Source of the DNA: Candidatus Omnitrophota bacterium
GTDB lineage: Bacteria > Omnitrophota > Gorgyraeia > 2-01-FULL-45-10
Direction of reading: 5' to 3'
DNA length: 64,000 bases
Assembly (NCBI GenBank): GCA_028699255.1
Contig: JAQVUX010000006.1
Coordinates: 25,928-89,927 of the forward strand
Of this stretch, positions 1-64,000 are shown one piece after another; within the stretch, counting starts at the first letter, position 1; every line of letters starts with the position of its first letter. The notes under the pieces were generated by a model. It saw nothing but the letters and a program-made list of their open reading frames with translations, was not told the DNA's origin and did no database searches. The position numbers and the translations under genes were made by a program.

Positions 1-2633
1 TCTTCCTCGGAATGTCCATTTTTAAAACTCATCGATATTATGAATGCGATATGTTCTGTTAATGTCTTCCAGCTACCACTATAAAGATATGTCTTGCCTC
101 TATCGAGTGCTTCTCCGAATGGCTCTTCTGATGTAGCATCTATTATATAATGATAAATTTTCCCAAAAGCTATTTCAGCATTCGGCATAGTATCAATCAA
201 TGTTCCGTCCAAATCAAAGAAAGCGACTTTAGGCTTAGGATTAATAGATGAATTCGCTATATGGAATTCGTCCTTCGACGGTCTGGGTAGGTCGACTTCC
301 GGTATCTCTTTGTATTCCCAGAAAACATCGGTTACATGATATGAACCGTTTAAAAATTCTATCCTTCCTTCATTTTGAAAACTCTTTAATGCCTCGTTTA
401 ATTTTTCTATCTCAAGCTCCGTATTGAATAAGTTGGCAATCTTATTTTTTATATCTTCCACCAAAAAATGTTTTTCAGCAAAATATGTTCTTATCATTTC
501 TCTAGCAATGCTTCTGTATGCAATCCTCTCAAGATGTTTTGCATCAATAGTTATGTCGCCGCTTTTGATATAGGAAAGTGCCCCTAAAATATCCTTTACA
601 AGTCTTTCACTATATTTACCAGCAACAGTATTCATTTGGTATTCGGTTTCGCAACGCACCATATCTTCTAGATAATCTAGCAGAATCACTGTTTGTTCGG
701 CCATTATCTTTTTTAAGATTCCTCTTTCCTTGTCAGATGTTTCTCCAAATTTTGACGACCGGAATATTATTTTCAGAACCCAAAAAAACATCTGTTGGCT
801 TTCTTCCCAATCTTTTATACTAGACAAGACTTGAACAACTTGCGAATTTTCATAAACGTATTCATAAGATAATGCGTTAGGGTCATATTCATTTGGGTCA
901 ACAAGACCTTTTTCTATTAGTTGCGAAGTATAGCTTGCTCCTCTTAATGGAATATATGATTTGATGGGATAAGTAATTCTTTTGTCCATTCCTGTTTCTC
1001 GAAGAAAAGCGATGCTTTCTCGTAGTTCTTGTAAAGTTACAAGTGGGTCAAACATAATAAAACCGGGAACATTATGAATTCCAAGCCCTTCGATTATCTC
1101 AAGGGCTTTTTTATTCTCAAAAACGGTGGCCGCTTTTCCATAACGTTTCAATTGGGATGGTGAACCTGATTCAATACCAATAAAGAGAACAGATAATCCT
1201 GCTTCTTTGAGTTTCTTAAATGCCTCGACTCTTTTATTGTTATTTTCTTCTGAATCACCTGCTTTATAAACTAACCGTGTGCTCGCCGAGGTGCCAAATG
1301 TAAGGTCGGCGGGAATTCTGCCAGACTTTTTGAGTGCAATTATTCTATCCGCCAATTCGACTACTCTCTCAACGCCTCCAGCAAACAGGTCTTCGTCGAC
1401 AAAATTTACGAAACGTCCACCATGGTCGCAAACCACTACTAAGTCATTTATCACATCGTCTATCGCACGACCTCGCCATCCCCCCTTACCTAAAAAAGGT
1501 TTTCTGGCGCATATCGCACAATTAAAAGGACATTCTCGGCTGGTTTCCATAAAAACTGCTCCGCCACTATCTATGGTATAAGACAATACATCTCTTTGCG
1601 GAACTCCTGCATTTACGAGATTGGTCTTCATAGACGAATTAACTGTTATTTGACCATTGTGCATATACGCAATATTAGGAACGTCGGGAAGTGAAACTTC
1701 GCCTTTAAAATATCTTACTGTTTGCTTTATTGCTTCCTCTCCTTCTCCTTTACACACGATCACTTCTGGATATTTAGTTAACAATAGGTCTGCATTATAT
1801 GTGGCGAGCACATTGCCTAGTATTATTAAAGGTCTTTCTCTCGATGGCAAAGATTTCAAATAATCCATAATTTTTGCAAGGTCGTCTAAGGTATTAAAAA
1901 ATAAAGATAATCCCACTATATCCGGTTTCTCTTTTCTTAATCTAGCTATTATTCCTTCGGTGCCATTTTCAATAACATGGTGAATCGTTGAAATTTCCAC
2001 GGAATTTTTGAATTGTTTTTTCAACACACCCGACAGGGTAGATACAGCCAGTGGCTCATCTACCTTCGATTCGTCCCTAATTTTACTCATCCAGCATAAC
2101 GCAACTTTGACAGTTCGCTTAAAAGGTGCTCTACGCATAACCGGCTCATTAGATGAGCTATATGCGGGAAGTGCTGTTATTCTATGAATAATCTGTCTGT
2201 GTAATCGTGGAGCAATTATTTTAGTTTGGAGTTTTGAAATATCGGAATAAGGCGTTATAACATTGGTTTTAGTTGGGTCAAAATAGCGAACAGCTAATTC
2301 TTCATTCGGAATTTCAATTACAATTTCATACGGTAATACGGTTATATTGGAGTTTTTTTCTGCATCTAATCGTGCTAATACATCGTTTAGATATGATTTA
2401 TCATCAAGGTTACCATCATGTTCGACATGCTTGCATATTGCGGTTACCGTAAGCGAATATTTAAAGTCTTCGCTATTAAGTCTTGATTCAGGGGCTAATT
2501 TATTGTTATCGACTGGGTAGGAAGAAAAAGACTTATTTTCAATCGCAGTAGAAAACAGTCTCGCTTCCTTAGCCCAGCCAAAAGTGCCTGTAAACAAAAA
2601 GACCCATAGTAGAATAACCGTAAGGGTCTTCAT
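1..2633 (-). CDS. Partial CDS (C-terminus lies beyond the window start). Signal peptide, then a B12-binding radical SAM domain, then a C-terminal HAD-like hydrolase domain.
   Basis: Manual reverse-complement translation from ATG at 2633 gives MKTLTVILLWVFLFTGTFGWA (a possible alternative ATG at 2660 was not resolved). Then ETSRECPFNCAIC, the class-B radical SAM CxxxCxxC motif, near 1500-1550. Then KVAFFDLDGTLIDT, HAD motif I, near 200-240. No minus-strand ORF is listed in the track for 1-2650, consistent with an open frame running off the window edge. Confidence 0.6.
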   Translation of the reverse strand, partial: MKTLTVILLWVFLFTGTFGWAKEARLFSTAIENKSFSSYPVDNNKLAPESRLNSEDFKYSLTVTAICKHVEHDGNLDDKSYLNDVLARLDAEKNSNITVLPYEIVIEIPNEELAVRYFDPTKTNVITPYSDISKLQTKIIAPRLHRQIIHRITALPAYSSSNEPVMRRAPFKRTVKVALCWMSKIRDESKVDEPLAVSTLSGVLKKQFKNSVEISTIHHVIENGTEGIIARLRKEKPDIVGLSLFFNTLDDLAKIMDYLKSLPSRERPLIILGNVLATYNADLLLTKYPEVIVCKGEGEEAIKQTVRYFKGEVSLPDVPNIAYMHNGQITVNSSMKTNLVNAGVPQRDVLSYTIDSGGAVFMETSRECPFNCAICARKPFLGKGGWRGRAIDDVINDLVVVCDHGGRFVNFVDEDLFAGGVERVVELADRIIALKKSGRIPADLTFGTSASTRLVYKAGDSEENNNKRVEAFKKLKEAGLSVLFIGIESGSPSQLKRYGKAATVFENKKALEIIEGLGIHNVPGFIMFDPLVTLQELRESIAFLRETGMDKRITYPIKSYIPLRGASYTSQLIEKGLVDPNEYDPNALSYEYVYENSQVVQVLSSIKDWEESQQMFFWVLKIIFRSSKFGETSDKERGILKKIMAEQTVILLDYLEDMVRCETEYQMNTVAGKYSERLVKDILGALSYIKSGDITIDAKHLERIAYRSIAREMIRTYFAEKHFLVEDIKNKIANLFNTELEIEKLNEALKSFQNEGRIEFLNGSYHVTDVFWEYKEIPEVDLPRPSKDEFHIANSSINPKPKVAFFDLDGTLIDTMPNAEIAFGKIYHYIIDATSEEPFGEALDRGKTYLYSGSWKTLTEHIAFIISMSFKNGHSEE

Positions 2634-2960
2634 AAGTATCACACTGTTATTTTTTAGCATTGGTTTAGTCGTAATGACCTATAAATAAAAAGTGACTGAA
2701 TTAACTAGTATTTAGCACTAGGCAATCCAGCCATCTAATAAATAAAATATTACTAGACCTGCGATTTTGCGCCCCTATGTCACCATAGGTTTGCCTTTAT
2801 CTAGAATATTGTATATTAAGTATAGCATAGAATATAGTTAAGTCAATAGAAAGTAACAACCTTTTTGAATTACTAACCTTGATGAGTGGTGGTTATTTTC
2901 TCAGTGTCCATCCAGTGACTATAGCACGTCAAAATACGTCCTATTCCGTCATAATTCATA

Positions 2961-2995
2961 CAAAAACAAAAGGACGCTCGAATATGAGCATCCTC
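2961..2995 (-). terminator. Intrinsic terminator downstream of gyrA: GGACGCTC / GAGCaTCC hairpin followed by a T-rich tract on the minus strand.
   Basis: Hairpin at 2971-2995; an A-run at 2961-2970 gives a U-tract on the minus-strand RNA. Confidence 0.4.
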
Positions 2996-3056
2996 TTGTT
3001 TTACGGCAAGTTACGCTTGTTTTATGTTGATTTTATCAACAGATTTTAAATCGCTA

Positions 3057-5675
3057 TTACTTTTTCCGTTTTATCGACTTCTTCTTCGCTTCGCTCTTGG
3101 GTGGCGCAACCTTTTCTTTGGGCGCAGTTTTCTTTTCTTCAGTCGGAGTCGTCTCGGGTTTCGCCTCTTCGAGCTTTTCTTTCACGGGAACAGGCGCGGC
3201 TGTAACCGTAGCCGCGTTTACAACTGCCGCGGCCGGAGCGGTTTCGCTTTCGTCTTCGGGAACTATCTTAGCGACCGACGCGACTTTATCCGCCGCATCC
3301 AGACGCATAAGCCTCACGCCCTGCGTCGAGCGCCCGGTAGTGCGTATATCTTTTATCGGACAACGAACGATCATGCCTTTTTCCGTCATAAGCATTATCT
3401 CGTCCTTGTCGGAAACTGTCGTAAGGCTCACGGCCTCGCCGTTCTTGCCTGTCACCTTCATATTTATAATACCTTTACCGCCCCGGGATTGCAAACGATA
3501 TTCTTTGAAGGGTGTCCGCTTCCCGAAACCCTGTCCGCTGACAGTAAGTACCGTCTGCTCGGGCTTGACTATTTCCATGGCGATACATGCGTCTTTTTTG
3601 CCGAGCGTTATACCTTTGACGCCTTTGGCGGCCCGGCCCATATCGCGAACCTGCGCTTCTTTGAACCGTATGGCTTTGCCCTCTTTGGTAGCGAGCAATA
3701 TCTCGTCGTCGCCGTTCGTCATCTCGACTTCGATAAGTGCGTCGTCTTTCTCGAGGCCGATACCTATAATGCCGCCCTTCCTCGGGTTGGAATATGCGGT
3801 AAGTGCCGTCTTCTTGATGAGCCCGTTCTTCGTGGCCATGATAAGGAAGTGCCCGTCTTTAAACTCTCTCACCGGCACAAACGCGCTTATATTCTCCCCC
3901 TGGGCTAACGCGAGCATGTTAACTATAGCTTTGCCTTTGGACGTCCTGCCGCCCTCGGGTATCTCGTGGACTTTCAGCCAGTGAATGTTACCTTTGTCCG
4001 TAAAGAACAGCATATAGTCGTGGGTCGATGCTATAAAGAGGTGCTCGACAAAATCTTCCTCTTTCATATCGGCGCCTGTAACGCCCTTGCCGCCCCGATG
4101 CTGTTTTTTGTAACTGGACACGGGCAGTCTCTTGATGTATCCCGAATGGCTTATCGTTATGACGACATCCTCTTCGGCGATCAGGTCTTCGATATCGAGC
4201 TCTTCAGCTTCGGGCGCTATCTCCGTCCTTCTCTCGTCGCCGATTTTTTCGGCCAATTCTTTCGTCTCTTCTTTTATTATCTCGAGAACCTTCCGCTCGC
4301 TGGCAAGAATAGATTTTAAAAACTCTATTCTTTTTATGAGCTCGAGATATTCTTTCTCTATCTTGTCACGCTCGAGGCCGGTCAGGCGCTGTAACTGCAT
4401 CTCGAGTATCGCGGTCGCCTGTTTTTCCGACAGATCGAACTTCTTTATAAGCTCTATCTTCGCCGCCTGCGGGCTCTCGGACTCTTTTATGACCTTTATG
4501 ATCCTGTCGAGATTTTTCAGCGCTATCTTTAATCCCTCGAGGATGTGCGCCCTGTCCTGGGCCTTGGCCAGCTCGAATTTCGTCCTTCTTACTATTATGA
4601 CCTTGCGGTGTTTTATGAATTCATCGAGGATCTCTTTTAAGTTTAAAACCTTGGGCCTGCCGCCGACGAGCGCCAGCATAATAACGCCGAAGGTCTCCTG
4701 CATCTGCGTATGTTTGTACAGTTGATTTAACACGACGTGCGCGTTGATGCCGCGCTTCAGTTCTATGACTATGCGCATCCCGTCCTTATCCGACTCGTCC
4801 CGTAGATCGGAAATGCCCTCTATCTTTTTATCCTGTATCAGATCCGCTATCGATTTGATGAGATTCGCTTTATTAACGAGGTACGGTATCTCTTTGACGA
4901 TGATGGCTTCTTTGCCGTTTTTCTGCTCTTCAATAAACGCCTTCGCGTTTATTTTAAGCCGCCCGCGTCCGGTCGTATAAGCGCTTTTTATACCGTCGTA
5001 GCCGCGGATTATCCCTCCCGTCGGGAAATCGGGCCCCTTCACCTTCTTTAAAAGATCTTTCGGTTCGCAATCGGGGTTGTCTATCACAAAGATGATCGCA
5101 TCGGCTATTTCTCTCAAATTATGCGGGGGGATGTTCGTCGCCATGCCGACGGCTATGCCGCTCGACCCGTTGACTAAAAGATTCGGCAGGCACGCCGGAA
5201 GAAGCGCCGGCTCCTGGAGCGACCCGTCGAAGTTAGGGACAAAATCCACCGTATCTTTTTCTATGTCGAGTAGCATCCAATCCGTTATGCGCTCGAGCCT
5301 GGCTTCCGTGTACCTCATGGCGGCCGCTGAATCTCCGTCGATCGAACCGAAATTTCCCTGGCCGTCGACTAAAGGATAACGCAGTGAGAAATCCTGCGCC
5401 ATGCGCACAAGAGTATCGTAAACCGCGCTGTCTCCATGCGGGTGATATTTACCTAATACCTCTCCTGTGATCCTCGCGCATTTTTTATACGGCTTATTGT
5501 GCTCGAGTGAAAGCTCTTTCATCGCGTAAAGGATCCTGCGGTGGACGGGCTTCAACCCGTCGCGCACATCGGGCAGGGCGCGGCCTACGATGACCGACAT
5601 CGCGTAATTAATATAGGAATCCTTCATCTCTTCTTCTATGTATCGCGTGATTACTTTTTCATTCCGTGTGTACAT
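3057..5675 (-). CDS. gyrA: DNA gyrase subunit A
   Basis: 872 aa; N-terminus [30 protein letters not shown]; GyrA beta-pinwheel repeats present; lysine-rich C-terminal tail. Confidence 0.95.
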
Positions 5676-5695
5676 TATTCTCTCCTAAGAATTAT

Positions 5696-8466
<2,771 letters not shown>

Positions 8467-8467
8467 T

Positions 8468-9565
8468 TTATGTTATCTGCATCGGCAGGACGACATAAAC
8501 ATATTCCGTACCTCTTCTGACAACGCCCGGCTTTTCGGTATCGGCAACTTCGAAAGATACTTTTTCGTCGTCTATATTTTTAAGAAGATCTATCAGGTAG
8601 TCGGGATTGAACCCTATGGACATGTCCTTACCTTTATATTCCGTATCCATCTCCACCCGGGCCTCGCCCAAATACGGCGCGCTCTTCGATATCACCGCCT
8701 TATCTTTGCTCAAATCTATTTTTATCGCCGACGAATCCTGGTTTGTGAAAAGCGCCGTCCGTTTTACTGCAGACAAAAATACATTTCTGGATACCGTAAA
8801 TTTATCTTTAGCTTCTTTTGGTATGACCTGTTCATAATCCGGGAACTCGCCTTCTATTAAACGCGATACGAGCCGCGTCTTACCCATATCGAAAAATATC
8901 TGGTTATTATTAAAGAATATTTTAACCTCTCCGTCATCTCCCAGGGTACTATCGAGTTCGTTGACCGCTTTTGTCGGCACGATAAATTTCCGTTCCAGGG
9001 TTTTTGGAAGTTGTATCTTATCCTCTATCATAGCCAGACGTCTTCCGTCGGTAGCGACGAGGCGTATGTATGCGGGTTTTATCACAAAAAGCACGCCGTT
9101 CAATATGTACCGGGACTCGTCATGGCTTATCGCGAACTTTGTCATCCGGAGCATTGTTTTTAATTTTTTTTGCTGTAGGATCAACGAGTCTTTATCTTTA
9201 AACTCCGGTAATTGTGGAAACTCTTCTTTTGGGAGACCCATTATTTTAAAAACGCTCTTCCCGCATTCAATATTAACAAGATTATTTTTTTTAACAGACA
9301 CGGATATTTGTTCGCCCTCCGGCAGTTCGCGAATTATATCTGAGAATTTTTTTGCCGGTATTGTTATCGCTCCGGTGTTTTGAGGCTTTACCGGTATTTT
9401 TGATGTTATCCCTATATCGAGATCCGTTGTTGTCAGTATAATATTATCTTCGGTAGCTTCGATAAGTATATTTGCCAATATGGGAAGATTTGATTTTGTG
9501 CTTATAGCTGATTGCACTTCCTGTATGCCTTTTAACAACACATCTTTCGTTGTTGTGAATTTCAT
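8468..9565 (-). CDS. dnaN: DNA polymerase III beta sliding clamp
   Basis: 365 aa, three-domain clamp, immediately downstream of dnaA. Confidence 0.9.
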   Translation of the reverse strand: MKFTTTKDVLLKGIQEVQSAISTKSNLPILANILIEATEDNIILTTTDLDIGITSKIPVKPQNTGAITIPAKKFSDIIRELPEGEQISVSVKKNNLVNIECGKSVFKIMGLPKEEFPQLPEFKDKDSLILQQKKLKTMLRMTKFAISHDESRYILNGVLFVIKPAYIRLVATDGRRLAMIEDKIQLPKTLERKFIVPTKAVNELDSTLGDDGEVKIFFNNNQIFFDMGKTRLVSRLIEGEFPDYEQVIPKEAKDKFTVSRNVFLSAVKRTALFTNQDSSAIKIDLSKDKAVISKSAPYLGEARVEMDTEYKGKDMSIGFNPDYLIDLLKNIDDEKVSFEVADTEKPGVVRRGTEYVYVVLPMQIT

Positions 9566-9629
9566 CCCCAGAATACCTCCCTCTATTACATATCTTTAAA
9601 CTTAAAAAACAGTAAAAGAATTAGTAGAG

Positions 9630-9725
9630 CCTGTGGATAAGTTGATAACCCTATAACCACCTACCCAAACAACAGGTTACACAACAAAACAACCAGGCAA
9701 AACTCTAAAAACTTATCAACACACC
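9630..9725. promoter_or_regulatory. DnaA-box cluster in the dnaA-dnaN intergenic region (candidate oriC half or dnaN control region)
   Basis: TGTGGATAA at 9633-9641 (perfect reverse box), adjacent GTTGATAAC, TTATCAACA at 9714-9722; an AT-rich stretch at 9590-9625. Confidence 0.5.
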
Positions 9726-9739
9726 CAACAGTATATTCA

Positions 9740-11113
9740 CTATTCTTTAATACTTTGGATAACCCTGTCGATTATAGCCCTAAAACCAGGCTTATCCTTC
9801 AACTCTCTCTCGATCTTTTCACACGCGTGTATTACGGTGGTGTGATCCCTGCCGCCAAACTGGTCGCCTATCTCCGGAAGCGAAAAATCCGTTAACTGCC
9901 TTACCAGATACATCGCGATCTGGCGGGGATACGCGATCGCCTTGCTTCTCTTCTTCGCGCGCATGTCGGAAAGTTTTATATCGAAATATTCGCTGACTTT
10001 TTTCTGAATAAGATCTATGGTTATTTTCTTCTCACCCTCTATTATCATGTCTTTTAAGACCTCTTTCGCGAGATCTACGGAAACTTCTTTACCTATAAGT
10101 TTCGCGTAAGCGACAACTCTTATCAACGCGCCTTCAAGCTCCCTAATATTGGTTTTTATTTTTTCGGCCAGGAAATAAAATACATCCTCACTGAGCGCGA
10201 TCGTCTCTTTTTCAGATTTCTTTTTTATTATCGCGATACGTGTTTCGAAGTCGGGCGGCTGTACATCGACGACGATGCCGTATAAAAAACGCGAGACGAG
10301 CCGTTCCTCGAGATGCTGTATCTCCTTCGGAGGGCGGTCGCTTGTCACGACTATCTGTTTGTGCGCGTCGTATAGCGCGTTAAATGTGTGAAAGAACTCT
10401 TCCTGCGTCGACTCTTTGCCGGCTATGAATTGTATATCATCTATCAGGAGAATGTCAACACTGCGGTACTTTTCGCGGAATTTCTGCGTCGAGCGGTTCT
10501 GTATCGCGCTTATAAGCTGATTCGTGAACTCTTCACTGGATAAGTAGAGTATCTTTGATTTTGGCGCTTTATGCAGAGCGCTGTGGCCGATCGCGTGCAT
10601 AAGGTGTGTTTTGCCGAGGCCGACACCGCCGTATATAAAAAGCGGGTTGTATGCTTTTGCCGGAGATTCGGAGACGGCCACCGACGCCGCGTGAGCGAAC
10701 CTGTTGCTTGGGCCTATCACGAAACTTTCGAACGTGTACTTTGGATTTAAACCAACTTCTTTTGCGACATCCTGCGTCTGCCGGCTGAACGGCCAGAAAG
10801 GTTTTGCTTCTTTTTTCTCAACCTCCGCCCTTATCCTCTTTAAGGCATCCTCGCCGATCTCTTCACTAAACGAAAACTCTATCTTCAGATCCCTGCCCGC
10901 GGTTTTCTGCAGGCTCTCTCTTAATAATGGCATATAGTGTTCTACGATCCAGCCCTGGAAAAATTTATTAGGGACCTCAAGGACTATAGTTTCGTTCGAC
11001 AAAGAAACATGTTTTATCGGAACGAACCATATATTATAAGCCTGGTCATTCCCAAGCACCTGCTTTATTATCTCTTTGGCCTGTGTCCAGACCACATCGG
11101 TTTCTATCGGCAT
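9740..11113 (-). CDS. dnaA: Chromosomal replication initiator DnaA
   Basis: 457 aa; AAA+ motif GGVGLGKTHLMHAIG; C-terminal DnaA-box-binding domain. Confidence 0.95.
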   Translation of the reverse strand: MPIETDVVWTQAKEIIKQVLGNDQAYNIWFVPIKHVSLSNETIVLEVPNKFFQGWIVEHYMPLLRESLQKTAGRDLKIEFSFSEEIGEDALKRIRAEVEKKEAKPFWPFSRQTQDVAKEVGLNPKYTFESFVIGPSNRFAHAASVAVSESPAKAYNPLFIYGGVGLGKTHLMHAIGHSALHKAPKSKILYLSSEEFTNQLISAIQNRSTQKFREKYRSVDILLIDDIQFIAGKESTQEEFFHTFNALYDAHKQIVVTSDRPPKEIQHLEERLVSRFLYGIVVDVQPPDFETRIAIIKKKSEKETIALSEDVFYFLAEKIKTNIRELEGALIRVVAYAKLIGKEVSVDLAKEVLKDMIIEGEKKITIDLIQKKVSEYFDIKLSDMRAKKRSKAIAYPRQIAMYLVRQLTDFSLPEIGDQFGGRDHTTVIHACEKIERELKDKPGFRAIIDRVIQSIKE

Positions 11114-11124
11114 TAAGCTCCCTT

Positions 11125-11345
11125 TTAAAGGTTATCCACAGCCCCACAAGCACGTTTTCAACACAAAAATTAGAGTTATGCACAAGTTGTGCACAAAACA
11201 CCCTGCGCGCGGGGCGGCATAAAAACCAGATTTTAATTATAATGAATGGAATAACATTTTGCAACACAAAAATTCTTTTTCTTTTTAGCCTTGACTGAGA
11301 ATCGTATTATGATATAATTACACTACGAAAATTTTCCACATAATG
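11125..11345. promoter_or_regulatory. DnaA-box cluster (candidate oriC / dnaA autoregulatory region) plus the rpmH promoter
   Basis: TTATCCACA at 11132-11140 (perfect), TTATGCACA at 11176-11184, TTGTGCACA at 11186-11194, TTTTCCACA at 11332-11340. AT-rich 11225-11330. TTGACT-N16-TATAAT at 11291-11318 upstream of rpmH. Confidence 0.55.
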
Positions 11346-11356
11346 AAGGGAGAGTT

Positions 11357-11494
11357 ATGAAGCTTAATTTAAGATGTAAGTCAAACCTGAAGCGGAAGAG
11401 AAAACACGGTTTCAGAAAACGCATGAAGAGCCGCAACGGCAGGACGGTCTTAAAAAGACGCAGACAGAAGGGCCGCCATAAGCTCGCCGTATGA
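11357..11494 (+). CDS. rpmH: 50S ribosomal protein L34
   Basis: Manual translation [45 protein letters not shown]. This ORF is below the track's length cutoff. Confidence 0.9.
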
Positions 11495-11850
11495 TCCCCG
11501 ACGAGAAATTCCGGAAAAAAGAACATCTTTTAAAATCAAAAGACTTCTTTAAGGTATACAAAAAAGGCATTTCGTATAAAGCGGGCGGGGTTATATTGTA
11601 CGTGCTCGCGAATGCTCTCGGGCATAATCGTCTCGGTTTCTCGATAGGGTCCAAAGCGATCAAGCGCTCTACGGTTCGGAACAGGATACGCAGATTATTC
11701 CGGGAAGCCTATAGAAAAAATAAAGGCGCTCTTAAGGCCGGGTTTGATATGGTTATAGTGGCCAGAAAAATGCCGGAAAACATAACTACATATGTTTCTG
11801 CAGAGGACGTATTGCTAAAACTCACCGCTGGCACAAGGCTTAAAACATGA
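11491..11850 (+). CDS. rnpA: RNase P protein component
   Basis: 119 aa basic protein; ATGA overlap with the rpmH stop; conserved rpmH-rnpA order. Confidence 0.85.
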
Positions 11851-12053
11851 AAAAGATAGCTATTCTGGCATTAAAGTTTTACCGTAAGTATTTGTCAATA
11901 TTAATGTTACAGCACTGCAGGTTCTACCCATCCTGTTCACAATACGCAATAGACGCGATAGAGAAAGACGGATTTTCAAAAGGAATATTTAAAAGCATCT
12001 GGCGTATTCTTCGGTGTAACCCTTTTTCAAAAGGCGGGTATGACCCCGCATAA
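11847..12053 (+). CDS. yidD: Membrane protein insertion efficiency factor YidD
   Basis: 68 aa; YPSCSQYAIDAIEKDGFSKG motif. Confidence 0.85.
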   Translation: MKKIAILALKFYRKYLSILMLQHCRFYPSCSQYAIDAIEKDGFSKGIFKSIWRILRCNPFSKGGYDPA

Positions 12054-12070
12054 TAAAGGATAAAAATATC

Positions 12071-13666
12071 ATGGAAAAACGGCTGATAATTGCAATCGCT
12101 TTATCGATCCTCATCATAGTAGGGTTCCAATATTTTACAGTTAAACCCACCCGCCCATCATCGTCGGCGCCGCTTACCGGACAGGCCGCCCAGGCTTCCT
12201 CCGCCAAAGCGCCTGCGATAGTGCCTATAGCCGAGCCCGCGAAATTGCCCGATGAGAAAGAGCTGGAAGCTCTGACCGGGAAATACGCGCTTACCTTCAG
12301 TAATATAGGCGGCTCGATAAAGAGTATAAAGCTCAAAGACTATAATGAGGCCAACTCTAAAGAACCGTACTGTCTCTCCCAGGCATCCAATCCAAAAGAA
12401 TACCTTTTTAATATAAGCGATCTATCGGGTAGCCAAAATTTTGATCTTGTCGAATACAAGGCAAAGACAGACGGCTTAACCATAACATACGTCTTAACCA
12501 CCAAAGATTATGAGATACGTAAGAAATATATTTTACGTAACTCAAGTTATGGCATTGACTTAGAATTATCGGTAAAGAATATATCTGTCTCACCAAAAGG
12601 ATTTAATTATAGCATTGTCGGTGGCTCCGGCGTTACCGAGAAAGCCAAGCAAGACGCGATATCTATCGAAGTAGCTTCGAAAATTGATGGAAAATCAGTT
12701 AAATTCAAACGGCCAAAGATAGGTGAGCGCGTGATGAGCGTAGGCATGGTAGGCTGGTCAGCCCTTAAAAATAAATATTTTTGCATCATCTTAAAGCCTT
12801 TTACCCAGACACGCGGCGCTTTTTATTACGAAGGTTCAGACGGCACACTTGTAACGGGCGTAGATTCTGAAAAAATCGTTATCGAGCCAGGCGCCAGTAT
12901 CGAGAATAAATATGCGTTATATGCCGGGCCAAGCAGTATACCGGTTCTGAAAGAATTCGGCTATGGTGTCGAGGAATCGGTAAATTACGGCATATTCGGC
13001 GGGATCAGTAAGGCACTAATCGTGGTTCTTAAAGGTTGCCATTCCGTCGTACGGAACTGGGGACTTTCCATAATACTTTTATCGCTTGTGCTAAACGTGA
13101 TCCTATTCCCTCTCACCGCAAAGAGTTTCAAGTCGATGCAAAAGATGCAGGAGTTGCATCCTCAAATGGAGAAGCTGAAAGTTCAATTTAAAGACCAGCC
13201 ACAGAAGCTTAATCAAGAGATAATGGGATTGTATAAAAAATACAATATCAATCCATTCAGCGGTTGCCTGCCCATACTTTTGCAGATGCCGATATTCATA
13301 GCTTTGTATCAGGCATTGATGAAATCTATAGAGTTGCGCGGCGCCGGGTTTTTATGGATACGGGATCTTTCATCGACGGAGGCAGTTTCTATCCCATTCT
13401 CTTTCCCGATAATCGGCAATTCTATAAACATACTGCCGCTTATTATGGTGGCCGCTATGGTAGTCCAGCAAAAGATGTCTATGTCATCTTCCGGTGCCGC
13501 TGTTTCTGAAGAGCAGAAACAACAGCAAAAGATAATGCTTATCATGATGCCGATAATGTTCGGATTCATATTCTATAATATGCCTTCCGGGCTCGTTTTG
13601 TACTGGGTAGTCAATACAGTACTTACCATAGGCGAACAAGCGATTATTTTGCGCCGCACTGTTTAG
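12071..13666 (+). CDS. yidC: Membrane protein insertase YidC
   Basis: 531 aa; N-terminal TM helix, periplasmic domain, C-terminal 5-TM core. Confidence 0.9.
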   Translation: MEKRLIIAIALSILIIVGFQYFTVKPTRPSSSAPLTGQAAQASSAKAPAIVPIAEPAKLPDEKELEALTGKYALTFSNIGGSIKSIKLKDYNEANSKEPYCLSQASNPKEYLFNISDLSGSQNFDLVEYKAKTDGLTITYVLTTKDYEIRKKYILRNSSYGIDLELSVKNISVSPKGFNYSIVGGSGVTEKAKQDAISIEVASKIDGKSVKFKRPKIGERVMSVGMVGWSALKNKYFCIILKPFTQTRGAFYYEGSDGTLVTGVDSEKIVIEPGASIENKYALYAGPSSIPVLKEFGYGVEESVNYGIFGGISKALIVVLKGCHSVVRNWGLSIILLSLVLNVILFPLTAKSFKSMQKMQELHPQMEKLKVQFKDQPQKLNQEIMGLYKKYNINPFSGCLPILLQMPIFIALYQALMKSIELRGAGFLWIRDLSSTEAVSIPFSFPIIGNSINILPLIMVAAMVVQQKMSMSSSGAAVSEEQKQQQKIMLIMMPIMFGFIFYNMPSGLVLYWVVNTVLTIGEQAIILRRTV

Positions 13667-13724
13667 TTGCGTCTTGACAATTTACGATTTATAGGGTATA
13701 GTTTAAGCATAAATTCTGGGAAAA

Positions 13725-13740
13725 TGTTCTTCGTGGAACA
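13725..13740. promoter_or_regulatory. Degenerate parS-like site TGTTCTTCGTGGAACA just upstream of parA
   Basis: Right half GTGGAACA matches 7/8 of GTGAAACA; left half matches 5/8. Confidence 0.3.
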
Positions 13741-13749
13741 CTCTAAGAA

Positions 13750-14604
13750 ATGGCGAAAATAATAGCGATTTGCAATCAAAAAGGCGGCGTAGGAAAGACA
13801 ACTACGGCTATAAACCTGTCGGTTTATCTCGCCCTGTCGGATAAAAAAGTTCTCCTTATAGATATCGACCCACAAGGTAATGCCACAAGCGGATTAGGCA
13901 TAAACAAACATAATATCAAAACCAGTATCTACGATCTTGTAATCCACGAGATAGACCCGCATAGCGTTATAATAGGAACTGGAATTAATAACCTCTCCCT
14001 TATCCCATCCACAATAGCATTAACCGGAGCGGAGGTAGAGCTCGTCGGTATTATGGGCCGCGAATACCGTCTGAAAAAGGCCCTCTCCCCCATTTCCATA
14101 GAATATGATTTCATTATAATGGACTGCCCCCCATCTCTCGGATTACTGACTGTAAATGCCCTTTCTGCCGCAGGTTCGGTGCTTATACCGATCCAGTGCG
14201 AATATTATGCGCTGGAAGGTTTAAGCCAATTAGTCAACACCATAAATCTCGTTAAGGAAAACTTAAACGCTACCTTAGAGGTTGAGGGCGTTTTGTTGAC
14301 GATGGCGGACTTCAGGACTAACCTTACAAATGAAGTTATCAAGGAAGTGCGCAACTTCTTTAAAGAAAAGGTTTATAATACTGTAATACCAAGAAATATC
14401 AGGCTAACCGAAGCTCCTGGTTTTGGAAAACCAATCGCGCTTTATGATAAGAATTCTATCGGTGCGCAAAAATACCATGATTTTATGGGAGAATTATTAG
14501 GAGCAAAAAAAGATATCTCCAAAGATTTCGAAACAAAAAAACTCGATAACTCCAATAATGAAAATGAGTTAGAAAAAATAAATGAAGGAGATGTTAAGTC
14601 ATGA
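13750..14604 (+). CDS. parA: Chromosome partitioning ATPase ParA/Soj
   Basis: KGGVGKTT deviant Walker A; 284 aa. Confidence 0.85.
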   Translation: MAKIIAICNQKGGVGKTTTAINLSVYLALSDKKVLLIDIDPQGNATSGLGINKHNIKTSIYDLVIHEIDPHSVIIGTGINNLSLIPSTIALTGAEVELVGIMGREYRLKKALSPISIEYDFIIMDCPPSLGLLTVNALSAAGSVLIPIQCEYYALEGLSQLVNTINLVKENLNATLEVEGVLLTMADFRTNLTNEVIKEVRNFFKEKVYNTVIPRNIRLTEAPGFGKPIALYDKNSIGAQKYHDFMGELLGAKKDISKDFETKKLDNSNNENELEKINEGDVKS

Positions 14605-15458
14605 CAAGCAAAGCATTAGGTAAAGGTTTAAGTGCGCTTATACCAACGCGAGATGATTCACAAGAGAATAGAGAGTCAGTATTAAGAATACCAATATCTA
14701 AAATTAGAATAAACAAATACCAACCACGCTTGGAGTTTAATAAAGAAAAGTTAGATGAGCTTACCAGCTCTATAAAAGAGAAGGGTGTCGTTCAACCGGT
14801 ACTGGTTAGAGCGTCACAGGACGGGTATGAGCTTATCGCAGGTGAAAGACGGCTCAGGGCGGTTACCAATTTGGGAATGGAGTCTATACCGGCCATCGTG
14901 AAAAATGTCGCGGATATCGACATGCTGGAGTTGTCGCTTATCGAGAATATACAGCGCGAAGAGTTAAATCCGATGGAAGAAGCGTCAGCTTTTCAGAAAT
15001 TTATAACAGATTTTAATTTTACGCAGGAAAGAATAGCCACAGCTGTCGGGAAAGACCGTTCTACCGTAGCGAACACACTACGATTATTAACGCTTCCTAA
15101 AAAAATACAGGATTTTATATCCAAGGGCAGTATCACAGCCGGGCACGCGAAAGCCATACTCTCTGTCCCGACGGAGAATGACCGTCTCAGGGTCTGCAAT
15201 CTTGTGGTGAAGAAGGGGCTTTCGGTAAGGGAGACAGAGGCTTTGGCCGCGCGCAGAGCCGCAGGGGAAACGGAAGAGGCGAAAGTACGTGAAAAAGACC
15301 AGGACATCGCCGACCTCGAGAATAAATTACAGCAGTTTTTCGGTACAAAAGTGAAGATATTCCACGGAAATAAGAGGGGGCGCATACAGATAGAGTATTA
15401 TTCGACCGAGGACTTGAACCGCATACTCGAACTTTTTTCCCCGAAGCCGCAAGTTTAA
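14601..15458 (+). CDS. parB: Chromosome partitioning protein ParB/Spo0J
   Basis: GERRLRA ParB box; helix-turn-helix; overlaps the parA stop. Confidence 0.85.
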   Translation: MTSKALGKGLSALIPTRDDSQENRESVLRIPISKIRINKYQPRLEFNKEKLDELTSSIKEKGVVQPVLVRASQDGYELIAGERRLRAVTNLGMESIPAIVKNVADIDMLELSLIENIQREELNPMEEASAFQKFITDFNFTQERIATAVGKDRSTVANTLRLLTLPKKIQDFISKGSITAGHAKAILSVPTENDRLRVCNLVVKKGLSVRETEALAARRAAGETEEAKVREKDQDIADLENKLQQFFGTKVKIFHGNKRGRIQIEYYSTEDLNRILELFSPKPQV

Positions 15459-15463
15459 TCTTC

Positions 15464-15492
15464 TTGACGTAAAAGAGATTAATCATTACAAT
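15464..15492 (+). promoter_or_regulatory. Sigma-70-like promoter TTGACG-N17-TACAAT upstream of ndk, followed by a ~130-nt GC-rich leader
   Basis: TTGACG at 15464-15469, TACAAT at 15487-15492. Confidence 0.35.
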
Positions 15493-15622
15493 ATATTACC
15501 TTATCCCGCCACGATGCATTCTGGGCTTTACCCGCGGGCAGATGGGGCGGGATTTGCTTCAGGCGAAAGAAGTCTGCCGGGGTTTTTAGCCGGGGAGCTT
15601 CATAATATAAAGGAGTGGGCTT

Positions 15623-16123
15623 ATGATCCAGCAGACGCTTGTTCTTATAAAGCCGGACGGATTAAAAAAATCCCTTACAGGGAACATCCTTACGCGATTA
15701 TCGGAGACAAAGCTCGATATAATTGCCACCAAGATAGTTAAGGTTTCCAAAGAGCTTGCGGCGGAGCACTACAGGGAACTCAAAGATAAACCATTCTTCA
15801 ATGATCTTTTAAAATATCTCATGGGTGAATATCATAAAAAGAAGGTTATGGCACTGGTGTATTGGGGCGAGGACGCGATAGATAAAGTGCGCAAGGTATG
15901 CGGCTCGACGAATCCGGAAGAAGCCGATGCCGTATCCATACGCGGGGCGTACGGCAGGATCACCACCAAGGGTGTATATGAGAACGTTATTCACGCGTCG
16001 GCAAATCCGAAGGACGCCGAACGGGAAATAAAACTGTGGTTTTCGCCCGACGAGATACTGGAAACGCCGTATCCGACGAAGACGATAAAAGCGTCCGGCG
16101 AAAAGAAAGTGTGGCAGGAATAA
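15623..16123 (+). CDS. ndk: Nucleoside diphosphate kinase (with a C-terminal extension)
   Basis: LVLIKPDG and NVIHAS active-site region; 166 aa. Confidence 0.75.
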   Translation: MIQQTLVLIKPDGLKKSLTGNILTRLSETKLDIIATKIVKVSKELAAEHYRELKDKPFFNDLLKYLMGEYHKKKVMALVYWGEDAIDKVRKVCGSTNPEEADAVSIRGAYGRITTKGVYENVIHASANPKDAEREIKLWFSPDEILETPYPTKTIKASGEKKVWQE

Positions 16124-16125
16124 TC

Positions 16126-17004
16126 ATGATTAAATCTATGACAGGGTTTGGTAAAGGCGAGGCGCGTTTTAAAACCGGCAAAGTTGTGGTCGAGATCAAG
16201 ACGGTAAATCATAAATTTCTCGAAGCGACGCTTAAATTACCGACGGGGCTCACAGCGCTCGAAGATAAGATAAAAGAGGTTTTACAGAAGAAGCTGAAGA
16301 GGGGAAAGGTGTACCTCAACCTTACGCACGATGGATCGCTTTTAAAAGGCGAGAGGATATCGATAAACAGGAAGGCCGCGCGAAATTATTATAATGAGCT
16401 CGCCGGGCTTGGGAAATATCTCGGGTTGAAAGAAGAAGTAAGCATGAAAGAGATCCTGGCCCTGCCGGGAGTGATAAATTTCGACGCCTTAGATCGCGGC
16501 ATTGAGGAATTCTGGCCAAAGACGAAAAAGGCTCTCGATATGGCGATAGAGAAACTCGTTATCGACAGGCAAAAAGAGGGGAAGGCGCTCTACCTGGATC
16601 TCACCGGCCGTACGAAAAAAATCGCCTCGATGCTTGCTACTATAAGAAGCCGCGCGCATCTCAATATAGAAGAGTACAGGAAGAGATTTGCCGACAGGGT
16701 CAAGGATCTTACCGGCGGACGCGATATAGATATGGGCCGCCTCGAGATGGAGGTTGCGATTTTCGCTAAAAATAGCGATATATCCGAAGAGATAACCCGG
16801 CTCGAGAACCATCTTTCCAATTTCAACAAGACGATAGCCTGCGACGGAGAGGTAGGCAAAAAGATCGATTTTATCGCCCAGGAACTCCATCGCGAAATAA
16901 ATACCATCGGTTCGAAAGCGAGCGATTTCAAGATAGCCAAAAACGTCATAGAGATAAAAGGCGAAATAGAGAAGATACGCGAACAGGCCAAAAATCTAGA
17001 ATGA
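16126..17004 (+). CDS. yicC: YicC-family stress-induced protein
   Basis: MIKSMTGFGKGE start with RBS GGAA; the track ORF from 16036 is a spurious upstream extension that overlaps ndk. Confidence 0.8.
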   Translation: MIKSMTGFGKGEARFKTGKVVVEIKTVNHKFLEATLKLPTGLTALEDKIKEVLQKKLKRGKVYLNLTHDGSLLKGERISINRKAARNYYNELAGLGKYLGLKEEVSMKEILALPGVINFDALDRGIEEFWPKTKKALDMAIEKLVIDRQKEGKALYLDLTGRTKKIASMLATIRSRAHLNIEEYRKRFADRVKDLTGGRDIDMGRLEMEVAIFAKNSDISEEITRLENHLSNFNKTIACDGEVGKKIDFIAQELHREINTIGSKASDFKIAKNVIEIKGEIEKIREQAKNLE

Positions 17005-17573
17005 ACGCGCGCATATTCGTGATATCCGCCCCGTCGGGAAGCGGTAAGACCACTTTATGCAATAAGCTTTTAAAGGACGGCCCGGCGCTGGAAAATTCCA
17101 TATCCATGACGACGCGCCCACCGCGTCCCGGAGAAAAAGACGGCGTCGATTACCGGTTCGTATCCGAAAAATATTTCCGGGCCTCCATAAAAAAGGACGC
17201 ATTCCTCGAATACGAAGAGAACTTCGGGAATTTTTACGGTACGCCGAAAGATTTTGTAGAAGATAACCTCAGAAAAGGCAGGAGCGTTCTTTTAAGCATC
17301 GATGTAAAAGGCGCAATGAAAGTAAAGAAGCAGTTTCCGGCGAAGAGCGTGCTTATATTCATAATGCCGCCTTCGATCGCAGTGCTCGAAAAGAGATTGC
17401 GGTTGAGAAAGTCCGAGGATGACGACGCCATTTCGCGGCGGCTTTCGCTCGCAAGAGAGGAGATGGCGTATAAAGACAAGTACGACTATATCATAGTAAA
17501 TGACCGGCTCGACGCCGCGTATGAAAAATTAAAAGAAGTCGTGGTTTCGGAACTAAAAACTGAAGGAGTATAG
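17001..17573 (+). CDS. gmk: Guanylate kinase
   Basis: SAPSGSGKTT P-loop; yicC-gmk-rpoZ synteny. Confidence 0.9.
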   Translation: MNARIFVISAPSGSGKTTLCNKLLKDGPALENSISMTTRPPRPGEKDGVDYRFVSEKYFRASIKKDAFLEYEENFGNFYGTPKDFVEDNLRKGRSVLLSIDVKGAMKVKKQFPAKSVLIFIMPPSIAVLEKRLRLRKSEDDDAISRRLSLAREEMAYKDKYDYIIVNDRLDAAYEKLKEVVVSELKTEGV

Positions 17574-17577
17574 CTAT

Positions 17578-17781
17578 ATGCCAGAGATAGACATACAGAA
17601 ATTATTGAATAAAGTCGGCAGTTTATATAAACTCGTTGTCCTGACTTCATTAAGGGCTGTGGAACTCGGGGATCCTTCGGCGAACTTCTCCGGCGGCAAA
17701 ACGGATACCAAAACGATAAACGCGGCATTAAAAGAGATCGCCGACGGCAAAATCGAGTATAAAATTAAAGAGAAAAAATGA
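17578..17781 (+). CDS. rpoZ: RNA polymerase omega subunit
   Basis: 67 aa; LVVLTSLRAVEL motif. Confidence 0.8.
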   Translation: MPEIDIQKLLNKVGSLYKLVVLTSLRAVELGDPSANFSGGKTDTKTINAALKEIADGKIEYKIKEKK

Positions 17782-18323
17782 TCAAGAAGACCGGCCCGGT
17801 GGTACTGGGCGTTACAGGCAGTATTGCGGCATACCGCTCGTGCGAGATCATAAGCGCTCTCCGTAAAGAAGGCGTGGAAGTACAGCCCGTATTGACTAAA
17901 GAGGGTGCCGAGTTCATAACGCCTTTGTCCCTGCAGACCTTAGCGCGCAACAAGGTCGCGATGGGCATGTTCGAGACCCCGGAGAAGTGGGAGCCGGTGC
18001 ATACCGCGATAGCGGACAGGGCGGGCCTTATACTGATAGCGCCCGCGACGGCAAACGTGATAGGTAAGCTCGCCAACGGCATATGTGACGACTTGCTTAC
18101 CTGTATCGTATTTGCGACGAACGCGCCCGTTTTGATAGCGCCGGCCATGAATGAGAAGATGTATGAGCACAAGATAGTGCGCGAGAATATAGCAAAGCTT
18201 AAGGCGATCGGTTATAAGTTCGTCGGCCCGTCGAAGGGGCGGCTGGCATGCGGCCACGTAGGCACAGGCCATATCGCCGATACAAAGGAGATAGTAAAAG
18301 AGGCTGTAAGGCTTCTGAAGTGA
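17778..18323 (+). CDS. coaC: Phosphopantothenoylcysteine decarboxylase (flavoprotein CoaC domain, a separate ORF here)
   Basis: 181 aa flavoprotein fold (VLGVTGSIAAY); ends in a TGA that overlaps the coaB ATG. Confidence 0.8.
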   Translation: MIKKTGPVVLGVTGSIAAYRSCEIISALRKEGVEVQPVLTKEGAEFITPLSLQTLARNKVAMGMFETPEKWEPVHTAIADRAGLILIAPATANVIGKLANGICDDLLTCIVFATNAPVLIAPAMNEKMYEHKIVRENIAKLKAIGYKFVGPSKGRLACGHVGTGHIADTKEIVKEAVRLLK

Positions 18324-18979
18324 TGGCGAATACCAGGCGAAAAAAAATGATCCCCGTCCTCGTAACCGCAGGCCCCACGCGCGAGAAGATAGATCCCGTC
18401 AGGTTCATATCGAACTATTCCACCGGAACGTTTGGATATGCTATCGCGAGAGAAGCTTTTCGCAGGGGGCACGATGTTACGCTGGTTAGCGGGCCAACTC
18501 ATATCGAAGCACCGCGCGGCGTCAGGCTTTTAAAGATCGAAACCGCTATGGAAATGCGCCGGGAGGTATTAAAGAGGGCAAAGCCCGGCACATTGGTGAT
18601 AATGGCCGCCGCGGTCTGTGATTGGGCTCCGATGAAGATGGCCGCAGGTAAGATAAAGAGAAAAAGCTCCGGGCTTTCCATTAAACTTAAAGAGAATCCG
18701 GATATATTAAAAGAGCTTGGGCAGAGCAAGAAAAACATTCTGGTTGGCTTTGCGCTTGAAACCGAAAATTTAGAAAAGAATGCCCTGGAGAAGCTAAAGA
18801 AGAAGCATCTGGATATGGTGGTGGCCAATAAACTGACCAAAAAAAGCGCGTTATTCGGTTCGGGTGCTACAGATGTGGTGATCATAGACAGGTTTGGCCG
18901 GAAAGCGGCATATCGAGGCAGAACCAAGCAGGAATTGGCCAAGATTATCCTTGACAAGGCCTCGAATTTTAATATATAG
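18323..18979 (+). CDS. coaB: Phosphopantothenate-cysteine ligase (CoaB domain)
   Basis: MANTRRKKMIPVLVTAGPTREKIDPVRFISNYSTG; ATGA overlap with coaC but in a different reading frame. Confidence 0.8.
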   Translation: MANTRRKKMIPVLVTAGPTREKIDPVRFISNYSTGTFGYAIAREAFRRGHDVTLVSGPTHIEAPRGVRLLKIETAMEMRREVLKRAKPGTLVIMAAAVCDWAPMKMAAGKIKRKSSGLSIKLKENPDILKELGQSKKNILVGFALETENLEKNALEKLKKKHLDMVVANKLTKKSALFGSGATDVVIIDRFGRKAAYRGRTKQELAKIILDKASNFNI

Positions 18980-19037
18980 TCGATTCCTTGGCGCTTGAGC
19001 GGAATCGATCCTGAGCAATGTCGAAGGATCAAGAGTT

Positions 19038-19460
19038 ATGTTAAAAAAGCGTTCCTTTACGATAACAGAATTACTGATAGTGGCTGTGGTGTTTTTAGCC
19101 ATGATAGCGGTGCTTATGCCATTCGTCAGAATGGCGAAGGCGCGCTCTCGCAGGATGTATTGCGCTAACAATTTGAGGCAGATAAGGTTAGGATTACGCA
19201 AATATGCAATGGAGCATAAAAATAATTTTCCGGCAACTTTAGGTGAATTATATCCTAACTATGTTATCGGGCAGGACGTGTTTGATTGCCCGGCCAGCAA
19301 AACGATCGGAACAAAAGATAGTCCGGATTACAGTTATGCCCCAGGGCTCACGGAAGTGTCATCGGGCGATAAAGTGATAGCGCAGGATAAAGACGGTAAT
19401 CACAAAGAAGCCGGCAAGCATATATTGAGGGTCAACGGTTCGGTCGAGTGGGTGAAGTAA
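19038..19460 (+). CDS. Prepilin-type N-terminal domain protein, DUF1559 / H-X9-DG family-like
   Basis: FTITELLIVAVVFLAMIAVLMP followed by AKARSRRMYCANNLRQIRLGLRKY (the DUF1559 pattern); C-terminal HILRVNGSVEW. Confidence 0.6.
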   Translation: MLKKRSFTITELLIVAVVFLAMIAVLMPFVRMAKARSRRMYCANNLRQIRLGLRKYAMEHKNNFPATLGELYPNYVIGQDVFDCPASKTIGTKDSPDYSYAPGLTEVSSGDKVIAQDKDGNHKEAGKHILRVNGSVEWVK

Positions 19461-19551
19461 GGCGCGGATAGGCACCTACTACTGTAATACTCGTGGCGCG
19501 GTAGTCCTACCCGAATCTGAGTAGGTAGGCACCTACCCGCGTGATTTTACT

Positions 19552-19626
19552 GGCGCGGTAGCCAAGCGGTAAGGCAGTTGTCTGCAAAACAACTATACAG
19601 CGGTTCAATTCCGCTCCGCGCCTCCA
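19552..19626 (+). tRNA. tRNA-Cys (GCA)
   Basis: Cloverleaf read by eye; anticodon loop CTGCAAA; 3' CCA encoded. Confidence 0.85.
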
Positions 19627-19758
19627 AATTTGCCGTAGTTTAAATGTAGGCAAATTGCTCCGAAGCCTATCCGAAAAATATCGAAGAGATTTTTCGGATG
19701 TTTAGGCGAGGAGCTGATCAGTGTTTGTTCTTAAGGTGCTCTTCAGAGAAATTTTCAA

Positions 19759-19835
19759 GGGCAGTTAGCGCAGTTGGTTAGCGCACCACGTTGACATCGT
19801 GGGGGTCAGAGGTTCGAGTCCTCTACTGCCCACCA
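19759..19835 (+). tRNA. tRNA-Val (GAC)
   Basis: Acceptor GGGCAGT/ACTGCCC; anticodon loop TTGACAT; T-loop TTCGAGT; CCA encoded. Confidence 0.85.
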
Positions 19836-19980
19836 TTTTTCACGTTGTTTGACATGAGTAGTAGAGGGTGAGTCAGGAGGACTCGAAGCGAGCGAGCGCC
19901 GAGCGAATAGCGAGGAAAAGCGCTATGCGCGACAGCGAGCGAGGTGAGGTTACGCAGGCGCCTGGCGGCGCCGTAGTAAC

Positions 19981-20003
19981 CGAGTCCTCTACTGCCCACC
20001 ATT
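19981..20003 (+). repeat. Direct repeat of the last 23 nt of tRNA-Val (CGAGTCCTCTACTGCCCACCATT)
   Basis: Identical to 19816-19838; it lacks the 5' half of the T-stem, so it is not a functional tRNA. Confidence 0.6.
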
Positions 20004-20005
20004 CT

Positions 20006-20091
20006 GCCGGGATGGCGGAATTGGCAGACGCAAGGGATTTAAAATCCCTCGGCCGCAAGGCCACGGGGGTTCGACCCCCCCTCCCGGCACC
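20006..20091 (+). tRNA. tRNA-Leu (TAA)
   Basis: Long variable arm; anticodon loop TTTAAAA; acceptor GCCGGGA/TCCCGGC; CCA encoded. Confidence 0.85.
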
Positions 20092-20138
20092 ATTCTATGA
20101 AAAAGGTAAGGATAGAAAGAGAAAAGTAAGGAATTATT

Positions 20139-21854
20139 ATGGATCTGGCAACGCTAAGACACAGCACGTCGCACGTGATGGCACAGGCGGTAAAGAGCCT
20201 GTGGCCCGACGTGAAGCTCGGTATCGGCCCGTCGATAGAGGACGGGTTCTATTACGATTTCGAAAAGGAAGAGCCGTTCGTGCCGGAAGACCTCGAACTG
20301 ATAGAGAATAGAATGCGCGAGATAATACAGAAGAACTATAAGTTTGAGAAAAAAGAGATGAAGAAAGCGGAAGCCGTAAAGCTCTTTAAAAAAATGAAAG
20401 AAAAATACAAAGTCGATCTCATCGAAAAAATACCCGGGGATACGGTTACCATTTACCAGGACGGGGATTTTATAGACTTATGCCGCGGCCCGCACATCGA
20501 TTCGACGGGCGGAATAAAGGCGTTTAAATTATTGTCTCTGGCCGGGGCATATTGGCACGGTATAGAGACCAACCCCATGTTAAGACGCATCTACGGTACG
20601 GCGTTCGATACGGAAAAGGAACTGCAGAATTATCTGACTTTACTGGAAGAAGCGAAAAAACGCGACCACAGAGTGCTCGGTAAACAACTGGAGTTTTTCA
20701 GTTTCAATGAAGAGGTTGGGCCGGGGCTCGTCCTGTACCATCCGAAGGGCGCGCGACTGCGCAGTATCATAGAGGATTATATAAGGAAAGAGCACTTGAA
20801 GCGTGGCTACGAGCTCGTGCTTGGCCCGCATATAATGAAGAGCGATATCTGGATAGAGTCGGGCCATTACGAATATTATAAAGAGAATATGTACATGTTC
20901 GAGATCGAGGGACAGGAATACGCGATAAAGCCGATGAACTGCCCCGGACATATATTAGTCTATCGATCAAAGACCAGAAGTTACAAAGATCTGCCGATCA
21001 GGTATTTTGAGCTTGGCACTGTGTATAGAAACGAAAAGTCCGGCGTTCTACACGGGCTTCTGCGCGTTCGCGGATTTACGCAGGACGACGCGCACATATT
21101 CTGTTTACGCGACCAGGTTGAGGACGAGATAATAAAGGTCATTAATTTCGTTATCGACACGTTGAATGTGTTCGGGTTCGAGGATTTCTCCGTCGAGGTA
21201 TCGACGAGGCCCGAGAAATCTATCGGTAATGACGCCGATTGGGAAACGGCCGAACGCGCTCTCATTCAGGCTTTGAAACGCAAATATTTAAATTACACCA
21301 TCAACGAAGGCGACGGCGCTTTTTATGGGCCGAAGATAGACATAAAACTTAAAGATGCTTTGAAGCGCGAATGGCAGTGCGCGACGATACAATGCGATTT
21401 TGCCCTGCCGGAGCGGTTCAATCTTACTTACGTGGGCCAGGATGGAAAAGAATACCGTCCGATAATGTTGCACAGGGTTATTTTAGGCTCTCTGGAACGC
21501 TTCATGGGGGCCCTGATAGAACATTTCGCGGGGGCGCTACCTTTATGGCTTGCGCCGGTTCAATGCGCGATAATTCCGATATCGGATAAAGCGCTTGAAT
21601 ATGCCAAAAAGACGGAAGCCTTGTTTGTCGAAAACGGCGTCAGAGTTTCTCTCGATCATAGAAATGAGCGTCTGCAGAAGAAGATACGCGACGCGGAACT
21701 CGAGAAGATACCGTATATGATAATCGTGGGAGAGAAGGAGGCCGCCGGCGGAGTTCTGTCGATACGGTCGAAAGCTCAGGGCGACATGGGGATAATGACG
21801 CCCGAAGAGTTCATTCAAATGATAAATAAAGAGATAAAAGAAAAAGTGAGGTAA
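20139..21854 (+). CDS. thrS: Threonyl-tRNA synthetase
   Basis: 571 aa; class II aaRS core and anticodon-binding domain; appears to lack the N-terminal extension of the E. coli-type enzyme. Confidence 0.9.
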   Translation: MDLATLRHSTSHVMAQAVKSLWPDVKLGIGPSIEDGFYYDFEKEEPFVPEDLELIENRMREIIQKNYKFEKKEMKKAEAVKLFKKMKEKYKVDLIEKIPGDTVTIYQDGDFIDLCRGPHIDSTGGIKAFKLLSLAGAYWHGIETNPMLRRIYGTAFDTEKELQNYLTLLEEAKKRDHRVLGKQLEFFSFNEEVGPGLVLYHPKGARLRSIIEDYIRKEHLKRGYELVLGPHIMKSDIWIESGHYEYYKENMYMFEIEGQEYAIKPMNCPGHILVYRSKTRSYKDLPIRYFELGTVYRNEKSGVLHGLLRVRGFTQDDAHIFCLRDQVEDEIIKVINFVIDTLNVFGFEDFSVEVSTRPEKSIGNDADWETAERALIQALKRKYLNYTINEGDGAFYGPKIDIKLKDALKREWQCATIQCDFALPERFNLTYVGQDGKEYRPIMLHRVILGSLERFMGALIEHFAGALPLWLAPVQCAIIPISDKALEYAKKTEALFVENGVRVSLDHRNERLQKKIRDAELEKIPYMIIVGEKEAAGGVLSIRSKAQGDMGIMTPEEFIQMINKEIKEKVR

Positions 21855-21873
21855 GAAAGGGAGGTGATTTGGT

Positions 21874-22383
21874 ATCGCTAAGAAAGAGCTGAGGATAAAT
21901 AACCGGATAAGAGTAAGAGAGGTCAGGTGTGTCGGCGAAGCCGGCGAACAACTCGGGGTGTTGCCCACGCCGGATGCGTTGAAGAGGGCCGAAGAGGCAG
22001 GGCTCGACCTTGTCGAAGTGGCTCCGACGGCAGTGCCGCCTGTTTGCAGGATCATGGATTATTCGAAATACAAATACGAACAGGAGAAACGCGAGAAAGA
22101 GGCGCGAAAGAAACAGAAGATAGTGCATCTAAAAGAGATACGGCTCGGGCCCAAGATAGGCGAGCATGACTATCAGTTCAAGCTCAGAAATCTCGAAGAT
22201 TTTCTGAAACGAGGCGACAAGGTGAAGGTTACCATGATGTTCAGGGGCAGGGAGATGGCCCACGTCGACCTTGGCAGGAAGTTATTCGATCGCCTTGCGA
22301 GCGATATTTCGCAGATAGGCGAAGTTGAGGAACCGCCCAGGCAGGAAGGCCGTTTTATCAATATGGTGGTCAGGGCAAAATAG
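21874..22383 (+). CDS. infC: Translation initiation factor IF-3, non-canonical ATC start
   Basis: The conserved N-terminus KKELRINNRIRVREVR lies upstream of the first ATG or GTG. In-frame TGA at 21865; GGAGG at 21860-21864; ATC 9 nt downstream. Confidence 0.75.
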   Translation: MAKKELRINNRIRVREVRCVGEAGEQLGVLPTPDALKRAEEAGLDLVEVAPTAVPPVCRIMDYSKYKYEQEKREKEARKKQKIVHLKEIRLGPKIGEHDYQFKLRNLEDFLKRGDKVKVTMMFRGREMAHVDLGRKLFDRLASDISQIGEVEEPPRQEGRFINMVVRAK

Positions 22384-22476
22384 AGATCGAAAACAGATTT
22401 CGTAAAAGCGTAAAACGTCGGATAGAAAGCGCGAAGATATGCGTTAACGGAATTTGCTTTATATAAGGAGGCAAAA

Positions 22477-22677
22477 ATGCCAAAACTAAAGACCAATAGA
22501 AGCGTTAAAAAAAGAATGAGAGTGACGAAATCCGGCAAGATAAAAAGGTTCAAGGCTAATAAGAGCCATCTTTTGACCGGCAGGACGGGGAAGCGGAAAC
22601 GGCATCTGACAAAAGCCACATATGTCTCGAAGAGTTTTGAGAATATTATGCACAAGCTCCTGCCATACGGAGCGTAA
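22477..22677 (+). CDS. rpmI: 50S ribosomal protein L35
   Basis: MPKLKTNRSVKKR. Confidence 0.9.
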   Translation: MPKLKTNRSVKKRMRVTKSGKIKRFKANKSHLLTGRTGKRKRHLTKATYVSKSFENIMHKLLPYGA

Positions 22678-22689
22678 TAAGGAGGAGAA

Positions 22690-23037
22690 ATGAGTAAAGT
22701 CAAACATGCAGTAGCGGCGCATAGACGCAAAAAACGGGTAATGAAGGCGGCTGAAGGCCAATGGGGCGGCAGATCGCGTTTTCACAAGCGCGCCATGGAG
22801 TCCGTGGCTAAAGGCATGATGTACAGTTACAGAGACCGCAAAGCGCGCAAACGCGATTTCCGTTCATTGTGGATCGTGAGGATAAATGCCGCATGCAGGG
22901 AGAATGGGATATCTTATTCGCGCTTTATGGAAGGGTTGAAGAAGATAAAGATCCTGATCGATAGGAAAATGCTGTCGGAAATTGCGGTATCGGACAAGAA
23001 AGCGTTTTCGAAAATAGTTGAGGCTGTAAAGGCTTAA
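22690..23037 (+). CDS. rplT: 50S ribosomal protein L20
   Basis: 115 aa, basic. Confidence 0.9.
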   Translation: MSKVKHAVAAHRRKKRVMKAAEGQWGGRSRFHKRAMESVAKGMMYSYRDRKARKRDFRSLWIVRINAACRENGISYSRFMEGLKKIKILIDRKMLSEIAVSDKKAFSKIVEAVKA

Positions 23038-23056
23038 ATCGGTAAGGAAAGCGAAA

Positions 23057-24130
23057 GTGAAAGAAGAGATAAAGCAGATCGAGCTTTCGGCACTGCAGGA
23101 TATAGCTTCTTCCGGCGGCAATCGGGCGCTTCTGGAAGAGATGAAAGTAAAATATCTTGGCAGGAAGGGTGTCGTAACCGAGCTTTTTAAGAAGATGGCC
23201 ACGCTTTCGGTGGAAGAGAAGCCGGCAGTGGGCGTTCTCGTCAATGCGCTGAAGAGCGCCATAACGGCCGCTCTCGACGAGCGGCTCGCGGTGGCCGCTG
23301 GCGCCGAAGAGGCGGTCGATCGTCTTGACGTGACGCTTCCCGGTATCGCCGCGCGGCCGGGCAGGATGCACCCGATAACGCAGACGATAAACGAAGTGTG
23401 CGATATCTTCAGGTCCTTAGGCTTCCGCATAGTCGAAGGGCCCGAGATAGAGACGGAACATTATAACTTCGAAGCGCTCAATATTCCTCTGGAGCACCCA
23501 TCGAGAGACGCGTTCGACACGTTCTATTTGAAGACAGAATCCAAAGAAGAGAAATTTTTACTTCGCAGTCACACCTCTCCGGTCCAGGCGCGTTTCATGG
23601 AAAAGAATAAACCGCCGTTCGCGATAGTCGTCCCGGGTAAAGTGTACCGCCCCGACGCTACAGACGCTACGCATTCCTTTATGTTCCACCAGATAGAAGG
23701 GCTTGTCGTAGGCCCGTCTATAAAATTTTCCGATTTGAAAGGCACTCTCGAGATGTTTGCCAGGCGATGCTTCGGCAAATCTACCAGGATGCGTTTTCGA
23801 CCGAGCTTCTTCCCGTTCACAGAGCCGAGCGCCGAAGTCGATATCTCGTGCATCCTGTGTTCAAACACTGCACGGCCGACGACCCATAGCGCTGTTTCAG
23901 GCGCGGGCCCCGGGCAAAAATGCAGTCTTTGCGGCGGGAAAGGCTGGCTGGAAATACTCGGCGCGGGCATGGTAAACCCGAAAGTTTTCAAAGCGGTTGG
24001 TTACGACCCGGAAAAAGTTACCGGGTTTGCTTTCGGCATGGGCTTAGACCGCATAGCCATATTGAAATACGGCATTACCGACATAAGACTCTTCTTCGAA
24101 AACGATATCAGATTTTTAAAACAATTCTAA
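23057..24130 (+). CDS. pheS: Phenylalanyl-tRNA synthetase alpha subunit
   Basis: Class II motifs; GTG start; internal CxxC...CxxC insertion. Confidence 0.9.
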   Translation: MKEEIKQIELSALQDIASSGGNRALLEEMKVKYLGRKGVVTELFKKMATLSVEEKPAVGVLVNALKSAITAALDERLAVAAGAEEAVDRLDVTLPGIAARPGRMHPITQTINEVCDIFRSLGFRIVEGPEIETEHYNFEALNIPLEHPSRDAFDTFYLKTESKEEKFLLRSHTSPVQARFMEKNKPPFAIVVPGKVYRPDATDATHSFMFHQIEGLVVGPSIKFSDLKGTLEMFARRCFGKSTRMRFRPSFFPFTEPSAEVDISCILCSNTARPTTHSAVSGAGPGQKCSLCGGKGWLEILGAGMVNPKVFKAVGYDPEKVTGFAFGMGLDRIAILKYGITDIRLFFENDIRFLKQF

Positions 24131-24135
24131 GGCGT

Positions 24136-26172
24136 ATGAAAATAAACTATACCTGGTTAAAAGACTACATCGATACCGCACTATCGGCTGAAAAAGCGGC
24201 AGAAGTCCTTACGATGGCCGGGCTTACCGTCGAGAGTATCCGCAAAGCTACGGACGGTGATATCCTCGAGATAGAGGTGACGTCGAACCGGCCGGACTGG
24301 CTTTCATACGTCGGCGTTGCCCGCGAACTCGCCGCGGTATCGGGCGGAAAGCTGAAACTGCCGAAAGTAAAACCGCTCCCGGCAAAAAAACTTACCGATG
24401 TAAAAATTACCATCGAAGACAAAACACTTTGCCCCAGATACACCGCGCGCGTAATCCGTAATGTTAAAGTCTCCGCCTCGCCGGACTGGCTTAAAAAGAA
24501 GATCGAGTCGATGGGATTAAGATCGGTCAACAATATAGTCGATATAACTAATTTCTGCCTGTTCGAGACCGGAGAACCCCTGCATGCGTTCGATCTCGAT
24601 AAAATCGCGGGCTCCGAGATCATCGTCCGTAAGGCAAAGCCCGGCGAAAAGATTACAACGATCGACGGCGTTTCCCGTGAACTCACCGGCTCTATGCTGG
24701 TAATAGCCGATAAAGATAAACCGGTGGCAGTGGCTGGTGTGATGGGAGGCGTGAATACGGAAGTTACCTCCGACACGAAAAACATACTCCTCGAGGCCGC
24801 GTCTTTCGACCAGATATCGATCCGGAGAACGGCCAGGGTTCTTGCCATTTCAACCGATTCGAGCTACAGGTTTGAAAGAAAAGTTGATCTAAATAATATC
24901 GTTCACTCATCCGACAGGGCTGTATCGCTTATACAGGAAGAAGCGCTCGGACAGATCTGCGGATTTCAGGATATCGGTAAAAAAGAAACGCATGAAAAAA
25001 CGATAACATTACGCCTCGCGCGGCTTTCCGCCATCCTCGGGACGGATATCCCGCCGGCCAAAATAAAAAAGATAGTGACTTCCCTCGGGCTTAAGATATT
25101 GAGCTCGTCCGACGGCGTTTTGAAAATGAAGCCCCCGGCGTTCAGGTGCGACCTTACCGCCGAGGTAGACATAATAGAGGAAGTCGCGCGCGTTTATGGG
25201 TATGATAAGATACCGAGCACGATACCGGACGCGGTCGAACAGGATATGAATATACCGCGCGATATCGCGGCCGAAAAGAAGGTCCGTGAAGTTCTTACGG
25301 GCCTCGGCGCCTGCGAGATAATTACCTACAGCCTTCTCGGAAAGAATATTCTGAATATGGCGCTCGCCGGCGATACCGACTCTATGGCGGAGATAAAAAA
25401 TCCTCTATCGGCCGAACAGGAAATCATGCGTCCCTGTCTTATGCCGGGTATGCTTCAGGCCATATTATGGAATGTGAACAGACGCTCTAAAGACTTAAGG
25501 CTGTTTGAGCTCGGCAAGACATACACAAAAGCATCCGGCGGACATTTCACCGAGGAGAAGATGTTGTCCATCGGGATAGTCGGTGAGGTTTCGACCTGGA
25601 TGGAGAGCGCGCGAAAATTGGGATTTTTTGACCTGAAAGGATGCGTTGAGACCGTGGCTGAGGAGCTGGGCATAGAAGGGATTACCTTTAAATGCGTACG
25701 CAACAACGGTTTTTCGCCATCCTGCGCCGCTACGATCGAATTGGACGGCCGCAGGATCGGTACGGCCGGAGAAGTAGCAAAGAGTATACTCAATAATTTC
25801 GGCATAAAAGAACTGGTATATTTCTGCGAGATATCACTCGACGCGATATGCAAAGCGGCAAGGCTTAAAAAAGAGTTCCACGAGCTTCCAAACCACCCGT
25901 CCGCGTTCAGGGACATATCGATAGTGGTCGCGAAAGAGATTATGAATGCCGATCTGGCCTCGGCGGCAAAAAACGCGGCCGGACAGATATTGAAAGAGGT
26001 AAAACTTGTCGATAGATACACCGGTAAGCAGATACCCGATGGCAAAATAAGCCTGACGTACCGGCTCGAATATGCCGACCCAGCCAGGACTCTCGAAGAG
26101 AAAGAAGTTTCCTCGGCCCACGCGAATATACTGCGCGCGCTTGAGGAAAAATACGGCGCGAAATTACGATAA
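24136..26172 (+). CDS. pheT: Phenylalanyl-tRNA synthetase beta subunit
   Basis: MKINYTWLKDYI start at 24136; the track ORF from 23920 is an upstream extension that overlaps pheS. Confidence 0.85.
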   Translation: MKINYTWLKDYIDTALSAEKAAEVLTMAGLTVESIRKATDGDILEIEVTSNRPDWLSYVGVARELAAVSGGKLKLPKVKPLPAKKLTDVKITIEDKTLCPRYTARVIRNVKVSASPDWLKKKIESMGLRSVNNIVDITNFCLFETGEPLHAFDLDKIAGSEIIVRKAKPGEKITTIDGVSRELTGSMLVIADKDKPVAVAGVMGGVNTEVTSDTKNILLEAASFDQISIRRTARVLAISTDSSYRFERKVDLNNIVHSSDRAVSLIQEEALGQICGFQDIGKKETHEKTITLRLARLSAILGTDIPPAKIKKIVTSLGLKILSSSDGVLKMKPPAFRCDLTAEVDIIEEVARVYGYDKIPSTIPDAVEQDMNIPRDIAAEKKVREVLTGLGACEIITYSLLGKNILNMALAGDTDSMAEIKNPLSAEQEIMRPCLMPGMLQAILWNVNRRSKDLRLFELGKTYTKASGGHFTEEKMLSIGIVGEVSTWMESARKLGFFDLKGCVETVAEELGIEGITFKCVRNNGFSPSCAATIELDGRRIGTAGEVAKSILNNFGIKELVYFCEISLDAICKAARLKKEFHELPNHPSAFRDISIVVAKEIMNADLASAAKNAAGQILKEVKLVDRYTGKQIPDGKISLTYRLEYADPARTLEEKEVSSAHANILRALEEKYGAKLR

Positions 26173-26416
26173 CACCCCGGGAAGCGCGATTTGCCTTTCG
26201 ACAAAAGGCATGATATACTTTTATTGAAATAAAATATCCCTGCGGTGCGCGTGATTGGAACAGGAATCTTGAGCCAACAGTATGTTAAAAGGGAGTTTAA
26301 CTGAGTGAGCGCCTTGGCGTTCATTCGAGAGCTCCCACCTGATGAAAATCGGGGTCAAGATTACTTTCTCCACACGGCACAGGCGGGGATTTTTTTAATT
26401 TTGCACCCCTGAAGAA

Positions 26417-26537
26417 GCCCGCAGAGATTCGTGTCTCGCGGGACGCGAAATTTTGGCCATGCAAAATTTCACTGCGAAAAAAGTTCTCGCATCTGCTCGA
26501 ACTTTTACGCCCCGCTTAGACACGAATCTCTGCGGGC
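26417..26537. repeat. Perfect 20-bp inverted repeat (GCCCGCAGAGATTCGTGTCT / AGACACGAATCTCTGCGGGC) separated by 81 bp. Each arm is followed by GGACGCGAAATT.
   Basis: Seen directly in the rarA upstream intergenic region. Confidence 0.5.
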
Positions 26538-26586
26538 TATTTTCGGACGCGAAATTAAAAAAATCTTGGGGACATCACAAGGAAAA

Positions 26587-27891
26587 ATGGATTTATTTCA
26601 AAAAGAAGGCAAAAAGCCGAATGTGAACGAGCCAATGGCCGCCAGAATGCGGCCGACGACTCTCGACGGGTTTATCGGGCAGGAACACATCCTGGGCGCG
26701 GGAAAACTCCTGCGGCGGCTTATCGAATCCGACACGATATCCTCGATAATACTCTACGGCCCGCCGGGTTGCGGAAAGACGACCCTGGCTCTTATAATAA
26801 GCGAAAAGACGAACTCATATTTCGAGCGGATAAACGCCGCTTCCAATAATGTCGCCGACATGAGGAGGATAATAGATCAGGCCCATAAGCGTGAGGCGAT
26901 CGACGGTAAACGCACGATACTTTTAGTCGATGAGATCCACCGTTTTAACAAGGCCCAGCAGGACGTGCTGATGCCAGACGTAGAAGCCGGCAATCCGATA
27001 CTGATCGGCACCACGACCCACAACCCGTTTTTTTACGTGAACGCGGCCCTACTTTCCCGCTCCCAGGTTTTCGAGTTCAGGAAACTCTCCGAAGATGACG
27101 TGATAGCCATATTGAAGAATGCCCTCTCCGATAAGGAGAAAGGCTTGGGGAAGATACCCGTTGAAATGGATGTCGACGCGCTGGCGCATCTGGCGAAAGT
27201 CTCCGAGGGGGACGCCCGGCGCGCGCTTTTGGCTCTCGAAGTAGGCGCTCTTACGACGCCGGCCGACAAAAGTAAAAAAATTAATTTCACCATGAAGGTC
27301 GCCGAAGAATCGATACAGAAGAAGGCGGTCATTTATGATAAAGACGAAGATGGGCATTACGATACCATATCCGCGTTCATCAAATCGATGCGCGGCTCCG
27401 ATCCCGACGCTGTTTTATACTGGCTGGCGAAGATGATATACGCCGGCGAGGATCCGAGATTCATAGCGCGCAGGATCGTGATATGCGCCGCAGAGGATGT
27501 CGGCCTGGCGGATCCGCAGGCGCTTGTGCTGGCGAATGCGGCCCTGCAGGTAGCGGAATTCGTGGGTATGCCGGAAGCGCGGATACCGCTTGCGGAGGCG
27601 GCCGTATATGTGGCGTGCGCGCCTAAGTCGAACGCCAGTTATCTGGGCGTGGAGGCGGCGTTAAAAGATGTGGAGGGGGGTAAAACACTCGAGGTGCCGG
27701 ATCATCTGAAAGACGCCAGCCTTGATGGGGACGCCCTCGGCCACGGCAAGGGTTACAAGTATGCACACGACTATAAGGATCATTACGTAAAGCAGGAATA
27801 TAAGCCGTCGGACAAGCGTTATTATATACCGACGGATATGGGCCATGAGAAGCGGATCAAGGAGTGGCTCGAGAAGTTGCGCGGTAAGTAA
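26587..27891 (+). CDS. rarA: Replication-associated recombination protein A (RarA/MgsA AAA+ ATPase)
   Basis: MDLFQKEG start; GPPGCGKTTLA Walker A; MgsA C-terminal region. Confidence 0.8.
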   Translation: MDLFQKEGKKPNVNEPMAARMRPTTLDGFIGQEHILGAGKLLRRLIESDTISSIILYGPPGCGKTTLALIISEKTNSYFERINAASNNVADMRRIIDQAHKREAIDGKRTILLVDEIHRFNKAQQDVLMPDVEAGNPILIGTTTHNPFFYVNAALLSRSQVFEFRKLSEDDVIAILKNALSDKEKGLGKIPVEMDVDALAHLAKVSEGDARRALLALEVGALTTPADKSKKINFTMKVAEESIQKKAVIYDKDEDGHYDTISAFIKSMRGSDPDAVLYWLAKMIYAGEDPRFIARRIVICAAEDVGLADPQALVLANAALQVAEFVGMPEARIPLAEAAVYVACAPKSNASYLGVEAALKDVEGGKTLEVPDHLKDASLDGDALGHGKGYKYAHDYKDHYVKQEYKPSDKRYYIPTDMGHEKRIKEWLEKLRGK

Positions 27892-28015
27892 AATTGCGTC
27901 TATGCGTATGAAAAAAAACAACAGTTTAAACAGTTAAACAGCCAGAAAATTTTAATTGACAAAAGCGCAAAATGTGAGATAATAAGCACCAAGAAAAGTT
28001 TAACATAACCCTTTT

Positions 28016-28045
28016 AATTCCGCTCCCGAGAGGACGGAAAAGGAG
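28016..28045 (+). promoter_or_regulatory. PyrR-binding loop (pyr attenuator)
   Basis: UUCCGCUCCCGAGAGGACGGAAAAGG matches the PyrR binding-loop consensus UCCNGAGAGGCUNGNAAGG. Confidence 0.5.
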
Positions 28046-28061
28046 ATGAAGATGAAAAGTA

Positions 28062-28104
28062 ACCCGCTTATCTATGTAAAAATAGACAGCGGGCATTTTA
28101 TTTT
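28062..28104 (+). terminator. Attenuator terminator: CCCGCT...AGCGGG hairpin plus a T-tract just before pyrR
   Basis: Hairpin at 28062-28094 followed by ATTTTATTTT. Confidence 0.55.
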
Positions 28105-28118
28105 CCGGGGGTTCTGCC

Positions 28119-28667
28119 ATGACGCTTAAAGAGAAGTCCAAGATACTCGATAAAGACGCTATCGACAGGGTGCTGGAGAGAATAGCCCACGAGATAGTCG
28201 AGAACGATAAATCTGTCGGACGGATTGCGATAATAGGCATAAAGAATAGAGGCGCTTATCTGGGCGGGCGTCTTGCCGCGAAGGTCGAAAAGATAGCGCT
28301 TACCAAGATACCGGTCGGCGCGCTCGATATCACATTATACAGGGATGATCTTACGGAGGTTTCGGCCCAACCGGTGGTTCACGCAACCGAAATAGATTTC
28401 GATATCGCAGGAAAGAAGATAATTTTAGTCGACGATGTGCTTTATACCGGCCGGACGATACGATGTGCGCTCGACGCCCTGATAGATTTCGGCAGGCCTG
28501 GACAGATACAACTCGCAGTCCTGATAGACCGCGGACACCGGGAGCTTCCCATAAGGGCCGATTATGTCGGTAAGAACGTGCCGACATCGTTGAAAGAGAC
28601 GGTGGCGGTCAGGCTTTCCGAGACCGACGGTAAAGACGAAGTAGTCTTGTGCGAAAAGGCGGCGTAG
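28119..28667 (+). CDS. pyrR: Pyrimidine operon regulator / uracil phosphoribosyltransferase
   Basis: 182 aa; PRTase motif ILVDDVLYTGRT. Confidence 0.9.
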   Translation: MTLKEKSKILDKDAIDRVLERIAHEIVENDKSVGRIAIIGIKNRGAYLGGRLAAKVEKIALTKIPVGALDITLYRDDLTEVSAQPVVHATEIDFDIAGKKIILVDDVLYTGRTIRCALDALIDFGRPGQIQLAVLIDRGHRELPIRADYVGKNVPTSLKETVAVRLSETDGKDEVVLCEKAA

Positions 28668-28669
28668 GT

Positions 28670-29614
28670 ATGGCGGAAAAGAAGACGATTTGGACGAAGA
28701 AAGACCTTCTGGGGCTCGAATATCTCTCGAAAGAAGAGATAGAACTTATATTATACACCGCCGGAAGTTTTAAAGAGGTTACTACCCGCCAGATAAAAAA
28801 GGTTCCCGCCCTCCGGGGTAAGACGGTTGTAAATCTCTTCTATGAGCCTTCAACGAGAACCCGCACGTCATTTGAACTCGCCGCGAAACGCCTGTCCGCC
28901 GACGTAGTGAATATCGAGATAGAAGCATCGAGCGTGAAGAAGGGCGAAACGCTTATAGATACGGGTAAAAACATAGAGGCGCTCAAGATAGATATAATCG
29001 TGGTACGCCATTCCTCGAGCGGCGCGCCAAATATACTCGCCAGGTCGGTCAAGGCGCGCGTTGTAAACGCCGGCGACGGTTGGCACGAGCATCCTACCCA
29101 GGCGCTACTCGATATGTTTACCTTGAAGTCGAAACTTGGCAGGATAGAGGGCCTGAAGGTTAGCATCATCGGCGACATAGCGCATTCGCGCGTCGCGCGT
29201 TCAAATATATGGGGGCTGACGAAGCTTGGGGCAGAGGTTACCGTCTGCGCGCCGCGCATGCTGATACCCGACGGGATAGAGAAGATGGGCGTCAGGATAA
29301 CCTCCGATATAGAGGAAGCGTTAAGAGGCGCCGATGCTATAAACGTCCTGCGGATGCAGTTCGAGCGGGACGCGGCGCTCGCATTCCCGTCGAAGCTGGC
29401 ATATTTTAAGGAATACGGCATTACCGCCGAACGGCTTAGAGCCTGCAAAAAAGATATAGTTGTAATGCATCCGGGCCCGATAAATAGGGGGATAGAGATG
29501 TCGAGCGAGGTTGCCGACGGTAAAAATTCGGTGATATTGGAACAGGTGACGAACGGCATTGCGGTGCGAATGGCCGTTTTATACCTTGTAGCTTATGCAA
29601 AAGGGGTAGAATGA
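28670..29614 (+). CDS. pyrB: Aspartate carbamoyltransferase catalytic subunit
   Basis: STRTR and HPxQ motifs; ATG at 28670 (a GTG at 28649 is an alternative start). Confidence 0.85.
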   Translation: MAEKKTIWTKKDLLGLEYLSKEEIELILYTAGSFKEVTTRQIKKVPALRGKTVVNLFYEPSTRTRTSFELAAKRLSADVVNIEIEASSVKKGETLIDTGKNIEALKIDIIVVRHSSSGAPNILARSVKARVVNAGDGWHEHPTQALLDMFTLKSKLGRIEGLKVSIIGDIAHSRVARSNIWGLTKLGAEVTVCAPRMLIPDGIEKMGVRITSDIEEALRGADAINVLRMQFERDAALAFPSKLAYFKEYGITAERLRACKKDIVVMHPGPINRGIEMSSEVADGKNSVILEQVTNGIAVRMAVLYLVAYAKGVE

Positions 29615-30930
29615 ACAAAAGATATTTAATAAAAGGCGGAAGGGTTATCGACCCGGCCAATAAAATAGACGCGCTTCTTGATATAATAATTGCCGATGGC
29701 AAGATTGAGAAGATCGGCCAAGGTGATTTACACCCCGGGGTGGAAATCCCACCCCGGGGTGGAAATATAGAAGTAATAGACGCCAAAGGCAGGATAATCG
29801 CACCCGGGCTTATCGATATGCACGTCCACTTAAGGGAGCCGGGCCGTGAAGATGAAGAGACGGTCTGGACGGGTTCGCGCGCGGCCGTTACGGGAGGATT
29901 TACCGCGGTTCTATGTATGCCGAATACCGATCCGGCCATTGACAACCCCGCCGTGGTGAAAACATTGAAGGAAATTATTGCCAGGGATGCCGCCTGCCGC
30001 GTCTTTATATGCGGCGCCATAACGGAATCCAGAGCGGGAAAGAAGCTGGCAGATCTTACTAAATTTAAAAAAGAGGGCATTGTAGCCGTATCCGACGATG
30101 GCTCCGGCGTCCAGGACAAAAAAGTTATGCAGGACGCGTTAAAGGCCGCCGCTGTGACGGGAATTATCCCGATAGAACATTGTGAAGACGACGCTCTTAC
30201 TTGCGGCGGGGTAATGAATAATGGGTTTGTCTCGACGAAGGCGGGTTTAAAAGGGATAAGCGCCCGCAGTGAATACGATGCCGTAAAGCGCGACCTTGAG
30301 CTTGCCGGAAAATTTTCTACGCCAATACATATCGCGCATATAAGCTGTAAGGAATCGGTTGAACTCATTCGTACGGCGAAGGCCGCAGGCGTCAAAGTTA
30401 CGGCGGAGACGGCGCCGCACTATTTCAGCCTGACGGATGAGCGCTGTGCCACCTACGATACGAATACAAAGATGAATCCGCCGCTTAGGACAAAGGAAGA
30501 CGTGGAAGCGATAAAGGCAGGCCTGGCCGACGGTACTATAGACGCGATCGCGACCGACCACGCTCCGCACACAGATTCCGAAAAGGACGTCGAATTCGAC
30601 TACGCGCCGTTTGGCATAATAGGGCTGGAAACAGCAATCCCGCTCTGTATGATGGAACTGGTTGATAAAAAAATATTATCATGGAGCGGCCTTATTGCGA
30701 AACTTTCGACAAATCCGGCAGGCATACTCGGCGTCCCCGGCGGAAATCTTAGGGAAGGCGCTCTTGCGGACATAACTATAATAGATCCCGAGAAGGAATA
30801 TACGTTTAAAAAAGAGACGATAGTTTCGAAATCAAAGAATTCGCCTTTCATAGGCTGGAAGCTCAAAGGAAAAGCCGTAACGGTTTTTGTGGGCGGCACT
30901 CTTGTGATGAAGGACGAGGTATTGCTATAG
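29611..30930 (+). CDS. pyrC: Dihydroorotase
   Basis: DMHVHLREPG metal-binding motif; 439 aa. Confidence 0.85.
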   Translation: MNKRYLIKGGRVIDPANKIDALLDIIIADGKIEKIGQGDLHPGVEIPPRGGNIEVIDAKGRIIAPGLIDMHVHLREPGREDEETVWTGSRAAVTGGFTAVLCMPNTDPAIDNPAVVKTLKEIIARDAACRVFICGAITESRAGKKLADLTKFKKEGIVAVSDDGSGVQDKKVMQDALKAAAVTGIIPIEHCEDDALTCGGVMNNGFVSTKAGLKGISARSEYDAVKRDLELAGKFSTPIHIAHISCKESVELIRTAKAAGVKVTAETAPHYFSLTDERCATYDTNTKMNPPLRTKEDVEAIKAGLADGTIDAIATDHAPHTDSEKDVEFDYAPFGIIGLETAIPLCMMELVDKKILSWSGLIAKLSTNPAGILGVPGGNLREGALADITIIDPEKEYTFKKETIVSKSKNSPFIGWKLKGKAVTVFVGGTLVMKDEVLL

Positions 30931-30945
30931 GATAGATACCGATAT

Positions 30946-30982
30946 GACCTCCGAGGGCGACTTTATGTCGACCTCGGAGGTC
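30946..30982. repeat. 16-bp near-perfect palindrome (GACCTCCGAGGgCGAC / GTCGaCCTCGGAGGTC) between pyrC and the PHP nuclease gene
   Basis: Seen directly; no U-tract follows. Confidence 0.5.
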
Positions 30983-30995
30983 GGATGAGGTTAAT

Positions 30996-32231
30996 ATGCC
31001 GTTTATCGCTGATTTCCATATCCATTCGAAATATTCCCGCGCGACAGCGAAGGATATGGATCTGGCGAGCCTTGTAAAATGGGCGAAGATAAAAGGCATA
31101 TCGATGCTCGGCACCGGAGATTTTACTCACCCGTTATGGTTTTCAGAACTTGAGACGCGCCTTGAAAAGACTTCCGCGCCCGGCGTATACCGCTACGATG
31201 GTATCGATTTCATATTGACCGTCGAAGTCTCAAATATATATTTCAAAGCGGGCAGGACGAGAAAAGTCCATAATATAATATTCGCGCCATCGCTTGAAAC
31301 GGCGCGGGAAGTATCTGCCGCGCTGTCGGAATACGGGGAGCTGTCGTCGGACGGACGGCCCATATTAAGCGTGGAATGCGACAAGATGGCGAGGCTTCTC
31401 GCCCGGATAGATCCGAAGATATTTCTGATACCCGGCCATGCCTGGACGCCGCACTTCAGTATATTCGGCTCCAACTCCGGGTTCGATTCGCCGGAAGAGT
31501 GCTTTGAGGATCAGACGGATAAGATATTCTCGATAGAGACGGGGCTTTCGAGCGATCCGGGTATGAACTGGCGCTGGTCGAAACTCGACAGGTTCTGCCT
31601 TACATCAAACTCGGATGCGCACTCGCCGTCGAGGCTGGGCCGCGAGGCGAATGTATTCAAAGAGAAAATAGATTACGACAGCCTGGTTGAAATATTAAAG
31701 ACCAAAGATAAAGACAAATTTCTTTATACGATCGAATTTTTCCCGGAAGAAGGCAAATACCACTGGGATGGCCACAGAGGATGCAATGCGCGCCTCTGCC
31801 CGCAGGAATCGAAGACGATAAATAATATTTGCCCTGTGTGCGGCAAGAAGGTTACAATAGGCGTAATGCACCGGCTCGAAGACCTTTGCGACAGGGCTGA
31901 AGGTTATGTCGATGCGCGGAGCCCTTCTTTTAAAAGGATGGTGCCGCTTACGGAAATAATAGGCGCCGCATTCGGCGTCGGGGCAGGGTCCGTAAAGGTT
32001 GAGAGAGAATATTTCCGGCTGATAAAAAATTTCGGGACGGAGTTCAATATACTGCTGTGGATGGACGAGCGGGAGTTACAGTCCGCTCTTCCCGAAAGAA
32101 TAGCCGCAGGCGTAATAAACGTAAGAAAAGGCGATGTCGAAATAAAGCCGGGTTATGACGGAGAATACGGCACCGTCGATATTTTAAGAGACAGCGGCTC
32201 GCCCGGCGACAAACAACTGAGCTTCTTTTGA
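30996..32231 (+). CDS. PHP-domain nuclease with C-terminal zinc ribbon, endonuclease Q-like (TIGR00375-type)
   Basis: FHIHSKYSRA and GTGDFTHPLW PHP motifs; CNARLCPQESKTINNICPVCGKK zinc ribbon; 411 aa. Confidence 0.5.
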   Translation: MPFIADFHIHSKYSRATAKDMDLASLVKWAKIKGISMLGTGDFTHPLWFSELETRLEKTSAPGVYRYDGIDFILTVEVSNIYFKAGRTRKVHNIIFAPSLETAREVSAALSEYGELSSDGRPILSVECDKMARLLARIDPKIFLIPGHAWTPHFSIFGSNSGFDSPEECFEDQTDKIFSIETGLSSDPGMNWRWSKLDRFCLTSNSDAHSPSRLGREANVFKEKIDYDSLVEILKTKDKDKFLYTIEFFPEEGKYHWDGHRGCNARLCPQESKTINNICPVCGKKVTIGVMHRLEDLCDRAEGYVDARSPSFKRMVPLTEIIGAAFGVGAGSVKVEREYFRLIKNFGTEFNILLWMDERELQSALPERIAAGVINVRKGDVEIKPGYDGEYGTVDILRDSGSPGDKQLSFF

Positions 32232-32239
32232 GTAAAATT

Positions 32240-33028
32240 ATGAAACAAGTACAGGCAAAGATACTAAAGAACAAAGAAATCGCCAAAGGTTTCTACAGGA
32301 TGCGTATCGCGTCCTCATATCTTGCCGGTTATTCACGGCCGGGGCAATTTGTCGAGGTGAGGTGCTCGCAGGAGACCGACCCGCTCCTGCGCCGGCCGTT
32401 CGGCATTCACAGGGTCATCGACGCAGGCATAGAGCTTTTATATGAAGTCGTCGGCCGTGGAACGGATGCATTGTCGCAGAAAAAACCCGGAGAGACACTC
32501 GACATTATTGGGCCCCTCGGGAATGGTTTTGATCTCGGTCTTGCGACCTGCGCGCGTCAACGCCCGGCCATTCTGGTCGCAGGCGGTAACGGCGTGGCGC
32601 CATTATTCTTTTTAGCCGAAGAATTGAAGAGAAAAAGTATAAAAATTCATGTTTTGATCGGTGGGCGCTCGAAGGGGCATATATTATGCGAAAAGGAGTT
32701 TAAAAAACTCGGCGCAAAAGCGGTAATTACTACGGACGATGGCTCGAAGGGGCTTAAAGGTCTTGTGACAAACCCATTATTGACAGCGCTCTCAGCCGCC
32801 GCTTCTCGTCCGTCGGTAATATATGCCTGCGGGCCGACCGGTATGCTGAAGGCGGTATCACGCTTAGCATACAGTAGCGGCGTCCCGTGTCAGGTTTCGC
32901 TCGAAGAGCACATGGCTTGCGGTGTCGGTGTATGTTTAGGCTGTCCTGTAAAAGTTAAAACGGATAGCCGATACAAAATGGTATGCAAAGACGGTCCGGT
33001 TTTCGACGCCGGGGAGATAATATGGTAG
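32240..33028 (+). CDS. pyrK: Dihydroorotate dehydrogenase electron-transfer subunit
   Basis: FAD/NAD-binding fold; C-terminal CGVGVCLGCPV 2Fe-2S motif. Confidence 0.8.
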   Translation: MKQVQAKILKNKEIAKGFYRMRIASSYLAGYSRPGQFVEVRCSQETDPLLRRPFGIHRVIDAGIELLYEVVGRGTDALSQKKPGETLDIIGPLGNGFDLGLATCARQRPAILVAGGNGVAPLFFLAEELKRKSIKIHVLIGGRSKGHILCEKEFKKLGAKAVITTDDGSKGLKGLVTNPLLTALSAAASRPSVIYACGPTGMLKAVSRLAYSSGVPCQVSLEEHMACGVGVCLGCPVKVKTDSRYKMVCKDGPVFDAGEIIW

Positions 33029-33933
33029 ATCTTTCGGTTAATATCGGCAGATTGAAACTTAAAAATCCAGTTATGACCGCATCCGGGACGTTTGGCCCGG
33101 AATACGGCGAGCTCTTCGACGTAAATGCGCTCGGCGCCGTTGTATTAAAGACGATAACGCTTGAAGCCCGCGTCGGGAACCCGCCGCCGCGCATCGCGGA
33201 AACATTTTCGGGAATGCTTAATTCAATAGGTCTTGAGAACAAAGGACTCGATGATTTTATAAAGAACAAACTGCCGAAGGTAAAAGGGATAAAAGCACCG
33301 ATCGTGGTAAGTATAGCCGGTAATAACGAAAGAGAATATGCCTTGCTTGCCAAAAGACTTAGCGCTGTAGCGAAAATATCAGCGCTTGAGATAAACCTAT
33401 CGTGCCCCAACGTAAGGCACGGGACATTGGCCGGACTCATAGCGCAGGATCCCGACGTTACCGGAAGGATAGTCCGCGCCGTGAGAAGCTCGACGAGGTT
33501 GCCGTTAATCGCGAAGCTTACACCGAATGTTACGGATATTTCAGTGATAGCCGCGTCGGCCGAGAAGGCCGGTGCCGATGCCGTGCTTTTGGTTAATACG
33601 TTCCCGGCGATGGCCGTCGATATTGAAACGAAAAAGCCGAAGCTCGGAAATATAACCGGCGGCCTAAGCGGCCCGGCGATAAAACCTATCGCTTTAAAGA
33701 TGGTATGGGATGTTTACAATAAAGTGGATATTCCCATAATAGGCTCGGGCGGCATAATCAATTACAAAGACGCGATAGAGTTTATGCTCTGCGGGGCCAC
33801 TGCCGTACAGATTGGAACCGCCGTATTTACCGATCCCCGCACCCCGGGGTGCGTAATCAAAGATATAAGAAGATATTTAGAGCATGCCGGCTATCGCCGT
33901 ATAAAAGATATCATCGGAGGGTTAAAAGCATAA
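33022..33933 (+). CDS. pyrD: Dihydroorotate dehydrogenase, catalytic subunit (class 1B)
   Basis: MVDLSVNIGRLKLKNPVMTASGTFG start at 33022, overlapping the pyrK stop. Confidence 0.85.
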   Translation: MVDLSVNIGRLKLKNPVMTASGTFGPEYGELFDVNALGAVVLKTITLEARVGNPPPRIAETFSGMLNSIGLENKGLDDFIKNKLPKVKGIKAPIVVSIAGNNEREYALLAKRLSAVAKISALEINLSCPNVRHGTLAGLIAQDPDVTGRIVRAVRSSTRLPLIAKLTPNVTDISVIAASAEKAGADAVLLVNTFPAMAVDIETKKPKLGNITGGLSGPAIKPIALKMVWDVYNKVDIPIIGSGGIINYKDAIEFMLCGATAVQIGTAVFTDPRTPGCVIKDIRRYLEHAGYRRIKDIIGGLKA

Positions 33934-34647
33934 ATGGAACCGATCAAACAACTTATAGTAGCTCTGGACCTGAAGACTGAAGACGCCGCCATAGAAATGG
34001 CGGAAAAATTGAAGGAATATGTCGGATTTTTTAAGATCGGCCTCGAGCTCTTCTCCTCATGCGGGCCGCGCATAGTCGAGAGGATACGCGAAACCGGTTG
34101 TGACGTATTCCTCGACCTGAAATTTTACGACATCCCGACCACCGTCGCGAAAGCGTCCGTAGCGGTAACGAGCCTTAAGCCGTTAATGTTCAATGTGCAT
34201 GCCCTGGGCGGATATGAAATGATGAGACGTACGGCCGAGGCTGTGACGGCCGAAGCCGCGCGGCTCGGCATAGCGAAACCGAATATCCTGGCAGTTACAA
34301 TACTTACATCCTTTGACGAGAAGGCATTGAAGGATATAGGTGTTGAGGGCAGTCCCAAGGAAGCGGTTTTACGGCTTGCCCATCTTGCTAAAAAGGCGGG
34401 GCTGGACGGAGTGGTGGCGGCACCGACGGAGACAAAAGCCATAAGGCAGAATCTCGGCAAGGATTTTTTGATAGTGACTCCCGGAGTGCGTCCGGCATGG
34501 GCCGCCGTAGATGACCAGAAAAGGATAATGACGCCGAAGGAGGCCGTGGCGGCGGGGGCCGATTATATAGTAGTCGGAAGGCCCGTAACCGAATCCGCCG
34601 ACCCGGCTGACGCGGCGCAGGAGATATTAAGGGAGATGGAGTCATGA
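33934..34647 (+). CDS. pyrF: Orotidine 5'-phosphate decarboxylase
   Basis: IVALDL and DLKFYDIP motifs. Confidence 0.85.
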   Translation: MEPIKQLIVALDLKTEDAAIEMAEKLKEYVGFFKIGLELFSSCGPRIVERIRETGCDVFLDLKFYDIPTTVAKASVAVTSLKPLMFNVHALGGYEMMRRTAEAVTAEAARLGIAKPNILAVTILTSFDEKALKDIGVEGSPKEAVLRLAHLAKKAGLDGVVAAPTETKAIRQNLGKDFLIVTPGVRPAWAAVDDQKRIMTPKEAVAAGADYIVVGRPVTESADPADAAQEILREMES

Positions 34648-35213
34648 CGGAAAAAGATGTTTTAGGATTATTCCACGAAAAAAACGCCCTGCTTACCGGG
34701 CACTTTAAATTATCAAGCGGCCTGCACAGCCAGAATTATCTGCAATGCGCGCTCGTATTGCAGTATCCGGATATCGCGGAAAAGTTTTCGCGCGAGATTG
34801 CGAAAAAATTCCAGCAAAGTAAAATAGATCTTGTTGTGGGGCCTGCGCTCGGCGGGGTAACCCTCGCATACGAGGTCGCCCGCGCCCTCAAAGTGAGAGG
34901 GCTGTTCACGGAAAGACAGGAAGGGGCGATGGTGCTCCGCAGGGGGTTTGCGATCTCCGCCGGCGAGCGGGTACTGGTCGTGGAAGATGTCATAACGACG
35001 GGCGGTTCGACTAAGGAAGTGATGGATCTGGTTTCTAAAGCAGGCGGCGTAGTCATCGGGGTTGCAAGTATCATCGACAGGAGCTCGTCACCGGTAGATT
35101 TCGGCGCGCCGTTTTTTGCGCTGGCCAAGATAGACGTCAAGACCTATAAAGAGAGCGAGTGCCCACTCTGTAAAAACAATATTCCCATAACAAAACCCGG
35201 CTCGAGGAAGTAG
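34644..35213 (+). CDS. pyrE: Orotate phosphoribosyltransferase
   Basis: VLVVEDVITTGGS PRPP-binding motif. Confidence 0.85.
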   Translation: MTEKDVLGLFHEKNALLTGHFKLSSGLHSQNYLQCALVLQYPDIAEKFSREIAKKFQQSKIDLVVGPALGGVTLAYEVARALKVRGLFTERQEGAMVLRRGFAISAGERVLVVEDVITTGGSTKEVMDLVSKAGGVVIGVASIIDRSSSPVDFGAPFFALAKIDVKTYKESECPLCKNNIPITKPGSRK

Positions 35214-35270
35214 AAAATCCTAAATGATTGCGCCGGAAACAGCGATTATGGTATTATAATCTCTCTTAAG

Positions 35271-35344
35271 GGCAAGTAGCTCAATGGCGGAGCAATCGGT
35301 TTACATCCGATAGGTTACAGGTTCGACCCCTGTCTTGCCCACCA
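35271..35344 (+). tRNA. tRNA-Val (TAC)
   Basis: Acceptor GGGCAAG/CTTGCCC; anticodon loop TTTACAT; CCA encoded; TATAAT at 35254-35259 upstream. Confidence 0.8.
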
Positions 35345-35370
35345 CTTTAACTCAATAACATAACTATCTT

Positions 35371-37149
35371 ATGCACGCATTAACACTCATAATAGTAGCC
35401 CTACTCGTATTCGCGCTCGCGTACCGTTTTTACGCGAAGTTCATTACGGCGAAAGTTCTTGTTCTTAACGATAAGAATCAGACCCCGGCCCATACCTTTA
35501 AGGACGGACGCGATTATCACCCGACGAATAAATATGTCTTGTTCGGCCACCACTTCGCCGCTATATCCGGCGCGGGGCCTCTGGTTGGTCCTGTACTCGC
35601 CGCGCAGTTTGGTTACCTCCCCGGATTCCTGTGGCTTCTTATCGGCGCTGTTCTCGGCGGCGCGGTTCATGACGTGGTCATACTTTTCGCCTCCGTGCGC
35701 ACCAAAGGGCTTTCTCTTACGCGTCTGGCACGGAAGAATGTCAGTAAAACCGCCGGGCTCATAACCGGAATAGCGATTCTTTTTATAATCATCACTGCCC
35801 TGGCGGGGTTGGCCATAGTGGTGGTGAACGCGTTGAGCGAAAGTGCATGGGCCACATTCACCATAGCTATGACGATACCGGCCGCTCTCTGCGTCGCGTT
35901 TTACATGTACAAACTGCGCCCCGGTAAGGTAGTAGAAGCGTCGATCATAGGTGTCGTTATCGTGGTCGCGGGTGTCGTATTTGGCGAGCCTATCGCAAAG
36001 ACGGCGTTTGGCCAATACTTTTTATTATCAAAAACAGCCCTTTCAATAATTTTACCTATATACGGATTTATAGCGTCGGTCCTGCCTGTATGGCTTCTCC
36101 TATGCCCGCGTGATTATTTGAGCTCGTACATGAAGATAGGCACCATAATACTACTTGCCGGCGGCATATGTTTAGTCGATCCGATACTAAAAATGCCCGC
36201 GGTAACCAGTTATATCCATGGAGGGGGACCGATAATACCAGGGAAGGTCTGGCCCTTCGTGTGCATTACGATCGCATGCGGAGCCATAAGCGGTTTTCAT
36301 GCGTTAATAGCGTCCGGCACTACGCCCAAGATGATCGACAAGGAATCCGACATAAAGATGATAGGCTTCGGGGCCATGCTTGTAGAGTCGATCGTCTCCA
36401 TACTGGCGCTCATAGCGGCGACGGTACTATTGCCCGGGGATTATTTTGCCATAAATGTCCCGGCAGATGTATTCGCTAAAATGGGCCTGGGTACAACTCA
36501 GCTTGCTGAGATCGAGCGGATGACGGGGGAGACGCTCTCCGGCAGGGCGGGCGGGGCGGTGTCGCTCGCCGCAGGCATGTCGGTGATACTGTCGTCTATC
36601 CCCGGCATGAAGGGGCTGATGGGTTATTGGTACCATTTTGCGATCATGTTCGAGGCGCTCTTCATCCTTACTACGGTCGATACAGGCACGCGTGTAGCGC
36701 GTTATATACTGCAAGAACTCGCCAGGCTGGTCAAACCAAGGATGAAGTTCGACAAGACGCTTGCCGGCTCACTCTTGAGCGGCGCGGCGGTAAGTGCGCT
36801 ATGGGGTTATCTCGTCTATAACGGGGATATTACGACCATATGGCCGATGTTTGGCGTGGCGAACCAGCTTTTAGCGACGCTCGCATTGGCGATCGGCACG
36901 GTTTATATTTTGAAACATTCCAAGAACTGGAGATATGGACTTATAACGTTTATACCCGCCGTGTTCATGTTCGTTACCACGGTAACGGCCGGTATCATGA
37001 ACATAACCGATAATTATATTCCCAAGCATACCTTCCAGGGAAATATGAACGCGGCTTTGTCGGTTATAATGATAGCGCTCGTTATCATAATATTTATTGA
37101 AGCTGTAAAGAAGATATACAGTATGCGAAGGCAGTTATTCGTACCTTAA
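35371..37149 (+). CDS. cstA: Carbon starvation protein A (peptide/pyruvate transporter family)
   Basis: 592 aa polytopic membrane protein with CstA N-terminal signature. Confidence 0.85.
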   Translation: MHALTLIIVALLVFALAYRFYAKFITAKVLVLNDKNQTPAHTFKDGRDYHPTNKYVLFGHHFAAISGAGPLVGPVLAAQFGYLPGFLWLLIGAVLGGAVHDVVILFASVRTKGLSLTRLARKNVSKTAGLITGIAILFIIITALAGLAIVVVNALSESAWATFTIAMTIPAALCVAFYMYKLRPGKVVEASIIGVVIVVAGVVFGEPIAKTAFGQYFLLSKTALSIILPIYGFIASVLPVWLLLCPRDYLSSYMKIGTIILLAGGICLVDPILKMPAVTSYIHGGGPIIPGKVWPFVCITIACGAISGFHALIASGTTPKMIDKESDIKMIGFGAMLVESIVSILALIAATVLLPGDYFAINVPADVFAKMGLGTTQLAEIERMTGETLSGRAGGAVSLAAGMSVILSSIPGMKGLMGYWYHFAIMFEALFILTTVDTGTRVARYILQELARLVKPRMKFDKTLAGSLLSGAAVSALWGYLVYNGDITTIWPMFGVANQLLATLALAIGTVYILKHSKNWRYGLITFIPAVFMFVTTVTAGIMNITDNYIPKHTFQGNMNAALSVIMIALVIIIFIEAVKKIYSMRRQLFVP

Positions 37150-39120
37150 GGCTTCTATGGGGTTTAATTTGGACGCCTGACGCGCAGGCCATAATCCAAA
37201 TACGAGTCCTATAGCGACGGAGAATGTAGTAGCAAGTACTACCGAGAAGACAGTCACCTTTATAGTCCACCCAACCACCATAGCTAAGAGCGCGGCTATT
37301 CCAGAACCCAGCAACACCCCGATTATCCCGCCGCTCAAAGTCATGGTTACCGATTCTATCAAAAATTGCATCATGATATCCGATTCCCGCGCGCCGATAG
37401 CTTTTCTTAAACCTATCTCTCTGGTTCGCTCGGTTACAGAAACGAGCATTATATTCATGATACCTATCCCGCCAACGAGAAGCGATATAGCGGCGATCGA
37501 TCCCAGAAGCATGGAGATGGTGTTAGTCGTGGCTTCGAGGGTCTGTTTGATGTCGGCCATATTTCGTATCTCGAACGCTTCTTCCCGGTCTTTAAGTGTC
37601 GTAAGCCGGTGGCGTTTTATAAGAAGCGCTTTTATCGCATCCTCTACTTCGTCCATTGACGCTATGTCATTCACCTCAACATCTATTGAATCGATGTACT
37701 GTTTGCCCAGGAGCCGGTACATGCCAGTCGTTACCGGTATTATAATAATGTTATCCTGATCATTAGGCCCGGCCGCGCCTTTTTCCGGCAGGATACCGAT
37801 TATTTTGAAATTGATCCGGTTTATCTTGATATAGGCATCCAGAGGATTTTCATTAGGGAAAAGTTGTTTAAGAACGGTTACGCCGACCACCGCTACGCGC
37901 GCGCGCATACGCACTTCCTCCTCGGTAAAAAACCTGCCGGTCGTCGGCACAGCGGCGCGCATCTGGGCGTAATTTACGCTTACTCCCTGGACTTGCGTAC
38001 TGCAGTTCTCATTGGCATATACCGCCTGGGCGCTACTGGATACACTGGCCGAGACGTTTTTTACGTTGGGTATTTTTGATATTGCTTCCACATCCTGGGA
38101 TGTGAAACGCGCTATCGCGCCTGCGCCGAGCGCTACGCCGCGCGTCTGATGGGAACCGGATCTTATCATGAGGAGGTTTGAGCCGAGAGAGGCTAACTGT
38201 TTTTTGATAGATTCCTGCGCGCCTGTGCCCAGAGCAAGCATAGCTATGACCGCGGCCACTCCTATGAGTATGCCGAGCATCGAAAGCGCTGAGCGCAGTT
38301 TGTGTGATACTATCGACCAGAACGCTTGTCGTAAGTGATCGCTTATCTCCGCGCGTTTTATATTGGGTGTTTTTTCAGCCAGTATATGGCTTATATCCGG
38401 CCGCCCAGCATCCTCTTCGTTAGTCCGGATAATTCCACTGGTCTTTTGTGTCTTATTCAGTTCGTCGGATACTATTTGCCCGTCGCGCATTTTTATAATG
38501 CGTGCCGCGTGTTCGGCCACCTCTTCTTCATGGGTGACCATGACTATGGTCTTGCCTTCGGCGTTCAATTTTTCCAATATTGCAATGATCTCGTTCTGGC
38601 TTTTTGAGTCTAGGTTTCCTGTCGGCTCATCGGCAAGAATAAGCGGCGGATCGTTTACCAATGAACGGGCTATCGCGACGCGTTGCTGTTCGCCGCCGGA
38701 TAGTTCGTTAGGTCTATGCAGGGCCCTGTGCGAAAGGCCCACCGCCTCGATCTTTTGAAGAGCGCGTTCTTTTAAGTGGCGCTTGCCGGCGTATATTAAA
38801 GGAAGCTCGGCATTTTCTAAGGAGGTAACTCTCGGAAGCAGATGGAACTGCTGGAATATGAATCCCATAAGGTGGTTTCTTATCGCCGCCGACTGCGTAT
38901 CGGTGACATTTGCTACGTCACTGCCCGCGAGGTAATATTGCCCGGAGTCCGGCATATCGAGAAGGCCTAAGATGTGCAGGAGTGTGGATTTACCGGAACC
39001 GGAGGGCCCCATTATCGCGACGAACTCTCCATGCCCTATTTTGACGGATACGCCGCGCACCGCGGCGACTCCTACCGTACCCGTATGGTATGTCTTACTT
39101 ATATTTTTTAACTCGATCAT
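37135..39120 (-). CDS. macB: MacB-type ABC transporter (fused ATPase plus FtsX permease)
   Basis: N-terminal GPSGSGKSTLL and LSGGQQQRVAIAR; C-terminal 4-TM FtsX domain. Confidence 0.8.
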   Translation of the reverse strand: MIELKNISKTYHTGTVGVAAVRGVSVKIGHGEFVAIMGPSGSGKSTLLHILGLLDMPDSGQYYLAGSDVANVTDTQSAAIRNHLMGFIFQQFHLLPRVTSLENAELPLIYAGKRHLKERALQKIEAVGLSHRALHRPNELSGGEQQRVAIARSLVNDPPLILADEPTGNLDSKSQNEIIAILEKLNAEGKTIVMVTHEEEVAEHAARIIKMRDGQIVSDELNKTQKTSGIIRTNEEDAGRPDISHILAEKTPNIKRAEISDHLRQAFWSIVSHKLRSALSMLGILIGVAAVIAMLALGTGAQESIKKQLASLGSNLLMIRSGSHQTRGVALGAGAIARFTSQDVEAISKIPNVKNVSASVSSSAQAVYANENCSTQVQGVSVNYAQMRAAVPTTGRFFTEEEVRMRARVAVVGVTVLKQLFPNENPLDAYIKINRINFKIIGILPEKGAAGPNDQDNIIIIPVTTGMYRLLGKQYIDSIDVEVNDIASMDEVEDAIKALLIKRHRLTTLKDREEAFEIRNMADIKQTLEATTNTISMLLGSIAAISLLVGGIGIMNIMLVSVTERTREIGLRKAIGARESDIMMQFLIESVTMTLSGGIIGVLLGSGIAALLAMVVGWTIKVTVFSVVLATTFSVAIGLVFGLWPARQASKLNPIEALRYE

Positions 39121-39127
39121 AGTTTTA

Positions 39128-40096
39128 CTATTTACCGCCTTTTCGCATCGATGGCATAAACGGATTTTTACCGGTTTTAGAAGAAGAATCCGGCATGGTA
39201 AACTTTTGGCTTACGGCGAGGATGCGATCATTTTCGGATAATCCTGAAAGAACTTCCACATTTTTTTCATCAGAAGCTCCAAGCTCTATTTTACGCTCTT
39301 CCTTCTTGCCTTGAGCCTGTCCGATGATGACATAATCACCATCCTTGCCATGTTTGACGACTTCCTGCGGTATCGTAAGGACGTTATTCTTTTCGCTCTC
39401 GAGGATATTTACCGTGGCCGTCATGCCGGAGCGGAATACGGCGGGCACTGTTTCAGGAACTATGTCCACCTGGTAGATATTCACGTTATTTACTGTTTCC
39501 GATTCATAATATATATGGTCGACCACGCCGTTTAGTTTTATATCGGGATAAGCGTCGAGCGATATGCCGACGCTTTGGCCGAGACGCACTTTTCCTATAT
39601 CCGTTTCGTCAATCTGGGCCTGGACGATAAGCCTGTCCGAGATAACTACGACGATGTCGGAGGTCGTAACGGTTTGTCCGGGCTTGTCGGTGCTGACTAT
39701 AACCTGGCCGTCTATGGGCGATATGAGGGGCGTGGCTTTGTACACGTCTGCCCAGTATTTCATCGCTTCTTCACCGCGTCCGCGTGCCGCGTCGAGAAGA
39801 GCGGCCCTTTCGGTCGAGCTCATCCACGCCAGGGTCTGCCCCGACTTTACCGTCTCGCCCTCTTTAACCAGTATCTCGTTTATGCGGCCGTTGATCGGCG
39901 GTTTTATCTCTAATCTACTCTGCGGCTGTACGATGGCAGTGGAGCTTATTACCGATTGTATATTTCCTACCATAGGAAATATCTCCCGGACAACTTCTTT
40001 GGACGATTTCCCCTTAGGCATGATCATCAAGATCGCCGCGGCGGATATCAAAATCAATACGCTCACAAAGATCGCTCTTTTGCTATTGTGCGTCAT
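39128..40096 (-). CDS. macA: Efflux periplasmic adaptor (HlyD/MacA family)
   Basis: Signal-anchor; lipoyl, beta-barrel and coiled-coil architecture; operon with macB. Confidence 0.7.
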   Translation of the reverse strand: MTHNSKRAIFVSVLILISAAAILMIMPKGKSSKEVVREIFPMVGNIQSVISSTAIVQPQSRLEIKPPINGRINEILVKEGETVKSGQTLAWMSSTERAALLDAARGRGEEAMKYWADVYKATPLISPIDGQVIVSTDKPGQTVTTSDIVVVISDRLIVQAQIDETDIGKVRLGQSVGISLDAYPDIKLNGVVDHIYYESETVNNVNIYQVDIVPETVPAVFRSGMTATVNILESEKNNVLTIPQEVVKHGKDGDYVIIGQAQGKKEERKIELGASDEKNVEVLSGLSENDRILAVSQKFTMPDSSSKTGKNPFMPSMRKGGK

Positions 40097-41399
40097 AATC
40101 GAGAGTTCCTCCTTTTGCCTGTATCCAATTTGCTTCCGCTATCAACGCGGCCTGTTGGGTGGATAGAAGCGTTTTCTTTGCCGTAACGAGGTTATTTTCT
40201 ATTATTATCCAGTTGTCATATGTCAAAAGACCTATGGAATATTCGGCGGTGGATATCTTGGCTCGCTCGCTCGCGGCTTCGAGGGACTTTCGCGATACTT
40301 CGACCTGATCCAGGGTGTTTTGCAGGGTTGTCCACGTGTTCGATAATGTGTAAATTACGCCGTCGCGCCCACTGCGTTCGTCCTCCATGGCCTGCTTCCA
40401 CGCCTCTTTAGCTTTTGGCACACCAGCGATTATGTTCCCCTGAAATATAGGTAAAGAGAAGCTGGTGCCGAATGACCATTCGTTTTTATCGGGGAAGGCA
40501 TCAATGTTGGTGTTATTCATCGTTCCCGTCGCGTAAATTTGCGGGAAGAACTGCGCCTTGGCGGAACTTAATCCGAATTTGGCCGCCTCTTTTTTAGCGA
40601 CGAGCTGACGCAGGAGGGGGGTCGATTCGCACAATTTTTCAAAGTCCGGCCTGTCGCGGTCTTTTTCCGCGACTACAAAATCCCCCCTGGCTGTTATGGA
40701 CACAAATTTAGACCGTCCCAATTCTTTTGTAAGCTGGCGCTCGGCCAGGTAGATGCTTCTTTTTGCCTGGTTGACCTCAAAGTTTGCTTGTGCCCAATCC
40801 GCCTCTGAGGTGAGAAGAGAGCCTCTGTGCTCTCTGCCGCCCTCATAGCGCAATTTGACAAGTTCCATGGCCTGTTTACGACGGCCTTCGATTTCTTCGG
40901 TAACTTTGAGAAGCTCCTGCGCGGTAAGAAGAGCAACGTATGCTGTTCTAAGGCTAAGGCGTATGTTTGACGACGTAACATCGTAGGTATATCTCGAGGC
41001 TATTATGGTTCTTTCCGCACCGGAGAGATCGTAAGAAGTTTTAAAACCATCGAAGAGAAGCTGTTGGACTGTTGCGCCATAATCATAAGTAGTTGTCGAA
41101 TTGCTGTCGGTAGAGGATTCGATCGTGGAAGACCCGCCGCCGGCACTGCCGAATACCGCGCCCTTCGATGTGGTCTCGCTCGCCGTGCCCGTTATCTGCG
41201 GCATGACGGCGCCTCTGGTAACTTCTTTGGCGGCGATATTCTGCTTTATCTTTGCCGCGGCGCTTGCGAGGTCGGGATGCTGGGCGCGAGCCTCTTTTAC
41301 GCACTCTTTCCACTCAAGCGCCTCTTCGGCGTGCGCATAAGATGCGGCGCCTAAGAAGATAGATAGCGATATCGTGAGGATGAATTTTAAACGTGTCAT
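40083..41399 (-). CDS. TolC-family outer membrane efflux protein
   Basis: Signal peptide; two structural repeats; 438 aa. Confidence 0.7.
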   Translation of the reverse strand: MTRLKFILTISLSIFLGAASYAHAEEALEWKECVKEARAQHPDLASAAAKIKQNIAAKEVTRGAVMPQITGTASETTSKGAVFGSAGGGSSTIESSTDSNSTTTYDYGATVQQLLFDGFKTSYDLSGAERTIIASRYTYDVTSSNIRLSLRTAYVALLTAQELLKVTEEIEGRRKQAMELVKLRYEGGREHRGSLLTSEADWAQANFEVNQAKRSIYLAERQLTKELGRSKFVSITARGDFVVAEKDRDRPDFEKLCESTPLLRQLVAKKEAAKFGLSSAKAQFFPQIYATGTMNNTNIDAFPDKNEWSFGTSFSLPIFQGNIIAGVPKAKEAWKQAMEDERSGRDGVIYTLSNTWTTLQNTLDQVEVSRKSLEAASERAKISTAEYSIGLLTYDNWIIIENNLVTAKKTLLSTQQAALIAEANWIQAKGGTLDYDAQ

Positions 41400-41641
41400 T
41401 TTTTGGGCAGTTCGCCTTCCATTTTGGATATGGCTTTAGAAGCTTTATGCAGAAAAGATGTAAAATCCGCCTCGCGCATGAGATGCACCACCTTTGTATC
41501 GGCCTTGGCGAAAACCATAAGCCTGTCGCCGGATTTTATTTTTAATTCTTTGCGCAAAACCGCCGGAATAACCAGCTGTCCTCTTTCCCCGACCGTTACC
41601 GAGCCGTAAGCATTACCCTGAAATATAGAACTCATGATCAT
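41396..41641 (-). CDS. AbrB/MazE/SpoVT-family DNA-binding protein, first gene of the efflux operon
   Basis: GQLVIPAVLRKELKIKSGDRLMV swapped-hairpin motif; 81 aa. Confidence 0.6.
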   Translation of the reverse strand: MIMSSIFQGNAYGSVTVGERGQLVIPAVLRKELKIKSGDRLMVFAKADTKVVHLMREADFTSFLHKASKAISKMEGELPKK

Positions 41642-41709
41642 TCTCCTTTGATTTGTATGAAATGTATGTCAAGTATGATAACGCATACCGCGAATAGTGT
41701 CAACAACGA

Positions 41710-42867
41710 TTATTTGGATCTGCGCTTTGCTATGTCTTTCAATACGGGGTCGAAGTTCTCGAACTTCAAGAACTGGCATATAAGGTTGAATGCCGGGCGC
41801 AGCATCCTGTTGCGGAGTTTTACGTAGAGGTAAAGCGGGATGAAGTCAAATCCGAGGCGGCGTTTCGGTTCGTAGCCGGTGATGCCCATCTCGTATCGTT
41901 TTATTTTGTGGTGGATAGCCCAGGTGAGCACGTCGCGGAATTTGATGAAATAGAGATAGTATTTGTATGCGACCGAATAGTCGAGTCCTACGTAATAATC
42001 TATCAGCATATCTTCCGATACCAGGCAGAGAAGGAACGCCACAAGCTTACCGTCGATCTCCCAGAGGAAGAACTTTACCTTATGCGGCATATTTTTCGAT
42101 ATATTCTGGAAAAATTCTACGGGAAGGAGCTCAAAACCCATGTCGTGTTTTGCGACTATGTCGAGGTACAAGCGATAAACCTCACCCAATGTTTTATCAT
42201 CGAGTGAGTCGACGATCCGCAAGTTGATTTTTACATGCCCGTCTACTTTTTTAAATTTTCGCCGCAAGTCATATCTATTAGGAGCGCTCAGTGTATTCAG
42301 GTACTCTTCGAAATCCTTGAACCATACATTGAGTTCGGTCGTAGGAAGGCTGTTAAATTTAACGTAACCTTTTTTTTGCAAGGGATCGAGCAGGGGGGTG
42401 TACGATTTATCGAAGTCCTTGAACGCTATTATCGGCGCTTTCTCTTTTTTAGCCAATTGCTCTATCCGGCGTAATATCGTGTGCATTATGCGGTCGCTCT
42501 GCCCAGCTATGCCTATGCGCCCCTGGCCGATCGGCATGCCGCACACAAACGCTTTTATGCTGAATATACCGGGTAATATTTTTTTAATGGAATTGGATAT
42601 GCGTCTTAAAGGGCCGTTTATGCTGGTGTCGAGCGAATAGTTAACGACGAAGCAGGCCGTTGCCGCTACCGGGGTTTTGCGGTCGTAGACGATTATATAG
42701 TATGGAGGGAATTGCTCGAGGTTCGATTCGTCAAGAGCATGGAAGAACTCGTAATTTTCGAGTATGTCCGGGAATACCTTCTTCCAGTCGTGCGCCGGTA
42801 TTTCGTGTATCCTGCGCGCCACTTTCGTCGTAAGGCCCGTTCTCTTATGGCGTTTAGATATTATCAC
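41710..42867 (-). CDS. GNAT-fold acyltransferase, BioF2/FemAB-like (EPS/PEP-CTERM-associated type)
   Basis: 385 aa; resembles FemAB-related acyltransferases found in EPS loci. This call is from memory and should be treated as tentative. Confidence 0.4.
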   Translation of the reverse strand: MIISKRHKRTGLTTKVARRIHEIPAHDWKKVFPDILENYEFFHALDESNLEQFPPYYIIVYDRKTPVAATACFVVNYSLDTSINGPLRRISNSIKKILPGIFSIKAFVCGMPIGQGRIGIAGQSDRIMHTILRRIEQLAKKEKAPIIAFKDFDKSYTPLLDPLQKKGYVKFNSLPTTELNVWFKDFEEYLNTLSAPNRYDLRRKFKKVDGHVKINLRIVDSLDDKTLGEVYRLYLDIVAKHDMGFELLPVEFFQNISKNMPHKVKFFLWEIDGKLVAFLLCLVSEDMLIDYYVGLDYSVAYKYYLYFIKFRDVLTWAIHHKIKRYEMGITGYEPKRRLGFDFIPLYLYVKLRNRMLRPAFNLICQFLKFENFDPVLKDIAKRRSK

Positions 42868-42997
42868 GCCGCTCCCTCCTTAGGTAAGTATACAGTTTAC
42901 TATTTACCCGGTGTCCGTACAACTTATTTTTTTACGAAACGAATGCTTCGCACTCTTTTCTTGACCGCTCGCCTTGTAGCGGGTATACTTATCACAA

Positions 42998-44182
42998 ATG
43001 GCTAATATCAAATATACCCTGTTAATAATATCAACAGCGGCTTTCCTCACCGTATTTATTTCTACTGCTTCAGCTAAAAATACCGAGATACGCATAGGAT
43101 CACTAAAGGTTAGTCCGTGGACGGCTATCGAACAATCATACGATGACAACATATTCCTTGCCGCATACGGAGCCCATAATAATGATAATATAACTACCAC
43201 GACTATAGGCGCGAATGTGAAATTGCGCTCAAGTGATGCCGAAGACAGTAAGTTTAAATTCAAAGCCGCTTATAATGCCGATATCCTGGAATACTGGGAG
43301 CACATACATCAAAGAAGAGTAGATCACACTCTGATATCTTCGGCCAGACTGGATCTTGGGCATAATTTTTTTATGAAAGCTGAAGAGACGTTTTATAAAA
43401 CGGCCTATCCGCAAAGCACGGAATTGGTTGGGTTGGAAAAGAGCATATATAATAACGTAAAAGCTTATGTAGGATATGATAATAAAAAGACCGGTTTATA
43501 CGGTGGTTTTGAAGAAGTGCGCGCACAGTATTTTTCAACGTCGGTGCCAAACTATAACAGGTATATTTTTTCCGTTTCGGGTTATTGTAAACCTCGCGAT
43601 AAGACCACTCTTATATCTAGCTACAATTACGCCTATACACTTTACGATAAGGTAAACTTTCGTAATTCCACATACTATCAGTGGATTTTCGGCGTGCGCG
43701 AGGACATAACGCGTTGTCTTCAAGCGGAAATAGGCGCCGGTATAAGGTATGCGGATTTTTATAAAAATAGCAGGGCTTTCAATACTTGTATTGCATCAGG
43801 GCGATTAATGTACCGCCCTGACAGAAAGACATACATCGAGTTTTACGGCCTGCGCACCCTCATAGATTCTCTCTATGCCGGCAATAATTATTTCTCTTAT
43901 ACGACATTCGGGGGATGGTACAAGCGTCAACTCACACGTAAGCTTGCGATAAGGGCGGGTGGAAATTACATCGCGGACGTATATCCGGAAGTTACAACCG
44001 AAGCCTGGGATGTCGGAAAACGCATAGACAGGATTTATACGGCGGACGTGATGCTCGAATACAAACCGACAGCGCACTGGATCCTCGGGCTTGAGTATAA
44101 ATATTCCCGTAGAGGATCCCGGTTTGGAAAATACAGTTATACCGACAATATTATTATGGCTTCCGCAAAATTAGCCCTTTAA
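42998..44182 (+). CDS. Outer-membrane beta-barrel protein (EPS-locus associated)
   Basis: Signal peptide MANIKYTLLIISTAAFLTVFISTASA; alternating aromatic-rich beta strands. Confidence 0.45.
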   Translation: MANIKYTLLIISTAAFLTVFISTASAKNTEIRIGSLKVSPWTAIEQSYDDNIFLAAYGAHNNDNITTTTIGANVKLRSSDAEDSKFKFKAAYNADILEYWEHIHQRRVDHTLISSARLDLGHNFFMKAEETFYKTAYPQSTELVGLEKSIYNNVKAYVGYDNKKTGLYGGFEEVRAQYFSTSVPNYNRYIFSVSGYCKPRDKTTLISSYNYAYTLYDKVNFRNSTYYQWIFGVREDITRCLQAEIGAGIRYADFYKNSRAFNTCIASGRLMYRPDRKTYIEFYGLRTLIDSLYAGNNYFSYTTFGGWYKRQLTRKLAIRAGGNYIADVYPEVTTEAWDVGKRIDRIYTADVMLEYKPTAHWILGLEYKYSRRGSRFGKYSYTDNIIMASAKLAL

Positions 44183-44184
44183 AA

Positions 44185-45594
44185 TCATCTCGCCCCTATA
44201 CCCATAATTACGGTTTTTATCGTCTTCAGAAGTATCAGAAGGTCAAGCGTTATAGATCTGTTGCGGACGTAATAGATATCATAGAAAAGTTTTCGCCGGC
44301 TCTCCATTATAGTAGAGGCGTATCCCATATTCACTTGCGCCCATCCCGTGATTCCCGGTTTTGCATTTAGCCTTTCCGCGTAATGAGGCAATTTTTTTAA
44401 CAGGATATTGGTGTAATAGCGGGTTTCCGGCCGCGGCCCGACTGTGCTCATATCGTTGAAAATGACATTTATAAGCTGTGGCAATTCGTCTATCCTGAAA
44501 TGCCTTAAAATACGGCCGACAGGTGTTATCCGGGCGTTCCCGGGTTTGGTCCATCCTTCTATACGTGCTTTGCCGGTCATTGTTCGTAGTTTATACATGA
44601 TAAATATCCTGCCTTTGTAGCCGACCCTCTTATCATAGTAAAAAACAGGCCCTCTCGAAGTCAGTTTTATAATAACGGCAGAAATAAGAATTAACGGGAG
44701 TGTTATCGACAAAAGAATAAGCGATAGCGCTATATCTATGAGCCTGTTTACCATTGGATACCAGGTAGGTATGCGGTTGCGGGCGATAAAAAAATCAAAA
44801 GGAGCCCCAAAAAGCGTTGTCACCCTTTGCTGGGTATCGGCAGATGCGAAGAAGACGACATTCTTTTTTGTACGAAAAGCGGAAAGTATATTTTCGAGAT
44901 TGGTGTCGGAAAGATTGTCCGTAGCGATAAAAACTTTATCAACAGGATACCGGTTCGCTATAGTTTCTATGTCTTTAAGCGTTCCCACAACCGGAAACTG
45001 AGTTAGGTTGACACCCCTTTCTTTATCGTCGCACCGGACGAATCCGACAATATTGTTTATCTCGGCGACCTCATGCAGAAGTGTGAATAGCGCCTGTTCC
45101 GAGTCGTCATCCGCGCCTATTATAAGCAGATTTGCTTTTAAAAAATCCTTATCCATAAATAATCTCACGATATGCGCGGCGGCGTAACGCCAGAAACCCA
45201 AAAACACAATGCTTAAAAGTCCTGCGTATATAGCGGCGAGGCGTGAAAACCTGTATGTCTCCAGGAAATATGCCAGGGTCATTATGGCGAAGAAACCAAG
45301 TATTATTGCCTTTATGATATATGTAAAAGCAATAAAAGTGCCCTTATATTCCGGTTTTCTATAAGTTCCGAGGATGTATAGAAAAAGCGCCCTAGCCAGA
45401 ATCGTGAAGAGGGCGATTTGTGTGTAATAGGTAAAATCTTTTGTTTGACGAAATTCCGGGCCGAATCTTAAGAATAAGGCGAATATGTCCGAGCAATACA
45501 TAACAAGCAGGTCCCCGGCAAAAACTATTCCGCTAAAATATTCTTTTCCGACGGTATTTTTTATTTTCATAGTATCAGGATTTTCCCTTATCAA
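44185..45594 (-). CDS. Exopolysaccharide polyprenyl-phosphate glycosylphosphotransferase (bacterial sugar transferase, WbaP/EpsB-like)
   Basis: C-terminal sugar-transferase domain (RVGYKGRIFIMYKLRTM, GITGWAQV); N-terminal TM region. Confidence 0.8.
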   Translation of the reverse strand: MIRENPDTMKIKNTVGKEYFSGIVFAGDLLVMYCSDIFALFLRFGPEFRQTKDFTYYTQIALFTILARALFLYILGTYRKPEYKGTFIAFTYIIKAIILGFFAIMTLAYFLETYRFSRLAAIYAGLLSIVFLGFWRYAAAHIVRLFMDKDFLKANLLIIGADDDSEQALFTLLHEVAEINNIVGFVRCDDKERGVNLTQFPVVGTLKDIETIANRYPVDKVFIATDNLSDTNLENILSAFRTKKNVVFFASADTQQRVTTLFGAPFDFFIARNRIPTWYPMVNRLIDIALSLILLSITLPLILISAVIIKLTSRGPVFYYDKRVGYKGRIFIMYKLRTMTGKARIEGWTKPGNARITPVGRILRHFRIDELPQLINVIFNDMSTVGPRPETRYYTNILLKKLPHYAERLNAKPGITGWAQVNMGYASTIMESRRKLFYDIYYVRNRSITLDLLILLKTIKTVIMGIGAR

Positions 45595-46396
45595 GTTTGT
45601 TCCACTCGCCGAAAGCCGGGGGGTGGATGATGTAACGGTGTTTCGCGAAATAGTATAAAAGGCCCGCCAGATGAGAAAGGGAGAGGGCGTTGAATGGTTT
45701 CACATGATTTATTTGCTGAGTATGGTGCAAAATTTCAAGTCGTGGATAGTATATGACGCCCTTTCCTGCTTTCCACGACCTGAGGCAGTAATCGATATCC
45801 TCAGGCGCATAGAATATGCGTTCATCCAGCAACCCTATCAGATCCGTAAGGCTTTTTTTGAAGAACCAGCACGCCGATATCGCACTGTCTACCGTAACGG
45901 CGGTATCGGCCGGTAGCGACGTATAATATTCGCATATGCCTGCCTTGCCCGACCCCAGTATTGACTTAAGTTTACAGAGTTTATTCCATAGAGAAGGGAA
46001 GCGTTTTACCGATTGCTGTACGCTTCCGTCAGGCATAATAAGCCGCGGGGCTAATATGCCTATACGCTCATCGGATAATAATAACCGGCACGCTTCCGAA
46101 AGGCTTCCTTTTAATATCTCGGTGTCCGAATCGAGAAAACATATTATATCGCCTGTCGCATGTTTTAAGCCGAGGTTGCGGGTTCTGGTGGTGCCCATAT
46201 TTCTGTCGAGCGATATCTTCGTTATACTCGTGGCATAATGTGTCAGAATAAGGCCCGTCCCGTCTTTCGAGCCGTTGTCTATGACGATAACCTCGTAATC
46301 GATATTTTCGGCGGCGCATTTCCCGAAGATCGACTCGAGACACCGGGCGATATAATTTGCGCTGTTCCATGTAAGAATTATGAAAGATATTTTCAT
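45575..46396 (-). CDS. Glycosyltransferase family 2
   Basis: ISFIILTWNS and VIVIDNGSKDGT motifs. Confidence 0.75.
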   Translation of the reverse strand: MKISFIILTWNSANYIARCLESIFGKCAAENIDYEVIVIDNGSKDGTGLILTHYATSITKISLDRNMGTTRTRNLGLKHATGDIICFLDSDTEILKGSLSEACRLLLSDERIGILAPRLIMPDGSVQQSVKRFPSLWNKLCKLKSILGSGKAGICEYYTSLPADTAVTVDSAISACWFFKKSLTDLIGLLDERIFYAPEDIDYCLRSWKAGKGVIYYPRLEILHHTQQINHVKPFNALSLSHLAGLLYYFAKHRYIIHPPAFGEWNKLDKGKS

Positions 46397-47871
46397 AATG
46401 GCTTTTGTTTTAATTCCTGTTTTAGCAGGTATTTGGCGAACGTTTTTAATGATCTGAATGTCCGCCTTGCCTCCGCGCCGCTAAATAGGCACTGTTTTAA
46501 TTTATACCATATATACCCCGGCCGCAAATAATATTTTCTACGGGCATAATCGCAGAACGCGGTTATCTCCGCGGCGGTGAGGTCCGCACTGCCGACGAGC
46601 GCCTTATGATATCCTTCGGTGGTTAACCATTTATCATATCCGGTCTCTTTTAAAAAACCACCTGCCTTCGACCAGGCATATGCTTCAGTCCCGGGATAGG
46701 GGATGAGCGGGAAGAACTGGGCGGTGTCGAGCCCCAGTTTTATCGCGAACTTAAGCGTTTCGAGCATCGTCCGCCGCGTTTCCCCCGGATTGCCGACCAT
46801 GAAACAGCCGTGGACGAGAAGGCCGGCCTTTTTCGCATTTCGCGCAAATGCGAGCGACTGCTCGAGCTTGATCCCTTTTTTCATATTATCAAGGATCTTC
46901 TGCGAGCCGCTTTCGAAGCCGGGTATGACTATTCTGCAACCGGCCGCTTTTAGAAGTTTCATCGTTTCAAAATCCAGGTCTACGCGCACGTTAGCCCACC
47001 AGCTTATGCGTTGCGCCGTGCCCTTTTTTATCAAGAGTTCGCATATCCTGCGTGCCCGCCCAACGTCGCTGGTGAAAGTATCATCTTCAATACCTACAGC
47101 TTTTACTTCAGGCATATCCTTAATGATATATTCAAATTCTGCTGTTACATTATCGGCGCTTCTGAGTCGGTAGCAGTGGCCGTGGAATGTCTGAGGATAT
47201 ACACAGAAGAAACAGCGGTGAGGGCAACCTCGGCCCGCCATTGTCATTACCATAGGGTACAACCCCGCCGAGAAAAAATATTTTCTCACATCGAGATGTT
47301 TTTTATAAACGGCGCTTACGAACGGCAGGTCGTCGAGATTTTCTATGAAAGGGCGGTTTTGATTTTTAATTATTATCTCACCCTGTCTGTAAATAATCCC
47401 CGCAATTCCTGCCATCCCGGATTCGTGGCTTAAAGCGCCGGCGAGGTCACGTAGCGTATAGTCATATTCGCCATGCGCAATCGCATCAATTTTTTTATTC
47501 AAACGAAGCGTTTCTTCCGCCAGCGCGCTTGGATGCGTTCCTACCAGGACTATCACGCTTTTCGGAAGAGCGTCTTTAAGCAACGCGCCGACTTCTATGT
47601 CATTATAAATACTCGGTGTGCTCGTATCGATTACTATAAGCCGTGGTTGGAATTTTAATGCGAGCTCGACTGTTTTTGGCCGGTCATATTTGTACGCGCA
47701 GGCATCTATTAATTTTACTTCATGGCCGGCTTTTTCAAGTACGCCTGTCGCGTATGCGAGCCATATGGGATAGTAAAGCGTTCCGCTTTTTGCGATAGCC
47801 GGACTGCGCGACGATCTCGAAAATCTGCCAAGTTCTGTTTTGAAAGGAGGATTCAGCAGTAGTATTTTCAT
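46393..47871 (-). CDS. B12-binding domain radical SAM protein
   Basis: N-terminal B12-binding domain, then GRGCPHRCFFC CxxxCxxC motif. Confidence 0.75.
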   Translation of the reverse strand: MKILLLNPPFKTELGRFSRSSRSPAIAKSGTLYYPIWLAYATGVLEKAGHEVKLIDACAYKYDRPKTVELALKFQPRLIVIDTSTPSIYNDIEVGALLKDALPKSVIVLVGTHPSALAEETLRLNKKIDAIAHGEYDYTLRDLAGALSHESGMAGIAGIIYRQGEIIIKNQNRPFIENLDDLPFVSAVYKKHLDVRKYFFSAGLYPMVMTMAGRGCPHRCFFCVYPQTFHGHCYRLRSADNVTAEFEYIIKDMPEVKAVGIEDDTFTSDVGRARRICELLIKKGTAQRISWWANVRVDLDFETMKLLKAAGCRIVIPGFESGSQKILDNMKKGIKLEQSLAFARNAKKAGLLVHGCFMVGNPGETRRTMLETLKFAIKLGLDTAQFFPLIPYPGTEAYAWSKAGGFLKETGYDKWLTTEGYHKALVGSADLTAAEITAFCDYARRKYYLRPGYIWYKLKQCLFSGAEARRTFRSLKTFAKYLLKQELKQKPL

Positions 47872-49190
47872 GGGATCGCCTCCTTTTCCGGCCGATAAAC
47901 AGCGGTGACAAGTCCGACGAGCCCTGCCTGTAGCCAGAAGTATATCTTAAAGAAATCACTTATGAAAAATAGCATTATAGTCATAGCAAAAAGGCCGGTT
48001 GTAAATCCGAGAACAATGAATCCTCGCGGATCCGATCGCGCCAAAAGCCATTTTGCCGCGGAAGAGCCTCTATAAATCGTTACCCCGAAAAACCATATCG
48101 CAAAGATAAGCGCAAATATACCGTTTTCTGCGCCTAATTCGAACCAGCTATTATGAGCCTGCTTTGTAATATATTCGGTAATACGGCCTTGCCCTACGCC
48201 CCACCAGATGTGACGCGACATTAGATCGTAACTCTGATTCCATAAAGTGCCGCGACTTGCCATGAATGCGCTTCGATAAGTAAACCCCTTTATTATAAAT
48301 CCGAGGAAAGGGATAAAAGCCGCTGAAAAAAGGGTGATTAAAAGAATAGAGCGCAAACCAATCAGTCGTTTAATGATTTTTTGCGGTATGTGCAATGTCA
48401 AAAACAATATGCCGGCCAAAAAACTGAAAGCTATCCCGCGGGAAAACGTGAGAACGAGATGAGCAACCAGTAGTAGAGACGCGCATATATAATATACCGA
48501 TTTTTGCCCTTTAATTATGCGCGAAAGCGTTATCCCAATGATACAAAAAAGAAGAGGTAATATATAATTACCATAGGCGAGTGAATCCCATTCAAAAGCG
48601 CGCAATCGGGCTACGATATCTGTGGAGTAAAGATATAACATGCCGGCGTCTTCTCTGCCGGAAGCAATTTTCGTCAAACCACTCATGAATAAAGTGAATG
48701 ACGAGATCCCGATAATAGCGTATGCCACACCGGTGATTGTAATAACGCGATTTGTCAACGCGATATCTTTTTCTTCCTGGATGTATACGAGATAAGCGGC
48801 GACAATTGCCAGATGCCAGGCGATCAAAAGGTAATTGCGGATCGACTCTGTCGAGTTCCCCGTAAAAATCCCTGATATAAGAAATGAAGCCATGAGTCCG
48901 ATCAGCGGTATTATGCCTGGCCTGGCGATAGTCAGGACGCGATTTATTCTTTGCCGCAGGTCTTTGATCAATAACATTCTTCCGAAGAGGAGGATACTGA
49001 AGATCAGGTATGGTTTCAGGGCAAAGCCGATAGCGAGGCTGTAACGCTGGATACCGTTTAGTGGGATAAGCGCGTTGGCGAAACCATACCCTCTCGTGAA
49101 GAAAAGCGCAAGGACGGCTATCATAAGAAACGCCGTTATGACCAGCGCAAGAATATAGAACTGCGCGAAGAATTGCGAAAGATCAGCCAT
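47868..49190 (-). CDS. O-antigen ligase / Wzy-like polysaccharide polymerase
   Basis: 440 aa polytopic membrane protein with a large loop near the C-terminus. Confidence 0.6.
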   Translation of the reverse strand: MADLSQFFAQFYILALVITAFLMIAVLALFFTRGYGFANALIPLNGIQRYSLAIGFALKPYLIFSILLFGRMLLIKDLRQRINRVLTIARPGIIPLIGLMASFLISGIFTGNSTESIRNYLLIAWHLAIVAAYLVYIQEEKDIALTNRVITITGVAYAIIGISSFTLFMSGLTKIASGREDAGMLYLYSTDIVARLRAFEWDSLAYGNYILPLLFCIIGITLSRIIKGQKSVYYICASLLLVAHLVLTFSRGIAFSFLAGILFLTLHIPQKIIKRLIGLRSILLITLFSAAFIPFLGFIIKGFTYRSAFMASRGTLWNQSYDLMSRHIWWGVGQGRITEYITKQAHNSWFELGAENGIFALIFAIWFFGVTIYRGSSAAKWLLARSDPRGFIVLGFTTGLFAMTIMLFFISDFFKIYFWLQAGLVGLVTAVYRPEKEAIP

Positions 49191-50331
49191 TCAAAACCCT
49201 CTCTATCTCATGAATTATTTTTTCAGAAAATATTTCGGTGGTATGTAATTTCGCAAATCGCAGTCCGTTTTGCGCGTATGTTTGAAACAGCACAGGATCC
49301 TGTAATATTTTAACGATCGTATCGGATAAAGATATATGATCCTTATATCTGAATGTTTCGCCGCCATTGCTTTGTGCGATCAGCTCAGCCGCGCCGCTTA
49401 TGTCCGGGCCTATTACCGGGATCCCCACTGCGCCGCTCTCCAAAAGAGCGAGCGAAAAACCTTCCTGTCCAGCTACGACCGAAAGCGCGCTCACTTTTAA
49501 TATGGCCGGTATATCAGACCTTTCACCTAAAAATTTAATTTTTTCAACGGCACCCGAAGCTTCGGCGAGACGCGAGAGTTCGTTCATATATGCAATATAT
49601 TCTTTGCGAGTACGGCCCGCCAAGAATAGCCGCGCATCCGGATATTTTTTGACCACCATAGCAAAAGCGCGGATAATAGTGTCCTGATGTTTTTCCGGTT
49701 GGATTATACCGATGGATGTGATTATTTTATCGGCAAGTTTTATGTCAAACTCTTTCCTGATGCCGGCATCGTTTACGCCCGTGAACCGCGATATGTCAAT
49801 GCCGTTATAGATTACCACGGCTTTACTATGTAGCCGCGGTAATGTCTTAGAGATATCATAGGAAACGAATATCGTTTTTTTTACGGCGGGTAATGACCCA
49901 AACCATCCTAACAGTCGCGTAACGAATTTATCACGGAACGGGTTATGGATGTGCCAGATAACAGGTATGGATAATAATTGTCCGGCGATGGCTCCCCATA
50001 TAAAAGCCCGTGAACCGTTTATATAAATCAGATCCACGCGGCTTTTTCTCAAAATACCATAAAAAGCGCCAACCGTCCGGAAAGAGTCAAAGGCGAATTT
50101 AAAATAATCAAAAATATTCTTAGTGACTAGCGAATAATTATTTACCGGCAGGATGTGATATCTGAATCCGTGTGACCTCAACGCATCCGAAAGATCCCCG
50201 TCCCCCGGGATAACATACTCAACATTATAATTACCGGTTTTTTGGAGCGCCAGGCCTATTTGCAAAGAGACCCGCTGTCCTCCTCCCAAAAAAGGCAGGA
50301 CTTCCCATATAAGTATATTTTTTTGCGCCAT
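49183..50331 (-). CDS. Glycosyltransferase family 4
   Basis: GT-B fold; C-terminal E-x7-E-like motif. Confidence 0.75.
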   Translation of the reverse strand: MAQKNILIWEVLPFLGGGQRVSLQIGLALQKTGNYNVEYVIPGDGDLSDALRSHGFRYHILPVNNYSLVTKNIFDYFKFAFDSFRTVGAFYGILRKSRVDLIYINGSRAFIWGAIAGQLLSIPVIWHIHNPFRDKFVTRLLGWFGSLPAVKKTIFVSYDISKTLPRLHSKAVVIYNGIDISRFTGVNDAGIRKEFDIKLADKIITSIGIIQPEKHQDTIIRAFAMVVKKYPDARLFLAGRTRKEYIAYMNELSRLAEASGAVEKIKFLGERSDIPAILKVSALSVVAGQEGFSLALLESGAVGIPVIGPDISGAAELIAQSNGGETFRYKDHISLSDTIVKILQDPVLFQTYAQNGLRFAKLHTTEIFSEKIIHEIERVLNG

Positions 50332-50348
50332 TTTCCCCTCGGCTATAT

Positions 50349-51800
50349 TTATATGCCGAACGATTTTTTTATAATAGGAGCGATATCCGTCAGGGTCATT
50401 TGTTCTTTAAAAAGGTTTTCCGAAATGTTTTTCGTAAATAAGATGGGCGTCCGGCGTCTATGTGCGCCCGGTTTAAGCTGGAAAATGCCCGGCTCGTTTG
50501 TGAAAAGCCCCTCATGACATGCCCAGCCTACCCCATAACGTTCGTCGAGCTCGAAGAGTATCTCCGGGTACCTGTGCAGATATAGGCCATTATACAACTT
50601 CTCGCGCCTTAAGACCCATTTTACAACACTTGTGCCGGTTTTTTCATCCTTTAAAGTTTGGAGTGAATCGATAATGTCTTCTATGACCCTGTTTTTTTCG
50701 GTTTTGACAGTATCATTTATACGGATGCCGCCATAGCTATAATTTTTTACCGCGGAAAGATCCGACACATACGCTTTGGTATTATACCAGTCGATGTCGC
50801 CTGCTGAAGCGAATATCTGTTTCCATACCGGAAATTTTTTTGCCAATCGCATAACAATACCGCCCGCGCCAAAACGTTCGATAAAACTACCGAGAATTTT
50901 TTTAAAGTGACGGTTTTTTTCAGTATTTCGCACCGAACGTTCTTTTACCGCAAGATATCCCCGATGTCTAAGCCATTCATTGATATTGACCGTTTGCGAA
51001 GGGCGGGGTCCGTGGCCATGATCACTTAATACCATTATGGCATCATCTTTTTCACAACGTGAGACAAACTCTCCTATCATCCTGTCGGCTTCCGTGTAAA
51101 AATCCGGTATAACCGATTCAAATTCATTGGCGCCAGGATATAAAGGATGATTTTTGTCATAGTACGGCCAGAAGACATGCTGGATCTCATCCAATGCCGA
51201 ATAGTACGCGAAAAAACACCGCCAACCTTCTTTATCGAACATTGTTAGGGCGAGCCTGTGTTCTTCGGCAAGGCGAGCGCGCAAAGTATCGACAAGTTTT
51301 TTGAGTTTTGATTTTGCGAAAAACTCGGGGACAAGATTAAGCTTTTTAGGGTCAGGAGAATACTTTTTGATAAGATTACGCGGAAATGCCGATAGGGGGG
51401 TGGTTTCTGACCGCGGCTCGGTCGAACGCGTTATCATGCCTCCTTTTACCACCCATCCGGGGGAGACTATCATAGGAAGAACTACGCATACTCCTATGCC
51501 CGAAGCCGACAGTTCATCCCAGAATGTTTTGCCCATTATAAACCCATCCTCTACTTTGAATGGCCGGTAACCGCCGTTTTTATCAGCGGCATTAACGAAA
51601 TTAATGACTCCATGTTCCGCCGGGTTCATGCCGGTGTAGATGCTGGCCCAAGCCGGCGTCGTATCCGGAGGAAAGATCGACGAGAAGTCTGTCTTCGGGG
51701 TCGAAGCGCCAAGAGAAGCAATATTCGGCAGACGTCCGATCATGGAGTGAGCCACATCCCTATCCATCCCATCGAATCCCAGGATGATCATGCGATTCAT
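50349..51800 (-). CDS. Alkaline-phosphatase-superfamily protein (type I phosphodiesterase / nucleotide pyrophosphatase-like)
   Basis: LGFDGMD and VLSDHGHG metal-binding motifs. Confidence 0.55.
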   Translation of the reverse strand: MNRMIILGFDGMDRDVAHSMIGRLPNIASLGASTPKTDFSSIFPPDTTPAWASIYTGMNPAEHGVINFVNAADKNGGYRPFKVEDGFIMGKTFWDELSASGIGVCVVLPMIVSPGWVVKGGMITRSTEPRSETTPLSAFPRNLIKKYSPDPKKLNLVPEFFAKSKLKKLVDTLRARLAEEHRLALTMFDKEGWRCFFAYYSALDEIQHVFWPYYDKNHPLYPGANEFESVIPDFYTEADRMIGEFVSRCEKDDAIMVLSDHGHGPRPSQTVNINEWLRHRGYLAVKERSVRNTEKNRHFKKILGSFIERFGAGGIVMRLAKKFPVWKQIFASAGDIDWYNTKAYVSDLSAVKNYSYGGIRINDTVKTEKNRVIEDIIDSLQTLKDEKTGTSVVKWVLRREKLYNGLYLHRYPEILFELDERYGVGWACHEGLFTNEPGIFQLKPGAHRRRTPILFTKNISENLFKEQMTLTDIAPIIKKSFGI

Positions 51801-52459
51801 GATACGCCGCCTTTCTGTCTGATTACTACGAGCGATTCTTTTAGCACATCGGAAGCCGGCCCAATCCCGTTTATGGTAATTATATCCGTGTTATTAACCA
51901 TCGTTTTGTAATAATAAAGCCTATGCTTGAGATAATCGATATGCGGGATGTCTTTTTTGCGGGCCATCGATATCTCCGATGGGACCGATACAAATATGAC
52001 TATATCCGGGTTTGGAAAGAACCGAGCCCAATGCTTGAGCATTGCCAGAAATGCGTTTTCATCGAGTCCGCGATTCGAAGCTATATTTACAACGGTGTCA
52101 AAAAAGTATCGATCACATATTACGCCGTGCCCAACAAGGAGCCGGAGCGTTACCTTGAAGAACATTTCGAGCGTATATTCCAAAAGAACCGCCGTTTCAT
52201 ATAGAAACATGGCAAATTTATTGGTGCCGGCTTTTTTCAAACTTTTGTCGTATGAAGCATAATCCCCTCGAGGGGAGGATTCTTTCATGAGAATGCGTTT
52301 TGCCAGAAGGACGAACGGACGCAATAATAAAAGCTCGTAACCGCCCCATATTACGTTGTATGGCGCCTCCGGTGAGGAGATAATCTTGCCGATAGAATGC
52401 GCGAGCGTTGATTTCCCTGATCCGTCCGTGCCCATAATAACTATAAGTTTTCCTTTCAT
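51797..52459 (-). CDS. Thymidylate-kinase-like P-loop kinase
   Basis: IVIMGTDGSGKSTL Walker A, typical of the dTMP and deoxynucleoside kinase family; 220 aa. Confidence 0.5.
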   Translation of the reverse strand: MKGKLIVIMGTDGSGKSTLAHSIGKIISSPEAPYNVIWGGYELLLLRPFVLLAKRILMKESSPRGDYASYDKSLKKAGTNKFAMFLYETAVLLEYTLEMFFKVTLRLLVGHGVICDRYFFDTVVNIASNRGLDENAFLAMLKHWARFFPNPDIVIFVSVPSEISMARKKDIPHIDYLKHRLYYYKTMVNNTDIITINGIGPASDVLKESLVVIRQKGGVS

Positions 52460-53460
52460 TCCAAAACCTCATTGTATATTTTCAAAAGTTCGCTCGAAGC
52501 GATTTCCCAGGTATGAGACATTACTTTTTCCCGTGTTTTTACCGGCGCCTTCCCGATATTCAGGACGGACTCCCGGATCTTTTCATAGATTTCCGATGGA
52601 TTGTTAACATATGACAGGCCTTCGCCTTCGTTGAAATACTCCGGAAGCGCGCCGAAGCGCGATGTTATTACCGGGATATTCGTTGCCATTGCTTCAAAAA
52701 CCGAAAGCGGGGCCGCAATAGAGCTCGATGGATTTATTGTGGGGAAAACGCAGATATCGGAAGCCTGATAGAGCTCATTGATATTCGGCAAATAGCGCCG
52801 TATTATTATAGCGTCATTTTTAATAAGTAGTTTTAAGACAGGTGTATCCGCCCGGAAAATCGGACTGGCGACCACGAGTATTTTATAGGGCGCTTTAACT
52901 GGTTCCGGAGGGAAAAGCGCCTCAAGATTCCGTCCCGTAGTGATGTGTCCCACATGAAGCACGAGCGGTATGGCGCAGAGCAGACCGTATTTTTTTCGCA
53001 GTGCCGTTTTTTCTTCCTGTGAAACGCCGTGGAAACGCGAAATATTAACACCGATTTTAAGCCGTGCGGTTTTTGCGCCTGCATCGTGAAATGCGGCCTC
53101 AATATCAGCGGATAACGCTGTTACGCAGGCGGGCATCAATACTTTCATCATGTGTGATCTGCCGAAGAATGGTAACGAAGGCGGCTGGAGCGCGGCAAAG
53201 ATTATTTTACACTTTGGAAGACATACCCCGCATATCCGGGCAAATAAGAATGTCTTAAAATTTGCCCGGAGGAATATATGCATAATCTCGGGGTCAAAAG
53301 TTTTCAATGTTCTGCGAAAAAAGCCGGGTGTTGCCGCTTCATGTACATTGCAATGCAAAACCTCATGCTTTTTAGACAGCTCATAAGCAAATGCGCTTGC
53401 TACGTTGCGCTGGCCCTCATCTAAAAAAATGCCCCTGTTGCTTATTATGCAAATTTTCAT
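52456..53460 (-). CDS. Glycosyltransferase (GT4-like)
   Basis: C-terminal GT-B domain; ILVVASPIFR motif. Confidence 0.65.
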   Translation of the reverse strand: MKICIISNRGIFLDEGQRNVASAFAYELSKKHEVLHCNVHEAATPGFFRRTLKTFDPEIMHIFLRANFKTFLFARICGVCLPKCKIIFAALQPPSLPFFGRSHMMKVLMPACVTALSADIEAAFHDAGAKTARLKIGVNISRFHGVSQEEKTALRKKYGLLCAIPLVLHVGHITTGRNLEALFPPEPVKAPYKILVVASPIFRADTPVLKLLIKNDAIIIRRYLPNINELYQASDICVFPTINPSSSIAAPLSVFEAMATNIPVITSRFGALPEYFNEGEGLSYVNNPSEIYEKIRESVLNIGKAPVKTREKVMSHTWEIASSELLKIYNEVLE

Positions 53461-54674
53461 ATTATCCCGCGCACGATAAGGTTTTTTCTTAATTGTGCCG
53501 AACTTGCTTCAAAAGAATAGCGCTCGCTTATGAAACGCGCCGAATACTCGGAAAATTTTTCAAGGACTTCGTTACTGCAAGAGAATGCTTCGCGCAAGCC
53601 GTTTTCTATAGACGCAGATGAGCTTTCTTTTAAAAGCCAACCTGTTTTATCCGGTATGACTACGCCCGGCATACCACCTACGTAGGTCGCGATAACAGGG
53701 GTCCCGCATGCAAGTGCTTCCAGCACGGCGTTGGGCAACCCTTCGCTTATAGATGGCATAATAAGTATTTTGGAACTATTAAAGATCGCCGGCATGTCAT
53801 TATATCCAGCCCAACTTTTTAATGACACATTAGGAATATTTTTTATTCTATTGCGGACAAAGTTGTCAAGGTTTCCACTGCCGACCACAAGCATCGTTAT
53901 TTTCTTCGCAGTTGTTTTATTATAGTTTTCAAAAGCATCCAAAAGCTGAGGCACACCTTTTTCGACAGATAGCCGGCCTACAAAACATAAGTCGAATTCG
54001 CGTTTTTCTATGGGGAGCTTTTTATGAAACAGGTCGACATACACCACATTTCGCATCTCAACCAATTTTGGAGCGTGTTTATCGAGTATTTTTGCGAAAG
54101 TTTGTACCATTATCGGGTGTTCTATCAAGATATATGAGCTTAACCATAAGTGGAGTTTTTGCAGAATAGCGAGTATGGAAGATAGGAAATGGCCCTTGAT
54201 GCCGGAATATTTAGTTGAGGCGATAAGAGAAACGTCTCCGACAAAAGTAAACATGGTAATGGCGCCTCGCATTTTTGCATAAAGATGCGGTATGGGGAAT
54301 ATGTGCGCCAGGAAGAAGAGTATTTTAACGTTTTTTAAATCGTATTTTTGCAAGACTCGACACACGGCTAACTGTATCCGAAAACCCGCCCACATTTTCG
54401 CAAAGAGATTTTTCTTCTTCCGGCCGTCCGGTTCGACGGAAACCCAGCTGATCCAGTCAGGTGAACCGTTTGACGCACCGTCGGCACCCGGCATAAGTAC
54501 AATAATTTTTTCAAAAATCACACTGAAGAGCGCCAGATATTTTTTAAGTACCGTCTGGCCCGCCTCATTGTCTAAGGGCACCGATTGGGTTATCCATATC
54601 AAGAGGGGAGCGCGCTTGTTGTTTTCTATACGCAATCTTCTTGTCTCCTCCCACCACCAGTGATAATTATCCAT
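53457..54674 (-). CDS. Glycosyltransferase family 4
   Basis: FVGRLSVEKG and ISEGLPNAVLEALACGTPVIAT motifs. Confidence 0.75.
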   Translation of the reverse strand: MDNYHWWWEETRRLRIENNKRAPLLIWITQSVPLDNEAGQTVLKKYLALFSVIFEKIIVLMPGADGASNGSPDWISWVSVEPDGRKKKNLFAKMWAGFRIQLAVCRVLQKYDLKNVKILFFLAHIFPIPHLYAKMRGAITMFTFVGDVSLIASTKYSGIKGHFLSSILAILQKLHLWLSSYILIEHPIMVQTFAKILDKHAPKLVEMRNVVYVDLFHKKLPIEKREFDLCFVGRLSVEKGVPQLLDAFENYNKTTAKKITMLVVGSGNLDNFVRNRIKNIPNVSLKSWAGYNDMPAIFNSSKILIMPSISEGLPNAVLEALACGTPVIATYVGGMPGVVIPDKTGWLLKESSSASIENGLREAFSCSNEVLEKFSEYSARFISERYSFEASSAQLRKNLIVRGII

Positions 54675-54685
54675 GACAGCCCCTA

Positions 54686-57343
54686 TTACTTCTTATTTTT
54701 TTTGAGAAATTGAAAAATCATGTTAAGCCGCAACGGCTCATGCCTGAGCGAAAGGAACCCTACGGCAAGGACGGCGTACAAAATGAATATCCCCGCCGAC
54801 ACGCCTGCGACAGGTAAAACGCCGCCCATCTCTTCAATCCCCGGCGCTAAAAAGCGCGTAAATACAGTTATGAGAACACTTGTTATAATGTAAGGCGCGG
54901 CATGCCACATGAAACTTTTTTTCATATCCCCCGATAGATACACGAACGATACAAGTAAGGATATCACATAAGCGCCGGATGAAAAAGCGAGAACACCGAG
55001 CGGCACCTTTAAGGCAAACATCGCTATAAGAGCCAGGTATGTCAGCCCAGCCGTCGCGTTAGCCCAAAGGTTTACAGACGGTTTTTTTAAAGTGAACAAC
55101 ACAAAGGAGGGGACGATATTGCACGTCCTGAATAAATAACCGACGGTGAGCCCCTTTAACACCCATGTCGCTTTTTCCGCGAAAGCATTGCCCATCCATA
55201 TACGTAAGACCGGCCCTCCCATAATGAATATCCAGGTTGCCGCGAGAAAAGCCAGAAAGAGCTCCGCGTCCAGCGCTATCCTGAATATCTTCTTCCAGTC
55301 TTTTTCTTCCCGGTCGAGATCTTTTTCAACCACTCCGCTTAAATGAGGCAGGAAGACCTGGGCAATCCTTACGATGATCTGTTCTCCCTTGCCAAGTATG
55401 GCCATAGGAACACTGTATAGTGTTACGGCCGCCGCGTTCAAAAAGAAGCCGATAAAGAGCCTGTCGAATATTCCCATGGCAGTAAGCGTTACGTTAGTGA
55501 GGAGGGAAATGCCGCCGAACGAGGCTATCTCTTTAAGCTCGCGCAGGGTGCCCGCAATACGCATGTTCCATCCGGGGAATACCCTTTTTAGCATAAAGAT
55601 GCCGATAAAAGCGAAGCACCAATTCAATATGACGGAATATTCTACGGCGGGTGCCAAAGCACTGGTTATAGACACTATGACGACAACTCCTATGGTATTT
55701 AGCGCATTCCTACCCACTAAAAGAGCGCTTGAAACATCGAACCTTTGGAAACCTATCGCTATAGAGGCCATAAGATTTACTATGATGGTCGGCAGGACGC
55801 CCAGAGCCAGTAGATAAAAAGATTTTAACGAATCGGCGTAATGCCGGTCGGAGGCGTTGAAAAAATGCGATGCTAATACCGGCGCGGCCAAAAAGAGCAA
55901 AATCGAGAAAAGAGCGCCCAGCCACGCCGTAAAACGCAGGATGCTGTTTATGTGCCTGTTGAGGCCATCCAGGTCTTTTTTTGCAATGTATTTTGGAATG
56001 AAGGCGGTAGCCGTCATTTTAAGTCCAAAATCCAGCAGGTCTGCTAACCCAAGCAATATACTGCAAATCGCCCATATTCCATACAGCTCCAGGCCCAATT
56101 CTTTAACGAGAAATGGCGTTGCGAATATCAATAAAAGAGCGGGGAGTAATAATGTGAGAAGATTGTATGCGCTGTTTCTGGTGACTGTCCGCAGGGGCGG
56201 CATAAGCCGCCGGTCGGGATTCGTTATTTGATATATGCTTTTTCGCAGGATAGGGAACAGGACGTAAAAGAGTTCTTTTAACAGTATTATCGGGGAGTGG
56301 CGCAGGCTTATCGAAATACCCGAGGCGCACCCGGGGCATTTTTTGAAGAACATGCACCTCTCCGCCGCTTTATATTCGGGCGAGCGTAGTATTTCCGTTA
56401 ACGGATTTATGGTAAGATTGCCGCGTCTTCCCATTGACCAGCAACCCCCGAATACGTTTCCCCTCGAATCGATACACAACCTTTTCTGGGAGGTAACGCA
56501 GGGAAGTTTTTCTTGCCGCGGATTTGCGAAATAATTGCGCATGAAAGTGATTTCAGAGTATAAAAGATTGACGGAATCCCGATCACGGTTTTTCTGCTCG
56601 ACCAGAATGCGTTGTGCCTCGGCGACGGTAGTTTCATCCGGCCAGTAGTCGTCTCTTTCCATGGATGACCGCCCCGCTCTGAAAAAATACGGGGTCGAAT
56701 CGAGAAGATTAAGGCCGATGGGGATATTTAATTTTTCCCGGAAGGCTAAAACAGAGGGCAGATAAGCTATCGTTTTTTTTGTAAGCGTGAAGCTTATGAT
56801 GCCCCTAAGCTTTCCTTCATTTATCCTGCTTGCGATAAGCTCGCACGCTTTTTCCACTTTTTCATACGAGCCTTTTATGCCGCGGACGGATTCGAACTCT
56901 TCTCCTATACCGTCAACGGATACGGCTATGAATTTCGTACCTGACTCTATTAGCGTGTCGAGCAGAGGCTTATCGAGGAGATAGCCGTTTGTGATCAGTC
57001 CGACGCTCATACCGAAGTTTTTCGCTGTTTCTACGAGTTCCGGCAGGTCTTTCCGTAGAAGCGGTTCGCCACCCGCGAAAACCACATTCGATATGCGGTT
57101 ATCTTTAAGTTGTTTTAATACGTTTTTCCATCCGTCTGTGGTAAGCTCTCCGGCGCCGTCACTGTGCCATGCGCCGCAGGTAACGCACTGGAAATTGCAC
57201 CGGTCGGTTACGTTGACCGCCGCATAGGAATGCGCCTCTTTCAAGAGAGGATACAGGAACGGGATTCGATATGCGATATTGGCGTTTATAAGTGAAGGGA
57301 AGTATCGTGCGGATATATTAAAAATACTCTTTTTTTTATGCAT
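54686..57343 (-). CDS. Fusion protein: N-terminal radical SAM/SPASM domain plus C-terminal Wzx-like polysaccharide flippase (PST family)
   Basis: CNFQCVTC radical SAM motif; SPASM-like Cys clusters (CVTSQKRLCIDSRGNVFGGC, CMFFKKCPGC); then ~500 aa with 12 or more predicted TM helices. Single ORF of 885 aa. Confidence 0.6.
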   Translation of the reverse strand: MHKKKSIFNISARYFPSLINANIAYRIPFLYPLLKEAHSYAAVNVTDRCNFQCVTCGAWHSDGAGELTTDGWKNVLKQLKDNRISNVVFAGGEPLLRKDLPELVETAKNFGMSVGLITNGYLLDKPLLDTLIESGTKFIAVSVDGIGEEFESVRGIKGSYEKVEKACELIASRINEGKLRGIISFTLTKKTIAYLPSVLAFREKLNIPIGLNLLDSTPYFFRAGRSSMERDDYWPDETTVAEAQRILVEQKNRDRDSVNLLYSEITFMRNYFANPRQEKLPCVTSQKRLCIDSRGNVFGGCWSMGRRGNLTINPLTEILRSPEYKAAERCMFFKKCPGCASGISISLRHSPIILLKELFYVLFPILRKSIYQITNPDRRLMPPLRTVTRNSAYNLLTLLLPALLLIFATPFLVKELGLELYGIWAICSILLGLADLLDFGLKMTATAFIPKYIAKKDLDGLNRHINSILRFTAWLGALFSILLFLAAPVLASHFFNASDRHYADSLKSFYLLALGVLPTIIVNLMASIAIGFQRFDVSSALLVGRNALNTIGVVVIVSITSALAPAVEYSVILNWCFAFIGIFMLKRVFPGWNMRIAGTLRELKEIASFGGISLLTNVTLTAMGIFDRLFIGFFLNAAAVTLYSVPMAILGKGEQIIVRIAQVFLPHLSGVVEKDLDREEKDWKKIFRIALDAELFLAFLAATWIFIMGGPVLRIWMGNAFAEKATWVLKGLTVGYLFRTCNIVPSFVLFTLKKPSVNLWANATAGLTYLALIAMFALKVPLGVLAFSSGAYVISLLVSFVYLSGDMKKSFMWHAAPYIITSVLITVFTRFLAPGIEEMGGVLPVAGVSAGIFILYAVLAVGFLSLRHEPLRLNMIFQFLKKNKK

Positions 57344-57388
57344 TGTTCAAACTTTCCGGCAATCTTACAGCGCTTGGGACAGCCGTTA

Positions 57389-58828
57389 TCAGCGTTTCTC
57401 ATAATAGCCGTATTCTCCAACCCCGTCCATTACCCTATTGACTATTATGCCTGTTATTGTTCCGTGCGATTCTATTATTCTATCTTTCGTTTCACGAATC
57501 ATACCGACGGAAGTATGCGGGCCATTGACGACAAGCACTATTCCATCGACAGCAGATGAGAGAAGGGAGGTGTCGGCAACGCTGAGCATTGGGGCCGAGT
57601 CCAAAAGGATAATGTCGAATCTTGTTTTTAATAATGATATCAAAGAAACGGTCTTTTTCGAGTAAAGCAATTCCGCCGGGTTTACGCAGAAGCCCCCGGT
57701 GGAAATCAGGGATATGCCTGGTATTGAAGTGGACCGTATAATGTTGTCTATCGCCGCCTTGTCGGTTAAAAATTCGCTAATGCCGGGTTTTTGAGGAAGG
57801 TTGAATATTGTATGGAGGCCTCCGCGGTGCAGATCCATATCTATCAGAAGAACACGTTCGTTCATACGAGCAAAAGTTATCGCTAGATTGGAGGACACAA
57901 AGCTTTTACCTTCCCGCGGCATCGTAGAAGTGATAAGAAGGCTTTTTAGTGAACGCTTCTCATGGGTCAAAAAACGTATCGCGGCCGCCGCTACGCGGAA
58001 CGATTCGGAAACCGCAGACTCGGTATATTTATGACAGACCAATTCTTTATCACAGGCAGAATTCGACCAGATATTGACCGATGGGATATAGCCGAGAAAA
58101 TGAAAACCGAGATTGCGCGCGTCTGCGGCGGTGAATTTTGTAGATTCGACGAATTCCAGGCCTAATGCCGCCAAAACTCCGAGGAATATCCCTGCCAATA
58201 ACCCGACGATAAAATCGATGAGGCGTCTTGGGCGTATCGGCTCGCGCGGAGGCCTCGCAAGATCGACAATGCGTATTCGCGAAATCTCTACATCTTCTCT
58301 AAAAATACGCCCCGCCCTTAAAGCGGCTTCCTGCGCCGCCATAGTTCGGGCTTTGGTATCTTCTTCGATATAGGCATTGGCAAGCGCGTTGGCAATATTG
58401 CTTGCCAATCGCGGATCATTGTTTTCGACGTGTATGAGAACAATGTGACTATTCTTTACAATCTCTATGCTTATTTTTTTTCTTATCTGTTCGATAGGAT
58501 CCATAGTGTCATTGAAAATATTTTTTTCACCCAACCGTAAATGTTTAAATACCATTTCAGTCAGGGTATACGATTGCAGGATTTTGGCCTGTGTTTCATA
58601 ATATTGTGTTTCGCTGTAATCCGGTTGATAGACGTCTTGAATATTAGTAATTCTCGGTGGTGTTTTTTCTATAAGAATGCTCGAGGTTGCCATGTAAACA
58701 GGCGGTGCAACAAAGATATACAGCGCGGTTGCTATTAATGCGGTCGAAAAAAAGCCAATGGCTATGAGCCATCGCTTTTTCAAAATATGCTTGATATCAT
58801 CAATTGTCATCTCTTGCGGATATGCCAA
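57389..58828 (-). CDS. Polysaccharide co-polymerase / BY-kinase (compact Wzc/GumC-like tyrosine autokinase)
   Basis: N-terminal Wzz TM domain; C-terminal P-loop TSTMPREGKS...LLIDMDLHRG; 479 aa. Confidence 0.75.
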   Translation of the reverse strand: MAYPQEMTIDDIKHILKKRWLIAIGFFSTALIATALYIFVAPPVYMATSSILIEKTPPRITNIQDVYQPDYSETQYYETQAKILQSYTLTEMVFKHLRLGEKNIFNDTMDPIEQIRKKISIEIVKNSHIVLIHVENNDPRLASNIANALANAYIEEDTKARTMAAQEAALRAGRIFREDVEISRIRIVDLARPPREPIRPRRLIDFIVGLLAGIFLGVLAALGLEFVESTKFTAADARNLGFHFLGYIPSVNIWSNSACDKELVCHKYTESAVSESFRVAAAAIRFLTHEKRSLKSLLITSTMPREGKSFVSSNLAITFARMNERVLLIDMDLHRGGLHTIFNLPQKPGISEFLTDKAAIDNIIRSTSIPGISLISTGGFCVNPAELLYSKKTVSLISLLKTRFDIILLDSAPMLSVADTSLLSSAVDGIVLVVNGPHTSVGMIRETKDRIIESHGTITGIIVNRVMDGVGEYGYYEKR

Positions 58829-58846
58829 GCTAATCCTCGTTTATTA

Positions 58847-59725
58847 TCAGAAAAATGATTCTGGAACAGATATTGTATCATTCGCTTTTAACAGTACGTC
58901 TTTTGACTTATTTCCGGTATGCAGAATAGTAGTAATAGGAACAACTATAACGATATTTTTATCGCCGTCTTTTCGTATTATTTTTGTAGCGTCTCCCGCG
59001 GCGTATTCGTCGAAACCACCTGCGAGCGCGATTGCCTCGACGGCGGTAAGTCCGGCTTTTAGTTCATAAGCCCCTGGCTTTTTAACCTCACCCAAAACGT
59101 ATACCTTAGCGTATTCTTTAGTAAAAGGGTTGACTCTCTGGTCTACAAGCACCGATATGGTATCGTTTGGTTTTAATATAATGTCTTTTGATCTGTCGCC
59201 GGTCTGCAGGATGGTTGCCACCGGAACGATTATGACGGTATCTTTATCGCCGTCTTTTCGCATAATCTTTGTTTCATCTCCATCGGCGTATTCACCAAAA
59301 CCACCTGCGAGCGCGATTGCCTCGACGGCGGTAAGTCCGGCTTTTAGTTCATAAGCCCCTGGCTTTTTAACCTCACCCAAAACGTATACCTTAGCGTATT
59401 CTTTAATAAAAACGCTGACTTTCGGATCTAAGAAATAACCCTCTTTTAAAAGTCCGACAAGCGTTATTTCTACTTCACGTGCGGTAAATCCGGCAACATC
59501 AATATTGCCAAGAGGAGAATAGGTGATAGTACCATCGGCAGCTACGCGAGCCTCTTTACTAAAATCCGGCTCTCCATGCACTTCGATTCTAAGAAGATCG
59601 CCTACAGCTATACGATAATCGGAGTTTTGTGCTTCCTGAGCGTATGTGAGCGCGCCCGCAAATACCACTAATAATGCCATAGATAATAAGGCTAAAAATT
59701 TTTTCATTTGCACCTCGCTTAGCAA
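58847..59725 (-). CDS. Polysaccharide export protein (Wza-like, SLBB domains) with an internal tandem duplication
   Basis: Signal peptide; two ~95-aa repeats (KEYAKVYVLGEVKKPGAYELKAGLTAVEAIALAGGF...) sharing a ~110-nt identical DNA core. Confidence 0.7.
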   Translation of the reverse strand: MLSEVQMKKFLALLSMALLVVFAGALTYAQEAQNSDYRIAVGDLLRIEVHGEPDFSKEARVAADGTITYSPLGNIDVAGFTAREVEITLVGLLKEGYFLDPKVSVFIKEYAKVYVLGEVKKPGAYELKAGLTAVEAIALAGGFGEYADGDETKIMRKDGDKDTVIIVPVATILQTGDRSKDIILKPNDTISVLVDQRVNPFTKEYAKVYVLGEVKKPGAYELKAGLTAVEAIALAGGFDEYAAGDATKIIRKDGDKNIVIVVPITTILHTGNKSKDVLLKANDTISVPESFF

Positions 59726-59856
59726 ATTTCATTATACAAATATTTTACTCTAATATAACATATAACCACTTGTGCGTCAAGGCACGAAAGAAATGCGTAA
59801 AAAAACCTTGCCATATGAAGCCGGGGGTTATATAATAAGGTCGCAAAATTTCTAAA

Positions 59857-59933
59857 GGGGACGTAGTTCAGCTGGTTAGAACGTCAGATTGTCGATCTGA
59901 AGGTCGCGGGTTCGATCCCCGTCGTCCCCGCCA
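59857..59933 (+). tRNA. tRNA-Asp (GTC)
   Basis: Acceptor GGGGACG/CGTCCCC; anticodon loop TTGTCGA; CCA encoded. Confidence 0.85.
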
Positions 59934-60035
59934 AAATTAAAAAGCTTCTGTTTAAATATCGGCTTTTTAATTTTGCTCCGAAGGTCTGGCGAAAAAATAT
60001 GCCCATTTTAACCTAAATGCAAATTCATAAAATGG

Positions 60036-60064
60036 CCAGAATTTTTCGCCGCGCTTAGACCGAG
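60036..60064 (+). repeat. Left copy of a 29-bp imperfect direct repeat, CCAGAATTTTTCGCCgcgCTTAGACCGAG
   Basis: Matches 63751-63779 at 26 of 29 positions, in the same orientation. Confidence 0.5.
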
Positions 60065-60119
60065 GAGCTACCTTTGGAGTTTTGATAATGCATAGCAGGC
60101 CGATATAGATAATCATATA

Positions 60120-60143
60120 GCAACCCAAGCGGTTGCTTTTTTT
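60120..60143 (+). terminator. Rho-independent terminator: GCAACC-caagc-GGTTGC stem-loop followed by seven T residues
   Basis: Seen directly, downstream of tRNA-Asp and upstream of the KAP gene. Confidence 0.5.
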
Positions 60144-60224
60144 ATTCTTGGAAGGCATGGCACAAAAATGGCACAGTAAACGGAACCAAGCAGAGTATGG
60201 AAAAACTTGCATGGGGAGGAAAAA

Positions 60225-63200
60225 ATGGTTGAAGAAAAATCTTCTAGCACGAGTTACTTATCAGATTCCGCTGTAAATAAATTGACAGAGGATAAGTTTA
60301 AGCATGCTGAGATTGCAAAAATAATAAAACAGATAACAATGGAATGTCCTATGCCATTTACTATTGGCCTGTTCGGAAGTTGGGGAACAGGCAAAACTAC
60401 AATTTCGAACTTTTTTAGAGATATGTTACTAAAAATTGAAAAAATCGCAGTAGTTTATTTCGATGTTTGGAAATACGAGCGAGATTGTTTAAGAAGGCAA
60501 TTTTTAATTACGTTGGTAGACAGTCTAAAAAAACAAAAAAAGTTAGGTAATAAATTCAAATTAAATAAGGCATTGTTTTTTAATATTGGTACACCGGAAA
60601 TAAAAATTAAATGGCTAACGTGGTTGATACATGTCAGCATTTATATCATACCGCTAGTATTGATTTTCATAATAAATGTGTATTGTTACAGACAAATGGC
60701 AATGACAAACTCTGCCGTTTTTATTTTTACTGTCATTTATCTTCTTGTTTTTCTAAAAATGCTTTACGAGAGCATCAAGACCATTGCCCAATCCATCTCT
60801 GTTGAAACGACCACAATCGAGCAAGATCGTTTGAGCGAGCCGGATGAATTTGAAAGTGAATTTGATAGAGTTCTTAAAGAAATGGAAAATGTAGACAGGT
60901 TAATCATCGTGATTGATAATCTTGATAGATGCGAACATAGAAAAGCCACAGAGTTATTGTCTACAGTAAAAACTTTTTTAGAGAAAGATAAATGTGTTTA
61001 TGTAGTTCAGTGTGACGAAAAAGCAATCAAGGATCATCTTAAGAAGGTGTATGAAGAAATCGACCCGGATGAGTATCTAAGGAAATTCTTTAACACCGTT
61101 ATTAATATTCCCAGTTTTATCAGAAGTGATTTGGATAATTATACAGAGAAATTATTAGGAATAACTAAGATACCCGAATTCAATGCTTCAGAAGTTGGTA
61201 CAATTATTACAACAGCATTTAGAGAAAATCCTAGAAGAATAAAACAGTTTATAAATATGCTGATTTCTTATCTCCTCTTAGCAAAAGAAAGAGAATCTGA
61301 AATATCGAAAAGCTTATTGCCCGAAGGTGTTATAACAAAAAACATTCCATTTTTAACTAAATTTTTAATATTAAGACATAACTGGCCCGATTTTTTTGAA
61401 ATCGTTAAAGATGATCCTAGCATTCTCGACGAAATTAATTTTTCTTATAGGGACCACAAAATTCAACTAATTGAAAAAATTAAAAATATACTTAACAAAG
61501 ACCGAAAGCTGGATGATTTTCTTAGAAGTACGCAATTGTATACTACAAAATATCCAAGAGCATTTTTATATTTAAAGCAATCGTCGGAAGAACTCAAAAT
61601 ACCCGAAAGCGAAGATATTAGAATAGCCCTATTAGACGGCAAACAAAGTTTCATCGAAGAAAAATTTAAGATGATAAAAGTGAACAAAGAACTGATAACT
61701 GCCTATGAGAAAATAGTTCTGGACCTTCTTGATAATAGCTCCGATCGATTAACGAGGCTTTTCCATATTTTGAATGTCTCAATTAGCGGATCCCGGAAAA
61801 TTGGTATTAATTTTAGCCAAAATCTCCATAATAAAGCAATTGATATAATTTCTAGCAAACTTGCCGACTATTTCTATCGTTTTGATCCAGAGGATATTTT
61901 TATGGTTCTCGACCAATGTTCACCGACATTGAGAAAACCAATAATAAATCGCTGTTCAAAATTATTATCGGAATCAAAATTACCGGGATCGGATGAGCTG
62001 TTTGGAACCATTGATCTAAAGAAATATCAAGAGAGTCTAATTCACCAAATCTCATTACATATGTCGTGGTTTGAGGAGGAAAAAAATGATATCCAAAAAA
62101 CAATAGCTGTTAGTTATACACATGATCTAGAAATCATTGAGCAGCTATGCCAAGATAATAATTTAATCAAATTTTTTATATCGAAAGATGCTCTTGGCAA
62201 AATAGTCGATCAGATCTCTGATGCTGAGGTACAAGAAACGAAAGAGGGCGAGAAAATTAAACTAGAGCGAAGAATAAAAATTTTGAAAAGCTGTGATAGT
62301 CTGATGAATAACAACATTAAACTCGCACTGATTACTAAACTAGACAATTTATTAAAACTAGTCAATCCTCAACCTTTAACCGAGTCAAAACGCCAGTTTT
62401 TAGCATCACTTTCTACTGTTTTAGCCAATTTTAATCTCGACGTAATTAATAACAATAAAGAAATAACTATTTTATCAAAAGATTTATTGAGCGGATATAA
62501 CGCTGCTGGCTCAGAACAAATAAGAACAGAGTACATAATTCCTTTGATTCTTATCGAAGAAAAAGTCGGGGCAGATATGAAGTCAACTATTAATAGTGTT
62601 GTAACCCCGTTTCTTACAAATACCAAGCCAAATTTAATTTCAGAAATAGTTTCCAAATTGACTAATCTAGGCGTAAAAAAGTTCATAGAAGAAAAGTATA
62701 AATCAATTTTCTTCATACGCGCATCGCAATATCCAGCAATTTTTGATTCATTGTGGACGAATTATGGCCCAGAATTGAAAGATGCATTGTTTGTAAACAT
62801 GATAGTGTCTTCGCATTATATGACTGCTATGAATAAAATCAAAAGTGCCAATTATAAGGTTGAAAAACCATCTTTGATTGCTCAAGCTATAATTGAAAAA
62901 CTCCCCTTGATTAATGCTAATGAAAAAGCCGAATTTTATACCGCTTTATCTGCTTTAAATTGTGGAGATTCGCAGGAAATACTAGAAAAATATATAGTTC
63001 AACTTAGGGGCGAATTGATATCTGGTGATATGCAACGAGAGGAAATCGGGTATCGTGCTTTAAAAGAAGGAAAAAATTCAAAAGTTCTTAATTTGGAAAC
63101 ATGCAAAACTATTGTTAACGACTTGATAAATAGTTTGGAAAAAATAGAAATCCTGACTCAAAAAAATACTTTCGCGTTTGATACAGTTATATTTTTATGG

Positions 63201-63500
63201 AATGATTTGAGCCTTACACACAGAGATAAGTTTGTTACGTTAATCGTTTATAAATTAATTGAAAAAAATGCGGAGATCGAAACAAAAAAAATAGGATTAT
63301 CCAAATTGGCAGAGTGCAAACCAGCATATAATGATCATGAGTCAAACTTTGATCACTTATTAAGCATCATAGAAAAAATTGCGGACGCAAATAACAAAAA
63401 AATAGTAGCTGATGAATTTTTGAAATCTATGCCAACAAAAGAAAAAATGGATAAAAAAGAAGAAACGTTTTGGAATAAAGTCGAGAAAATGACAAAGTGA
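60225..63500 (+). CDS. KAP-family P-loop NTPase with ~750-aa C-terminal extension
   Basis: GSWGTGKTT Walker A; two TM helices inserted before Walker B LIIVIDNLDRC (the KAP hallmark); RBS GGGGAGG 5 nt upstream of ATG at 60225; the track ORF starts at TTG 60207. Confidence 0.75.
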   Translation: MVEEKSSSTSYLSDSAVNKLTEDKFKHAEIAKIIKQITMECPMPFTIGLFGSWGTGKTTISNFFRDMLLKIEKIAVVYFDVWKYERDCLRRQFLITLVDSLKKQKKLGNKFKLNKALFFNIGTPEIKIKWLTWLIHVSIYIIPLVLIFIINVYCYRQMAMTNSAVFIFTVIYLLVFLKMLYESIKTIAQSISVETTTIEQDRLSEPDEFESEFDRVLKEMENVDRLIIVIDNLDRCEHRKATELLSTVKTFLEKDKCVYVVQCDEKAIKDHLKKVYEEIDPDEYLRKFFNTVINIPSFIRSDLDNYTEKLLGITKIPEFNASEVGTIITTAFRENPRRIKQFINMLISYLLLAKERESEISKSLLPEGVITKNIPFLTKFLILRHNWPDFFEIVKDDPSILDEINFSYRDHKIQLIEKIKNILNKDRKLDDFLRSTQLYTTKYPRAFLYLKQSSEELKIPESEDIRIALLDGKQSFIEEKFKMIKVNKELITAYEKIVLDLLDNSSDRLTRLFHILNVSISGSRKIGINFSQNLHNKAIDIISSKLADYFYRFDPEDIFMVLDQCSPTLRKPIINRCSKLLSESKLPGSDELFGTIDLKKYQESLIHQISLHMSWFEEEKNDIQKTIAVSYTHDLEIIEQLCQDNNLIKFFISKDALGKIVDQISDAEVQETKEGEKIKLERRIKILKSCDSLMNNNIKLALITKLDNLLKLVNPQPLTESKRQFLASLSTVLANFNLDVINNNKEITILSKDLLSGYNAAGSEQIRTEYIIPLILIEEKVGADMKSTINSVVTPFLTNTKPNLISEIVSKLTNLGVKKFIEEKYKSIFFIRASQYPAIFDSLWTNYGPELKDALFVNMIVSSHYMTAMNKIKSANYKVEKPSLIAQAIIEKLPLINANEKAEFYTALSALNCGDSQEILEKYIVQLRGELISGDMQREEIGYRALKEGKNSKVLNLETCKTIVNDLINSLEKIEILTQKNTFAFDTVIFLWNDLSLTHRDKFVTLIVYKLIEKNAEIETKKIGLSKLAECKPAYNDHESNFDHLLSIIEKIADANNKKIVADEFLKSMPTKEKMDKKEETFWNKVEKMTK

Positions 63501-63535
63501 CATTAGGGTTAAGTAATTTGTTTGCGAATCAATAT

Positions 63536-63590
63536 TCAAACTTCAATTCAAACTTCAATTCCAAACTTCTAATTCAATTCCGGGGACACG
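63536..63590 (+). repeat. About 2.5 tandem copies of a 12-13 bp unit (AAACTTCAATTC)
   Basis: Immediately downstream of the KAP gene stop. Confidence 0.4.
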
Positions 63591-63750
63591 CAACTTAATT
63601 ATTAATCTCTTTATTATTGCTGTTATGATTTTTGTATGGCTTGCATAGCTCGTATTGTTGTTCCCGGCATCCCTCATCATGTTACTCAATGAATACAATG
63701 CATAATGGGGGACATCTCACACCGCACCTAATATTCCTACGTTTTCCCAG

Positions 63751-63779
63751 CCAGAATTTTTCGCCTTACTTAGACCGAG
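63751..63779 (+). repeat. Right copy of the 29-bp imperfect direct repeat, CCAGAATTTTTCGCCttaCTTAGACCGAG
   Basis: See 60036-60064. Confidence 0.5.
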
Positions 63780-63904
63780 ATGCTCTGCGATCACGGCCAC
63801 AAAAGATATTAGTGTTGCTCAGAGATATGTTCATTATGGCAAAGCCTACTTACAGAATAATATGAATAATATTGGGGAGCTGGATAGATATTCAAGTAAA
63901 AGGA

Positions 63905-63947
63905 ACGCCCCCCTTGACGATTAGCATACTTTAGAGTATACTACTTT
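63905..63947 (+). promoter_or_regulatory. Promoter TTGACG-N17-TATACT overlapped by two tandem 15-bp repeats (TACTTTAGAGTATAC x2) that contain the palindrome AGTATACT
   Basis: Seen directly, upstream of the ORF starting at 63978. Confidence 0.4.
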
Positions 63948-63977
63948 AGAGTATACTAATTGAAAGAGGTGGAAAAC

Positions 63978-64000
63978 ATGAAGTTTATCAATCGGGAAAT
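63978..64000 (+). CDS. Partial CDS (5' end only), MKFINRE...; possibly an ATPase
   Basis: RBS AGAGGTGG 6-13 nt upstream; only 7 codons visible. Confidence 0.3.

Follow-up and report, generated by a model that had tools for sequence, protein, structure and literature searches.

The locus raises the question of whether an unusually long KAP-family NTPase, encoded in a contig of an uncultured Omnitrophota bacterium, is a defense protein in its own right, and what function its long C-terminal region serves. The window analyzed here is the whole stretch of 64,000 nucleotides; all features given below lie on its + strand. A preliminary description of the window had proposed a solo, island-borne, membrane-anchored NTPase with an effector-like tail.

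Gene and Protein Architecture

The large open reading frame described previously is confirmed at 60225..63500 (stop codon 63498-63500), with an alternative TTG start at 60207. Since the ATG at 60225 is preceded by GGAGG at a distance of 7 nt, and since the 100% identical database protein P0001 (annotated as 'P-loop NTPase fold protein', from a Candidatus Omnitrophica MAG) is the ATG form, the product has 1091 residues and not the 1097 initially given. The promoter and terminator scan yielded no signal above the shuffled background.

The N-terminal part carries the full KAP signature, as had been claimed. Residues 29-347 (60309..61265) form an AAA+/STAND-like core interrupted by a transmembrane hairpin and match the Pfam family KAP_NTPase (PF07693) with E=1e-33 and 117.3 bits against a cutoff of 20, covering profile positions 7-287 of 293. 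The Walker A motif GSWGTGKTT (residues 51-59, 60375..60401) and the Walker B motif LIIVIDNLDRCE (residues 226-237, 60900..60935, with LIIVIDNLDR at 226-235) are both intact, and in the alignment of 104 homologues W53, G54, G56, and K57 of the former and D231, N232, and R235 of the latter are invariant. Two further motifs are strongly conserved, namely the segment TxETxT ... RFxDPxEFExEF following the hairpin (residues 192-213, 60798..60863; F209, E210, and F213 invariant) and NPRxIKQFxN (residues 335-344, 61227..61256; P336, R337, K340, and N344 invariant).

The KAP core is predicted to be tethered to the membrane via a two-helix hairpin between Walker A and Walker B. The helices span residues ~130-158 (60612..60698) and ~165-190 (60717..60794), as judged from hydropathy and the AlphaFold2 (AF2) model, which has helices in both places (130-158 for the first), and two hydrophobic segments in this position are present in at least 97 of the 104 family members. 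The title of the founding 2004 description of KAP proteins likewise names transmembrane helices inserted in the NTPase domain. The loop of the hairpin is only ~6 residues long, and therefore both of its ends should face the same, cytoplasmic, side. Across the family, the hairpin shows no conservation of polar or charged residues of the kind expected in a channel; the possibility that it forms a channel or a selective pore was thus rejected, and we read the hairpin as a probable anchor or clustering element.

The remainder of the protein (residues ~354-1091) is all-alpha in the AF2 model and matches no Pfam, NCBIfam, PADLOC, or PHROG family, in agreement with the earlier view of a mostly helical region devoid of recognized motifs; a housekeeping domain, for which a check had been suggested, was not among the matches either. 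The proximal helical region (residues ~354-585, 61284..61979) also occurs in a broader range of KAP proteins that differ in length, among them KAPs of haloarchaeal plasmids, and the distal region (residues ~586-1091, 61980..63497) is specific to this family. In the predicted structure the ~740 residues of the arm form a HEAT/ARM-like alpha-solenoid without a catalytic fold. At the sequence level neither recognizable repeats nor a HEAT/ARM profile match was detected, and hhalign comparisons among six segments of the arm all gave probabilities below 10%. Throughout the family the arm has a net charge near zero or slightly on the acidic side, and it diverges approximately twice as fast as the NTPase. 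Taken together, the solenoid fold, the absence of a catalytic fold, the near-neutral charge, and the fast divergence fit a scaffold for binding or sensing. A DNA-binding arm, by analogy with QatA, is not favored given this charge. HEAT/ARM solenoids are generic scaffolds and are not by themselves a sign of immune sensing.

These properties bear on the suggestion that the C-terminal region is a toxic or enzymatic effector unleashed by the KAP NTPase in the course of abortive infection. Solo KAP NTPases with uncharacterized C-terminal regions, namely EF_KAP and three metagenomic KAPs, have been shown experimentally to be antiphage (PLoS Biol 2026, PMC13552941). Defense by EF_KAP requires both Walker B and the C-terminal region, whose deletion abolishes it, and the authors call such regions 'antiphage domains' (PMC13552941). 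This dependence would agree with an effector, as would the conservation of the C-terminal region over its entire length in the 104-homologue alignment. EF_KAP is reported as not abortive (PMC13552941). Because the region here is a predicted solenoid lacking a catalytic fold, nearly neutral and diverging at about twice the rate of the NTPase, the term 'effector-like tail' does not describe it well, and we consider an effector function very unlikely.

The Omnitrophota protein resembles the EF_KAP class in being encoded by a single gene, in having a KAP domain with transmembrane helices, and in its C-terminus, which has no known domains and, in that class, no structural matches to characterized proteins; genes of that class also lie near recombinases and in variable regions (PMC13552941). 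The two differ, as compared by description, in the C-terminal region, which has 322 residues in EF_KAP versus the ~740-residue HEAT/ARM-like solenoid here, and in their hosts, EF_KAP being found in Bacillota and the present family in Omnitrophota, CPR, Planctomycetota, Chloroflexota, and archaea.

Distribution and Genomic Context

Proteins that combine a KAP domain with the solenoid make up a conserved, rare family, which spreads horizontally through both bacteria and archaea. A search of 185,579 species representatives found 187 relatives, of which only ~35 are full length, and the relatives occur sporadically in phyla of both prokaryotic domains (Omnitrophota, Patescibacteria/CPR, Planctomycetota, Chloroflexota, DPANN, and haloarchaea). 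Family members include P0014 from a gammaproteobacterial MAG and P0024 from a haloarchaeon. This sparse occurrence, together with the GC content of the gene (32-33%, as opposed to 45-50% in its neighbors), shows that it is not a core gene.

Immediately upstream of the KAP gene is tRNA-Asp(GTC) (59857..59933), and since the drop in GC content starts just after it, this tRNA gene is a probable insertion hotspot. A search with a lineage-specific 24-mer for the 'empty' tRNA-Asp site in related genomes produced no matches. The low-GC gene is bracketed by an imperfect direct repeat of 30-35 nt (60035..60069 and 63750..63784), with two copies observed and none expected by chance; further copies were found neither in the other 88 loci nor in the JGI metagenome contigs. 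The repeats are not part of the intact IS200-like element, and tblastn and blastn searches argue against their being remnants of an IS200-like transposase gene. The only IS scar at this place is a 114-bp fragment of an IS200-like (Y1_Tnp) element (63576..63689), consisting of the left end and the first 18 codons. The next gene, starting at 63978..64000 and extending past the window, encodes a protein of 464 residues with ATPase_2 and DUF234 domains, which is a full-length match to the PADLOC candidate PDC-S27 and is not conserved alongside the KAP gene in homologous loci. The entire variable patch is ~6.5 kb long and contains only the KAP gene, IS200-like elements, and this candidate; it is bordered by an exopolysaccharide locus with the tRNA-Asp on one side and by housekeeping genes on the other. 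No classical defense system was found near the KAP gene in the Omnitrophota genome, PDC-S27 being the only candidate. Across the family the neighborhoods are variable, mobile, or rich in defense genes, and homologues adjoin genes of restriction-modification, CRISPR-Cas, and toxin-antitoxin systems as well as recombinase and prophage genes. At the present locus the term 'island-borne' is weakly founded.

No constant partner gene occurs in 32 homologous loci, which upholds the description of the gene as solo. An alternative to a stand-alone defense is that the protein is an accessory or regulatory NTPase of neighboring systems, in particular type I restriction-modification, similar to QatA, RdrA, or BrxC in their multi-gene systems. 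In about one-third of the homologous loci restriction-modification methylases are encoded within a few kb. The KAP gene starts 13-18 bp past hsdR on the same strand in loci L041 and L056 and ~5 bp past an MmeI-type gene, according to the called genes, in L004/L009, arrangements that look operonic. Further, Qat defense works in part without QatA, which modulates its range, and the structural neighbors of the KAP protein, RdrA (RADAR; PDB 8fnt and 8fnu) and BrxC, each belong to a multi-gene system as a subunit. However, most loci have no partner, and there is none in the window, where tRNA-Asp and exopolysaccharide genes lie upstream and the IS scar and an unrelated ATPase downstream. The kinds of partners also vary (type I, type IIG, CRISPR, toxin-antitoxin), as is typical of co-location in defense islands and not of obligate partnership. 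An accessory role is therefore unlikely in our estimate.

As for the particular systems, the KAP domain is similar to that of QatA (4e-24), but the match to NCBIfam NF041923 scores 99.3 bits against a cutoff of 600, and QatB, QatC (QueC-like), and QatD (TatD) were absent from the window and the homologous loci. The deposited RdrA chains have 785-796 residues versus 1091, including the ~740-residue arm, here. No PADLOC RdrA match was obtained, and the RdrB adenosine deaminase is absent from all neighborhoods examined. RdrA is soluble and is not known to have a transmembrane hairpin.

The same neighborhoods are relevant to a role outside defense, in which the protein would be a membrane-tethered, NTP-dependent scaffold for the assembly or disassembly of a membrane complex of a mobile element or of the cell. 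Such a role would cover signaling, DNA transfer, or element maintenance, as in the original KAP proposal and in the eukaryotic Kidins220/ARMS. HEAT/ARM solenoids serve generically as scaffolds for protein-protein contacts; the KAP gene often lies next to integrase, serine recombinase, and prophage genes, which would fit element maintenance; and several homologous loci have no defense genes nearby. On the other hand, the KAP gene has no fixed position in any one class of elements, and the family was not found on sequenced plasmids or phages or on IMG/VR contigs: a single weak, partial match came from the phage database, and plasmids contain only partial KAP relatives (residues <=585). Terminase genes adjoin the KAP gene in three Patescibacteria loci. 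Moreover, a fast arm on a conserved motor, a patchy distribution, and restriction-modification, CRISPR, and toxin-antitoxin neighbors are features typical of immune genes, and the tested prokaryotic KAPs are all linked to defense (PifA, QatA, EF_KAP and three others, and RdrA of S. suis). We thus regard the non-defense scaffold, too, as improbable.

Proposed Function and Relation to Known Systems

The explanation that we prefer, and to which we would commit about half of our confidence, is that the protein may act as a single-protein, membrane-anchored KAP sensor-switch, most likely directed against phages or other invading elements. The fast-evolving solenoid would be the arm responsible for recognition, with a protein of phage origin as its ligand. 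Ligand binding would switch the NTPase by nucleotide exchange or hydrolysis together with ring-type oligomerization, similar to Orc/Cdc6-like proteins, RdrA, and STAND proteins. The output could then be at the membrane, via clustered hairpins and/or run-away NTP hydrolysis in the manner of PifA or Tmn, and the resulting effect on the membrane or on energy would halt phage replication. The membrane output is drawn by analogy, because polar or charged residues indicative of a channel are not conserved in the hairpin. Of the stand-alone defense protein proposed initially, this retains the stand-alone defense role, to which the missing constant partner, the non-core status, and the antiphage activity of other solo KAPs (PMC13552941) point, and drops the effector-like tail. 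Several observations speak against the defense reading: the gene comes from a MAG of uncultured Omnitrophota and has no classical defense system near it, many homologous loci have no recognizable defense gene close by, HEAT/ARM solenoids are generic, and no family member was found on cultured phages, sequenced plasmids, or IMG/VR contigs.

The founding prokaryotic KAP NTPase is PifA, which accounts for the exclusion of phage T7 by the F plasmid and acts at the membrane; membrane permeabilization has been reported for it, and transmembrane helices are reported to be absent. It shares with the Omnitrophota protein the KAP domain and the single-protein organization (PADLOC PifA, E=3e-18 to 1e-19), but the match covers only profile positions 4-106 of 720 and the C-terminal regions are unrelated. 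Similarly, the KAP domain is similar to that of PADLOC PDC-S20 (E=8e-25 to 2e-27) over profile positions 16-320 of 464 only, with the C-terminal third unmatched and the present protein 2.4x longer. Unlike Avs and other STAND proteins, it has no separate N-terminal effector domain and carries the hairpin inside the NTPase; in Pfam, NACHT and NB-ARC were not matched, and NPHP3_N scored 21.3 bits, below its cutoff of 24.8. Compared with all PDB sequences, the profile built from 104 family members returned nothing beyond weak generic P-loop matches (E>=0.025), hence there is no solved close relative by sequence.

An architectural parallel is found in Tmn, also a single-gene system, with two transmembrane helices inserted in the P-loop domain and a long cytosolic HEAT/ARM-like arm whose repeats are visible only in three dimensions. 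In both, divergence is faster in the arm than in the motor; the arm of Tmn determines specificity. The parallel is one of architecture only, as Tmn belongs to a different NTPase family, and the YobI and Tmn profiles of Pfam and PADLOC do not match the KAP protein at E<=1. Experiments on Tmn, whose results are facts for Tmn only, established a decamer, the RIIB trigger, and Mg2+ export with plasmolysis; its reported output comprises ion export, ATP collapse, and plasmolysis. We tentatively suggest, as a possible though doubtful extension of the sensor-switch, that the family might be an independently evolved KAP counterpart of Tmn, in which the solenoid would bind a conserved phage protein and a hairpin-tethered ring would bring about a membrane or energy catastrophe. 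If so, it would be among the few dedicated single-protein immune receptors common to CPR, DPANN and other archaea, and ordinary bacteria.

If the defense function is confirmed, the class of single-gene KAP systems would be extended to a much larger architecture with a confidently modeled solenoid arm, and to lineages about whose immune repertoires little is known, namely Omnitrophota, Patescibacteria/CPR, Planctomycetota, DPANN, and haloarchaea. The family and Tmn would then jointly support a general design rule of membrane immunity that combines an NTPase tethered by a hairpin inside its fold with a helical-repeat sensor that evolves fast. In practical terms the gain is modest: a partner-free test case for the coupling of recognition and output in KAP proteins, and a new profile for defense-annotation tools, which now recognize only the N-terminal third of the KAP protein.

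The KAP protein and its family

The KAP gene is a genuine open reading frame of the plus strand, ending at 63500 and starting at either a TTG (60207) or an ATG (60225). The ATG is preceded, at a distance of 7 nt, by GGAGG, and the identical database protein P0001 from a Candidatus Omnitrophica MAG, annotated as a "P-loop NTPase fold protein", has this ATG form; thus the protein comprises 1091 aa rather than the 1097 of the preliminary description, which was otherwise accurate on its features. Residues 29-347 match the Pfam KAP_NTPase profile over nearly its entire length (E=1e-33, 117 bits versus a cutoff of 20). Between the Walker A motif GSWGTGKTT (residues 51-59) and the Walker B motif LIIVIDNLDRCE (residues 226-237) lie two segments (~130-158 and ~165-190) of strong hydrophobicity, modeled by AlphaFold2 as two long helices, whereas the remaining ~740 residues have no match in Pfam, NCBIfam, PADLOC, or PHROGs. 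By its profile match, motifs, and inserted transmembrane (TM) helices, the protein is a bona fide member of the KAP NTPase family.

The tail belongs to a conserved family. Out of 5.8 billion proteins, a word-indexed search yielded 561 relatives. Nearly all of the best 120 are 1040-1110 aa long, and they cover 98-100% of the query at ~30% identity; their sources include Omnitrophota, Cloacimonadota, Halobacteriota, and Aenigmatarchaeota. Across 104 aligned full-length members, residues that are invariant or nearly so span the entire length, including F432, D471, N909, C913, W992, and W1083. An exhaustive phmmer search of 1.84 billion cluster representatives with the C-terminal 738 residues retrieved only 142 clusters at E<=1e-3. 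Whenever the protein is full length, the match occupies positions ~360-1090, behind a KAP NTPase; shorter matches resemble gene fragments. KAP proteins of other lengths, for instance on haloarchaeal plasmids, share the initial ~230 tail residues (354-585); the distal part is unique to this family.

Median identity to family members is 46% in the NTPase and 24% in the arm, which retains its length and colinearity despite the lower identity. The effector-like tail initially proposed is not supported, and we read the arm instead as a putative fast-evolving recognition solenoid; an enzymatic or toxic tail is less likely. At least 97 of the 104 members have the TM hairpin, which is conserved in hydrophobicity only: no polar or charged position is conserved in the family comparison. 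After the hairpin comes the strongly conserved segment TxETxT...RFxDPxEFExEF.

Comparison with known defense systems

EF_KAP, an Enterococcus single-gene KAP NTPase with TM helices, a KAP domain, and a 322-aa region of unknown function, is antiphage, as are three metagenomic KAP proteins whose unknown C-terminal regions differ; this defense requires both Walker B and the C-terminal region, and the behavior of EF_KAP is not abortive infection (PMC13552941, PLoS Biology 2026). Tmn belongs to the YobI family of NTPases and carries two TM helices within the P-loop domain. Its HEAT/ARM-like solenoid arm, whose repeats are visible only in 3D, binds RIIB of phage T2 and sets specificity; the output of Tmn is ATP hydrolysis and Mg2+ export leading to plasmolysis (PMC13001434, 2026 preprint). 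For PifA, the same preprint summarizes membrane depolarization and nucleotide leakage. The KAP NTPase QatA, whose C-terminal domain is uncharacterized, assembles into 7-8-mers, binds DNA, and plays an accessory part in Qat.

The window protein is not QatA, PifA, RdrA, or Tmn. It scores 99 bits against the QatA cutoff of 600 and occurs without QatBCD, matches only ~100 of the 720 PifA profile positions, has no RdrA/RADAR profile match and no RdrB, lacks a Tmn/YobI profile match, and fails as a STAND NTPase by profile. Its match to the PADLOC candidate family PDC-S20 is limited to the NTPase. By architecture, it fits the 2026 class "KAP NTPase + region of unknown function" (PMC13552941). As a kind of system, single-gene KAP NTPase defense with variable C-terminal regions has been described before, as has, for Tmn, the solenoid-sensor logic; new here are the specific ~1090-aa protein family with its cross-domain distribution and the large, confidently modeled arm, family-specific and absent from defense databases.

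The evidence best fits a single-protein, membrane-tethered sensor-switch, in which the fast-evolving solenoid would be the recognition arm, the KAP AAA+/STAND-like core would serve as an NTP-dependent switch and oligomeriser, and the hairpin would localize or deliver the output at the membrane. The analysis itself establishes the architecture, conservation, distribution, and context; from the parallels with EF_KAP, Tmn, PifA, RdrA, and STAND proteins we infer a defense role of the family, a sensor role of the arm, and a membrane or energy output.

Distribution and neighborhoods of homologs

Relatives are encoded in only 187 of 185,579 species-representative genomes, ~35 of them at full length. 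The bacterial carriers are scattered over Gammaproteobacteria, Pirellulales, Sedimentisphaerales, Chloroflexia, Atribacteria, Omnitrophota, Cloacimonadota, Stahlbacteria, and many CPR/Patescibacteria, and the archaeal ones belong to Halobacteriota, Pacearchaeota, and Aenigmatarchaeota. This patchy, cross-domain spread rules out a core gene.

Neighbors within 6 kb were clustered in 32 full-length loci, and the clusters were identified by Pfam. Methylase and restriction-modification (R-M) clusters comprise HsdM/N6_Mtase in 10 loci, HsdS in six, HsdR in four (in the homologous loci L041 and L056 the KAP gene begins 13-18 bp after its end), and N6_N4_Mtase in five; ~12 of 148 nearest neighbors match the R-M/MADS methylase models in PADLOC. 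Large serine recombinases occur in eight loci, often adjacent, and tyrosine integrases in three. Among individual loci, an EcoRI-type methylase occurs together with GmrSD, and an integrase together with a primase (P0002, which shares 74% identity with the window protein yet has a different genomic context); also seen are an MmeI-type enzyme with a Cas4-like nuclease, HepT/MNT, and Cas3/Cse1 with WYL and IS110. No constant partner gene was found across the homologous loci; a role as accessory factor to R-M or other systems is less likely than a self-contained sensor-switch. The proposal of a solo candidate defense protein finds support as a hypothesis. At some loci nothing defense-like was found among the neighbors, as might be expected of a non-defense membrane scaffold, also a less likely reading.

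Terminase subunits occur in three loci, all from Patescibacteria (L030, L038, and L080), where family members adjoin a large serine recombinase, a DNA methylase, and both large and small terminase subunits. By these neighbors, the copies appear to reside inside CPR prophages; in contrast, the family is absent from IMG/VR and cultured-phage genomes.

The locus in the window

The KAP gene forms a 31-33% GC patch inside a 45-50% GC region, directly after tRNA-Asp(GTC) (59857-59933). Upstream is an exopolysaccharide export locus with Wza-like and Wzc-like genes and an unusual 885-aa fusion (54686-57343, minus strand) of an N-terminal radical SAM domain and a flippase-like Polysacc_synt_3 membrane domain. 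A perfect 14-nt inverted repeat right after the tRNA (59932-59975) and a terminator-like hairpin with a T-run (60119-60137), ~90 nt 5' of the KAP start, suggest that the gene may be transcribed from its own promoter.

The downstream context was taken from the Logan contig L001, which reaches past the window end. A 114-bp scar (63576-63689) matches an IS200-like/RAYT-like Y1 transposase element at 90% identity, over its left end and first 18 codons (MACIARIVVPGIPHHVTQ*). The next gene (63978-64000, continuing at L001 4075-5469) encodes a 464-aa ATPase_2 + DUF234 protein, a full-length match to the PADLOC candidate defense family PDC-S27 (E=4e-48). Just 5' of it, a perfect tandem 15-mer, TACTTTAGAGTATAC x2 (63927-63956), overlaps a promoter-like site and is a possible operator. 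Next, at L001 ~5468-6220 (window-equivalent ~65371-66123), comes an intact IS200-like Y1 transposase element with ~39-nt terminal inverted repeats (ATTCCGGGGACACxCAACTTAATTATTA...); beyond it lie DUF134 and an ArsP permease, where GC is normal. The variable patch thus spans only ~6.5 kb and does not amount to a rich defense island; "island-borne" applies only weakly here.

An imperfect direct repeat of 30-35 nt, GCCAGAATTTTTCGCC-NNN-CTTAGACCGAG..., at 60035-60069 and 63750-63784 brackets exactly the low-GC KAP gene, the copies being 3715 bp apart (two in the window versus zero expected by chance). The repeat does not belong to the nearby IS200-like element, and neither the 88 other loci nor JGI metagenome contigs contain it. 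An att-like or cassette boundary is one possible reading.

Other features of the window

At the low-GC (~37%) left end, a c-di-GMP-I (GGC-type) riboswitch (2717-2804, minus strand; 62.6 bits versus a gathering score of 59) precedes a large minus-strand ORF (1-~2680, >892 aa) that runs off the window edge and contains radical-SAM-like (CPFNCAICA) and HAD-like (FFDLDGTLIDT) motifs. A 6S RNA (SsrS) gene is located at 26234-26393 on the plus strand (72.3 bits).
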